A DNA stretch of 64,000 bases from Podarcis vaucheri (GCA_965113315.1 OZ220369.1), one strand, 5' to 3'. Counted from the stretch's first letter, positions 1-64,000 are shown. The notes: a model not told the origin generated them from the letters alone. Numbers and translations are program-made.

Positions 1-64
1 CCGAGCAATTTGGATTAAAAATGGGTTGAAATTATGAAAGTAACATACAAACAATGGGCTAGTG

Positions 65-705
65 CAGTGTTTCCCAAACGTTTTTGGGCAACGGCACACC
101 TGTTTACTGAAAAAAAATCTCGCGGCACACCACCATTAAAGCCCCGCCCCGTGACGTCAGCGCGCAGCGTCACGCCGGGAGGGACGCACAAAAGTGAAAG
201 TTTTTTCCCTCCCCCTTGCCGGGGAACCTCCAAGCTTTGGGCAGGCAGGCAGGCAGAGCTGGGAAGGGGATTTCCAGGGGACACGGCAGCTCCTCGAAAG
301 GCTTCTCTCAGCTGCGCTCAATCCTCCTCGGAGAGGATTTCCCCTCCAGTCCCATGCCTTCGTTTGGGGCATCGCTCCGGCTGCTCCCTCTCCCGCCGCG
401 CAGGAGCGATGCCTCTCTCTGGCTCTCCCTCCGCGCAGGCTGAGGGAGGGAGGGAGGTGCGCGTGTGACCCGTCTCTGCTGGGAGACCAAACCCAGCGAG
501 GCAGAGTCGCGCGGAGGCGCCCAGGCAGCGCTGCCGGCTGCGAGGAGGAGCGCCAGGCAGCAGCAGGAGGCGCGGCCTCTCCTCGCCGCCGCCGCCCCGC
601 CTCTCGCCGCCCGACTTGCCTGCCTCCCTCCAGGCATCTCGCGGCACACGAGGCAATGTCTCACGGCACACTCGTGTGCCGCGGAACACCGGTTGGGAAA
701 CACTG
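65..705. mobile_element. Non-autonomous hAT (Charlie/Buster-like) DNA transposon with GC/CpG-rich interior
   Basis: TIRs CAGTGTTTCCCAA (65) / TTGGGAAACACTG (to 705); perfect 8-bp TSD GGCTAGTG at 57-64 and 706-713; no transposase ORF. Confidence 0.9.
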
Positions 706-880
706 GGCTAGTGTGGCATAGTGAGTAGAGGGTTGGACTGAGACCTGGATTTAAATTTCTGCTCACCTGTGAAGTTCACCGAGTGACTTCAGTGGGACAC
801 AGTCACTGTCTTTCTTATTCTTCCTTATAACACAGGGTTCCTGTGAGGATAAAATAGGGGGAAAGCCCCATGTACAACTT
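706..880 (+). mobile_element. Degraded tRNA-derived SINE (Squam3/MIR-like); the hAT element sits at its 5' end
   Basis: TGTGGCATAGTG A-box-like and GGATTTAAAT B-box-like motifs; body resembles the copies at 2520-2744 and 14497-14710. Confidence 0.45.
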
Positions 881-2293
881 GTAGACTATGAAGAGTATAA
901 AGGGTAGGCTGCCAAGGTGATAAACAGATGAAGAAGGTGCAATCAGTAAACAAATGAAGAGCTTCTTATATCACTTCAAAGAGAAGGCTTTTTACTAGAG
1001 TCATTTCAAACATTCAGTATCACACATTCAATGCTGTTGTGGTTGAATAATAAGAATATGAATAAGAAGCCACTTTTGCAGAGTGCTTCTGAGACGCTCA
1101 ATACTTTTTACATTGGTGATTTGCAACTTCTGCCCTGTAATGTAAATCAGTATTATTATTCCTCATATTGCAGGTGATGGGTCTGAGGCTGAGGCAGCAG
1201 CTTGCTTGAGACCATCTAGTAAGATAATAAACAGGTGAGATTCAAACTGCAGTCTTATTGAAACAGGAAAGCCCAGTGTTCCTCATGAACTTTCATTGTG
1301 ATCTGTTAGCATGTGTAAGCATGCCTATGGTCTGTAGGATTTCACCTGTACAAATGTGAACTAAAATGTTAAAGAAATTGCATGCAGGGTATGGGTGTGG
1401 GTGTTTGAAACCCCTTCCTGTTCCCAGGAGAAAACAGGCCCAGAGCAGAGTGGAAGTGTCAAAATGGCATGGACTGCAGAACATCAAGCCTCTTTGCAGT
1501 CCTAGAGCTTGAAATGATTATTATTCTATGGGATGCAGTTCAGCTGCATGATCCATGTCAATGCTATAATGGGCAAAGCCCTCTGGAATTAATATCTGAT
1601 GAAGAAATAAACCTGTTAACGGGATAGATTTACAGTATTCAAATTACTATTGATCTCTTCGGCAGCACAACTAATAAAATCCTTCCTTGCACAACCTTCC
1701 ACCTTGTGCATGCTTAAGCAAATTATCTTTAAATAAACAAGGGGGTAGCCACCTCAGGAAAAAATTAAACTATAAATTACAGGATGCTCTCCCTCCCCCA
1801 CCCAGCCCCAGAGAGCAAAACTGAGTTCAAACTTTAATAACAGGATAGAAGTATAGCAATTGCTTTTGATAAATGAAAGCAAAGTTTGACCAAAGTGTCT
1901 CATGATCAAACCAGGAGGCTTCTGAAAAGACAGGATAATTTTGCTCTCCTAGCATCACAGATAGAAAAAAAAATTACAAACAGTCCACATTTCCTGATTC
2001 TATTTGGGCACCATCATATGCAGGGCATACTAGAGGCTGGGAGAGATACTCTATCCCCAAATAACTATGGCGCCCCGTCCGATTCTTTGCACCGGTTGCT
2101 CACATGGTCAATAAGTGTCATTTTGGTATCACTGAAGTTTAACAGTCTTGTACATGCAGAGCAAACACACTCCTACCCCAGTGTTAGCATCTGATGAAAC
2201 TGTCTGCCCTATACAAAAGTTCATACTCTCAAAACCAGTTAGTCTTTTCTAAATCTTTCCCTAAATAATCAACAGCTTGCTACAACAGACTTA

Positions 2294-2517
2294 CAGTGAT
2301 ACCTCGGGTTACATACGCTTCATGTTACATACTCGCTAACCCAGAAATAGTGCTTCAGTTTAAGAACTTTGCTTCAGGATAAGAACAGAAATCGTGCTCC
2401 GGTGGTGCGGCGGCAGCAGGAGGCCCCATTAGCTAAAGTGGTGCTTCAGGTTAAGAACAGTTTCAGGTTAAGAACGGACCTCCAGAACGAATTAAGTTCT
2501 TAACCCGAGGTCCACTG
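2294..2517 (+). mobile_element. Tc1/mariner (Tigger/pogo-like) MITE, short family
   Basis: TIRs CAGTGATACCTCGGGTTA / TAACCCGAGGTCCACTG, TA TSD on both sides, internal CAGGTTAAGAAC repeats; four more copies in the window. Confidence 0.9.
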
Positions 2518-2519
2518 TA

Positions 2520-2744
2520 TTTATTTATTGCATTTCTATCCCACCCATTTCTCTAAGGAGCTCACAGTAACAAACATGGTCCCCCCCCCTCAATTAATGC
2601 CTACAACAACCTTGCAAGGTAAGTCAGGCTAAGAGGCAGCGACGGCCTCAGGGTCACTAGCGAGCTTCATGACTGAGTGTGGATATGAACCCCGGTCTCC
2701 CTAATCCTAGTCCGACACAATAACCACTGCACCACACTGGCTCT
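2520..2744 (-). mobile_element. tRNA-derived SINE (Squam3-like)
   Basis: Reverse strand begins AGAGCCAGTGTGGTGCAGTGG (A box) ... GGTTCATATCC (B box) and ends in an A-rich AATAAATA tail. Confidence 0.65.
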
Positions 2745-4164
2745 TGGCTAGATATGATGGTTTTTAAACTCCTCTTCTGGAAGAGGCAACTATTGAATGA
2801 TCACAACAAACAACATGAATAAATACAGCCATCAGTGAGTTCAAAAGCAAGCATGTGTCAGCTAACATTGCGACTGTGATTATATCACTTTGCATACAGA
2901 AACCTCTGGTGGCGTGTGAAAAATTATTGAACAAGACGGATCATATTCAACAACAGAAATTACAAGGAACATCACAATTCAATGGTTTGCTGAGCTTTCG
3001 TCGGTGGTGGTTTTTTTTTAAAGAGTGACTTTAATTAGACATGTGACTGACAGATTTTTATGGAGATAGACACAGGATACATTAGTAGAAGACAAAAGGG
3101 GAGGGGAGGAGAAAAGCCACCATTAAGCTACAACTGCAGGCAAAACTGACTGAGAGCAAACATGATTGTGCAAGCTTTGCTTACACTAATAAGTGCTCAC
3201 TCATAAAAGCAGGCATTAAGGGCTTTGTTTTTGTTATTTACCACTCTGATAATGCTGTTCGTTACTCCAGGACTACTGCTTACATACCCCTCCTCTTCAC
3301 TGCCCCTACCCCTGTGTCTCTCTCTCTCTCTCCCCCTAAGTCAGGTTTAAATAGAACTTCTTTTAAAAGTGCAAATCACATCATTGTCAGTGGAATGAAA
3401 AGCACAAACAATAACATGAAAGAAGATGGGGGGATTCAGAGAGTCACTTAATAAAACTACTTGTAAATCAGTTCACTGGGAAGTGGCTGCAAAGTTGCTG
3501 TGCAGTGGCGCATATCTCACCTGGGAGCAGGACCACATTTACTATTATGCTAACTATGCTTCAGAGCAGGGCCCCTAGTGTGATGCAATTATGGTGGAGT
3601 TTCCCCACCTTCTTTGCTCTGTATGGGGTCACTTCTTCCTTGGCACCACCACTGCTCTCAATTTGCTTGCCTTCTCACTTTGGGTCCAGTCCAAAACAGC
3701 TGCCCAGAGGGAGAGTGCGAGGCAAATGAGAGGCTCCTGCTCCATCACTTTGCTCTTGCCGTTGTTTGTGTGCTCAGACAGTGCAGGTGAACAGGCAGCA
3801 ACAGAAAGGAGGAGGAGGAGCAGAAAGGATAGGAGGCTCAGTGGGAGGGATTGGTAGTAAACCCCTTTATGGATGCAGCCTTTGACAGGTTTCCAATGAT
3901 GCTGTCTCTGGACGTCAGCCCTTGAAGAAGGGGCCAAGTAATAAGAGCAGCATGCATGATATCATGGGAAAGGTCACCTTTCAGAATGCAGAGGTCAAGC
4001 CCATCCAATCACAAGTATGCATTAATCTGGAGACACTTGCAGGAAGCCAGAGTAGTCCCCCTCCTGTTCAACCTGCAATGGCTTAACTTTTCATTTTAGG
4101 ATGGCTCTGTTGCCTCCACTTGGCTAGGCCATATACTACAAATTCAGCAGCAGTCAGTCAGCTG

Positions 4165-4520
4165 ACCATTGATAAATTCTGGAAGATCCAGGACAGGCAA
4201 AACAAGGTACTCCACACAGTGCATAGTTAAATTCCACTCCCACAAGATGTAGTGAAGGCTACCAACTTGCATGGCTTTATAAAAGGATTAGACAAATTCA
4301 CAGAGGAGAGCCTTATCAGTGACTATCAGCTCTGATGGCTCTGTTCTGCCTTCACTGCCTGAGGCAGTATGCCTCTGAATTCCAATTGTTGGGAATCACA
4401 GATGAGCAGGGTGCTGTTGCACTCAGGTCCTGCTTTTGGGCTTCCCGCAGACAAGGAGCTGGCCACAGTGAGAACTTTTATGGGCCATTAGCCTGATCCA
4501 GCAGGGCTCTCCTTATGGTC
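4165..4520 (+). mobile_element. Old CR1-type LINE 3' end (ORF2 tail plus 3' UTR), degraded
   Basis: ATGGCTTTATAAAAGGATTAGACAAATTC and a 3' UTR ending GCCTGATCCAGCAGGGCTCTCCTTATG; related pieces at 12375-12572 (+) and 62370-62575 (-). Confidence 0.6.
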
Positions 4521-7513
4521 GCATGCCCAAAGTGAACTAGCCACACTGGACTTTCCTGTTCTTAATTTCTTTCCTGAGTCATTATGGACCCCTTCTCCCA
4601 ACCATTCTTTTAAAATAAATACAAGGGTGAATTAATTAGAGGCAGCAGCACTTATTAGATGCTGGATACAGTATGTGAGAGAGGTGGGGAGGGGTCCTTA
4701 AGGCAGATGGGGAGGCACCATAAAAGTTTTTGCTGGCTTGCTTTTATTAGGCTTTGAAGTGCAGTGAGACTAAGAGGTTAGGGGAAATCTGCTATAAGGC
4801 TGCTGCCGTGTGGGATAAAATGCATATATATTAAAGAAAATCCTTCTCTTTTGAAAGGGGAGGGAGAGAAAAACACGTAGCAAGTGCAGTCTTTTAGCCG
4901 AGAAGATTTCCTCTGAAAGGGAAAGCAATGAGGCTAGGAGAGGAATAAATGTTGTAGAAATGACAATCGCTCTTCAGTCAGGGCCCGTGACTGCTCTCAC
5001 TGCTGATAAGATCCAGCATGTGTCAGTTGTCAAGTGTCTCTTGTCACACTTCAATGTGAACTTTATAGCAAAAGGGGGACAAGAGGCAGTGAAGGGGAAA
5101 ATGGCACGGCTCAGAAGGACTTGTGCACTCAGTGTGACTCCATTTCAATTTTATATTCCAGAGGACTTTGTAGGTGATCCCGTGAATGCAATTATTCTCA
5201 CCTAATAAAAGCAACATATGCTAAGACAATTAAAAGATTTTATTATGCACCCATCCATTGTGTTTTATTTTAGACAGCAGGGTGGCAGTGATGGGGTGGA
5301 AGGCTCTTTAAAAGCAAGACACCAGCAAAGCAGAAATGGCCTATAATCAGGCCAGAACAGGGGGAGGGGCAAGGGCCTACAATTCTGAGGGGGTCTACTC
5401 CGAGTCCTGGTAGAGGCAAAGGTAAAGATTATTGAAATGGGACCTACATTTCCCATCTGGTCTGGGCCTAGTACTAGCTTTGCATGGCCCTGCTTATAAC
5501 TTGATAGAAGGATGGATGGATGGGCCAACAGAGAGACAGACAGCATGACCGGGGAAGACTAAGTTGACCCCATCCATTGGCCAGAGAAGGAAGAGTTTCA
5601 GGAACCATGCTCCCATATTCGTCCATACTAGAAAGAACACTTGGCTCCAACGCTCAGTTGCCCTCCAGATTCACACTGGCCTCTGCCACCAGCCAGGAAG
5701 AACGGTATGACACCCACTGGCCAGTGAACAAGCAGCTTGCTCCAATGCTTGCTTTCCCCTCTCCTCCCCTCCCCTTCCCCAACCACTGGGTGAGGCTGAT
5801 AGGTCTTGGATCCAACAACATCTGGAGTAGAATGCTGTTTCAAAGGCTACACAGGAAACCTAGTGCATGACATCAACACAACTTCACTGCAAGCTGGTTC
5901 ACTTGTAACACTAAACCAAACCAGGACTTAACCTGAGCGTGCAGGGGTGAGGGTAGCCAGGGAGATGACATTTCTGTGCTGCTCCTCTAGTCCTCCTCCG
6001 GCTACACTGCATTGAGCTAAGCCATGGTTTGGCATAATGTGTCGTTTAAACCAGATTTGTCTCCCATCAGGAAAACCCACAGACAAACATTGTTTGTCTG
6101 GAGTGAGACAAGCAATGAACCCAGAAACCATGGCAGGTTTCTAATAGAATTGGAGGAGGAGTAAAGCAGCTGTGATCCTTTCTGGGAGTCCACATGCTCG
6201 TGCTGAGCCATAATTTGGCTTAGCATTATGTGTGAACCAGTTCAACAATGTTCAGTTGGCATTGCTAGCCAATATGCAATGTTCAGTTGGCATATCCTAG
6301 CCAATATGCCAGTTGCACTTATTTAGAATTAGATTGCCCAGGTGCTCTGCTGTTAGCCAATGTGGATAATTTTTCTTTCCTGAAACCATAATACTTTCTA
6401 ACAGCTAGTCGTCTTACAGTGCAAAGATCGTCTGATTTTACAGCTGGAGCCTTGCCAAGCCCATTTGAGGTCCAAATCTATATGTATATAAAAGGCAGGA
6501 AGCAGTTTTAAAAGGAAATGCTAACGAGCTTCCTGGGATTTCAGATTTTTAAGGCCCTTGTGATTGAATTTATTTCAATAATTCTTTCCGTAAGGAACGT
6601 GAAATTTGGACATGTCTCCCGGGCACCAGGCAATGCAGCACAAAAGAGGAAGATTCCAGCAAAGAGGGTTATTGCCATCATTACGAATGTGGTAGAACAT
6701 TGGAAACTCGTCAGAAAAAAAGAGAAAGCTATACAATGCTATAACGGCAATGATATCAATATGCTGTGGGAGGAAAAAGCTATAATATCTGCAGCTAGTT
6801 AGGATTTCTGGTTACAGAAGCACTATAAATATTAGCTAAAGGCAAATGTGCTTCTACTAAATTTAATTCAGTCTCTAATATCTGGCCAAGCATTTGGACT
6901 TTTTCCCAGTCTAAAAGAAAATGAATATTATTATTAATAATAGTAACTGCTGATCATATCATAGCATACAACCACTGCATGCTATAGTAGAAAATGCAAA
7001 TATCCTATCCAGCCAGGAAAAACCTTCTGTTTGGGCAGGGAATGAGGTGAATTTGTGTAATACCACATTGTTCATAGGAAGTTGTAGCTCTAAATATCTT
7101 CATACAACAATATAAAGCAATTTGTGGAGTTGTACAATTGACCTAAGTTTGTGTGTATCAAAATCAGAATGAAACCTAGCAGTTTCTAATATTCCTTTTG
7201 CCCCTTACTAGACAAAATGTCAAAGGCTTCCAAAGTAGTAATGAATGAGCAAATACGAGAAACTAATGAATAAACGGTGTACATTCAGGGCCTTACTATC
7301 AACCTTAATATTGCTGGATGATAATAACAGTGATTATGATGATACAAAATAACCACCCTATTTCACAGTATTTTCCCTCACCAGAAGTGTAACTTCGAAT
7401 GGATTTATGTCAGATCTGAAAGGCGATTCACAATTCAATATGAAATGAGCAATGAAGGACAATACAATAGTGAAGTTTTCATCTCTCACTTTGGCCCCAT
7501 CTCCACTACATAT

Positions 7514-8511
7514 TGTTATGAGTTTGGGGTGGGGGAAGTAGGCTGTATGCAGAAACCCTTCTAACTCCTTGATCCAGCATTAAAATATAAGCTAGGCAGG
7601 CTTCCTGTGCTGTGGTGATAGCCTGGGTGATGGGCAATTAAGGGAAACAAAGGACAGCAGATCTGTGTGAGATGGCAAATGGGTCCCCAACCACACAACT
7701 GACTGGTAGTTTAAAAAGGACAAAGGCAAGAGTTGAGAGTTTGCAGTGATGTGACCTGGAAGTAAAGCAGCAAGCTGAAGAGACAGTCAGAAAAACATGT
7801 GAGAGCAATGTTTAATTTCTGTTTGAGTCCAAGGCTGTGGCTATAGGAGAAACAAGACCCTTTAGTGGTGTTAATGCTGTGAACCCCTCCATCATAGGTT
7901 CAGGTAGATATGCAGCGCTTTTTTCTAAAAAATGTTTAGGGGTACTCTCATTTTCCTACTCATATTGAAATACTGCCCCTCAATGAGGCCAAACTTAGAT
8001 TCACAAAATGTTTAGGGGTATGTGTACCCCTGCGTCCCCCTGGAAAACAAAGCACTGTATATATGTGTAAATAACCATATGTCATAAAGACAGTCACCAC
8101 TGTGCCTCATTTCCAAAAGGAAGCACAAACCCCGTGTAAGTGCCTGGGACCCCTGGAATCTTGCGCTGCCTGGAGATGGGATGGTGTGCAACACTGGTGT
8201 CTGAAGCGGGCTTGGTGTTTCCTGGAGGAAGGCCTGTGAGCAAGGTGTGCCTGAGTCGAAATGGAGGGAAGAACAGCAACACTCCTTGAGTGGCTTGAGA
8301 GAATGAAGCAGCAACAAAGCTGGCAGCAGTGCTGGCAGCTGGATAAAATGGAATGGCTGCTGGCAGAGTGGCTGGCTGAAAACTTCTGTGGAGAGGAAAG
8401 CAGGACATCCTTGCTGGATGAAACGCAACAGGTTGAAAGTGATCCAGGAACCTAGCTGCAAGGCACCCAAAAGGAAGGGGTGGTCAAACAGATCCAGAGG
8501 GGCATGCAACA
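7514..8511 (+). mobile_element. Gypsy (Gmr1-like) LTR retrotransposon deletion derivative: LTR 7514-8193, PBS, gag 5' remnant, LTR tip
   Basis: TG...CA ends with 4-bp TSD ATAT/ATGT; TGCAACA at 8187-8193 is followed by TGGTGTCTGAAGCGGG (8195), resembling the tRNA-Leu PBS TGGTGTCAGAAGTGGG; Q/W-rich gag-like ORF 8261-8455; a second TGCAACA ends at 8511. Confidence 0.65.
7913..8057. mobile_element. ~145-bp hAT MITE nested in the LTR
   Basis: TIRs CAGCGCTTT / AAAGCACTG, 8-bp TSD TAGATATG/TATATATG; near-identical copy at 45280-45426. Confidence 0.85.
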
Positions 8512-10099
8512 ATGTTTAAATCACTAGTATGCCACTTTAAAGCAGCCATGCCCCCCCCACCAAAAAAAAAAAAAAGAATCCTGGGAACTGTAGTTTATTA
8601 ACAGCACTAAGTGTTGTTAAAAGATCCCCTATTCCCCTCACAGAGCTACAATTCCAAGAGTAGTACTCTGAGGATAGAGGTCTCCTGACAACTCCCAGCA
8701 CTCTTAACAAAGTACAGTTCTCTAGATTCTTTGGGAGAAGCCATGGCTGTTAAAGTGGCTTTAAATGTGTAGTACTGATGGGCCCTTTATCTCACCAACA
8801 TCTCTGAAAATTTAAAAGTGACCAAATATCACTTTCCTCTTTCTGTTCCTGTGCTTCTGTTTTGCAAGCTAAAATGAATTTGTTTTCACCAACAAAAAAT
8901 CAGCAGCAAAATAAAGCCAAGCACCTCTTTCATTTGAGCATTATGGTGGAATTTAAAGGTAACATTTTGTGTTGTTGTCACTAAACAGCCTTTTGTAAAA
9001 GAGGGGTGGGTGTGTATGAATTATTGTATCTGAAATGTAGATAGTTATAAAAATGGCATTAATTTGCTTAGACCGAGAGATTTTCACAGGAGAGCAACTA
9101 GCAGAAAACATTATGAAAATGTCCAAGAGGACTGGTAATTGAGTTGATTAGTATGACCTTGGTTATGAAGGTAATAGAAGAGTGAATGGTGCTTAGACTG
9201 AGTTATAACCCTGCTCCCTTATTCTGAGATGTAGTGAGGTATGTAATTTGTTCAGGGTGAATCTGAGTCGCCTAACCTCTTCCTGACAAGGTAATACACA
9301 CTTGACTACCGGAGCCTGCCCTGCTGATTCTTTTACCCCAACAGAGTAAACAGAGTGGGGTCAGAGGAGAAAATGATGAACTGTGCTCTTCCCTGGAGGC
9401 TCAAATATGTTAATTTTATCCTCGTAGACACATTCTACTGTCAGACAGTGCTCAGAGAATTAGAAAACAACAAAAAAAGGAATTCCATCTCCAAAGAATA
9501 TCAATAGATAAACACACACACAACTGTCTAGGAATTTAGGCAAAGGAGAATATTTACCCTGGTAGAACTAAATGTTATTCACTGAATGGCTTCTTACATG
9601 TGTTGAAGTAGTCCCTCCTTATTTACCAAGGGCAGTGCTTGATTCTCAAAAATGGTTTCCTACCTATTCCTCAACTGCCCCTCCTTATTTACCAGGTATA
9701 GTCTATTCTTTCTGATACACAAGAACATAATGGGAGTTCTGCTGGATCTGTCAAAAACATGTAAAGTGCATGCTTGTGAGGAAGCCCACAAGAAGGACTT
9801 GATCTCAGTAGAAATCCCACAATCTTCAGCAGTTGGTATTCAGAGATATACTGCATCCAGCACTGGAGGTAATACCTACTTCTCAATTTCTTTGTGTTCT
9901 CTCTATTGTTGCCCATTGTATGAGTTTTTGAATGAGTTAGCAGTGTCACTGAGAATTCTCTAAGTAGCTATTGTCTCTACCATATCCACCCTAGAGAGAT
10001 TTAAGAGAAACATTTGTATATTTAAAATGGTTTCAACATATGCAATTAACTACTTATAGATATGTAACTGTTTTATGTGTGTTGTTATATTATAAATGA

Positions 10100-10446
10100 G
10101 GGACACAGGTGGTGCTGTGGTCTAAACCACTGAGCCTCTTGGGCTTGCTGATCGCGAGTTTGGCAGTTCAAATCTGCATGACAGGGTGAGCTCCCGTTGC
10201 TCTTGCCAACCTAGCAGTTTGAAAGCATACCAGCACGAGTAGATAAATAGGTACTGCTGAGGCGGGAAGGTAAATGGCATTTCCGTGTGCTCTGGCTTCC
10301 ATCACGGTGTTCCGTGCACCAGAAGAGGTTTAATCATGCTGGAAAGCTGTCTGCAGACAAACACTTGCTCCCTCAGCCTGAAAGCGGAGATCAGTGCCAC
10401 ACCTCATGCACAAATTCAACTGGACTTAATCATCCAGGGGTCCTTT
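10100..10446 (+). mobile_element. Sauria SINE (Squam1), diverged copy
   Basis: GGGACACAGGTGGTGCTGTGG head, AGTAGATAAATAGGTAC core, CAGGGGTCCTTTA tail; TSD TTATAAAT(G/C)AG. Confidence 0.9.
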
Positions 10447-11350
10447 ATAAATCAGTTTTGGATACTACATGGGAAATGATGCATACATCAGGGAACACAG
10501 GTAATTAGTTTTGACTTCCACATTTTACATGTTTGCTGTGCAAAACATCAGTGTAACATTGATGCTTCCATGGATGAAACAATTGTGACAGTAGCTCTGA
10601 GCTTACGGAGCCTTAAGGATATGATCCACCATAACATTCTTGTGAGTAAATTCTGTTGAAACAAACGGAAGTGCCATAACAGCTGTGCTTCCATTCATTT
10701 CAGTGAGGAACATACATTAAAAACTTTCCAGTCAATTGTTTAAGACTGCAGTAGAGATTGGTGCTGCATAGAGGTTGAAGGCTGTTTCTGGTTTCACATT
10801 AAAACAAAACTCCACCTAAATAATTTATTGTACTGTATTCTTATTACAAAATATGAAAATGTCAAAATATTGAACTGAGCCAAAGTGGTTACGTTCTGAG
10901 ATTTTTTGCTTTTGGAATGCCTGGAAGCAAATATTCTAAGTGAACTCTTATGGATCTTCAAGATAGAATTTTATTAAGGAGATGATGACAGATCTTCAAC
11001 AGCAACATCATTAGCAGGGATGTTGGAGTACAGTTTAAGAGAAAGCTTTCCAACAACGTTTCAGCAAGAGGTACAATCTGGTACACACAAACACTTCTAG
11101 CCATTTGGATAAAGTTCCCATGAAAATGCTGGAGGACTTTGGAAGGGAGGGATCTGAATTTGCAAATGTGTGTTCAAACGTTTAACACAAAAATGGAAGC
11201 AGCACACAACCCAATAAATTCAGGCAGGAATGGACACCTGCAGCAGTAGAAATTTCCTCTCTATTAAAGTAAAGCTTCAATAAAGTGCCTTACTTTTACA
11301 GATGACAATCATAAGTGTGTGCACGGGGCCTGCCAGGAGTGCCCATTCAC

Positions 11351-11595
11351 TAGGGTTACCAGACGTCCCCGGACAGTCCCCAGATTTGCAAATCTGTCCC
11401 CGGACAAATTCCATCCCCGGAATGTTCCCAGCTTTGCCGTTGCCCAGTTTTTTTTAAAAAAACACACTGTGCATTTATATTTCACAGGGTGCGAAAGAAG
11501 GGCTTTGCACTTTTATACAATATGCATATGTGCTTGGGCCCAGGGTCTTTTGCCTCACTATCCCCACTACTCACTCCCTGTTGCTACTTAGCTTC

Positions 11596-11626
<31 letters not shown>

Positions 11627-11739
11627 TGTGTCCCCGGATTCATTGAAAAAAATCTGGTAGAATCATAGAATCATAGAGTTGGAAGAGACCACAAGGGCCA
11701 TCGAGTCCAACCCCCTGCCAAGCAGGAAAGGTAACCATA
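11351..11739. mobile_element. hAT (Tip100-like) MITE whose right TIR is interrupted by a CR1 fragment
   Basis: TIRs TAGGGTTACCAGA / TCTGGTA[insert]ACCATA; 8-bp TSD CCATTCAC/CCATTTAC; subterminal GTCCCCGG repeats; internal (GA)n. Confidence 0.8.
11660..11729 (-). mobile_element. 70-bp extreme 3' fragment of the young CR1 family
   Basis: GAATCATAGAATCATAGAGTTGGAAGAGACCACAAGGGCCATCG matches 34856-34925 with one mismatch; flanked by GGTA duplication. Confidence 0.9.
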
Positions 11740-12374
11740 CCATTTACACCCAAATGGTTTTTATTTATTTAAACAACAGGAATCAAGGTAATAAGCAGAA
11801 GGGGGAGATGCAGGCAGAATAAAAAGGCTGAAATGGAACTGGACTGGATCTGCAGCTTCTTCCTGTATCTGTCCATTCCAAATCCATTCTAAATTCATTT
11901 CAGGCTATGGGGACACTCCTCTGTTTCAAGGTGGTCTAAATCTGGATTAACAATAAAGAAGCCTAAGAAAAGAAAGAAGGGGGATACCCGAAGCTGCCCA
12001 CCAACCGTTTGTATGTGGATAGCAGATTGAGTAGGCACAAAGCTCACCTGATCACCTTCCTAGCATGGTGAGATGCATTTGGGTGTATCCAATGTTAGAG
12101 TAGATCCACTGAAATGGGCATAACTAACTTAGGTTTCAATGGGTCTATTCTGAGTAAACATTAGTTGTCAACAGCCATTTATTTATTTATTTTATAAATG
12201 TGTCTCTACACATATAAAGAAATTGATTTGTGCAAATCTTTGTCCTCTTTTCCCTGTAATCTACTCTAACTCCTGAAGAGATTTTCCAGCTGTTGAATGT
12301 AGATTTCATACTTTGCTGCAGAGAAATATTTTATTTTATTTAAAAAAGTATCTCTAAGCTGCCTTTTAAGGTAA

Positions 12375-12572
12375 CCACTATGTCCTACCTCCACTGTCAG
12401 ATCAGAGACAGCATGCCTATGGCATACCAGCTGCCGAGAATTGCAAGGGAGGAGAGTGCGACTGCATCTGGGCTTGGAATGTGGGGTTGCCATAGGCATG
12501 TAATTGGCCACTATGAGAACAGGATGCTGGCCCAGACGGGCCTTTGGCCTGACCCTAGCAGGGCTCTTCTTA
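12375..12572 (+). mobile_element. Old CR1-type 3' UTR fragment
   Basis: GGCCACTATGAGAACAGGATGCTGG...GGCCTGACCCTAGCAGGGCTCTTCTTAT, similar to 4340-4520. Confidence 0.55.
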
Positions 12573-13832
12573 TCGCCGTATACATCTTGGCCAAAGCCTA
12601 TCTGCAAAAAGCCCTCTCACACATGATGTAAAACAAGTGTACTTGTTTTGGTCTAACAAAGATCAGAGGGATGTAAAGTCTGTCAGTTGAGGCAGCCTTG
12701 TGTTTTACTGCTGCATGGCTAGGGAAGTTTATCTTAAGTTGCTTTGGCAAATGATTACCGTGGCTGCAATGAAACGCCCCCCCCCCTGATATTATGGTCT
12801 GATTACTATTAATAATAGTACTATCCCTATCCCTATTAGCTGCTGTTAATAGCTGCTATAGTTGCTGGTCTCGACAGAGGTTAACGTGTTGTTGGTATAC
12901 TAGCTGCGTTAGAGCTCCTGTCAGAAATGACTTTGTATAGGAGGCCTAAGTGAGGGAAGGGGAAAAAACGGGCTGGCTGCAGACCTTTTTTTGTTTGCCC
13001 TGCTTAATAAGCCATTTGGATCTATCAGCGCTTTATCAAGCCGCTAAACAACAGCATTTCCATGCTCAGGTTGGGAATAGGGGTGATGGTAGGAGCATTA
13101 TTTTAAAAAATAAAAAAATGAAGAATTATAGCCTATCATTTTTGCTCTCGTGCTAAAAGGGCCCTGGATTGTGATGTATCCTTGGCTCTGTCACCGTGCT
13201 AGCTGACCCTATAAGCGGGCAGGCTCTGACCACCAAATGCGAGTGGAATAAATTATCGCTGACACTCCGATATTTAATTATGCAGCTGTCAGAGCGGCCC
13301 TTTCGAAATTCATTTTAATAAAGTGGGAACTCCCCCCCCCCTTTCAAGGTGAGAGTCGGGGGAGTCACCTTCTGTGTCAGCCTGAGGTCTCTACCACAGG
13401 CTCTGCATTCTCCCCCCTCTCCTTCCTCAAAGTCTGTCACTTGGGCTGATAGAAAGACCAGATAACAGCACCAGTGTCTATTGGCCTTCTCCCTCCCCCC
13501 CCCCTCCATCCCTTTGCCTGAATGAACATCCTTCATTTAAACCCACAATAATGAGGACCTCAAAGTCAGGTAGGCAGCCACAAGGGCAGTTCGTCAGGTT
13601 TCGGGAAGCAGAGGTGGGGGTTACTGGGGGAGAGAATGGAGGGGAGAAGAGAAAGCTTATTATTATAAAATCCACTCCATGTTATAGCTGCAATATCAAA
13701 GCGATTGTGTTCAAGTCTTCATTCTGATGGATTTATCAGCAATAGTTTACATGGTATAACCAGATTTTTTTTAAAAGACCAGAAATTAAACATGGGGGGG
13801 AAATGAGGAGACCTATTCTATTGTTTAGCTGC

Positions 13833-13837
<5 letters not shown>

Positions 13838-13886
<49 letters not shown>
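13838..13886. repeat. (GA)n microsatellite
   Basis: Direct reading. Confidence 0.95.
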
Positions 13887-13888
<2 letters not shown>

Positions 13889-14496
13889 ATTTGTTCCTCT
13901 TTCTTCTTCTGCTTGCAATCGTGCAAACTAGATATGAGGGTTAAAAGACATAGGAAACTACAATGCAACACAAATTAATGTGCACAACTGAAACACTAAG
14001 AAATGTATTGTGTTGATAATTCGAATGCCCTGCCATCCTGAAGCATATTCAGATTATATAATCTTACCTGTTATTTATTAGAACTCCATATACACATATT
14101 GCATTGGTCCTTGTAGCTCCATATATGTATATTACATTGGCCCTAAATCACACATACACTGAAAGTATGGAGGGGAGAGTTGGCTGTACCTGGTGACAGA
14201 ATCCCTGATGCATCACACCCAGCCAGCCATGCCCCATCAGCACCTTCAGCAAAATGTCAGATATGTAATGCTGTATGTATGTTCTCCGTGCAATCAAGAT
14301 CACCTTTCCAGACATTATGGCTAATGAACAGATGTCAGGGATGTTGTACAACATCAGACTTGCCCTGGGAGGGGGTGTGTGTGTAGAGCATCATACAACA
14401 TTGGGACAGACCAGCAAGTACAAGCTCATTTCCCCTGCCATGCACTGAGACTTAGCATGGAAGGGACCGTACAAGTAAGATGATACATAGGATGTA

Positions 14497-14710
14497 AGAG
14501 TCAGCCAGTGGCCAGAATGCTACACAAAGATGTGGAAGACCAGATTTCAAATCCCCACTCAAAGATTAAACTCAATGAGTGACCTTTAACTAGCCACTGT
14601 TTCTCAGTCTAATCTACCTCACAGAGCTGTTGTAAAGATAATATGTGGAGAGAGAACATCATGTGAGGTGCCTTGAGCTCCTAGCAGAAAATGTGAGATA
14701 CAAATGTAGA
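14497..14710 (+). mobile_element. Degraded Squam3/MIR-like SINE
   Basis: GATTTCAAATCC B-box-like motif and CTACCTCACAGAGCTGTTGT body similar to 2520-2744. Confidence 0.5.
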
Positions 14711-14873
14711 TGTAATGATCATAATGACATGGTAGGAGTAATCAAACACCATCCCATTGTGCCTGGATTCACACTCAGTTGATCCAGATCCTCCCCCTGA
14801 ATAGCATTTTGTAGTGAATTTTAAATTGCTGTGAACTACTTTGAGAGACAATCTTTTGCATAGGATGAAATAT

Positions 14874-14928
<55 letters not shown>

Positions 14929-14929
14929 A
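14874..14929. repeat. (GAAA)n microsatellite
   Basis: Direct reading. Confidence 0.95.
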
Positions 14930-16701
14930 TGATATAGTGCAATGACACAACTTTTAATTATTATTGTTGTTTTAACACACACAACAAGCAGATTAAGTGG
15001 CATTGTTAATGAACGACACTTCTGCTGTAGGATGCAAAGTGGGGGACTTGAAGATCTCACCCTCTTTCATTCCAGTTTTACACTGCCAGGTTTCAGTAGT
15101 GACGTGTTTCATTGATTCTTGCACATTACCGTGTGTCCGGGTACTTCAGTATGCATGTCTATATAAAACAGCCTGCAAGAATTTAGTCCCTTGTGACTGA
15201 GTAATGCGAAGGGCTGTTCAACAAGCAAGTTATGTCCCCACCACAACACACTCACACACCCCAGACTGCTATCATAACATTTGTGACGGAGCCTTCAAAG
15301 TCATGCTTGCTGCTGGAGGAAGGTGATGGTCTAAAGGAAATCAATAAGGCATGCATCCCTTTTGAGCAAATGGTAGCAACATCAATTGAGAAGGAAAGGA
15401 TATTTCACATCACCTGCTAGGGTGTACTGCTTAGACAACTAGAGTTGGCTCAGCTCAAGGGATTAAGCTGACATTCTACAATGGAAACTTGGTACACACT
15501 GCAGAACGTTAACTTAAGATCATGTGTGCATCAAAATGCAGTATATAATTTCGTGCGTCTCTCTCAAGTATCCTGAGCCTAAAGACTGGTGCTCGGAAAT
15601 GTTACAAAACAAGGTATTCCAATGTTAAAATGGCCATTGGCTATTCATTATCATACCTGCCTTGGCAAACCACTTAGTTTGGTTCCTGCAATGCACTTGA
15701 TCTGGAGCTACACTTGAATATAGTCCAGTCAAATCCAAACACTGCAGCCCAGATGCTGTTTAAAGCTGGGTGCATGGAGTATCTTACTTAAGCACTGAAG
15801 ATGTGCCACTGGTTACTAGTTAATTCCTGACCAAGATGCTGGTTTTGACCATTACAACCATACATAACTTGGAGCCAGTGTGTCCTAAGGAGAACCTTGT
15901 TCCACCCAGCCCCTGTCTCTATGCCAAAATATGCAAGGGAAGCCTTGCTCTGGATACCCTTGCATTCTGAAGCTAGGGGCTGACAATCACAAAGAGCAGC
16001 AGTGAGGCTGACAGTGAAACTCATAAGAAGCAAGGACAACTATTCCTTTCTAAAAAGGCAATCAGGGCTGGCCCTACCATTAGGCAGTGTTTTGTGGTCT
16101 GGTAGTAACAGGTTTTTTAATATGAAAAACAAAACAAAACAAAACCTGAAGATTTATTTCTGAGTTTTTATTGAGTTTTATGGCATTTTATATGTGTTGT
16201 AACTGAAGATATCTCATTGCTAACTAAAAGCACTTTGATCCCAATGCGACTTCTCTGAGGATAAGAGGACCTGAGGTGATCTTTGCCAATATCCCCTCCA
16301 TCCTACCTCCCCTGCTGTTTTAAAGGGTCCCCTGACTCTCTAAAGCAATAAGAGAGGCTCCCTCCCTGTTTCGCTAGTGGGAGTTTCTGCTAAAAACTTT
16401 GGTCACTGGGAGGGACATCACTGGATGCAATTTTGCACTATGAGCTGCCAAAAGGTGCTGGTGGGCAGAAAAGGAGGCTGAAATTTTATGATTATGATGT
16501 CAATAATAATAATTACTAAATCAGTTTTGTATCATTTTGTTGTACCATAAACTGGATGTTGAGTTGCCATTTGAATGTATTTATCTATAATATTTATAGT
16601 CTGCCTTTCCTTAGAAAATGGTTTATAAAGTATGTTTTTAATGCATAAATCAACCTGTACCTAATTGTGTTTTGGGTGGGGGGGGCATTTTAAACTGGTT
16701 A

Positions 16702-16943
16702 CAGTGGTATCTTGGGTTACATACGCTTCAGGTTACAGACGCTTCAGGTTACAGACTCCACTAACCCAGAAATAGTACCTCGGGTTAAGAACTTTGCTTC
16801 AGGATGAGAACAGAAATCGTGTTCCGGCGGCACGGCGGCAGCGGGAGGCCCCATTAGCTAAAGTGGTGCTTCAGGTTAAGAACAGTTTCAGGTTAAGAAC
16901 AGACCTCCGGAACGAATTAAATACGTAACCTGAGGTACCACTG
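16702..16943 (+). mobile_element. Tigger/pogo-like MITE, short family
   Basis: CAGTGGTATCTTGGGTTAC / GTAACCTGAGGTACCACTG, TA TSD. Confidence 0.9.
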
Positions 16944-17360
16944 TACAACAGTAAGGAGTTGCATGAATGCTTGGTCCTTATAATAAAAAATATTTTCAAT
17001 TCTGTTGCCAGGGTGTGGGATGAAAGTAAAGAACCTGAATCAAGGTCTATATTGTGGATCTCAAGGCCTGATGGACTCATACAGGAGAAGACGCACCATG
17101 AGACCCCTGGGACGAGGACCATAGGTAAAAAACCAGCAAGGCCGCCAACAGCTTACAGTGACACCCAGGTTCATTGGTCAGAAGACAGGCTTCTTAACTG
17201 CTTCCCCATGCCTTGCTGTAAAACTGCTCCTGCCCTTTCTCTCACCTGCACCAGGTGAATATGCATGACCTACTTGCTGTTATGTGGAATATTCTTTTAC
17301 TGAACGTTTTGTTATAAGATCTCTCTCTCTCTTTTTTAGTAGTTCTTTTAAAGGGTAGTA

Positions 17361-17602
17361 CAGTGGTGCCTTGGGTTACATACGCTTCAGATTACATACG
17401 CTTTAGGTTGCAGACTCCGTTAACCCAGAAATAGTACCTCAGGTTAAGAACTTTGCTTCACGATGAGAACAGAAATCGTGCTCCGGCGGTGCAGCGGCAG
17501 CGGGAAGTCCCATTAGCTAAAGTGGTGCTTCAGGTTAAGAACAGTTTCAGGTTAAGAACAGACCTCCAAAACGAATTAAGTACTTAACCCGAGGTACCAC
17601 TG
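17361..17602 (+). mobile_element. Tigger/pogo-like MITE, short family
   Basis: CAGTGGTGCCTTGGGTTA / TAACCCGAGGTACCACTG, TA TSD. Confidence 0.9.
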
Positions 17603-18510
17603 TAATGTCTAACTTTATGCTTAACAAAGACAGCAAAAAATTAAAATGTTATGTAATAAAAAAATAAAGCTCCCTCAGTATAAGAAAATGTGGTAAAGAC
17701 ACCCAATTCAAAGTTTGTCAACAAATTTCAAAATGCACCTACTTGTCTTCTTTTCTTCCAGTTGCAACTGCCACTGAGCTATGGTCCCTGTTTATGGTCA
17801 CTTGGGGAAAAGCTTCAAGAACTTCACATCCTCACTCTTCTCCCAGAGGAAAGAAGAACACAACCTTTCTGAAGGCAACAAACTCCACTCCCTCCACATT
17901 TAATAAACCAGCTCCTTGCTATTATATGACATTTACTTCTGATATAAATAATTTGCCTCTTTCAGGGTTATTAATAACTGGTCCTCTCACTTCCCCAGGT
18001 CCTTAGAGGGTGTTTTTTTTAAAAAAAATCCTTGCTACAGATCAGTTCAAATACCCAACATACACAATCCTTTTCTTTCTTCACTTCTACGTATCAATGT
18101 ATTTCTGATACTAGCTATCAGTATAAGGTAGACTGTCATGCCTCTAAACTGTGTTGTTTGATAATTTCAGTTCATATTTTAGACTCTAGTGATGTTTGGT
18201 GAGTATATAAGTTCACTGAGTGCTTTTAAAATATATATATAACTTATCTATTTTAAAATAATATTTAATTTAGCCATATTTTTGTATACTGGATTTCCAA
18301 CATCTGGGGCTATGCAACAACTTAGCATATTAGCCCTAACATGGGGTCTGTTTGAGATATACTAGGGGTTATATATTAGGGGTTGTTGGTGGTTCTTTTC
18401 ATTTTGGTTATTCATTATGTATAACAACCCATTTTACTTCATTCCTAAGAAACATCATTGCATTGGTTGTATCACATCTTGACATATTAGGCTAAGAGGC
18501 TTGAGAGGTG

Positions 18511-18512
<2 letters not shown>

Positions 18513-18546
<34 letters not shown>
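18513..18546. repeat. (GT)n microsatellite
   Basis: Direct reading. Confidence 0.95.
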
Positions 18547-18548
<2 letters not shown>

Positions 18549-20336
18549 AGTTCTGACAATTCATGGGTAATTTAAATGTACTGCTTAAATAAGGCTTCTA
18601 GGGTAAAATAAAACCCACTCATTTTTTGTCACAAATTGTTGGTAGTTTCATAGTCATCTATTTGTAGGTATGTATAAAATATGTGACTCAAGACAAGGAA
18701 CTGTATATGAAAGAGAAAAACAAAGCAAAACTCCAAAACATAAGGTGGAAGCAATTTCTACTGAAAACAGCAAACATTGCATTGTTTTGTGAATTCAGGA
18801 GAAAGCATACCTTGAAATAACACAAAGATGTGAATGTGTTTTTTCAGCTTGACAGTTTCAGCCTCATGCAAATCCACATGCAATATTCCGGAAACTTTCT
18901 GATGAATGGTGCACTTGAAAGAGCATAGGTCACTGCCTTACGCATTAAGCAATATTGTTATGACAGTCTTTCTTTCCATAGATCCAAACAGATTTACAAT
19001 GTGCTTGGCGAAATTGCATTTGTCAATGATTTGGCAGGGAACAATAATTATGGAACAAAACATTAAAAAAAAAATTCCATCATATCCCCACAGCAAATCA
19101 AAGTGCTGTCGCCTGTGTCTGATGACGTGCATAGCGAGGAAGATTCACTTAAATTAACAATTTCGAAATGCACAAAATGACAATCTGAACACAATATGGG
19201 AATGGGGGAGGCGAGTGGGAAATAAGGAACTGCAAATGCATTCTGACTTTTAACTAAAAAGTCTTGGACTAACCTGGAAATGGGAGACTTTGGCCCACAA
19301 ATTCCTTCACAACTGAGTAAACTTTAAGAAATAAAAGTAGATTGAGCATCACCTTAATACCTGCTGGTGTAGTTTCCTACGCTCTGCTCAGTGGCTTGTT
19401 AAATATGAAAAGATTTGCTTTGCGAAACCACAAAGTGAAATATTGCCTTAGATGGGTTAATTGCTTATTCCTCAGCTTGCAGCCCATTCACAATCATTGA
19501 TAATAACTTGAGCACAACAATCAAATAACACTGGCAAGCACACACTGTCCCTTTGTACAAAATATAACATTAAAAGAAAGGGGTGGGGGGAGATAATTTG
19601 AGATGCAGGTACTTTTTCCTCCTGACCCTGCCTGGCTGAGAGGCAAATTACATTAGAAAATGACATGCCATTCATCTCACGAGTAGTTGCAGGAACATTT
19701 AGCTAATTAAATGATTAATAAATTTAACACTGCTTTATAATTTCATTTAGCCATGTTGGAAATCACACGGTGCGCTGCGTGTGCATTGAATGAGATTAGG
19801 TGGGAGTTGAGGGTTTCACCGGCTGCCCTGATAATTGAGATTAGTCTATTACTACAGTGACCTTTTTAACTTTTATATTCTCTTGTTAAAGTGGAATAAA
19901 ATTTTATTCACTTTTAAGGAATATTTACTTAGTGAAAATTTACATGAAATTAAAGAAACGACAAGCTTAAAAAGCTTAGTGGAGAAAACCACCTCTTATC
20001 TGTTTTATCTTCTATCTTAGCTTTTTCCCTCTGAGTTCTCTTTCATCTGCCAGAGAAGACAGAGTTGCACTTGACAGGTGTGCATACAAACCTAGAATCT
20101 CAAGAGGAAAGGGCTGGCAAGTTTTGGATCAGTTCTATGTTGGAATGGATAAATCTGTCAATTTCAGTTTCTTTTTCCCCCAATCTTAAAATTCAGTTCG
20201 CCATGTTTCTACATCAGTGTGATTTTCGTATTTTCAAAATTCTCACAAAAAATTGTCAGCATTTTGGTCTGCATTTTCCCAAATATATACAATTGGAGTA
20301 GTATACATTAACAGTAGATTATGTAATAAAATAAAA

Positions 20337-20686
20337 GAGACGCGGGTGGCGCTGTGGGTTAAACCACAGAGCCTAGAACTTGCCGATCAGAAGGTTGGCG
20401 GTTCAAATCCCCGTGACGGGGTGAGCTCCCATTGCTCGGTCCCAGCTCCTGCCAACCTAGCAGTTTGAAAGCACATCAAAGTGCAAGTAGATAAATAGGT
20501 ACCACTCCAGTGGGAAGGTAAACGGCGTTTCCATGCGCTGCTCTGGTTCACCAGAAAGTGGCTTAGTCATGCTGGCCACATGACCCGGAAGCTCTACGCC
20601 GGCTCCCTCGGCCAATAAAGCGAGATGAGCGCCGCAACCCGAGTCAGTCACAACTGGACCTAATGGTCAGGGGTCCCTTTACCTTT
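20337..20686 (+). mobile_element. Sauria SINE (Squam1), full length
   Basis: GACGCGGGTGGCGCTGTGGG A box, GGTTCAAATCC B box, (ACCTTT) tail; TSD ATGTAATAAAATA. Confidence 0.95.
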
Positions 20687-21519
20687 ATGTAATAAAATAT
20701 TGTTGGACTAGGATGTTTCAAGTGAGGAATCACATTACCTGAACTGCTTGCCCATGAAAAACACCTGACATTTAAGCCCAAGGGAGATACCTCACATGTT
20801 GAAGGCATTTAAGAAAGCATGGGACCAACTTGCTAGTCATGTTTGCAGGATCAGTACAGACCTCTGACCACCATCTCTGTGCATTCAGATTAGGTAATAT
20901 GGGTCTTCCACTCAATTGGGAATCCTGATTGCACAGGTTTCTGATGTGTGTGCAAACGCTAAGGGCTGCATGCTTAGAGGCCCCTTTCAGTTGGACCAGC
21001 CCCACCATTAGGCAGAGTACTGGGCACATACTGGGAGATGTGGGAGGGACAACAGTAGCAGCCCTCATATATTCCCCTTGAATCCTCTGGGTGTTCTCTA
21101 TCAGAAGAACTCTATCAGATGGCCTCGTAACCCACTTGCACCCACTATATTACATAGCTACCCTCAAGTGTGATGAAATTGGGCGCTGTCCTATGACCAG
21201 TGCTGAATAAGATTCAAATTCTGACTATGAAATAAGTGGGCCATTTTCTTGTATTTTGCCTATGGCAGCAAAATATGTTGGGCTGTTGTTGCATTTTAGG
21301 CATTCAACTGAATGCACAGGCATCAGGGGTGTGATCAGAGGGCTAAACCACCATTAGAGGCATGGCTTCACTGAATGTCAGTGGGCTTTTTATCTTTAGT
21401 ACTAAGTGTAAGAGTATTGTTAAGAAAACATGATGGAAGATTACAGCGTCCTTTTCCAGATCGGCAGCTGCAGACCACATTGGTACAGTTTTAGTGTACG
21501 GTCTAATGTTTGTGTATAT

Positions 21520-21851
21520 CAGAGGTGGGGAATTCCAGGCCTGAGGGCTGAATGTGGTTTTCTATCTAGCAGCTTCTCCACGGGCTACACCTCTCACTGG
21601 TGTTGCTTCATACCCTCCTTGAGCGTTTTTGTCTGGTTGAAATGTGTCCTTGAACTCTGTTAGTACTTCTTGCTTGCTGGAAGGAGGATAGAGAGATATG
21701 TGTAAGCGTGTGTATTAACTGGTCTGCAGTACAAAGGTAAAATTTACATTCATTGCTCTGCCTGCTTTTGCCTCTGGCCCTGCCTACCACCGACATTTGG
21801 GCCCCAGAAGGGAATGGGGCCCTCAGGATGAACCACATTCCCCACTCATGG
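21520..21851. mobile_element. Degraded hAT-like MITE
   Basis: Ends CAGAGGTGGGGAAT / ATTCCCCACTCATG; related reverse-oriented copy near 53605-53856. Confidence 0.45.
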
Positions 21852-24800
21852 GGCAAATAAACCTGTGCAGATCCAAAAGAATTTAGTGTGGTTATTTAAT
21901 CAGGAAGGAAAAATCTAACGTGAATAACCTTTCCCTTCTAAGGCAATCCCTCTTTTTTACACCAGGATTAGAAACACACACAGTAGCTACTTAGCCAGTT
22001 TACTTGAAACACAGAAGGAAGATAGCCAGTGTAAACATAAAGGACTGAATCCCGATAGTTTTCAGTGATTTCACATTAAGCCTTTATGACTATGTTCACA
22101 GCACCAGAAGAAATATGCACTGAGTAAATATGCACAGTAGTTTAAATTACCCAACTGAACAGCAGCTAAAACAGTGAATCCTCAATTAATACCAAGTGTT
22201 AAATTATCAGAACATTACACACAGTCAAAAAATTAACCGGTTGCTGTATTTGCATTAAAAACTGGGTGGCTGACAATCCTTCTCTTTTCCAAAAGGAAGT
22301 ACCCAGAGTTACAATTTCATTTACATGATCAATATCTGTACAGAAAGAGAGAACAGTCTATGTGCCACACAAGTATCATTCATGAGTGAGACTCCACTTC
22401 CTGAGGTTACATATGAAGTTCTAGTATGCTGAATTAGACTATGGTGGTTGGTCTAGTCTAGTACTGTATTCTATGACCCAATGACTGAGCAAGATATATT
22501 TTCCAGCTCTGCTACTATGACCCTTTTAACATGAGCTGCTGGGTGTTGAACACTGGACCAATGGCTCCTTCAAGATGTTGTTGGGCTAGAACTTCCATCA
22601 TCCTTAGCCAGCATGGCCAGTGGTCAGGGATGATGGGAGCTGCATACCAGTAACATCTGGAGAGCACTACATGGACTATCCTTATATACATGCACACCTA
22701 TCAGTCATCAATTCTGGACCTTCCTTGTGCTCAGTGGCATAAAAATGTGAATATAAAGTCCTGTCTAAGTCATATCATAACTCCAGCTAGTTCTGTATCA
22801 TCTACTGTGAATGGTAGGAACTCTTCATGGTCTAAAGCTGAGGTTTTTGGGATCCCTTTAACCAGAGTAGCCAGTTGGGACCTGCTGGTGACCCATGTGA
22901 AGCAAGTGCTCTTCCAATGAGCTATGTATCTTCTATCAGTCATTTTGCTTGGTTTCTCCCAACTCTTTATATGGTCAGTCAATCTAATAACCACTCCTGT
23001 ACGCACCAACATACATACAGCATGAGTGCATTTACAATATAATGTCTGCACAGGGCTCCTGGCAGTTGAGAAATGAAAGTATGAGATATTGTGACTTGTA
23101 CATGCACGTGTGGACCAAGGACGGAAGAGGACTCCGTCCTACTTGGATTCCGAAGTGGAGTCACCTCATGCAATCTAGACATATCATGACCCAGATCAGA
23201 TCAATGGTGCACTTCAGAATATGCAATATGATGAGGTGGTCTGTGACTTGCACATTCCCCTCCACCTCCCCAATTTTCCCAACCCTGCTGAAATAATATA
23301 TCAAGCCCAACTCAGCCTGATAAACTAGTATATTGGGCCGCCACACACTGATATACACAGAGCATGTCCCCTTGGAAGAAATAGGACTTGACAGCATTCC
23401 ATCGCTCCCATAGGGACAGGTGAAAAGACGTATCTGCCCCCATATAAACACTGGAAGGAACGAAGGTAGCACACAACCCTCAGATCACCTAAGTACTTTT
23501 AAATGTGTTTGTGGGCAGGATTTTAATGATTTTCCATTAAAAATCCACCTGGAAATGGGATGGGATGGACTTAGTTTTCTCCCCTTTGAGAAGCACGATG
23601 GACTGAATATTAATGGGTTCCTAGTGTGGATCAGCTTTAAGGCACAAGCAAAATGATTAAAAATAATAACCTGGGCTTCCATCTACCATAGAACTCTTCA
23701 AACAGCTTGTTTCTTATGTGCGATTAGAAAAGACTGTAGCTTTTATATCCTCTGACTTGGGGCAGTGACATTCAAACAGAATGTTTCCTTCAGGAAACAT
23801 GATATTTCAGACCTGTTTCCTGAAACCTGCAATTCTACAGCCTTACAAATGTCAGAGTTAATACTGTGTTTTCTATAAAAACAACAATATTCCAAAGGGG
23901 GGGTGAGCTGCCCCTAAAAATACAACTCTTACATCATGTTTGTTAAAGCCAGAAGTGCAAATACAAATTTCACACGATGGGAAGAGTGGGGAATTGTGCT
24001 GTCAGCTGAAGACATGACAGGATCTTGATAACTGTTATCCGTCCATAACTGCACACAGAAGAGTAACTAGTTTTTGTAGAAACCTGGCTTTTCAAAGCAG
24101 CCAAAATGAAGCAAAGAATGTCACTTTTAAGTACAGCCATGGAAGATCTACATCATTTTATATATCTTTATCTCCTCCACTTTTCAGCCAACACTGATTC
24201 CCGAAGTAGCAAATGACTAACATTCACAGGAAGGTATAATGTGTCAGGGATATGTGAATGCATTATTATCTCCATGTACTGTAACACTGAAGCTGGAAGT
24301 GGGACCATGCTGCGTGTTACATGGAAGCCTTTGCATGCACCACCTCCCTGAAGACATTGGTACTATGCATGCTGGGGCTGTGCACCATATTCAGAGTCTG
24401 AATCCTTAGCCAAACTGGGAGGTCCAGACCTCATTTAAGTTGGATTGAGACAGCCCTGGATCAACAAGGGTTGGGTTGAGCAGCCCAGAGCCCTCTCCTC
24501 TTTCCTTTTCCTGCCCCCAGAAGCAGCACCATGCAGGATTGGACCCTCCTGCTTAACCTAGCCTTTAATATGAGTGCATCTGACCATGTGCACCTTCATT
24601 ACTGGGTTGGCAAAGGCACCTCCCTCCCTCTAACACACACACGCGCACACACACACACACCCCCCAGTGATGGGGTTGGGTAAGAGCTTCACTGTGAATA
24701 TGAATTGAACTTTAATTATCCACATTTGATTAGATGGTCTTATTGCTGCCAACAACAAAATTCATTAATTATTAATGTGATCTGGTGTGAAAATTTAAAA

Positions 24801-26449
24801 GCTACAGTGCATTAGAATTCCCCATAAGGCAGGGTCTTCTCTGTCATACCCTGCCCAGAGAAATTCTGTCAATAGTGCCTCCCTTCTCTGATCACTCTTA
24901 GATGGCAAGTAATAACATTTCCCTCATGTGTTTTTATGATGTTTGCTGCTGCTGTCTGTTAGTTGCACTGTTTCTCTGATTTAAGCTGCAATCTCATATG
25001 TGCCTGCTCTCACTTACCTTTTGTGTACACTATCCCCTAATACACAGATTTTGTATGCATTTTCATTTTGAAAGGTGCATTACAAAATTCAGAGAAGTCC
25101 AAACTTTGAGGAATAGCAGCATTTTGGCTCACATGCTTATTCAAAAACTGCAAATTAGGGTCCAAATATAGAGCAAACATGTTTCTCCCCCATCCTTAGT
25201 TCTAAGGGCAAGAAACCTAGAAGGACTGGGAGATTTCAGTGCGGGGTACACTAGGAAGGCTTTTGGCAAGCTGGCCTCTTGATGGATCCCACTCCATATT
25301 CCTGTGCAGGTGTAAGTCTGTTTGTGTATCGCTGCCACTTGAGTATAAATAGGCTGCACATTGTATTTCTCTCATCCATCACCAGCTCTGTCAAAGTGGG
25401 TCAACTAATCCTGCTCTTCGTGACCTCTGACCAGCATGCTGAAGGGAGGCAACAAACATTCAAATGCAATGCTGAGAGAGACAAAATTGTCGAAGTAAAG
25501 CTGCCTTGTCTTCTCCAGGAGACAGCATAAAACAAACCTCTAAACACTATTAGCAGGAAGCCAGGCTGTGCAAATGAGTGGAAAACAACCGGCTCTCAGA
25601 GGCCTGTCCCTTCATGATTAATATGGTGTCAGCTGTGCCAAGTGCTCTCCCCCCCCTCACCCCAATGCAGGCATTTTATTGGTTTTTTCTCTTAAAGGCT
25701 TGAAATCAGTCATCTCATCTCAATATTGGACAGGTTTTAAAACAGCAGACACCAAGGACAAAACAGGGCTCATTCCCAAAACCTCAGAGAAGATGGAACG
25801 ACAATGGACTCAGATCAGGGTTTATAATAATCTAACTATCATGACTGAAGTCTCTCATTTTGTCAGAATCAAGGTAAAGCTAGCCATACCATACATTTGT
25901 TCAGAGAAAGAGGCTCACAAACTTCACAGCTATTTTTCTGATGGCACCAGAAAATATGAAAATCTGACAAAACAATACCAACAAGAACCACTATCTGGTT
26001 ACATAGTTCATAGAACACTGCATTGAATGTTATTGTCCTGCTATTGTTTTTATGTAAACAGCACAGAGGTTTTTATGATATTAAACAGTATAAAGTTTTA
26101 TTTAAAAAAAAAACCAGATTATAGAGAGATTCATTAAGATTTGTATAGCACTTCTGAAGCGATTCACAATACAGTTTTGTTGTACGCTGAAGACACACAT
26201 CTTTACCCTGGCCTCTGATACTTGAGAAGCATATTTTTTTCTTGTAATTAATTTGTTTTAAATTATTTTTAAAGATGTATTTTAAATTGCTGCTCCCTGC
26301 CCTAGGACCTTAGGGTGAAGGGTGGGTCATTAATAACAACTGTAACCTTTATAGATTCAGGTAGGTAGCTGTGTTGGTCTGACACAGTCAAAATAAAAAA
26401 ATAAAAAATAGTCCAGTAGCACCTTAGAGACCAACTAAGTTTGTTCTAG

Positions 26450-26487
26450 GTATAAGCTTTCATGTGCATGCCCGCTTCTTCAGATAC
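26450..26487 (-). ncRNA. Minimal type I hammerhead ribozyme motif (Penelope pLTR)
   Basis: Reverse strand reads GUAU-CUGAAGA-agcgggcaugcacau-GAAA-GC-UU-AUAC; core intact, stem II mutated. Confidence 0.55.
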
Positions 26488-26491
26488 TGGT

Positions 26492-26528
26492 TATCTGAAG
26501 GAGTGTGCATGCACATGAAAGCTTATAC
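26492..26528 (+). ncRNA. Minimal type I hammerhead ribozyme motif (Penelope pLTR), core variant
   Basis: UAU-CUGAAGG-agugugcaugcacau-GAAA-GC-UU-AUAC; stem II GUGUG/CACAU intact, one core change. Confidence 0.5.
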
Positions 26529-28129
26529 CTAGAACAAACTTAGTTGGTCTCTAAGGTGCAACTGGACTATTTTTTGTTTTTTATTGCAACCTTTATAACA
26601 ACCTTGTAATATAAGCTAGTATTATTATCCCCATGTTGCAGATTCAGGGCACGAGACAGAGAGAGAAAGAGATCTGCTTAAGGCCACCTGGTGAGTACAT
26701 GGCAGAGGTGGGATTCACACCAGGGATTTCCTGATTTGTACCTCAGTAAAATCCTACTTCTGGGCCAGCTTTGCCATTAGACAGAATGAGATGGCTGCCT
26801 CTGGCAGCCATCCTGGGAAGTGGTGCTAACATGTTATAGGACAGAGGTGTGCGTGCCATGCAGCTTGCCCTGTTCCACCTAAGCTAGTCTGCTGCCCTTG
26901 GGTGTGATGGAAGACAGTCCCATTGCCAGTGTCAAAATAAGATGCAAATGCCAGTCCAATCAGCTTCTCTACATGGAATGACCAGGGTCCACTTTGTCCT
27001 TTGCCTCAGGCAACATAATGCCATGGGTGGCCCTGTCTCCTATAAATGTCAAGACTTACGGCCACATAATTATATATAGGGCTCTACCATTAGCCACTGT
27101 GCTACACTAGTTCTTGACAACAGTTTAGATTAGAAACCAGGGGGCAGTGGATATTCTTGCTGCTGTATGTGAACAGTTTAAAGAAGTAACAAAAATCAGA
27201 GAGATCCATATAATTCTCCAGAATTAATGGTGATTGCTTTTTTCTTTAAAAAGATATGCATTATGGTTGTGGAAACACTCACACATATTGGCTAGTTCCG
27301 CAAAGGGGTGCACACTGAAATGTTCATCTCATTCAAAGTAATGCAGGGCTGACAAACATCTGCATTTGCATTCCAATACCCATTCAACCTCTTTTCTTTT
27401 TCTTTTTGGAAAAAAACTCCACCAGATTCCTCTTAAAATACTACCCAAAGCAACTTACAAAACAAATAATTAGAGCCTCAAGTCTAAAAATAGGTAGTGC
27501 GAGAAAGGCAATTGATAAATAAGATTTTAAAATAGAGCAAAGCAATAGAATTAGGTAATATCAAAGCAGTATTTCCCCTCTCTGCATAGCTCATGCATGA
27601 ATTTGAGTATTCAGCTGCAGATTAATGCTCTTCTGATGGAAAGTGAATTGGATAGAAGCAGACATAAGGAAGGTTTGGGATGATTGCCTTCACTGGTGGA
27701 ACAACCATATCCATATTTGAAATAAAATCTGGCAGCTTGCAACAGCAACCCTACACTGACAACATCCTTACATCTAGTCACATTGAACCCAGAAATAATC
27801 AAGTTATTTCCAGTGCATGGATGGGGCCGGGGGTACTGTTTATGATAGCTGCTTATCTACTATTCGAAAAGTATCCAGGGAATATGATTTCTGACCACCA
27901 CACACAAACACCTCCATTCAAGCCCTCCACAGCCTGGATCTCTCCACCATAACTCTTGCCTGGCTAAGAAAGACATTCTGGTTGCCAGTTCTTCATTGCT
28001 TTGTTTCAGGTATGGGCAATCCTTTTCAATCAGCGAGCCACATTCCCTTCTGGGCAACCTTCTAAGGGTCACCAGCCAGTGGCAGGCAAAGAGCCATGGA
28101 ACAAATCTGTTGATGCCAACCATCTCTTT

Positions 28130-28482
28130 AAAAAGGAAAAGGACCCCTAGACAGCTAAGTCCAGTCAAGGCTGCTATGGGGTGTGGTGCTCATCTCGCTT
28201 CAGGCTGAGGGAGCTGGCCTTTGTCCACAGACCGCTTTCCAGGACATGTGGCCAGCATGACTAAACCACTTCTGGCGCAACGGAACACAGTGACAGAAGC
28301 CAGAGCGCATAGAAATGCCATATACCTTTCCACCGCAGCAGTACCTATTGGCAGAACTGTTGGGAAGTTGACAGAAGCTGGGAAAGAGCAACGGGAGCTC
28401 ACCCCATCATGCAGATTTGAACCACCGACCTTCTGATCAACAAGTCCAAGAGGTTCAGTGGTTTAGACCATAGTGCCACTTC
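28130..28482 (-). mobile_element. Sauria SINE (Squam1)
   Basis: Reverse complement of the family seen at 54393; TSD CCAACCATCT at 28116-28125 and 28483-28492. Confidence 0.9.
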
Positions 28483-28493
28483 CCAACCATCTA

Positions 28494-29074
28494 CAGTGGT
28501 ACCTCGGGTTACGTACCCTTCAGGTTACATACGCTTCAGTTTACAGACTCCGCTAACCCAGAAATAGTACCTCAGGTTAAGAACTTTGCTTCAGGATGAG
28601 AACAGAAATTGTGCTCCAGCGGCACGGCCGCAGCGGGAGGCCCCATTAGCTAAAGTAGTGCTTCAGGAAAAGAACAGTTTCAGGTTAAGAACGGACCTCC
28701 AGAACGAATTAAGTACTTAACCCAGGGGTCTGCAACCTTTAAGACAAAAAGAGCCACTTGGACCCGTTTCCGAAGGAAAAAAAACTGGGAGCCGCAAAAC
28801 CATTGCGATATTTAAAACAAATATATCTCCGGAGCCGCGATCTGACAGCGGGCGGGAAGGTGACGTCGGGACAGTGCGTGACTAACGCGTGCACCGCCCC
28901 CATGCGACGTCACAGCCAGTACAGCACCCGCCACAGTGGGGAGTGTCGGGGCGCACAGTGCGCTTCCTCCCCTCGCTAGTATCCATCCCGGAGCCACGGC
29001 AAAGGTGTAAAAGAGCCACATGCGGCTCTGGAGCCGCGGGTTGCAGACCCCTGACTTAACCCGAGGTACCACTG
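28494..29074 (+). mobile_element. Tigger/pogo-like MITE (short family) interrupted in its right TIR by a hAT MITE
   Basis: CAGTGGTACCTCGGGTTA ... ACTTAACC[insert]ACTTAACCCGAGGTACCACTG, TA TSD. Confidence 0.9.
28723..29053. mobile_element. hAT (Charlie/Buster-like) MITE, CpG-rich, young
   Basis: Perfect TIRs CAGGGGTCTGCAACC / GGTTGCAGACCCCTG; perfect TSD ACTTAACC; repeated GAGCC(G/A)C subterminal motif. Confidence 0.92.
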
Positions 29075-30157
29075 TATTGATAATTTGTTGACTGCTCTAC
29101 TAATGTATGTTCGATTACTACTAAAAACATATTCCTTTAACCATGAGGACTAGGATTTTAAGGAGAGAGAAAAAAGAAGAAGAAAAGCTGAGATACTAAG
29201 GATTCTAACAGGAGCCTCTGCCATAGTAAAGAAGTCCCACTGAAATCAAAGGACTAACATATTTATGCAACAATGTAGCCTGTACAATGTTTCCCTGGGC
29301 CTAGAAATAATGAAAAGGTCTTGCACTCACACTGGTACCACTAACATATAATTTATAGCTAGTCCAAATGATGACTTGGCCTGTTCATAGCAGGGGAGCG
29401 GTACACACCTGAACAAACATACCTATGTGGTCCCTATCTGTAATCACACTGTTTTCCCAAAGACCTTAAATGAGCCTTTGAGATCAGAACTCCAGACAGA
29501 CTGATATAAACAAGGTTCAACAACATAGGATTAAGTCAATATAAGCAATTTCTTGGAAAGGTTACCGTAATAACCACAGTAACCTAAAGGGGGGAGGCTG
29601 GAGGTGGGAAGAAACACACAAACTACAGACAAATGTGCATCAGGAAATAATGTGTCAGGTGTCTAGTGAGCTCAAAGATCAGCACAGGCAGGTAGAGACG
29701 GAAAATACATAGATGACCGGCTAAGGCAGCTTAGCTGAACAAACACAGACATCACTAGAGATTTATCTTTGCTTGTCCCTATGAGCACAGGGCAAGATTA
29801 CAGGATCTTGAGCCAGGGGTGGACAAGCTCTTGTGTGGTCTAATTTTCCTTTCACTAAACCTTCTGATCCACTGACATGTTTGACATTTACAAAGCAAAA
29901 ACACACACTCGGGAACTCTTCAGGCACGGGTGGGTAATGGGGTACCCTCCATATGGACTAGCTCCCATCAGTCTCAGGTAGCATGCCCAAAGGCCACAGA
30001 TTATGATAGCTGTAGTCCAACAACATCTGGAGGACAGAATGTTGGCATATCCAATCTGCACTAAGTATGCAGAACAAATAACTTGCTGGATCAAGCCAAG
30101 GTCTCTCTCATCCAGAGTTCTTTGTAAGAATTTATTAACAAGTAAGTAAATAGTTTG

Positions 30158-30519
30158 GGGGACGCGGGTGGCGCTGTGGGTAAAACCTCAGTGCCTAGGA
30201 CTTGCCGATCATATGGTCGGCGGTTCAAATCCCCGCGGCGGGGTGAAGCTCCCGTCTTTCGGTCCCAGCTCCTGCCTACCTAGCAGTTCGAAAGCACCCC
30301 TAAGTGCAAGTAGATAAATAGGTACCGCTTTATAGCGGGAAGGTAAATGGTGTTTCCGTGTGCTGCGCTGGTGCCGGCTCGCCAGAGCAGCTTTGTCAGG
30401 CTGGCCATGTGACCCGGAAGAGTCTTCGGACAGCGCTGGCTCCCAGCCTCTTAAGTGAGATGAGCGCACAACCCTACAGTCGGACACGACTGGCCCGTAC
30501 GGGCAGGGGTACCTTTACC
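30158..30519 (+). mobile_element. Sauria SINE (Squam1), young distinct subfamily
   Basis: GGGACGCGGGTGGCGCTGTGGG head, CpG retained, GTCGGACACGACTGG BovB-like tail, TSD TAAGTAAATAG. Confidence 0.95.
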
Positions 30520-33269
30520 TAAGTAAATAGGTGGTCCATTGAAACAGACCTGTCTACCTGTTAGCCACTCCTGTTATAAACAAACCTGTGTTTTAGAGCT
30601 TGTGTGGCTATGGGTTCACAGTAAATCACCCCCTGGTGCAATACCAGTTGCAGAAGGCAGCAGCCCTCTGAATCAGTGTCGCATGGGGATCTGCCAATGC
30701 CCCAATTCCATGGAAGCCTATACACAAGGATATAAGCTTCTTTCATGCAGACAACCATGCAGCCATATGGGAGCATGCCTTGTATCCAATACTGTACTCA
30801 GGGCCAAGAGCATGGTCCCGCTGCCCAGTAATTGTGTTTGCCACTTCACATATGCACATCATAGCAATGGGGATTAATGTGGTTTCGCCCACTGCTCTTG
30901 CTTATATATGCATAATTCCAAATGCAAGCTGTGGTCATTGTAAAATAAAGCTTTATAGACTTTAACTGACTCTCTGAAAGCAACTGAAGGCTTTTAAAAA
31001 ATGCATACACTCCAGTAAAAACAAATCATGAGAAGAGTATTCGAAGGCATTTGTTTGCCCAAGTTATACTTTGGGGGCAAAAGATGACCAGGATTTTTAC
31101 TTAAAAAAGTAAACAGCAACAAATATCTTCAATTTATGATCTGCATGATGTACTGAAGTGCCATTTATTTCCCCCTTGTCAATAACATACCACCATCTCT
31201 ATAAATGTTGATGCTAAAAGCATGGAGTGATAAGACGGGTTGAGAGTCTGAAAGCCACTCCAGCCTGGGTAATAAGTCCCCTAAACATAGGGAACCTAGC
31301 ACATCAGGGAACCTAATTTAAACCCAGCTTTTTAATGGGCTAGCTATTTCCATGCAAGAAGATTATTTTTAATGTGCAGGAAAACTGAGATACTTTTTAT
31401 GTTTCATCTGTGAAATCATCTCATTTTTAAAAAATTAATTAAATTTTAATGCTTTTAATGGCAGAAAACAAGGAATAGTGAATGTGTATAATATCACCAG
31501 GATACACCTGGAAGGCATTATGGCTCTCAAATGCTACCGTATGAAAATAATTCAATATTTTTCTAAGCACCAGCCTTTTTAACCATGGATGTTGGCTCCT
31601 TTCCCCCTTATTAAGATAACCTTGAGCCAAAGGTGGATTTTAAAAAATGGAGTTAGCTGCAAACAAATACATTTAAAGGCACTACAATATTGCTTCAGGG
31701 TAGGGTCAAAGGGCGATCATGTCAATGTAGAGAGAGACAGGAACCCAGTAAATGCTCAGAAAGTTTCCACAAAACATCATGGGTTGTTTCAAGGGTATAT
31801 AAATATGCAAATTTGTAAAGTTGGCATATCCCTAGGAATATATTTTGTTTCCTTGACACAAATTACTTAGAAATTATTAGAAATTCTACTTGGAGCAGAA
31901 GCATATGGCTTTTTTAAACCCTTCTATATAATTATTTAGAAGTACAGGGTCACACACACACACATTATCACAATGCACAGAAAACATGAGGGGAGGGGGG
32001 ACATCTTCTCTTCAATGTCAAAGGTCAGGGTTATACTTCTGCAAAAGAGCTTCATGAAAGAGCTAGTTCACACAGTCATGTTGATCATTTGATTGCAGCA
32101 CCAAATGTGTGTGTGAATAGGAAAAAGCTCAAAATGTAAAATCCAAATAGCTCTTTACAAACAAAATAAATTTCTGATTTTAAGGAAGTTTTCCCCCCTT
32201 TGATAAGCATGAAATGTTGCTGCAGATTTCTTTGTAAACTCCTGAAACATTTTGAGAATGTTTATTCTGGGGGAAATTAGTCACTGAGAACATTTTGGTT
32301 CAGCAGGAGACTGGCCTTATCTCTGGATAACCAATCTTGCACAACAGTTGTGTCAAGCTGCTCCTGTCTCCTGTTTTGTTTTTGTTTTTTTAATATCTCC
32401 CCACAATTTCACTCAGATGAAGAGAGAAGATTAAGCAGGGACAAGACAGCAAGAAAGCATCAGCTTATGCTGTGTTCCAAAGTCATTGCCTGCAGCACTG
32501 TTTCCATTCTGCTGCAGTTTGGCTTCTGAGAAAAACCTACGTGATTCATTTCAGTGAGTTGCAATGGAATTTTATATAATTAATAACACGATTAATGATG
32601 TTATCTTTACATTATTCAACATCATTCACTGAAATGCACATTTGGGGAAAGCCATAATTTGTTATGCATTATTTATGGACTGAAAACACCACCAACAAAT
32701 ACTGATCACATTTGCTGAACTGATTTCTGTTTCAGACATGGTACAAATAGGAAAACATCAGCATTTTTCATGAAGTTCCCATTGCAAGCAAGAAGGATGA
32801 GCATGCAAACAAGCATTTTCACTGCTGGGGGAGGGTGTTGTTGGTTCTTTGCACATCTGCTCTAACAGTCCTGTGATGTTGGCAACAGAACTCGAGTCCA
32901 ACACTCTGATTCACCCTCCACCCCTGAATCAGTCAGCTCTGCTGATTAGCCCCAGTGCCTGTGGGAACCTCACTCTCTGGAAGCAGAGTAGAAGAGGTCC
33001 CAGCTGACTCCCTCCCCCCTTTCTAGAACATTTGATGGCTTGGGGTGGGGCCCTCATCCAGATCACTGGCCTGGCTGACCCCATTCCCTAACTCAGACTC
33101 TTCCTCTTCGACTTTCAGAACACTCCTGAAAATCTTATTGCACCCCAACTGACTGCACAGGGATCATGGCAATAGTTGCTCTTTTTTCTTTTCTTTTTTA
33201 AAAATCACATTGATATATTTTCTCAAAGGATCTCATGGAACAGACTGCCTTGGAAAGTGGAGGGGTCTG

Positions 33270-33365
33270 CTGTGCTGGACAGTCATTGCAGACCTTGCAC
33301 CAAGTGGGGTGGTGGTGGTGTTCTAGTAGATCTCTAAGGCCCCTTCCAACTCTATGATTTTATGA
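33270..33365 (+). mobile_element. Degraded CR1 3' end
   Basis: AAGGCCCCTTCCAACTCTATGATTTTATGA terminus. Confidence 0.55.
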
Positions 33366-33449
33366 AAAAGTGATCTGTGCAATTGCTAATTGTGTGACTG
33401 ATGGCTCGTCCAGTTTGGTCCTGAGACTTGATTAAGCTGGTGTTAATTA

Positions 33450-33451
<2 letters not shown>

Positions 33452-33481
<30 letters not shown>
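33452..33481. repeat. (GT)n microsatellite
   Basis: Direct reading. Confidence 0.95.
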
Positions 33482-33483
<2 letters not shown>

Positions 33484-34930
33484 GAGACACACACACTATG
33501 TCAGCAAATTTATTTCATGTTTTCCCCTCCTCCTAAAAAATAAAATAAAAGCTTTAGTCAAACAGCTTGAAGTCAAAGAAGTTGGAAACACCTGTGCAGT
33601 GTGCTTGCCTGCCTCTCAGCGCTATATTTATATGCCCGTGAATATTTATAAGCATTTATGCTACTAATGTTGCTGGCATTGTTAAATCTTGATTGTGAAG
33701 TTTGTAAATATTCAAAAGAAGCAGATGTTTACTAATCCCATTTACCTTTAAGGGGAGGAAATGCAAAATGGGATAGAAAAAGCAGGCCTACTAAACTGTT
33801 TTCCCAGCAGAAACAACCGAAATAAATTACCGTAAACTGAAGGCTATAAAGGGCAACTTTGCAGGTTAAACCCTTGAACTCGTAACATATTTATAAAATG
33901 TGTGGGAATATTATTATTGTTATTAATATTGCAGCTTAATTACACACAGAGACACGGTAGCAAGAAAAGGTAGGACCTTTTTAGCCACCTGAAAAAACTC
34001 TGCAGAGGTAGGCACCACAACTACCAGCCAACCACTCTAACCAACTTCCATGTTTTCCAACACAGTTTAAAGATGTTGGAACCATGAAAGAAAGGGGGGA
34101 GACAGAAAACAGGGTTTGACATTCTTGGGGCCACAATGGGAAAGCAGCCAGCTGGCAGGCCGTCTGTATGCCAAGGCTCCTTTGCAAGCTTCAAAAGAAC
34201 CCTGTAGTGCTCCAAGGCTGAAGCGACAGAGGTATAGCTCCACACTGATGCCAAACGGCCTAAAGTTTGCCTCAGTGAAGTAACCCAAAAACTAATTCAG
34301 CTCTCCCATCATCTGCATAAATCACAGGCTTAGGAGTATTTATGCGATAAAAAGAATGGAAGCTGGTTCTTTTGGCCGTCTACAAAATTGGGACACTTTC
34401 CTTCTTGAGTAGACTGACATTTAAGCACAACAAGTGCATTGGAAATCTACTTACATCTTACATTTGCTCCATTCCTCCTGCCCCCGCCAAAACTTATCAG
34501 TGTCACTTTTTGAAATTGTACTCATTTGAAAGGGAAGGGGAGATTGCTCAATCATGTCTTAAAAGCCTTAAAAGGCCCAATACTGTTCCCATTAAAGACA
34601 CTGGTGGAATTAACACAATACTCTAAGGAATGCTCAACCACACAAGCTTAAAAACCTCCCAAGATAAAACCCAAATAAACTGGGCTTAGAAACCAAGCAG
34701 CACATTTTGGCCTCTTTCATTGGCCAGGAGACTAAAGGCCATTAAGGAGGCTCCCCTTGTCTTCCATAACAAATGCCATGGCAAGGCCCATCCACCAGCC
34801 AGAGAGGGAGGGAGCAGCTGCAGGGAGCATGTTTTCATAGAATCATAGAATCATAGAATCATAGAATCATAGAGTTGGAAGAGACCACAAGGGCCATCGG
34901 GTCCAACCCCCTGCCAAGCAGGAAACACCA

Positions 34931-36140
34931 TCAGAGCACTCCTGACATATGGGTGTCAAGCCTCTGCTTAAAGACCTCCAAAGTAGGAGACTCCACCACA
35001 CTCCTTGGCAGCAAATTCCACTGTCGAACAGCTCTTACTGTCAGGAAGTTCTTCCTAATGTTTAGGTGGAATCTTCTTTCTTGTAGTTTGGATCCATTGC
35101 TCCGTGTCCGCTTCTCTGGAGCAGCAGAAAACAACCTTTCTCCCTCCTCTATGTGACATCCTTTTATATATTTGAACATGGCTATCATATCACCCCTTAA
35201 CCTCCTCTTCTCCAGGCTAAACATGCCCAGCTCCCTTAGCCGTTCCTCATAAGGCATCGTTTCCAGGCCTTTGACCATTTTGGTTGCCCTCTTCTGGACA
35301 CGTTCCAGTTTGTCAGTGTCCTTCTTGAATTGTGGTGCCCAGAACTGGACACAGTACTCCAGGTGTGGTCTGACCAGAGCAGAATACAGTGGCACTATTA
35401 CTTCCCTTGATCTAGATGCTATACTCCTATTGATGCAGCCCAGAATTGCATTGGCTTTTTTAGCTGCCGCGTCACACTGTTGGCTCATGTCAAGTTTGTG
35501 GTCAACCAAGACTCCTAGATCCTTTTCACATGTACTGCTCTCAAGCCAGGTGTCCCCCATCTTGTATTTGTGCCTCTCATTTTTTTTGCCCAAGTGCAAT
35601 ACTTTACATTTCTCCCTGTTAAAATTCATCTTGTTTGTTTTTGCCCAGTTCTCTAATCTGTCAAGGTCGTTTTGAAGTGTGATCCTGTCCTCTGGGGTGT
35701 TAGCCACCCCTCCCAGTTTGGTGTCATCTGCAAATTTGATCAGGATGCCCTTGAGTCCATCATCCAAGTCGTTGATAAAGATGTTGAATAAGACCGGGCC
35801 CAAGACAGAACCCTGTGGCACCCCACTAGTCACTCTTCTCCAGGATGAAGAGGAACCATTGATGAGCACCCTTTGGGTTCGGTCAGTCAGCCAGTTACAA
35901 ATCCACTGAGTGGTAGCATAGTCAAGACCGCATTTTACCAGCTTCTTTACAAGAATATCATGGGGCACCTTGTCAAATGCTTTGCTGAAATCAAGGTAGG
36001 CTACATCCACTGCGTTCCCTTCATCTACCAGGCTTGTAATTCTGTCAAAAAACGAGATCAGGTTAGTCTGACATGACTTATTTTTCAGAAATCCATGCTG
36101 ACTATTGGTGATCACAGCATTCCTTTCTAGGTGCTCACAG
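34931..36140 (-). pseudogene. CR1 ORF2, C-terminal part (reverse transcriptase)
   Basis: [46 protein letters not shown]; open to the native stop. Confidence 0.95.
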
Positions 36141-37523
36141 TTTGCTTAATGATCTGCTCCAGAATCTTCCCTGCTATTGATGTCAGACTGACTGGGCGGT
36201 AATTATTTGGGTCCTCTCTTTTCCCCTTTTTGAAAATAGGAACAACATTTGCCCTCCTCCAGTCTGCCGGGACTTCGCCTGTTCTCCAGGAATTCTCAAA
36301 GATGACTGCCAGTGGTTCTGAGATCACATCTGCCAGTTCTTTTAATACTCTTGGATGCAGTTCATCTGGCCCTGGAGACTTGAATACATCTAATCTAGCC
36401 AAATATTCTTGTACTATCTCCTTAGTTATTCTGGGCTGTGTTTCCTTTGCTGAATCATTTGCTTCAAATTCTTCAGGTCGGGCATTGTCTTCTTTATCGG
36501 AGAAGACTGAGGCAAAGAAGGCATTGAGGAGTTCAGCCCTTTCTGTGTCCCCTGTTTGCATTTCACCATCTTCTCCTCTGAGTGACCCCACTGTTTCTTT
36601 GTTCTTCCTTTTGCTACGAACATACCCATAAAAGCCTTTTTTGTTGCTTTTAACCTCTCTAGCAAGCCTGAGTTCATTCTGTGCTTTAGCTTTTCTGACT
36701 TTGTGTCTACACGTGCTGGCTATTTGTTTGAATTCCTCTTTGGTGGTTTCCCCCCTTTTCCATTTTTTGTACACATCCTTTTTTAATCTTAATTCAGTTA
36801 AAAGTTCTTTAGATAGCCACCCTGGTTTCTTTAGGCACCTTCCATGTTTTCGTCTCATTGGTATTGCCTGACGTTGTGCTTTTACTATCTCCGTCTTAAC
36901 AAACTCCCAGCCATCATGAACTCCCTTTCCTTTTAGTATTGCTGTCCATGGGATCTCACCCAGCACTTCCCTAAGTTTTATGAAGTCGGCTTTCTTAAAG
37001 TCAAGAAATTGAGTCCTAGTATGCTTGGCTGCTACTGTCCGCTGTATAGTAAACTTCAGAAGAGCATGATCACTCGCGCCTAATGATCCTTCCACATCTA
37101 CCCCACTAACCAGGTCATCAACATTGGTTAGGACCAGGTCTAAAATGGCTGTTCCTCTTGTTGCTTCTCCCACTTTCTGGACAATGAAGTTGTCTGCAAG
37201 GCCAGTGAGGAATCTGTTTGACCTTATGCTCTTGGCTGAGTTTGACGTCCAACAAATATCCGGGTAATTGAAGTCCCCCATTACTACTATCTCCCTTCCT
37301 TTTGCATGCTTGGCCATCTGTTCCAGGAAGGCATCATCTATGTCCTCCGTTTGGCTTGGGGATCTATAGTAAACTCCCACAATGAGGTCTCTGTTATTCT
37401 TCTCTCCCTTAATTTTGACCCAAATGCTCTCACTTTGGCTTTGAGGTTCTAAATCTTGGATCTCTTCACAGGTATACACACCCCTGACATATAACGCCAC
37501 TCCTCCTCCTTTCTTGTCTGGTC
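36127..37523 (-). pseudogene. CR1 ORF2, N-terminal part (APE endonuclease, linker, RT start)
   Basis: GGGVALYV, VGVYYRSP, MGDFNYPDI, LDLVLTN, SDH, KSPGPDELHPRVLKEL, NYRPVSLTS; frame ends at a frameshift near 36140. Confidence 0.95.
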
Positions 37524-40500
37524 TGTTTTCCCCCCTTCCTGCTAGAAAGACCCTTTATAAGAAATTTCTAATGCTGCAATTCGCTTTCTTCCTCCTCTCA
37601 GATTCTTTATCTTTTGCGTCATGTCTTTTATTATTTACAGGTATCTATTCAATCTTTATCCCACCTTTCCTCATGAAGGAGCCCAGGATGGCAACCATAA
37701 TGACAACATTTTTTAAGTATTTGGAAAAAGCATTCTAATTTTAGATTGAAAGCCTGAAGGCATGAACTTTTGGGGGGGAGGGGGTGGAAGAACAGGATAA
37801 AAATAAACACCAGAAAGTAAAATAAATTATCCTCTAATATTTACTTACACACACACAAACGCTGACAAGGTCATACCTCTGGTATGTTGCTTTTTTCATT
37901 TAAAAAAAGTTTGGACCCTTTTTAGTCCCTTGTGGCAACAGAGCTAGAGGGTGCCGTTTATTGCAGAATAATGAATGCCGAACAAGAAAGTTGTTCCTAA
38001 AGCATAACCTGAATATAAGCAAGTCAGGCTGCTGGCGAAAGACAGAGAGTGTGTGATTTTTATGGCTTAATGCTTAGTTGGTTTACTCCCTATAGCTTTG
38101 GCATCTTCAGAGTTCCAATTCACTCGGTTAATTCACCTGTGCTGATACTGTGGAAGGAACAATGCCTCAATAGATCCTTCTGGTGTGACATTAAATATGA
38201 CAAGGTTATCATTTAATATACTATCACTCAAGCATTGATTTATAGCCTTACAGAGGCACCTCTCCCTCAATACCCTACTATTTCCTTGGATTGCCACTTG
38301 GAAATGGCTTTAAAGCTGCTTATATTCTTATATTTCACGGGGAAAAACTTTGTGGAGCTAATTTCAAATAAATGTTTGAATTCTTCCTCTACTACAGCAC
38401 AATCGGTCAGGAAAAAAGAAACCTGCTGACATTCAGCACTTCAAGCATTTTTATTTTTTTTACAACTACAGTCCTACATACAGCCAATGGGTTTGACCTA
38501 CAAAGGCCTAAAGGCAAGAGTTTGAGCCCCATAAATTTAAAAAAGTGCTTCTTCTCCTATGTCCCATATGTTTAACAAGGGGCACCCCCTTAAGCTGGTT
38601 ACTGACTGTAAAAAATAGCATGTGGGGTGGCGAGGAATATGTCTGCAGGGCCCACCCCTGCTATTCACGCACAAGTGCCCTCCATAGTGGATTGCATTTG
38701 TGACCCTTCAGGTCCAGCGTCCTGTTTTCACAGCGGCCAACCATGGGAAGCCCAGAAGCAAGAACATTCTCCCTTCCTGTTGTCCCCATCAGCTCATATT
38801 CCGACGCCTATTTCCTTTTAACAGTGTATCCTCTTTTAGAGAGTCCTCTAAGTTGGTTCCCAACAAGACCTTTCAGACTGGAGAACTGGCACCAAACTTC
38901 CTATTTCCCTACTAGAGTAAATCCTGGGAAAGAAGGGTCTTTGGGCTCTCTCAACCCCCTCATGTAAACTTTTGAGAAACCGTGGAGCGAGATATGCTCA
39001 AGGACGACCTGGCCTCTTGCCTGGGAGAGTCTGAATAGCTCTCCAATCTCATGAATACTCCCATCATCCCTCAAAGCATCCACTGGGGCTTAAGCCCCCT
39101 CTGCCGGCACTGGCACACTGGATGGTGAAAGAGAGCCAGTTTTACAATGCACGTTTGGCTTTCCTGACCATCTTCTGCCCTCTCTTGAAGGTTAACTGTT
39201 AGGATAACTCTGATAACTCCCTGTATCCTCGCGTAATTAATCCTTCCCATAAGATCCCTGAAAAATAAGATTGCTGCAGTGGGAGAAAGAGAAAAGTGCA
39301 ATACTCTCTTTGTCAAATGCTGAGAGAGCCTAACCTTGTTTATCAGCAAATGCAAAACAACACTCCACCACAGAGTGGTGTCACTCTGACCTTTGTATGC
39401 AACCTCGGGTCTCTTCACGCAGCATAACAATGTCTCTTTTGTGCAAGGAGTGTTAAGGCCAACGGGAGTCAGGATTTACTGCTCTGGCAATTTAATCAGA
39501 CTCTGCATACTTTGTGGCTTATTCAGTTAACATTCTAAAACAACATGCGTAAGATGCCAGAACTTGTCTCTTGTTCTCTCTAGCTCTGAGCTGATTTTCA
39601 TTATCACTTATTTATCCCATTTTATTGCAAACATGAGGGCAGAGGGAGAATTATTATTGTTATTATTTTAAACCCAGTTGCTTCAAGTAGCAAGGCAGAA
39701 TCATACAACAAATGTGTGCCTTTGGAAGCTGCCCCCCCAAAAAAATAAAAAAATAAAAAATACAACAGCAACAACAGTATTTCCATTCAATGGAATGCAT
39801 TTCAGAAGTCCTCACCAAGTATAAAACAGAAATAAAAAGCAGGAAATGTGAAGAAAAACCAAGGTTAGCACCCACAGTCAAATTTTTAAAAATGTATTTG
39901 GACAGTATGATACACCACCATACATTTAAAGCACATTGAAACATATCCCAACCCCACTGCAGATGGGAATTGTAGTTTATAATGCATAGAGCTACAATTT
40001 CCTGCACTGATAAGAAACTACAAGTCCGAGTCTTCTTGAAGGAGGAATGTGCTTTAAATGTATGTTGTGTATGCAGCCTTAGATATGAAAAACAAGAGCC
40101 TCAAGCTGGTAAAGAATTAGCAGGCTTAGGTTACAATCCTATATATCCATTTATGTGGGAGTAAGCTCTATTGAACACAACAAGATTTACTTCTGAGTAG
40201 GCAGACTGCACTGCTATTCTTATGGAATAAAAATATTTAGAAGTCCAGTGCTTTCTTGATTAAAATCTCTCTCAGAGCTGCAAAAAGCTGGGCACTGTGT
40301 TTCTTTATGCCAAGGAATAATGGTGATTGACTGTAGATAATGGCTGTTCAAAAACTAGTTGCAGGAACAGGAAAATGTGTGTCCATCAGATTCATTCAGA
40401 TCAGATTGTCACATGTGTAAGGACAACGACCACTCTGCTTCAGAATGATAGTTTACTGTGTTATACAATGCATTAACCATATTTGTAGGCACAAGTTTAA

Positions 40501-40672
40501 AGAATGTGGTGGAGTAGGAAATTTTGAGTCAAAAATATATATTCTGAGTATCCCTTGTGAGTGTGGGTATTTATATGATACCTAGGCACCAACTTGTTGG
40601 ACAGCCTGCTTGCTAGAACACAGAACACATCACAAGGATATCCACATACTAAATGGGACAATCCTTCTGTAT

Positions 40673-40805
40673 CAGTGTTCTTCAACCTTAGGTTCCCAGG
40701 TGTTGTTCGACTACAACTCCCACCATCCCTGGCTAGCTTAGCCAATGGTTAAGGATGGTGGGCATTGTAGTCCAAAATCTGGAAACCCAGGGTTGATGAA
40801 CACTG
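40673..40805. mobile_element. ~133-bp hAT MITE
   Basis: TIRs CAGTGTTCTTCAACC / GGTTGATGAACACTG, TSD TTCTGTAT/TTCCGTAC, internal GACTACAACTCCCA / TGGGCATTGTAGTC; degraded relatives near 22550-22680, 29920-30050, 40885-41000, 50380-50497. Confidence 0.75.
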
Positions 40806-41362
40806 TTCCGTACCATAGAAAAGAATTTCAAGAGCCAAAATAGGCATAGTGTTAAATACATCTTTGCTTTTATTGTGATGCGGGATCTGTGGCCTTTCAG
40901 AACTTGCTGGACTACAACTCCTATTATGCTTTTGCACTGGCCATTCTGGCAGGGGCTGATGGAGGTATGTGTCCAGCAACTTCTGGAGGTTATCCATTCC
41001 TGATTTAAAGGGACGGGCAACTTAGCTTTACTTTGTGTGATGTAAACACAAGTGTGCCTAGTGCTTCTGCTTGAGATTGCTGTGTTAGACACAAAGGTCT
41101 TGAGTGACATGCTAGGGTGCTATCTCTTATCTCACTTGCAAAGGCATGTGAAACTTGCCCATTCTGCTCTGCAGGGTTACATGAAAGAATGTCGTGTCAT
41201 TTCAGTCACTTTTGTGGTTCTGCAATCAGCCTTGCAAGTTTCACTTTGAGCTTCACATAAAAACGGGTGCAAAGCAACTAGGTGACAGCAGCCAAAATGG
41301 CTGAATGAAACATTTTGGTATGTGTACTTTATAGGGATTGGATGGGAACAGAATGTAACCAA

Positions 41363-41661
41363 GGCCTGATCTGCACTATGCATTTATAATAGTATCAAAC
41401 CCCTTTAAACCGTCATGTTTCCCCACAAAGAATCTTGGGACCTGTACTTTGCTAAGAGTGCTAAGAGCTAGTAGGAGACCCCCATTCCCTGCATATAGTT
41501 AAAACTGCCAGAGCTCCTTAGGAAGATGAATTGATTGTTAAGCCACTCCTGGAATTGTAGCTCTGTGAGGCAAGTAGGAGTCTCCTAACAACTCTCAGCA
41601 ACCTTAACAAACTACCATTCCCAGGTCTAAGAATGCTTTGAGTGTATGATGTGGATGCGAC
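41363..41661. mobile_element. Palindromic MITE-like repeat (same family as 7493-8784)
   Basis: Shared AAAGAATCTTGGGACCTGTA...TAGGAGAC / GTCTCCTAACAACTCTCAGCA arms. Confidence 0.6.
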
Positions 41662-41756
41662 CCACACTGGAAGCCAATTCTGAATGGGCAAGTGTCAAAG
41701 AGACCCCAAGCATATATTTTAGATTGGCTGCATGCATTCCAACTGTTTCCCAAGTA

Positions 41757-44700
41757 CAGTGGTACCCCGCAAGACGAACGCCTCGCGAGACGAAAAACTC
41801 GCAAAACGAAAGGTTTTTTTTTCGTTTTCGAGTTGCCTCGCAAGACGAATTTCCCTATGGGCTTGCTTCGCAAGACGAAGCTTGCCCCGGGGACAGCGGG
41901 TCTTCTCTTTTGAAGCAAGGGGCTGCAGGGAGATCGCTATCTCCCCGCAGCCCCTTGCTTCAAAAGAGGTCCAGGGGCAGCGGGAAGCTAAGCGCTTCTT
42001 TCCCGCTGCCCCCCGACGTCTTTTGCAGCAAGGGGCTGCGGGGAGATCGCTATCTCCCCGCAGCCCCTTGCTTCAAAAGTGGTCCGGGGGCAGCGCGAAG
42101 CTAAGCGCTTCTTCCCCGCTGCCCCCCGACGTCTTTTGCAGCAAGGGGCTGCAGGGAGATCGCTATCTCCCCGCAGCCCCTTGCTTCAAAAGAGGTCCAG
42201 GGGCAGCGGGAAGCTAAGCGCTTCTTTCCCGCTGCCCCCCGACGTCTTTTGCAGCAAGGGGCTGCAGGGAGATCGCTATCTCCCCGCAGCCCCTTGCTTC
42301 AAAAGAGGTCCGGGGGCAGCGCGAAGCTAAGCGCTTCTTCCCCGCTTCCCCCGGACGTCTTTTGCAGCAAGGGGCTGCAGGGAGATCGCTATCTCCCCGC
42401 AGCCCCTTGCTTCAAAAGAGGTCCAGGGGCAGCGGGAAGCTAAGCGCTTCTTCCCTGCTGCCCCCGACGTCTTTTGCAGCAAGGGGCTGCAGGGAGATCG
42501 CTATCTCCCCGCAGCCCCTTGCTTCAAAAGAGGTCCAGGGGCAGCGGGAAGCTAAGCGCTTCTTTCCCGCTGCCCCCCGACGTCTTTTGCAGCAAGGGGC
42601 TGCGGGGAGATCGCTATCTCCCCGCAGCCCCTTGCTTCAAAAGTGGTCCGGGGGCAGCGCGAAGCTAAGCGCTTCTTCCCCGCTGCCCCCCGACGTCTTT
42701 TGCAGCAAGGGGCTGCAGGGAGATCGCTATCTCCCCGCAGCCCCTTGCTTCAAAAGAGGTCCAGGGGCAGCGGGAAGCTAAGCGCTTCTTTCCCGCTGCC
42801 CCCCGACGTCTTTTGCAGCAAGGGGCTGCAGGGAGATCGCTATCTCCCCGCAGCCCCTTGCTTCAAAAGAGGTCCGGGGGCAGCGCGAAGCTAAGCGCTT
42901 CTTCCCCACTTCCCCCGGACGTCTTTTGCAGCAAGGGGCTGCAGGGAGATCGCTATCTCCCCGCAGCCCCTTGCTTCAAAAGAGGTCCAGGGGCAGCGGG
43001 AAGCTAAGCGCTTCTTCCCTGCTGCCCCCGACGTCTTTTGCAGCAAGGGGCTGCAGGGAGATCGCTATCTCCCCGCAGCCCCTTGCTTCAAAAGTGGTCC
43101 GGGGGCAGCGCGAAGCTAAGCGCTTCTTCCCCGCTGCCCCCCGACGTCTTTTGCAGCAAGGGGCTGCAGGGAGATCGCTATCTCCCCGCAGCCCCTTGCT
43201 TCAAAAGAGGTCCGGGGGCAGCGCGAAGCTAAGCGCTTCTTCCCCGCTTCCCCCGGACGTCTTTTGCAGCAAGGGGCTGCAGGGAGATCGCTATCTCCCC
43301 GCAGCCCCTTGCTTCAAAAGAGGTCCAGGGGCAGCGGGAAGCTAAGCGCTTCTTCCCTGCTGCCCCCGACGTCTTTTGCAGCAAGGGGCTGCAGGGAGAT
43401 CGCTATCTCCCCGCAGCCCCTTGCTTCAAAAGAGGTCCAGGGGCAGCGGGAAGCTAAGCGCTTCTTTCCCGCTGCCCCCCGACGTCTTTTGCAGCAAGGG
43501 GCTGCGGGGAGATCGCTATCTCCCCGCAGCCCCTTGCTTCAAAAGTGGTCCGGGGGCAGCGCGAAGCTAAGCGCTTCTTCCCCGCTGCCCCCCGACGTCT
43601 TTTGCAGCAAGGGGCTGCAGGGAGATCGCTATCTCCCCGCAGCCCCTTGCTTCAAAAGAGGTCCAGGGGCAGCGGGAAGCTAAGCGCTTCTTTCCCGCTG
43701 CCCCCCGACGTCTTTTGCAGCAAGGGGCTGCAGGGAGATCGCTATCTCCCCGCAGCCCCTTGCTTCAAAAGAGGTCCGGGGGCAGCGCGAAGCTAAGCGC
43801 TTCTTCCCCGCTTCCCCCGGACGTCTTTTGCAGCAAGGGGCTGCAGGGAGATCGCTATCTCCCCGCAGCCCCTTGCTTCAAAAGAGGTCCAGGGGCAGCG
43901 GGAAGCTAAGCGCTTCTTCCCTGCTGCCCCCGACGTCTTTTGCAGCAAGGGGCTGCAGGGAGATCGCTATCTCCCCGCAGCCCCTTGCTTCAAAAGTGGT
44001 CCGGGGGCAGCGCGAAGCTAAGCGCTTCTTCCCCGCTGCCCCCCGACGTCTTTTGCAGCAAGGGGCTGCAGGGAGATCGCTATCTCCCCGCAGCCCCTTG
44101 CTTCAAAAGAGGTCCAGGGGCAGCGGGAAGCTAAGCGCTTCTTTCCCGCTGCCCCCCGACGTCTTTTGCAGCAAGGGGCTGCAGGGAGATCGCTATCTCC
44201 CCGCAGCCCCTTGCTTCAAAAGAGGTCCGGGGGCAGCGCGAAGCTAAGCGCTTCTTCCCCACTTCCCCCGGACGTCTTTTGCAGCAAGGGGCTGCAGGGA
44301 GATCGCTATCTCCCCGCAGCCCCTTGCTTCAAAAGAGGTCCAGGGGCATCGGGAAGCTAAGCGCTTCTTCCCTGCTGCCCCCGACGTCTTTTGCAGCAAG
44401 GGGCTGCAGGGAGATCGCTATCTCCCCGCAGCCCCTTGCTTCAAAAGAGGTCCAGGGGCAGCGGGAAGCTAAGCCCTTCTTCCCTGCTGCCCCCCGACGT
44501 CTTTTGCAGCAAGGGGCTGCAGGGAGATCGCTATCTCCCTGCAGCCCCTTGCTGCAAAAGACGTCCGGGGGAAGCGGGGAAGAAGCGCTTCTTCCCCGCT
44601 TCCCCCGGACGTCTTTTGCAGGGTGGCCGCCATGCCGAAGTCTGCGGGCGCTGACATCAGCGCTCCCAGGCTTCGCGGACCTCTCCGCCAGCGCGCGCAG

Positions 44701-45245
44701 GCTTCGGCATGGCGGCAACCCTCCGCCAGCAGCGGCAGCGCTGCCGCTGCTGGCGGAGAGGTCCGCGAAGCCTTGGCCGGACAGCTTTTGAAGGCAGGCG
44801 GGTGGGGGGGAGCAAAGACTTTCGCCCCCGCCAGCCTTCAGAAGAGGAAGGCTGGCGGGGGGCAAAAGTCTTTGTCCCCCCTGCCTGCCTTCCCAGGGGC
44901 TTTTAAATCACCCCGGACAGCGGAGAAGTCCTCCGCTGTCCGGGGCGATTTTAAAATGCCGCCCGCCAGCATTTTAAGATCGCCCCAGACAGCGGAGAAG
45001 TCCTCCGCTGTCCCGGGGTTTTTTAAAATGCTGGGGGTGGGAAGAAAAGCCCTTGTCCCCCCCCCAGCCTTCAGAAGAGGTCCGGGGACAGACTGTCCCC
45101 GGACCTGGTCTGAAGGCGGTTTCCCTAGGAACGCATTAATTGATTTTCAATGCATTCCTATGGGAAACCGTGCATCGCAAGACGAAAAAACCCAAGACAA
45201 AGAGAATTGCGGAACGAATTAATTTCGTCTTGCGAGGCACCACTG
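41757..45245 (+). mobile_element. 3489-bp non-autonomous Tigger/pogo-like (Tc1/mariner superfamily) element with an internal tandem array
   Basis: TIRs CAGTGGTACCCCGCAAGACG / CGTCTTGCGAGGCACCACTG (18/20), TA TSD on both sides, multiple subterminal CGCAAGACGAA motifs; no transposase ORF. Confidence 0.92.
41914..44621. repeat. Tandem array of 24 x 112/113-bp double-palindrome units
   Basis: AGCAAGGGGCTG unit starts at 41914, 42027, 42140, 42253, 42366, 42478 ... 44395, 44508 (23 intervals = 2594 bp; five units are 112 bp). Confidence 0.97.
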
Positions 45246-45279
45246 TATATATACATGTAGCTGGCCTTATACTGCCTGT

Positions 45280-45426
45280 CAGTGCTCCCCCCCCTAAAAA
45301 AATGTTTAGGGGTACTCCCATTTTCCTACTCATATTGAAATACTACGCCTTAATGAGGCCAAACTTAGATTCACAAAACGTTTAGGGGTATGCATACCCC
45401 TGCGTCCCCCCAGAAAAAAAGCACTG
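45280..45426. mobile_element. ~147-bp hAT MITE (same family as 7913-8057)
   Basis: CAGTGCT / AGCACTG ends, TSD CTGCCTGT/CTGCCTGC. Confidence 0.85.
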
Positions 45427-48400
45427 CTGCCTGCTAGATGAAATAAGCAGTCACATGAGGTCTTCATGCGGATGACAGATCATAATCTTGTAGACAGCTT
45501 GGTCTATATAAACTGCAGATTGCCCATTCCCTTCTCAAGCAGACTGCTGGTTTATAAAGTTCATGAAGGCCAGAGGATATTTCTTTATGGAAGCTAATTG
45601 TTAGAGGACAGTATAGTGGTACATTGCCGTTTTGGACATCCCAGTTCACCCCAGCTAAGGAAAGGGAGCTGACATAAATGTGTGACTGCTTGGGATAGCT
45701 AAGCAGTTGGAGACAGACAGAGGCAGAATAAGAGAAAGCTGTGAGCTGAATGTCAGAAGCATGTAGGGGCACAGTGTGGCTCTCCTTGGATATGAAATGT
45801 GAGGTGAGGTAGGAAATCTGCTGACTGGCAGAAGTGTGCAGACTCATGCTGCTTGCCTCTACTGATGTTCCACTTTCATATTTCAGAATAAAATGAGGTA
45901 AAGCTAAGACTTCAAAATAAGGGCAAAGAGTATAAATCTGATTAGGGTTTTCATATTTTAGCATGTAAGTCTATCAGCAGTAAGTAGGGAGAGGGGGGAA
46001 ATTAGAATCTCCTTTATTAGCACTTTTCCAAACAGACTTCATGCAGAATTATTGCTTCTCTGAATTTTGCAGTGCAGTCCTCCAGTCTGTAGCATGTACA
46101 GAAATGCATATACTAGGGTAAAATGCATATATAGGTGAAGATAACACAAACACACATTCTAAGGGGAAATTGCTATGCAAATTTGTGTTCACATTTGCAT
46201 ACAAAATGTGTAAATTAGCATGTATTAATAGTAAAATGGTGGTGAATTTTCATGGACTTTTTGGGGGGGGGAAATCGCATACTGATTTTGAATTGTAGAG
46301 AACTGAATTTAAGATTTGAGAAATAGTGGAGTGGGGGGGGGGGAATGAGAAGCTGAAATGAACAGATTCACCCATCCCAAGAAGAAAAAAAGGATATCGT
46401 AACCACAACAACCACAAGGAAGTTCTGTCTGAGCCCTACTGAATACAATGCTGCTATATCCTGGCACTGTTCCCAGTCATTTCAATAGTTCTTTTGCAGG
46501 AGAACTTCCATGCAACTTGTGGTTTTTAAATTAAAATGTTTTTAACATTGCCATCTTCTGACTTCCAAATCACCTGTCTTTATTACTGCAACACACTAAC
46601 ATACAAAGGTATTTGTCTTGCACAACCATCATCAAATGTTTACTCTAAATACATTCCTAACATGATTTATCTAAATTGAACAACCCTTCACTTTAAGGCT
46701 TTACAATGGAAAGGTCAACATGATGTGTTCACACTTGTGTGCCAAATTTGCAGGCCCGTTTCTTCCACTGCACCCAGCAGGCAGTTGTGTAAGAAATGAA
46801 AGCATTGCATCTAGTGTACCTAGTGTGATACGTGTAAAACAACATTAACTGCATGAGCAGAAAACACTGCAGCCAAACCCATCAAGGCACCTTGATGCAT
46901 TACTATTTGTATATATAGAACATTTGAAAACCAAGCCCTAAATGTTGTCCCACATTTTCTGTCCACCAGGGAGTTCCTTGTTGTGTTCTTCTGCCTTTGC
47001 ATCATTGTACGCTTGCCTTCCATATTGATTCCTCTCCCTTCAAAGCGAATCTTTTGACATAACTGTTGCGAAGAGGAAACCTTGTCAGACTGATTATGAG
47101 GAAGCTCGTTAACCGTTCCCCCATTTGATGTGCTGGCTATAATGTTGTACAAATTCGAATGTCATAAGTGCTGGATCATGTAAAAATACTGAAAACACCA
47201 TCAAAGCAGCTGCTATTCCCTGGGTGTTTGCGCTTTGGTGAACAGGTGGGCTTTTAGAAAAGAAGTGCTCAGCAGCAAGCTGTGTGGCTATCTTCACTGC
47301 CCCCCCTCTCTGTGTGCAAGCCTTTAGACCATACTGTGGAATGCCTGGAAACATTTTAAAGTTTTATTACGGCTTTTGAAATCAACAAAGCAATTAGGGA
47401 GGTTTTTAAGCTGTATACTGGTCAATCAGATCTTCAGTCAATAGCACTCTGTAAATGTCAATAGAGTTTCTGGCTTTATAGCCCACGTCTGCATACTTAT
47501 ATTTACAGTTGCATTGTGAGAACTTGTATTTTTACAGGAATGCCTGCAAGCTCCAAATCGGATCAATATTATCACACTGAATTCCAGAACTAGAAACTAG
47601 GCACAATAATCTAATCGGTAACTGAAACACTCTGCAAGGCAATGCGCAAGTTGGATATAGCGAAAATAACACAGTTGACTGGCTTTTAATATATCAAGAT
47701 ACCTTATTTGAGTATGCAAATTCACTCTCCCTATGGGATTAGGGATAGAATAGGATACATTTTGGTAGGATAGTGTTTCTGGTTAAGTCACTGCATGGAT
47801 TGATTCTTAATGGTAGTTAGGGATGCATTTTTCTGAAAATCTCAATTTCAAACTTATCCACATTGATATTTCCCCCAATTCTCATCTTGCTCACTGATCT
47901 CAACAAGAAGCCAGTTATTTCCCCTCCAAGGTTCCCTTAAAAATATAAACCATTCACACGCATATGCATTATTATACATATACTATTGTATGCATACTAT
48001 AGACATCTATACTGTGGGTTTCTTAAAGCTACCAGACATAGAACAATGCATATAACTATGTAAAGATACTCATTTATTGATGTTTATCAAATTTTGCAGC
48101 AACAATATAGTACCACATGAAGCTCAACTTCCATAAACTGTATACAAATGTTATATAATTTATGCATTCAATTATGGGGGGTATTTCAGATCCAACAAGA
48201 ATGTGTTAGGAGTCAGCTGATGAGACCCTTCATTTCAAGAGATCCTTGGGAGAACTTGCTGGGTATGATGTCCCCAAGATAAAAATAGTTTCATGTCTGA
48301 GAAAACATGCCTTCATGGGATTTCCATCAAGAGAAATGGCCAGGGACAATGACCACATCAATCTTGTGATTTGAAATTTATGTTTATTCCTCTACATCTG

Positions 48401-50779
48401 GAGAAATGAATGTGTTTTGATGCTTGTCATGTTCACTTTAGGTATGAGTAATCCTTGCTGGATGATGCAAATAGAATGCTCAAAGACTTCTTTTTGCTTC
48501 CTTGATCTTTGGCGATTCATTATCACACTCCATTTGAGAATCCTTGGCTTAGAGGTTAGAGAAATGTATACTAAAAGGGGGGTGGAGTGAATGAAGGGCA
48601 CTGGCTAAGATTTGAAATTTGATAGATTTATCATATTTATAATTGTTAAGAACTTCATCACTCTGAATCCTGCCAAATTCTGGATCTGATTGCAGAATCT
48701 GAGCCTTCCTCCAAATCTCTTCATAACATTTTGAAATTTAGGTCACAACTGTTCTTATACTTGTTTTTAGCCAAAAGTAGAAATCCAGGGCACAAAACCC
48801 ACTCACTATTGATTCATTTATTATTGCAAAATTTCACATTTTTTATTGTTTTCATGCATGAGCATAGCAATGACAGTAAACAGAAAAAATGAAATACAAA
48901 ATATATTGTTTTTGTATTTCAAAGTTTCACATTGTAACATTCAAATTTGTAGTTTCAGAAAGCAAAGTCATCTCTGCAGTTACCCATTACGGGCCAAAGT
49001 TTGTGTAGATTATTTGAAAGTCTCTAAACGTGTCATGCTTTTTGCTAATAGGAAAATGAAGTGGCTTGCTGAAGGTAATGGTGTCATACAGGGAAATAAA
49101 ACAACACGGTCAAAACTAATGCCATATTCTAACTATTGGCCCACAATCCTATTCAAATTACAGTGATGACTGCAATACATAGGTACAAATAGAATAATAT
49201 CTGACATGTAAATAAGAACTGTATCTGAGTTGATCATTTTCATCTATGCAAAAGATTGATTGTAATCAATGCTACTGATAGCAAACTAGTTGACTATTGA
49301 TTTCTGCCCACATTTAACTAATTATTCTTCCCTAACAGAGACAGCATATTTACTGCTCCAAAAATACATTACACACTAAAACATTGGTTTCTGCCATAGT
49401 CTCCATCAAACCAGAGAATGCTTTTTAAAAAAGAAGACTTTGTTTCATTCTGACACAGAACCCCAAGATAGGCAATATTTCTCTGAAACTGAGATGGGGG
49501 GTGACTTCAGATGACCATCTCCTTCTTGCCGTCCTTGCCCTTTACGTCTGAGTATTTCAAAGCACCTGGCTGAATGTTTTCTGGAAATAGAACGTTGGTC
49601 TACATAGCAACACCTCCCAGGTCACATTTGTCATGGGATCTTGATTAAAAGTCATTTCACCTGGGTACCAGTTTGAGCCTGTGTTTTTTCCATCCTCTAC
49701 AGGTAACAGATACCTCCAGTTTGCTGGAGCTATGAGCCTTTGGTGCATGCAAAGGACAAAAGCCAAAGGACTCTTGCTCTGTGGCTCAAGGCCTGTAACA
49801 TTCTATGTGAGACAGGTCCTGTAAGTTTTCAGAGAAAATGACCAAGGCAGCAGCAAAGTTATCTGTGGTCCTCTGAAAGCAAAACTAAGTTATCATTGGT
49901 TGGGAGCCTTATTACATATCTATTGCTGGGCTGCTATTTTGCAACATTAATCTGTCTGTATTCCAGGGCAGACTATTTTATTGTCTAGAACAGTATTATC
50001 TACTCTGCCTTGAAGTGGCTTTCCAGACTCTCAGACGTAGACTCTGGAAAGTCTATGCCCCACCATCCCATCATCTGTTACTAGATCCTTTTTAATTAGA
50101 AATGACAACGATTGAACCAGGGGGGCTGATTCAGGGGGCTCCTGCCTGCCAGCTTCAAAATCAGTGGTTCCCTGACTACAAGCATCAGGCTTAGAGCTAG
50201 GAACCCAGTTTTAATCCCTAGCCAGTGACACTGTGGCCTCTGACTTGGTGTCCCAGTTTCTGTTGGACTCTGGGATCTGATACTCACAAAGGAATATGGG
50301 AAAGTTGGGGGCTGTGGTGGTATGCAAAAGACCTGCAAGGAGGACTCTTCCTACACCAGAGGCAGGAAACCAGGTGATGCTGCAGATGTTGCTGAACTAC
50401 ACCCTCCATCATCCCTGTCCACTGGCCATGCTGAATGATACTGTTGGAAACTGCATCCCAACAATGTCTGAAGAGCCACAGATTTTCCATCCCTGTCTTT
50501 AACAGCTTCAGAATTCTTAATATAATCAGAGGTTTGTAAGCTCTGCACCTTGCGCACAAATTGTTGGGTTTTTTTTGCTATCTAGCCTAGGTTCTTATAT
50601 ACAACACTGAACCTATATGTAGAGATTCATCCCATCCTTAGGGGAAGCATTCCATGATGCAAGCAACTGCATTCTGAAATAGCAGTCAAAATGCAATTCT
50701 GTCTACAAACCCCATGTGGGCTTTCACTAGTGCACTTCACATCTTAAATATAAGCAAGTTAGCTTTGGTCAGCCAACAG

Positions 50780-50862
50780 AAAGTCCACTGTCTACTCTGA
50801 AGTAAGTCCCAGTGAGTTTAGCAGGACTTACTCCCAGGTAAGTGTGTATAGGATTACAGCCT
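50780..50862. mobile_element. Short palindromic MITE-like repeat
   Basis: AGTAAGTCC...GGACTTACT dyad ending TATAGGATTACAGCC; reverse-oriented relative at ~40125-40212. Confidence 0.5.
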
Positions 50863-51149
50863 ATGGCAGGGAGTTGTTTGTTGTTGTTTTTTAAAGAAAA
50901 TAATATACTAATCTGATTCTCTACCCCACTCCCTTTGTGTGAAAAACCAGAAACCTGACATATTCTTTCCCACCTTCCTACAGAAAATAGAACAAGGTTT
51001 TCAGGTGAAAGCTCTCTAGGCAAAACAAACCTGAGCTATTTTCTTGTCCCCTTCTTGAATATTTTATTCTGAGTTCATTTTGGGCGCAAGCATATTTCTC
51101 TGAACTACACACACTCAAACTGCTAAGCTGCTTTGCTGCAAAACTAGTA

Positions 51150-51392
51150 CAGTGGTACCTCTGGTTAAGAACTTAATTCATTCCAGAAGTCCCTTCTTAA
51201 CCTGAAACTGTTCTTACCCTGAGGTACCACTTTAGGCTAATGGGGCCTCCCGCTGCTGCCACGCCGCCTCTGCACAGTTTCTGTTCTCATCCTGAAGTAA
51301 TGTTCTTAACCCGGGGTACTACTTCTGGGTTAGTGGAGTCTGTAACCTGAAGCGTCTGTAACCTGAAGTGTTTGTAACCTGAGGTACCACTG
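51150..51392 (-). mobile_element. Tigger/pogo-like MITE, short family, reverse orientation
   Basis: CAGTGGTACCTCTGGTTA / TAACCTGAGGTACCACTG, TA TSD. Confidence 0.9.
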
Positions 51393-54392
51393 TACAGGGC
51401 AGCAGCGCTTGCCCAGATATTTGCACCACAAAATAACCCTTTCTCAGGCTGGTTATTTACAGCAACTGCAAAATTCCCTACTAAAAAGAAGGAGGCTGGG
51501 AGAGACGGGTTGAGGAGGAGATTATTTGCTGACAAATATTTGATTATAACAGTGTACATTTAAACATAGTTTTGCTAGAAGAGGTAAAGAGGTTAATGCG
51601 TCTTCAGTGAGGTTATCCTTCCCTTCCACCTTTTCTACCCTCCATTCACCCCCAAATTTCCTTGTTTTCGCTTGGCTTAAATTCCTAACGCTGCCTGATG
51701 AAATGTAGTGTACAGCTTTTAATTGTGCCCAGAGGCAGTGGAACTTCACAGAGGGTTTGGAGCAACTGGCAAAGGGTTTCAGAAACAGCTGTGTTTCGGG
51801 AACATGTGCGGCACTGTGGAACTACCCTGTCAGCACCTGCAGCCGCTTAACGCACAGCTCCATGCATGGCTCACATCTGGGATTAATCAGTGCTCTTAAA
51901 GGAATTAATACACTTTAAGATATTTTTTATTTTTATGGTACCTGCAGGAACACGATGCTATATTAAAAAATCCGCAGCGGATAAGAAGTATGTTGCTTGA
52001 GCCAGAGTTGCTGAGGGGAATAGAAGCCTCTGTTTCTCTTGCCAAGAACGAATTGTTTTAATATCCCCAACATTCAATATTATTTATTATTAAAGTCTAA
52101 TAGAGTTTTAGCGAGTAACCAATTCTCCTCTGTTTTAACCTATTTTCCCCAACTGTGCCTTATTATTCATAATTTTAGCATTTCACTAGAAAATGACCCT
52201 GCTCTTATTTTTTGTTTTTAAAAAATGTGTGTGGGGGGGAGAGTCTGCACTGACCCTCAGGACTTCATTCATGCGGGAAGGTTCTAGAACGCCCTCCAAA
52301 AACATCACGTTTATAAATGTCATATTGTGTTAGCAGAAGTATTTACTTACAACTCTCCACACAGCAGAAAACTCTGTTCATTGAGGAGTTATGCCACATT
52401 AACCATTTAGGCTTGATTTTCATCCTAATTGTACAGGAGGGGAAAACTAAATTGCATTTCCATGCTCATTTTTTCATATCTCATGCTGAAGGAAATTTAG
52501 TAGAGTGTGAAATTTACTATCTGAGGGTTGTCAGGACTATCAATGAATGGACCAAACCTAGGAGGATGGGGTTTTTTGTTTACTTGCAACCCAGGATTCC
52601 CCCAGGTTAGTGGAGATGGCCAGAAGTTGGAACATGACATAGGACAAGCATAAGGAGGGCCAGTCCAACCATTAGAGTGAGTTTTCTGGCTCAGAAGCTG
52701 GGAGGTGAGGCACAGCAACAAGGTGCTGGAGAGCAGAATTGTGTCTGGCACATGATATCCACCTCCAATCTCTTGAAATTCATGTAGTTGTCAAAAGGAG
52801 GGAGGATGGCACTCAAAGTCGCTGGAACAGTTTCACTGAACTTACATTTTCTTGTAATTTTAAATTTAATTTGCACATCATTATAGTAACAGCTATAACC
52901 ACCACATTTTTAAATAACAAGCCACTTTTGAAAATCTCTTAGCATTTCAAAAGAACAGTGATTCAGACCAATAGAGACTTGAGAGACCATGTGGTAAAAA
53001 TGCATATTTCACTATAATAAAACAAAAGCCCATCAAACACTATCTCACAGTTCCACAAAAACCATAAAACGATGCCTTTTTCTGCACAGTTTTCCTCTCT
53101 CACCCATCAACAATATCCACAATATGGCCCTTGTGTCCAGTAATTTGTCATTTCATTGACTTTGTTACCCTGTGCCAAATTTGCTTCAGGGCATTTCCAA
53201 ATGACACTTACATTAAGTTCGCTGATTGGTCCTGATTACTGCTCTATTACATAAGCCAAAAAGCTCTTCAAATCCCTGTTTCTCTGCTCCTCGGTTTAGC
53301 CCTGTTTGTCTTTTTGCTCCTGGAGGCAAATGTCATGTACAACTAGGAGAACTGATGCTCTTTAGCTAAGAGTTAAGCCACAAATTTTTGGATGTAAAAG
53401 CCAAAGTTTTACCCAAAGCAAAAAAATTTCAGTTCTCTTACCTGCATATTGTATTTGAAAAAAATATTTCCCTCTTAACTCTCAATTCACATTACAGATT
53501 TTTAAAATAAGAAATTAATTCTGCTTGTTGACAGTCACATTGTGTACTCAATGAAAACACAAAATTGTACACATCACTACAACGTTATCACCATCATTAT
53601 CAGTCAGACTAGTTGTTGCGGGAAACATTTATCAGCCCAAGGGCTGCATTTCCTTCTGGGCAACCTGCCAGTGTTGGTTGGGCCAAGGTCAAAAGTGGGT
53701 GGAGCAAGCCAAGCAAAAAGCATTAGCAGAGTTCAGGGGCATATTGCACCTAGGCAAAAGCACTCAGCGAGAGCGTGGAGCAGGATCAGTGACAGGTATC
53801 AACTGGGCAGGGTCTTGGAGGTCAGATGAAGACAGCCTAAGGTTCCCCACTCCCCATAAGGCATCTTTGGGCTACTGTCCTGGCCCAAGTTTCCCATCTG
53901 GGTTCACTTCTGATACTGTCGTGCCTCAGATGTCAAACTGAATATGTTCCGAAAGTGCGTCCGACTTCCGAAACATCTGACTTCCAAAGTGCAGCTTCTG
54001 ATTGGCTGCAGGAAGCTCCCATATGCATTAAGCTATCACCTCTGATGACTCACATTTAGGACTTATGAACAGGTTCCTATTCAGAAATCATTTCCATGCA
54101 GGAGTTTTGTGACATGTGAAGTAGTCTTTAATAGAGAACAGGCTTCATACAACCAGTTTGGCTGTCTGAAGTCATCTACATCTTGACATTTTCATCCCAT
54201 GCAAGCAGATACCTTCAAAGTGCTAAAAATGATTAAACGTATGGTTTATTTCAGAAGAGGGTAGTGTGTCTAAACAGGCATAGTACTTCTGAAATCCAGA
54301 GATTTTTTGCGTCAAACTGGCATCTTTGTTAACAGAGTGGCCAGTAGTCTAGTATGTGTCAGGGATACTGAATTTTGTACTCAGGACTTACA

Positions 54393-54779
54393 GGGGACGT
54401 GGGTGGCACTGTGATCTAAACCACTGAGCCCCTTGGACTTGCCGATTGGAAGGTTGGCGGTTCAAATCTGCGCAATGGGGTGAGCTCCTGTTACTCTGTC
54501 CTAGCTTCTGCCAACCTAGTAGTTAGAAAGCATACAAGTGCAAGTAAATAAATAAATAGGTACTGCTGTGGTAGAAAGGTATATGACATTTCTATGTGCT
54601 CTGGCTTCTGTCACTGTGTTCCATTGCGCCAGAAGCAGTTTATTCATGCTGGCCACATGTCCTGGAAAGCAGTCTGTGGACAAATGCCTGCTCCCTCAGC
54701 CTGAAGTGAGATGAGCCCCACACCCCATAGTCGCCTTTGACTGGACTGAACCATCCAGGGGTCCTTTACCTTTATACCT
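54393..54779 (+). mobile_element. Sauria SINE (Squam1), diverged copy
   Basis: GGGGACGTGGGTGGCACTGTG head, CCTTTACCTTTA tail, 13-bp TSD TACTCAGGACTTA. Confidence 0.92.
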
Positions 54780-54899
54780 TACTCAGGACTTAGAACACTC
54801 TTCCAGCAGTGAATGGAACACGGGTGTGTAATTTCAGCCCCTATGACTGACAGGCTGTATGAAAACATGTTAATTATTATTAATATTTGTTAGATATCT

Positions 54900-55400
54900 C
54901 ATTAAATAAGTCCTCTAGGCATTGTAGTAAACTAATTTAAAAACATAGCAATAATGCAATGATATCCACAATCAATTTTTGAAATTTCTAACCCAGAGGA
55001 AAAACAAAACACAAAAACAAACCCGTAGCACAATGAAATACAATGCAAATCAGAGGAGCTAAAAACAATCCTCAAATACTGTACAGGAGCTAAAACCACA
55101 ACCCACACCACAGGGACTAAAATAAGAACATCTTAAAATGGCAAAAGCTTAGGCTGGAACCAAAAACATGTTTTTTTGGAGCCAGGGAAGCTTCCATGGG
55201 AAGAACATTTCCTATATAGGAGGCCATCATCAAAACGGCCTTCTCTCTTGTGGCCCCCCTTCTCTCTTGTGGCCCCAACTTCAGACTGAGGGGACACACC
55301 GAGAAGTTGTTATGTAGATAACATCATGAACCACATTGGACCGGTAGGTACAATGTGGGAGGAATCATTCTATCAGGTACCAAGCCATTTAGAGCTTTGC
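54900..55400 (-). mobile_element. Degraded L2-type LINE 3' end
   Basis: Reverse translation REKAVLMMASYIGNVLPMEASLAP resembles the L2 ORF2 C-terminal RAFSVAAPxLWNxLP motif; contains a 19-bp tandem duplication near 55239-55277. Confidence 0.4.
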
Positions 55401-57039
55401 CCTGTATACACAGGTCACAGGTCCCAAACTCCCAAGCCAAAAGATCGAATTGAGCCTAGAGATGAACCAGATGCTACTAAAGGCATGAAAAGGGTGTGAG
55501 TCTCTAGTGACAGAGCTAGATAATAAACATTCTCAGACTGTGCCCCTGAAGATCTTTCATTCTCAATAAAGGAAGGTCCAGGCTGACGTGCTAGGAAATA
55601 GCTACTGAAAGCCATATGCTACCTACTAGACGTTCCATCCAGTCTTACTCTGGGTCATCCGCAGCCAGTGCATGTATCACTTCTGTAATGCAATGTGCAT
55701 GCCACCATTCACTTAGATGGTGAGATGGTGCTTTATAAAAACTAGGTAGTTTCAGAGGTCTTTGGAAGGCTTGGACAGTTCTGTTTTATTACTGTCAAAA
55801 CCAAATCACTACCAGAATCTGAAGGCCCCTTTGTCTGAAAATAAAAAAGCCCTGCAATACATGTAAAATCAAAGTAGATGAGCAATTTGCTTTAAATCTT
55901 CAAACTCTCCTAATACCATGAGCTGAACTTCATCTAGTGATGCACAGCTGGGAGATTTTTCTATCAAAAGAACAGTTGAGCAGATTATTTCCAAATATAA
56001 TATTTGCTGCCCTGCTATCTCTTTTAGAGGAAATAAAACTGCAGGGATATTAGTAACTCTTAAACTTCCTGCATCACTAGCCAGGATTCTCAAGGAAGGA
56101 CATTTTAATAAATAGGTGCTGAAGTTTCAGCTAGCAAAATGAAAAACGGAATCTGTCTCAGATGGAAAGGAGGAAAAGCAAAACAGACACCCACCCACAC
56201 TCACCACATTGGGACTTCATTTGCGGGGAATACTCCGAAAAGCAACAAAATCCAGGCATGTAATTGCATCAAGTGATTTCTCCAAGGAAAGTTAATCCAG
56301 AACCTACTTCAATTTTTGATAACCCTTGTGTCAAACATTCTGTATATAGGTGTAAAAGAATATCCTATCATCTGAGAAATGCACACCCACCGCTGTGTAG
56401 AAAACCCACACTAATCCCCAAGCAGGCCATTGAGACAAATATCTGCTGGCTACATGTGGTGGAATCATTTTGTTAAAAACTGAAGGGAGAAGTCTTTCCT
56501 CATCACTCACTATCATTGCATTTTTCATTATAAGACCCAGTTAAAACTTATAAATCAGATTCGGAGGTTCTCTGCCCCAGTAAATCCCCCTAATATTACC
56601 AGATGAAAGTAGTTGATCTCTCCCCACCCCAGAACCTAGTAGGGTTCACTCTTGACCCTTACCTGAAGCCTTACCAAATGGTGGGGACATGAGGCATGGA
56701 CACATTTGTCATTTTGGTTTCTCATTCTTCCAATCACATTTTCACACCAGGTTGCAATTTGCGGGGGGGGGGGGTCCTCACAAAAATTATCAGCATTTAA
56801 AAGCACATTTCTCCAACCTAATTAACACAAATTTGTATGCACTTTTGCCTAAAATACAGTTTTGTGAGAGATTTCTCCTAGCACCATGGATTTCCTGTGC
56901 TATTTTCACTAAAACATGCACGTTTACACACATTTTCTCCTGAATATACTGTATGTGTTGTATTTTTATGTTGTGATCTACGGATGTAGGGTGGTATACA
57001 AATTTAACAAATAATAACAAATATCATTTAATGATATTT

Positions 57040-57772
57040 ACCTTTTAATGAGGGTGAAAGAGGAGAGCACAAAATATGGTCTGAAGCTCAACATCAAAAA
57101 AACGAAGATCATGGCCACTGGGCCCATCACCTCCTGGCAAATAGAAGGGGAAGAAATGGAGGCAGTGAGAGATTTTACTTTCTTGGGCTCCATGATCACT
57201 GCAGATGGTGACAGAAGCCACAAAATTAAAAGACGCCTGCTCCTTGGGAGAAAGGCGATGAAAAACCTAGACAGTATCTTAAAAAGCAGAGACATCACCT
57301 TGCCAACAAAGGTCCGTATAGTTAAAGCCATGGTTTTCCCAGTAGTAATGTATGGAAGTGAGAGCTGGACCATAAAGAAGGCTGATCGCCGAAGAATTGA
57401 TGCTTTTGAATTATGGTGCTGGAGGAGACTCTTGAGAGTCCCATGGACTGCAAGAAGATCAAACCTATCCATTCTGAAGGAAATCAGCCCTGAGTGCTCA
57501 CTGGAAGGACAGGTCCTGAAGCTGAGGCTCCAATACTTTGGCCACCTCATGAGAAGAGAAGACTCCCTGGAAAAGACCCTGATGTTGGGAAAGATGGAGG
57601 GCACAAGGAGAAGGGGACGACAGAGGATGAGATGGTTGGACAGAGTTCTTGAAGCTACAAACATGAGTCTGACCAAACTGCGGGAGGCAGTGGAAGACAG
57701 GAGTGCCTGGCGTGCTCTGGTCCATGGGGTCACGAAGAGTTGGACACGACTAAACAACTAAACAACAACAAC
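57040..57772 (+). mobile_element. BovB (RTE clade) LINE 3' fragment
   Basis: ORF 57048-57761 with GLKLNIKKTKIM, FLGSMIT, YGSESWT, DAFELWCWRRLLRVPWTARRSN, LMLGKMEGTRRRGRQRMRWLD; (CAA)n tail; AACAAATATCAT on both flanks. Confidence 0.97.
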
Positions 57773-60239
57773 AAATATCATAATAACAATATTAATGTAC
57801 ACTTTTTGCACACATCTTTTGGTTGAAGAACTGCACTACAAAATTCCAGTGCAAAACTGGAACGATAGCTGTGTTTCTATGTTTTCTATGTATGGTTTGA
57901 GAAGAGTCAATATGGTTAACCTAATTTCTCCCCATCCTTGGGAAACTCCAACCACAAGGGATCAAGGAATGGTTCCAGGGACAGTGGGCAACATTTAGGG
58001 GCAGGTGGAGGGACACTGTTACAGACTACAGGATTCCTCAAGAGCCCATGAGTCTTGGCTATGATTCCTCTAACAAAGAATTTAGGTGGCAAGTGCCAAG
58101 AGCAATGGAGTCAAACCAAGGCAACTGAGAAACAGGAGGAATGTATCAACAATCTTGGAGGATCCCCAAAATTTGCAGAAGCACAGAACAACTCTTTAAA
58201 ACACAAAGGGGACAATTGTCAACCGCAAAAAGGAACCAACCCAGCCCATGAAGACTAAGCATTCCCATGAGTCACAGGATGTTGACCATCAGTTGGAAAT
58301 GGACGTGGCATGGAGTGATTGGGATACCCATTTGAAGGGAATGACTGGCTAGAACTATCAACACTCCTTTTAAGAGACAGGATACCCCGCAACGTTTTAT
58401 TGATGCTCTACTGGTGAAGTACACAAAGTAATTACAACAAATGCTCTTAAGTTGAACAGATAGGGCCACTCTTCATGAAAGCTTCAGTCTGCTGTGAAAA
58501 GTGTCCCCCCTTTTCCTTCACAGAGATTGTTAAAACAACATTTTGTGTGGAACAGCCTGATCGGTGTGCCCTGCACAAGTGCCATGCAATGCCTGATCTG
58601 AATCAACTACACAGATGTGATGATGGAAAGACCTTGGTAGAACGATAACTTTAATCTATCCTAAGTAACTGTGCTTGAATGCAAAATGGCCAATACTGAT
58701 TCATCACAACTTGATTTTGCCACAGGTTTCTTGAATTCCACAAGGATGTCCTTTTTCTTCTCAATTTGAATTGCAACTATTTATTTATTTAACAGGATCA
58801 GAGCTTCACTTAATCATTGGAGCCTCCAATAAAATTACTTTGCTTTACTTTTTTCCATTATAAAGGGAGGTAAAGCATGATGGGGTGTTTATGATTTTCT
58901 AGTCATCTTCAACTTATGGGTTGGATCATACCAAAATTCAAGTGGGCCACATTCTTGGCACCACCACCATTTTGTTGGGGGATGGGGGTGGGTAAAGAAA
59001 AAATAAGAAGAGTAGGAACTGTGAAAGAGAGACAGTAAAGATTTACCAAAAAAAAAAAAAAATCAGGTTGGCATAATTATAAAGTCTTTTTGTGCATCTT
59101 TCCTCACTTAGAATACTTCCCTATAATGCCAAACAGTTGCTGCAAAACTGTAATCTATGCACACACTCCAACATATTTTGGAGGTGACAGTCAAAGTTAA
59201 AGTAGTAGTTGATTCCCAATGGTTACCATGTATATTCCCTGAGATAATTAAATAATAAATAGTTATATTAAAAGTATTCAAACTGATCAGTGGAAGTTTT
59301 CCTCACCTCCTCCTAAATTATACTGTTTGTGATTTTTTTCTCTTTTTGTAACACTTTAACTTGAGTAAATGAGCACCAGCATGCTACCTTGGCAGATTAT
59401 TTGCTGCGTAAAGGAAACAAACTTTGTAAAATCGTTATACAAAGTCTACAGACCTGGAGATAAATAATGAAAATGAACCTTCCCCCTGTAAATGCCCCAG
59501 TGTTCATTTAATTTAATATTCTCCATTGGTGGAAATAAATTAAAAATGAACAAGGCTTGTTTGTGCCTGCCTTACACTATCCTCTGCTTTTGAATAGCAA
59601 CCGCATATTAATTTATCAGGATTCTCATAAATTATAATTAGCCAGGAGGATTAACAACATAAATCCTTGAATTTAAAACCAACCTGCCCCGCTCTCTCTT
59701 CTCTTTGCCCTAAAGTGAAAAGGAGCCCATAAAACCCATCACTGCTGTTTGATCCATTAAACTCATGAGACATTCTTATTTCAGCTTAGCTACTGGAGGT
59801 ACATTCGTTAAATCTTTTTAAAGTTACAGTAGCCTGCCTGGAATTGAAATGCTCACACTGCAGAAAATAATGTGCTAAAATGGCTACACCCGTCTCTAGG
59901 GCAACTGTGACCGAGAACATAAAGCCTGCTCAGAAATCTGGGGAGGAGCAATTTTAAAAGTCGGTAATTGTTTTTGTTTTTCTGTTTTTTAAAAAGCATC
60001 TTTAAAGAAAAGCAGGGGCATCTATAGGTTCCCTGTGTCTTCTCTTTCCCTGTAGAAAGAGTTCATACAAGGTGGCCAAAAAGCATTATAAGGAGTATCA
60101 CAAATGCACACCTGATAAAATGATACTTCACACTATTTTGCAATCTGGCAAGTCCAGCATCACTGGAGAGGCAAAATAAGAAACCTGGACCAAATTTATG
60201 CCGCTACATCTTCAGAACTGTTGCCCACAATGCTTCTCT

Positions 60240-60755
60240 GATGCCAGGGACAGGCAGGAGTCTGGGCAGAGGGTGGGCAGAGGAGGCATGGGGCAGGAGG
60301 AGGATCCACGGGAGAGGGTCTATGATGTGTAGGGTTCTGTGACGCAGGGGGAAGTCCAGGCAGTCAAAGACAGGAGTAGAAAAGGGGGGAAGAGGTGCAG
60401 GAAGAAAGAGTCAAACTGTTAGAATCTCCTCCATTCCCTCTCCCACTGTCTCCAAGGATGAGGAGGGGCTTAAAAGCAACATGAACAGCTGGATGAGCAC
60501 AGGAGAAGTCACTGAAAACCATGTCAGAAGGGGGGAGGGGTTAAATGTGCTGGAGGAGGCATGGCCCGCTGTTGCACCAACTGCTGGGACTGAGCACAGG
60601 TCTGAAGAAGGAAATGCCCAGCTATTAAGCAGGAGTGGTGTATGTGATTCTTGCACCACAGAAGCAGGTATAATTAAGCTTTGCCAATAAAGAACTAAAC
60701 TTTCAATCATGTGTCCTCCTTTGGGGGTCTGGGCATGCTCGAGAGATCTATGACT
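60240..60755 (+). mobile_element. Possible degraded solo LTR
   Basis: Purine-rich U3-like segment and AATAAAGAACT at ~60686; ends and TSD not resolved. Confidence 0.3.
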
Positions 60756-62369
60756 GAATAGAAAAGCTATTGGAAAGCTCTCCAGTTGGCACTGTGATGG
60801 CACTGTGATTACTCAAAAGTGTATACATAGTATGAAAAAATAGCATCTACTGATGGATGTGCCTCCCATAGCCTAAGCTGATTTCCTACAAAGCGTGTTC
60901 TCCTTCATGGAGAGCACATGTTGCGGTGGGGTCTAACAAGACATCCCACTGTTGCTGGGCGAGTAAAAGAGAGTTGGCCACCATTACGATTGGGTGCTTC
61001 TTGATGTTGGGGAGATTGTGATGCTGCCATTTTGTGATTGACAGCCATAAGCTAATTCCCTGCGCACAGCATTGAGCTTTCTCTTTTTGCTGCGTGCATC
61101 GGATCACCCGCCCACCCTCCCTATTTTCAGGGTTGTTCACTTGACCTTGCTATGCCTGTCATGGGGTCATCTGCTTTTGGGGCAGGGGCCTGGTAGGAAT
61201 TTTGTCCATTTGGCTGATTTGCTGGTGCCAATTGGTTTTTGCCTACTGTGTAGCAAATCGTCACAACTTGTAAAGTTGCAGTTAGGCATTGGTTTTATGA
61301 ATTGGTTGGTGGAGGGGTATGGATTGGCTGTGCCTGCCCCTCCAATGCTGCTGCTGCAAGGGTATTCCATTAAAGGAATCCAGGGGCTCGCCATGCTTTT
61401 ATCCGAACCCGTGTCAAGGGGCTAGGGCCACGCAAGAGCCCCTGGCAACATTTGGGGAGAGGTGAGGGCATGGTACCCACCTCCATCTCTCTCCCCAGAA
61501 TGTTTTCCCTTTCTGACTTCACGGGCGTGCAAATGTCAGTCTGTCCCCATGCGGGGTCAGATAGTCGCAACCAATGCCTAAGCAACCACTCACATTTTTT
61601 GTATTTTAATAAAGTTGTGGCCAAAATTATGCCTAAAAACCTTAAACAAAAATTCTGTGTGAATTGTGTTTTATTTGGGGTGGATTGAGTATCTCAACAC
61701 CCAAATTGGAAGTAGTTTGGTGTATCCTCAAGCCAAGCCAACCTTGGAGACCACCTGCCTTGTCTCCTTTCTCCACCCACCCCACCCCACCCTTCCTTTC
61801 CTTCAATCCCATTTACCTAGGTAGCGAGGCAGTTTGGAGGACTGTTGGGTGTGGGAAAGTAGGTCCCATCTGGGAGGGAGGCTGATTCTCTGACCTACAG
61901 AAGAGTTAAGAGAGCATAATACTCAACTCATAACTGAAGCCCCTTGAAGTATGAACTTAATAACACATCTAGTAGCATCAGTTTACAAGTGTGGTAGCAC
62001 TGTCAAATTTCTGTATTTGTTATTTCAGGCTCATAATCATTTGGGGCTCTCATGCTCCTGTAATCATTTGGAGGAAGTTCTGTGTGTACCAGTACACACT
62101 GGAAGTACCAGTACAAGGGAGTGTACTGATCCTCACAACTTTGCTGCCAAAATAGCAGCAAAGAACTGCAATGGCCATCAATTGTGTGCACAAGTATGTT
62201 CACCATTCCCATGAGACTCCCTCCAGAGACCCTAACAATTTTACTGCAATTGTCTAGAAGAAGTTCAGCCTATATGAATCACTTAGCTATAAGGCGATTC
62301 CTAGTATCATTCCTTTATTTCCACAAATTAAGTTTTTAAGACCATTTATTTCCCAGGTTACGCATCCAA

Positions 62370-62575
62370 ACGTAAGAATAACCCTGCCTGATCAATCCAG
62401 CATCCTGCTCTCATAGTGGCCAACCAGATACCTCTGGGAAACCCAAAAGCAAGACCTCAGCACAATAACACTTTCCCCACCTGCCATTCCCAGCAACTAG
62501 TATTCAAAGCCGTACTGCCTCAGACAGCAGAGGTAGAGCCTAGTCATCGGGACTATTAGTTATTGACAGCCTGAA
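62370..62575 (-). mobile_element. Old CR1-type 3' UTR fragment
   Basis: CCAGCATCCTGCTCTCATAGTGGCCAA is the reverse complement of the 12375-12572 family. Confidence 0.55.
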
Positions 62576-62769
62576 TGACCAGAGCTATTGGAGAATGTAG
62601 CAAATTTCTGCCTAGGTTTGTTAATTTACCAGTAAAGAGATCTTGCTTTGTTATCAACAGGAATATCAAAAAACAAACCTCCTTCTTTTCTGGAATCCCT
62701 GGGTATATCTTAAGAAACATCAGATGCCACCAATAAATGATCCGTTTTGAACCTCATTTCCATCACTGG

Positions 62770-63200
62770 CCAGTAAAAAAGTAGCATTTACCAGAACATG
62801 GTGGGAAGTGTCCAGAATTGTGAAGAAATTAATTTGCTATGCAGGCATTTTCTTGCATGTGTTATTATGATGTATTAGGATGCATTATTTAACAGTATTA
62901 AAAATACACAGTTCTGGGATATTTGTAGGAATAACAAAATACAGGGGAAACACTTTAAAAAAACCCAACAACCTCCTGAAATAGCATTGCTGGGCATTTT
63001 CAGCAGAGACAACCAGGGATTATTATAGAAAAATGCAATTGGTTACTTATTAATGGCAGTAAGACTATTGATAGATAGGAAAAAGGCAAAGGATTTAAAC
63101 ATACAAAAATGGTATGATGTAATTTGGGACATAACACTTTCTGAAAAACTGAGGGAAAGGTTGAGTCAAGAAAAAGTAACAGGGACTCTGTATCAACGTC
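62770..63200 (+). mobile_element. Degraded L1-clade LINE ORF2 C-terminus
   Basis: Remnants resembling HMWWxCP (62797-62815), ALLGIF, LLMAVRLLI, WYDVIWDITLSEKL. Confidence 0.5.
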
Positions 63201-64000
63201 AAGCACCAGTTTTAAATGCCCACCCCCTCTTCTTTCCCCGCAAACACAGGGGCAAAATTGTGGTTAACTTCCAAATGACTCCACATTGCTAAACATTTCA
63301 AATTTTCCAAGGCTGACCGGGGTTGATTAAATATGTCCTCTCCTGCTGGAAGACTGCTAGGCTCACACTGCTGCTTCTTATTTTGTGGTGCCCTTCTCAG
63401 ATATCACATGAAACAAAGGAGGCAGGAAGGCAGGAATGTTGATGGCTTCAGTCTTCCATTGCCTAGAAATGCAGAAACCTGAAGCCATCTCAGACACAGA
63501 AAGCACTCTCACAAACAGGAAGAGGTGGAGATTCAGCCAGGCCTATGCAGCTTGTGAGCTGCCAGCCTAAACACCATCACCAGTCATGCATTGCAGCCTG
63601 CCAAGTGCGTAACAACCCCTTCCATTGTTTTGTGGTCCAAAGCAAGCAGCAAAATCCACAGATTTATCAATTTCCTGGTGGGGTGCAGTGCAAGGATAGT
63701 CAACTGTGTTTGCCTTGGAGGCTCGCAAGTGCATTTTATTAAAGCTGTTGTATGGAGTCATTTTTAATTTACATATAACCACTTTGCACGCATACACAGA
63801 AAAGCATAATAAATGCTCTAGGTAAATAATTTTATTTTTAACACCAGCTGCTTTTTAAAAGAACTGTACCTTTAAGAACTGATACTTCAATTCCCCTGTT
63901 CTCCTCCCTCCCCATCCCCTATTCCTTTTGTGTCATGTCTTTCAGATTGCAAGGCTGAAGGCACCACCCAAGACACTCTGGGAGCATTTTCAGCTGACAA

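What the first reader, a model, noticed from the sequence alone, without database searches (positions are those of the whole stretch)
41914..44621. Satellite inside a transposon that is an alternating forward/reverse concatemer of a ~56-bp half-unit
Seen: each 113-bp unit is two abutting quasi-palindromes, H1 (CAAGGGGCTGCAGGGAGAT-cgct-ATCTCCCCGCAGCCCCTTG) and H2 (GGGGCAGCGGGAAG...AGCGCT...CCCGCTGCCCC). The sequence from H1 centre to H2 centre is approximately the reverse complement of that from H2 centre to the next H1 centre, so the 2.7-kb array is (u,u')n and reads almost the same on both strands. It lies between intact TIRs with a TA TSD. Established: satellites can arise from MITE interiors, and (u,u')n concatemers are the product of rolling-hairpin or repeated template-switch synthesis. 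Inference: this family may be a mobile vehicle for strand-symmetric, cruciform-prone, CpG-rich satellites; any transcript would fold into extensive dsRNA (siRNA or ADAR substrate). I do not know whether this family has been described.
Basis: partly seen in the sequence, partly recalled or inferred. Interest (0 to 1): 0.82.

Follow-up and report, generated by a model that had tools for sequence, protein, structure and literature searches.

The report
Lizard transposon carrying double-hairpin tandem array
A 3.5-kb non-coding cut-and-paste transposon in a wall-lizard genome carries 24 tandem copies of a 113-base unit made of two hairpin-forming palindromes; it is a real and neat example of the already known "tandem repeats inside a miniature transposon", and the array grew by ordinary head-to-tail duplication, not by forward/reverse copying.

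Summary
Window 41905-44621 is 24.1 tandem copies of a 113-bp unit. Each unit is two abutting quasi-palindromes, so the array reads about 75-80% the same on both strands. It lies in a 3,489-bp element with 22-bp inverted ends (20/22), a TA duplication and no coding capacity. The proposed origin, an alternating forward/reverse concatemer made by rolling-hairpin synthesis, is not supported for the array. All 22 interior units carry the same arm-to-arm mismatches. Units are 96.6% alike head-to-tail, with many identical, but their arms are only about 85% complementary. Four unit types form a 5-unit (564-bp) higher-order repeat. That pattern indicates direct tandem duplication; strand symmetry follows automatically when two abutting palindromes are repeated. 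The rest of the interior (44622-45120) is also a chain of unrelated hairpins. Read data from three lizard species labels show element ends at roughly 10^4 copies and the 113-bp unit at roughly 10^3-10^4 copies, with a ~100-bp short form also present. One RNA library covers the family's ends but hardly the array. The scan's first readers flagged four similar arrays elsewhere in this genome; I could not check them. One point stays unexplained: the edge palindromes are perfect and differ symmetrically on both arms. Verdict: a new member of a known kind, the tandem-repeat-containing MITE.

The parts
41755..41756 (.). TA target-site duplication, left copy
   Evidence: Sequence. A contig of run X2 from another copy starts its match at 41755 (record 11).
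41757..41778 (+). Left terminal inverted repeat (22 nt, CAGTGGTACC...)
   Evidence: Matches the right end in inverted orientation at 20/22, with 0 expected by chance.
41757..41904 (+). Left end module with five copies of the subterminal 11-mer CGCAAGACGAA (41768, 41784, 41800, 41839, 41869)
   Evidence: Summed word depth is 3.3 million in X1 against about 60-76 for unique flank contigs. Most family copies diverge after 41879 (loose ends).
41905..44621 (.). Array of 24.1 units of 113 (112) bp. Each unit is palindrome H1 plus palindrome H2. Unit types A, B, C and D form a 5-unit (564-bp) higher-order repeat.
   Evidence: GC is 0.63 and CpG o/e 0.68, against 0.43 and 0.30 for the window.
41905..41968 (.). 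First H1, 64-bp palindrome carrying allele 'a' on both arms
   Evidence: 30 of 32 arm positions are complementary.
44496..44565 (.). Last H1, 70-bp palindrome carrying allele 'b' on both arms, perfect except for the 4-nt centre
   Evidence: 97% over 70 nt; 31/32.
44552..44621 (.). Last H2 (H2'), a 70-bp 100% perfect palindrome that ends the array
   Evidence: 35/35 stem, 100%; 27/27.
44622..45120 (.). Non-tandem interior: a chain of unrelated GC-rich hairpins. Examples are 44620-44722, 44721-44758 (38 bp, perfect), 44813-44874, 44905-44951, 44988-45012 and 45067-45117.
   Evidence: (z = -27.9). Depth rises from 18 thousand to 1.3 million towards the right end, so copies of the family share progressively more of this region.
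45121..45245 (-). Right end module, including the right TIR (45224-45245) and two copies of the 11-mer
   Evidence: Depth is 3.0 million in X1. Loose ends of diverse sequence begin after 45247/45248.
45246..45247 (.). TA target-site duplication, right copy
   Evidence: Sequence.

Best explanation
This is a long copy of a very abundant, non-autonomous Tc1/mariner-superfamily DNA transposon of wall lizards. It has pogo/Tigger-like ends and a TA duplication. It encodes nothing and must be moved by a transposase supplied in trans (inferred). The interior of this sub-family is a chain of GC-rich hairpins. Two neighbouring hairpins (H1 + H2, 113 bp) were amplified head-to-tail to 24 copies, by unequal sister-chromatid or homologue exchange and/or replication slippage, first in single units and then in blocks of up to 5 units. 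The hairpin-forming sequence probably favours fork stalling and misalignment (inferred). The strand symmetry is a by-product: tandem repetition of two abutting palindromes is necessarily its own reverse complement. The array most simply descends from a two-unit ancestor, H1a-H2-H1b-H2'. An exchange between the two H1 copies created the hybrid H1 (left arm b, right arm a) seen in all interior units. No host function is indicated.
For: The ends, TSD and subterminal repeats are real. There is no protein-family match in any ORF of the element. The ends are about 10^4-fold over unique depth in three species labels, and joints 41811->45207/8/10 show short ~100-bp family members. A near-identical published end was classified as Tigger-like. 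Evidence for direct amplification: mean head-to-tail identity of interior units is 96.6%, with groups of 2-6 identical units. Identical arm mismatches occur in 22/22 (two sites) and 19/22 (one site) interior H1 copies, and H2 arms show the same 21-23/27 pattern per type. Unit order is ABACD | ABACD | B'CD | ABACD | B'ACD, and the best direct offset is 564 bp. The whole interior is hairpins, not only the array. The edge units are a/a and b/b while the interior is b/a. Literature on the same class names palindromes and stem-loops as hotspots for repeat-number change in MITEs (PMC3879986).
Against: No other family copy could be read, so in-situ growth versus transposition of an already long array is not resolved. 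Linkage of the unit to these ends at other loci rests on unchecked first-reader notes. The array length rests on the assembly alone. Ordinary exchange does not explain why the last unit's palindromes are perfect, or why the paralogous palindromes differ symmetrically on both arms. The copy-number figures come from summed contig word depth, which the tool warns is not a copy number.
Confidence: 0.7

Rival explanations
1. One reading: the array was built as an alternating forward/reverse concatemer of a ~56-bp half-unit, by rolling-hairpin synthesis or repeated strand switching.
For: Palindrome centres alternate every 57/56 bp. The array is 75-80% self-complementary. The last unit is a perfect u'-u-u' stretch of 126 nt. 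Symmetric both-arm allele differences suggest that arms are sometimes copied from each other.
Against: Alternating copying gives perfect palindromes at birth, so later mismatches should be private to a unit. Instead the same mismatches are present in 19-22 of the 22 interior units. Direct identity (96.6%) exceeds arm complementarity (about 85%). Variants are phased in a direct 564-bp higher-order repeat. At most, the founding palindromes could have arisen this way.
Confidence: 0.07
2. The 113-bp repeat is mainly a free satellite, or a module of another element, that entered this one copy secondarily, for example by template switching during gap repair. On this view the transposon is not its usual vehicle.
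For: The unit's summed depth is about ten times lower than that of the ends, and most family copies diverge from this copy right after 41879. Contigs are too short to show linkage.
Against: First readers of four other windows of this genome independently described Tc2/MITE-type elements whose interior is an array of ~113-119-bp double-hairpin units (unchecked). The sequence next to the array inside the element is made of hairpins of the same style, with short shared motifs (41958-41972 against 45069-45083).
Confidence: 0.12
3. The unit number is an assembly artefact: the real locus has only one or a few units.
For: No spanning long read could be examined. Short-read contigs cannot resolve the array.
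Against: The array has an irregular but orderly variant pattern: five-unit blocks, a three-unit block, and variants C* and B' each seen only twice. That pattern is hard to produce by mis-assembly. At 2.7 kb the array is well within the length of a long read. Unit k-mers are abundant in three species labels.
Confidence: 0.05
4. The hairpin array has been taken over by the host, for example as a small-RNA source, a protein-binding array or a chromatin boundary.
For: CpG is retained (o/e 0.68 against 0.30 in the window). Hairpins are strong and partly perfect.
Against: RNA is nearly absent over the array in the one library laid. Only sub-threshold generic hairpin matches were found in Rfam. Several unit variants are CpG transitions, as expected of methylated junk. 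No conservation test was possible.
Confidence: 0.05

Closest known systems
Tandem-repeat-containing MITEs (DTC84 of the clam Donax trunculus, pearl/CvA of oysters, DINE-1, SGM, PERI and mini-me of Drosophila, MINE-2 of Lepidoptera), as reviewed in PMC3879986
   Same: A non-autonomous, high-copy element with conserved end modules acts as a 'cassette' around a central array of 100-200-bp repeats. A palindrome in the repeat is proposed as the hotspot for changes in repeat number.
   Different: Those elements have an AA target duplication, a microsatellite tail and usually up to about 6 repeats, and some are now placed with Helitrons. In DTC84 the palindrome is only 12 nt of the unit. Here the TSD is TA with Tc1/mariner-type ends, there is no microsatellite, there are 24 units, and the whole unit is two palindromes.
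Xenopus MITE with lineage-specific tandem repeats (Hikosaka and Kawahara 2004, as cited in PMC3879986; paper not read here)
   Same: It is a vertebrate MITE carrying internal tandem repeats. The published model builds the repeats during replication through stem-loop formation.
   Different: I could not compare sequences or unit structure. That model predicts unidirectional growth. Here the evidence points to block-wise unequal exchange, shown by the higher-order repeat.
Tetris / foldback-type elements of Drosophila virilis (PMC4079207) and Galileo (PMC4168063)
   Same: These are DNA transposons whose internal tandem repeats (TIR-220) also form kb-size satellite-like arrays. They are modular and often rearranged.
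   Different: In foldback elements the repeats sit inside long inverted terminal arms. Here the ends are short (22 nt plus subterminal 11-mers), and the single central array is self-complementary because its unit is palindromic.
Tigger-like (pogo-group) MITEs, e.g. MITE_109 of Rhodnius prolixus (PMC4678618)
   Same: A TA duplication and an end beginning CAGTGGTACC.CG and finishing CGAA. Identity is 12 of the first 13 and 16 of 22 bases.
   Different: The resemblance is limited to the ends. No transposase partner was identified here. The insect MITEs are 300-650 bp with no array reported.
Rolling-hairpin concatemers (parvovirus replication intermediates; from general knowledge)
   Same: They show formal head-to-head / tail-to-tail alternation of a half-unit.
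   Different: Those junction palindromes are exact copies of each other's arms. Here the arms differ in the same way in every unit, so the copying register was 113 bp direct.

Membership tests
Tc1/mariner-superfamily non-autonomous element (MITE-type, pogo/Tigger-like ends) | TA target-site duplication | tested here: met
   TA lies at 41755-41756 and 45246-45247. Family reads diverge just after 45247/45248. This is weak on its own because the right flank is TA-rich.
Tc1/mariner-superfamily non-autonomous element (MITE-type, pogo/Tigger-like ends) | Terminal inverted repeats beginning CAGT... | tested here: met
   The 22-nt ends match at 20/22, with two hits in the window against 0 expected. 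They resemble a published Tigger-like MITE end.
Tc1/mariner-superfamily non-autonomous element (MITE-type, pogo/Tigger-like ends) | No transposase gene; high copy number | tested here: met
   ORFs in the element have no Pfam match and follow the repeat period. Summed depth of the ends is about 10^4 times unique depth in X1, X2 and X3 (rough).
Tc1/mariner-superfamily non-autonomous element (MITE-type, pogo/Tigger-like ends) | Small size (under about 800 bp) | tested here: not met
   This copy is 3,489 bp because of the array. Short forms of about 100 bp with the same ends are seen as joints 41811->45207/8/10.
Tc1/mariner-superfamily non-autonomous element (MITE-type, pogo/Tigger-like ends) | An autonomous partner with the same ends encoding a DDE/DDD (pogo-type) transposase | not testable with these tools
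   No eukaryotic genome collection or repeat library was available. There is no transposase in the window; the only TE ORFs are LINE RT and endonuclease.
Tandem-repeat-containing MITE | Central tandem array between conserved end modules | tested here: met
Tandem-repeat-containing MITE | Repeat number varies among copies of the family | not tested
   There are only leads: first-reader notes of 621-1291-bp arrays in similar elements elsewhere in the genome. Other copies could not be fetched.
Tandem-repeat-containing MITE | The same repeat also occurs as long free satellite arrays | not testable with these tools
   Logan contigs are about 80-110 nt long and cannot show array context.
Satellite DNA in the strict sense | Long (tens of kb or more) arrays, usually heterochromatic | tested here: not met
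   At this locus the array is 2.7 kb, inside a transposon, in ordinary interspersed-repeat surroundings.
Rolling-hairpin / alternating template-switch concatemer | Arms of each junction palindrome are exact copies, and later mutations are private to units | tested here: not met
   The same arm mismatches occur in 19-22 of the 22 interior units, and there is a direct higher-order repeat.
Foldback element | Long terminal inverted arms built of repeats | tested here: not met
   End similarity is limited to 22 nt plus scattered 11-mers. There is a single central array.
Any Rfam RNA family (e.g. miRNA precursor) | Score at or above the family's gathering threshold | tested here: not met
   There were 0 matches at gathering. 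At E<=1 there were only generic hairpin matches on both strands, all far below threshold.

The most novel reading that the evidence does not exclude
In this lizard transposon family the palindromes are actively kept perfect, either by copying one arm from the other (fold-back resynthesis or quasi-palindrome correction) or by selection on the master copy. The family would then spread and repeatedly seed strand-symmetric, cruciform-prone CpG-rich arrays across wall-lizard genomes. The hint is that paralogous palindromes (H1a against H1b, interior H2 against H2') differ at 2 to 6 positions per arm, yet the edge copies are each perfectly self-complementary, and the recombinant interior copies are exactly the expected hybrids.
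Probability: 0.2. Interest if true: 0.6.

Novelty: new member of a known kind. Interest (0 to 1): 0.35.

Why it matters
It adds a vertebrate (lacertid) Tc1/mariner-type example to the known link between miniature transposons and tandem repeats. It is an unusually clean one, because the unit is nothing but two hairpins and the variant pattern records how the array grew. If the family really carries such arrays to many loci, it would be a natural system for two questions: how hairpin-forming DNA drives repeat expansion, and whether palindromes are homogenised arm-to-arm. For this locus alone, nothing points to a host function.

Tried and rejected
1. I searched for other copies outside the window. 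Exact-pattern scans for the H1 core and for the TIR in metagenome, prokaryote-genome and viral collections found nothing. These collections do not hold lizard DNA, so this says nothing about rarity.
2. The scan's own index searched by sequence was blank.
3. Rfam gave no family at gathering threshold. The sub-threshold miRNA-like matches on both strands are generic hairpin matches and I rejected them as membership.
4. I rejected coding capacity. The 139-199-aa ORFs over the array and interior recur with the repeat and have no Pfam match.
5. Literature searches for a description of this family in Podarcis or other lacertids, and for its end sequence, found no description. They returned only the general class and one similar insect MITE end. 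Dfam and Repbase could not be consulted.
6. The insertion's presence or absence in the sister species could not be settled. An X2 contig stops at 41753 with 52 unaligned letters, but the letters are not shown, and the joint list is truncated.
7. I considered that H1 is merely the junction created by duplicating one long palindrome centred on H2. This is formally the same two-unit ancestor, so I did not keep it as a separate rival.

Full report
WHAT IS THERE. Window 41906-44621 is a tandem array of period 113 bp, 24.1 copies, 95% matches. Anchoring on the centre of the first palindrome gives 24 units spaced 113 or 112 bp apart. Each unit holds two abutting quasi-palindromes. H1 has a stem of about 29-32 bp around a 4-nt centre. 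H2 has a stem of about 25 bp centred on AGCGCT. Their centres alternate at 57 and 56 (55) bp. The array therefore resembles its own reverse complement. Ungapped identity is up to 0.75, and 200-nt inverted arms are 79-80% complementary. Two units fold as single-stranded DNA at -102 kcal/mol, z = -16.7.

THE ELEMENT AROUND IT. A 22-nt end motif occurs exactly twice in the 64-kb window, inverted, at 41757-41778 and 45224-45245. The two copies match at 20/22, and none is expected by chance. TA flanks both ends. The 11-mer CGCAAGACGAA occurs seven times in the window, five in the left end and two in the right, against 0.3 expected. ORFs across the element recur with the repeat and match no protein family. 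A published 'Tigger-like' MITE of Rhodnius prolixus has a very similar end: TA, then 12 of the first 13 and 16 of 22 bases the same (PMC4678618). I therefore read the element as a non-autonomous Tc1/mariner-superfamily transposon with pogo/Tigger-like ends. No transposase partner could be sought with the tools at hand.

READS. I laid contigs from three DNA runs with different species labels, plus raw reads from one RNA run, on 41300-45700. Run X1 matches the unique flanks without a single difference, so it is probably the source species. X2 differs by 1-4%. Unique contigs have depth of about 57-76 in X1. The two end modules sum to 3.0-3.3 million in X1 and X2, and 0.32-0.39 million in X3. The tool warns that this is not a copy number. 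As an order of magnitude it suggests about 10^4 copies of the ends.

Depth falls stepwise into the right interior: 1.3 million, 0.7 million, 97 thousand, then 19 thousand. Copies of the family therefore share nested amounts of that region. Joints 41811->45207/8/10, with 3-7 filler letters, occur in all three DNA runs and in the RNA. They show short members of about 100 bp with the same ends. Contigs matching the 113-bp unit are present in all three species labels. Summed over the array bins they correspond to roughly 10^3-10^4 units per genome, so this locus holds under 1% of them. Contigs are too short to show whether the other units also lie inside such elements.

The scan's first readers noted four more 'MITE / Tc2-type element with an interior array of ~113-119-bp double-hairpin units' elsewhere in the same genome. 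These are unchecked leads, not evidence.

HOW THE ARRAY GREW. An alignment of the 24 units shows 11 variable columns and four main unit types. Their order is A B A C D | A B A C D | B' C D | A B A C D | B' A C D | D' | terminal unit. This is a five-unit, 564-bp higher-order repeat, and 564 is also the best direct self-offset. Interior units are on average 96.6% identical head-to-tail, and groups of 2 to 6 units are 100% identical.

The two arms of each palindrome are less alike. H1 arms differ at the same two outer positions in 22 of 22 interior units and at a third position in 19 of 22. H2 arms are only 21-23 of 27 complementary, again with the same differences within each unit type.

Rolling-hairpin or alternating strand-switch synthesis makes every junction palindrome perfect at birth, so later mismatches would be private to single units. 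The opposite is seen. The asymmetries therefore predate the amplification, and the amplification copied in a direct register of 113 bp and of multi-unit blocks. This is the ordinary behaviour of tandem repeats under unequal exchange and replication slippage.

The formula '(u,u')n' adds nothing on its own. Any tandem repeat of two abutting palindromes is its own reverse complement, and each palindrome seems to extend into its neighbours.

THE INTERIOR IS ALL HAIRPINS. The non-tandem part, 44622-45120, is also a chain of palindromes with different sequences. Examples are a ~100-bp hairpin at 44620-44722, a perfect 38-bp palindrome at 44721-44758, and others at 44813-44874, 44905-44951, 44988-45012 and 45067-45117. 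Region 44383-45245 folds at -373 kcal/mol, z = -27.9. The two hairpins that were amplified are thus just two of many in the cargo of this sub-family. This argues against a special concatemer origin for them.

THE EDGES, AND WHAT REMAINS UNEXPLAINED. The first H1 carries one allele ('a') on both arms. The last H1 carries another ('b') on both arms. All interior H1 copies are b-left / a-right hybrids. The simplest history starts from a two-unit ancestor, H1a-H2-H1b-H2'. An unequal exchange between the two H1 copies created the hybrid, and the segment from one H1 centre to the next then multiplied.

The last H2 is a 70-bp, 100% perfect palindrome. Its left arm differs from the interior left arm at six columns, and each difference restores complementarity to its own right arm. 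Type-C units combine an interior-type left arm with an H2'-type right arm. Paralogous palindromes thus differ by 6-11% while some are each perfectly self-complementary. That calls for arm-to-arm templated correction or fold-back resynthesis, for selection for hairpins in the master lineage, or for recent origin. One of the three symmetric H1 sites is a CpG transition that could recur by chance; the others are transversions. With one locus and few sites this is only a hint. Another first-stage note (s1-855075) had pointed at these edges. I confirm the pattern but read it as compatible with plain unequal exchange between two pre-existing palindromes.

EXPRESSION AND FUNCTION. The one RNA library laid was read to about 12% and comes from a species label other than the likely source. 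In it the family's ends have 224-399 reads per bin on both strands, the right interior 8-165, and the array at most 1.2. Relative to DNA depth in the same species label, the array is about ten-fold under-represented. Poor reverse transcription of GC-rich hairpins may contribute to this. There is no support for a long double-stranded transcript, and small RNAs were not examined.

Rfam gives nothing at gathering threshold and only generic hairpin matches below it. CpG o/e is 0.68 in the array and 0.73 in the right interior, against 0.30 for the window. This fits a young element. Several unit variants are CpG transitions, as expected of methylated repeats.

COMPARISON WITH WHAT IS KNOWN. MITEs with central tandem repeats are a described class: DINE-1, SGM, PERI, mini-me, MINE-2, pearl/CvA, DTC84 and a Xenopus MITE. 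In that literature a palindrome or stem-loop in the repeat is proposed as the hotspot for copy-number change, and the ends are seen as a 'cassette' for the repeats (PMC3879986). Tetris of Drosophila virilis shows such repeats growing into satellite-like arrays (PMC4079207).

This element shares that architecture. It differs in four ways. It is a TA/Tc1-mariner-type element in a lizard. It lacks the microsatellite tail. It holds 24 units rather than up to about six. Its unit consists entirely of two palindromes. I found no description of this family in the paper library. Dfam and Repbase could not be consulted.

VERDICT. The feature is real and the anatomical description was accurate. The proposed rolling-hairpin origin is contradicted for the array. 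The 'mobile vehicle' idea is plausible but unproven here. It is a new member of a known kind and of modest interest. The symmetric allele pattern of the palindromes is the only part that might repay further work.

Noticed in passing
window 34931-37500 (- strand): Two adjacent ORFs of a LINE retrotransposon. One matches reverse transcriptase (RVT_1, 4e-27) and the other the endonuclease (Exo_endo_phos_2, 3e-10).
   Followed up: partly
window 57048-57761 (+ strand): A 237-aa ORF with no Pfam match, followed by an (AAC)-rich tail. From memory, its C-terminal residues look like the 3' end of a BovB/RTE-type LINE, common in squamates. I did not test this.
   Followed up: no
window 45269-45430: Another very high-copy short repeat lies about 20-35 bp from the element's right end (sequence start near 45281). 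Summed word depth is about 1.0 million in X1 and X2. It begins CAGTGCTCCCC and has internal direct repeats. It is probably a different MITE, so the element sits in a nest of interspersed repeats.
   Followed up: partly
window 41447-41740: The left flank is moderately repeated (summed depth 37-65 thousand) and looks SINE-like. Truly unique flank starts only before about 41446.
   Followed up: no
window 41757-41778 / 45224-45245: The terminal 22 nt resemble the end of the 'Tigger-like' MITE_109 of the blood-sucking bug Rhodnius prolixus (12 of the first 13, 16 of 22 bases; PMC4678618). [quoted passage not shown] This is a resemblance only.
   Followed up: no
window 41825 / 41879 (family level, from reads): Many family copies turn back on themselves after 41879. 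The loose-end consensus there is the reverse complement of the preceding 11-mer region. RNA reads show a 41825/45224 opposite-strand joint. The commonest family members therefore seem to be short foldback-like MITEs.
   Followed up: no
window 13838-13886 and 14874-14929: Perfect microsatellites: (GA)24.5 and (AGAA)14.
   Followed up: no
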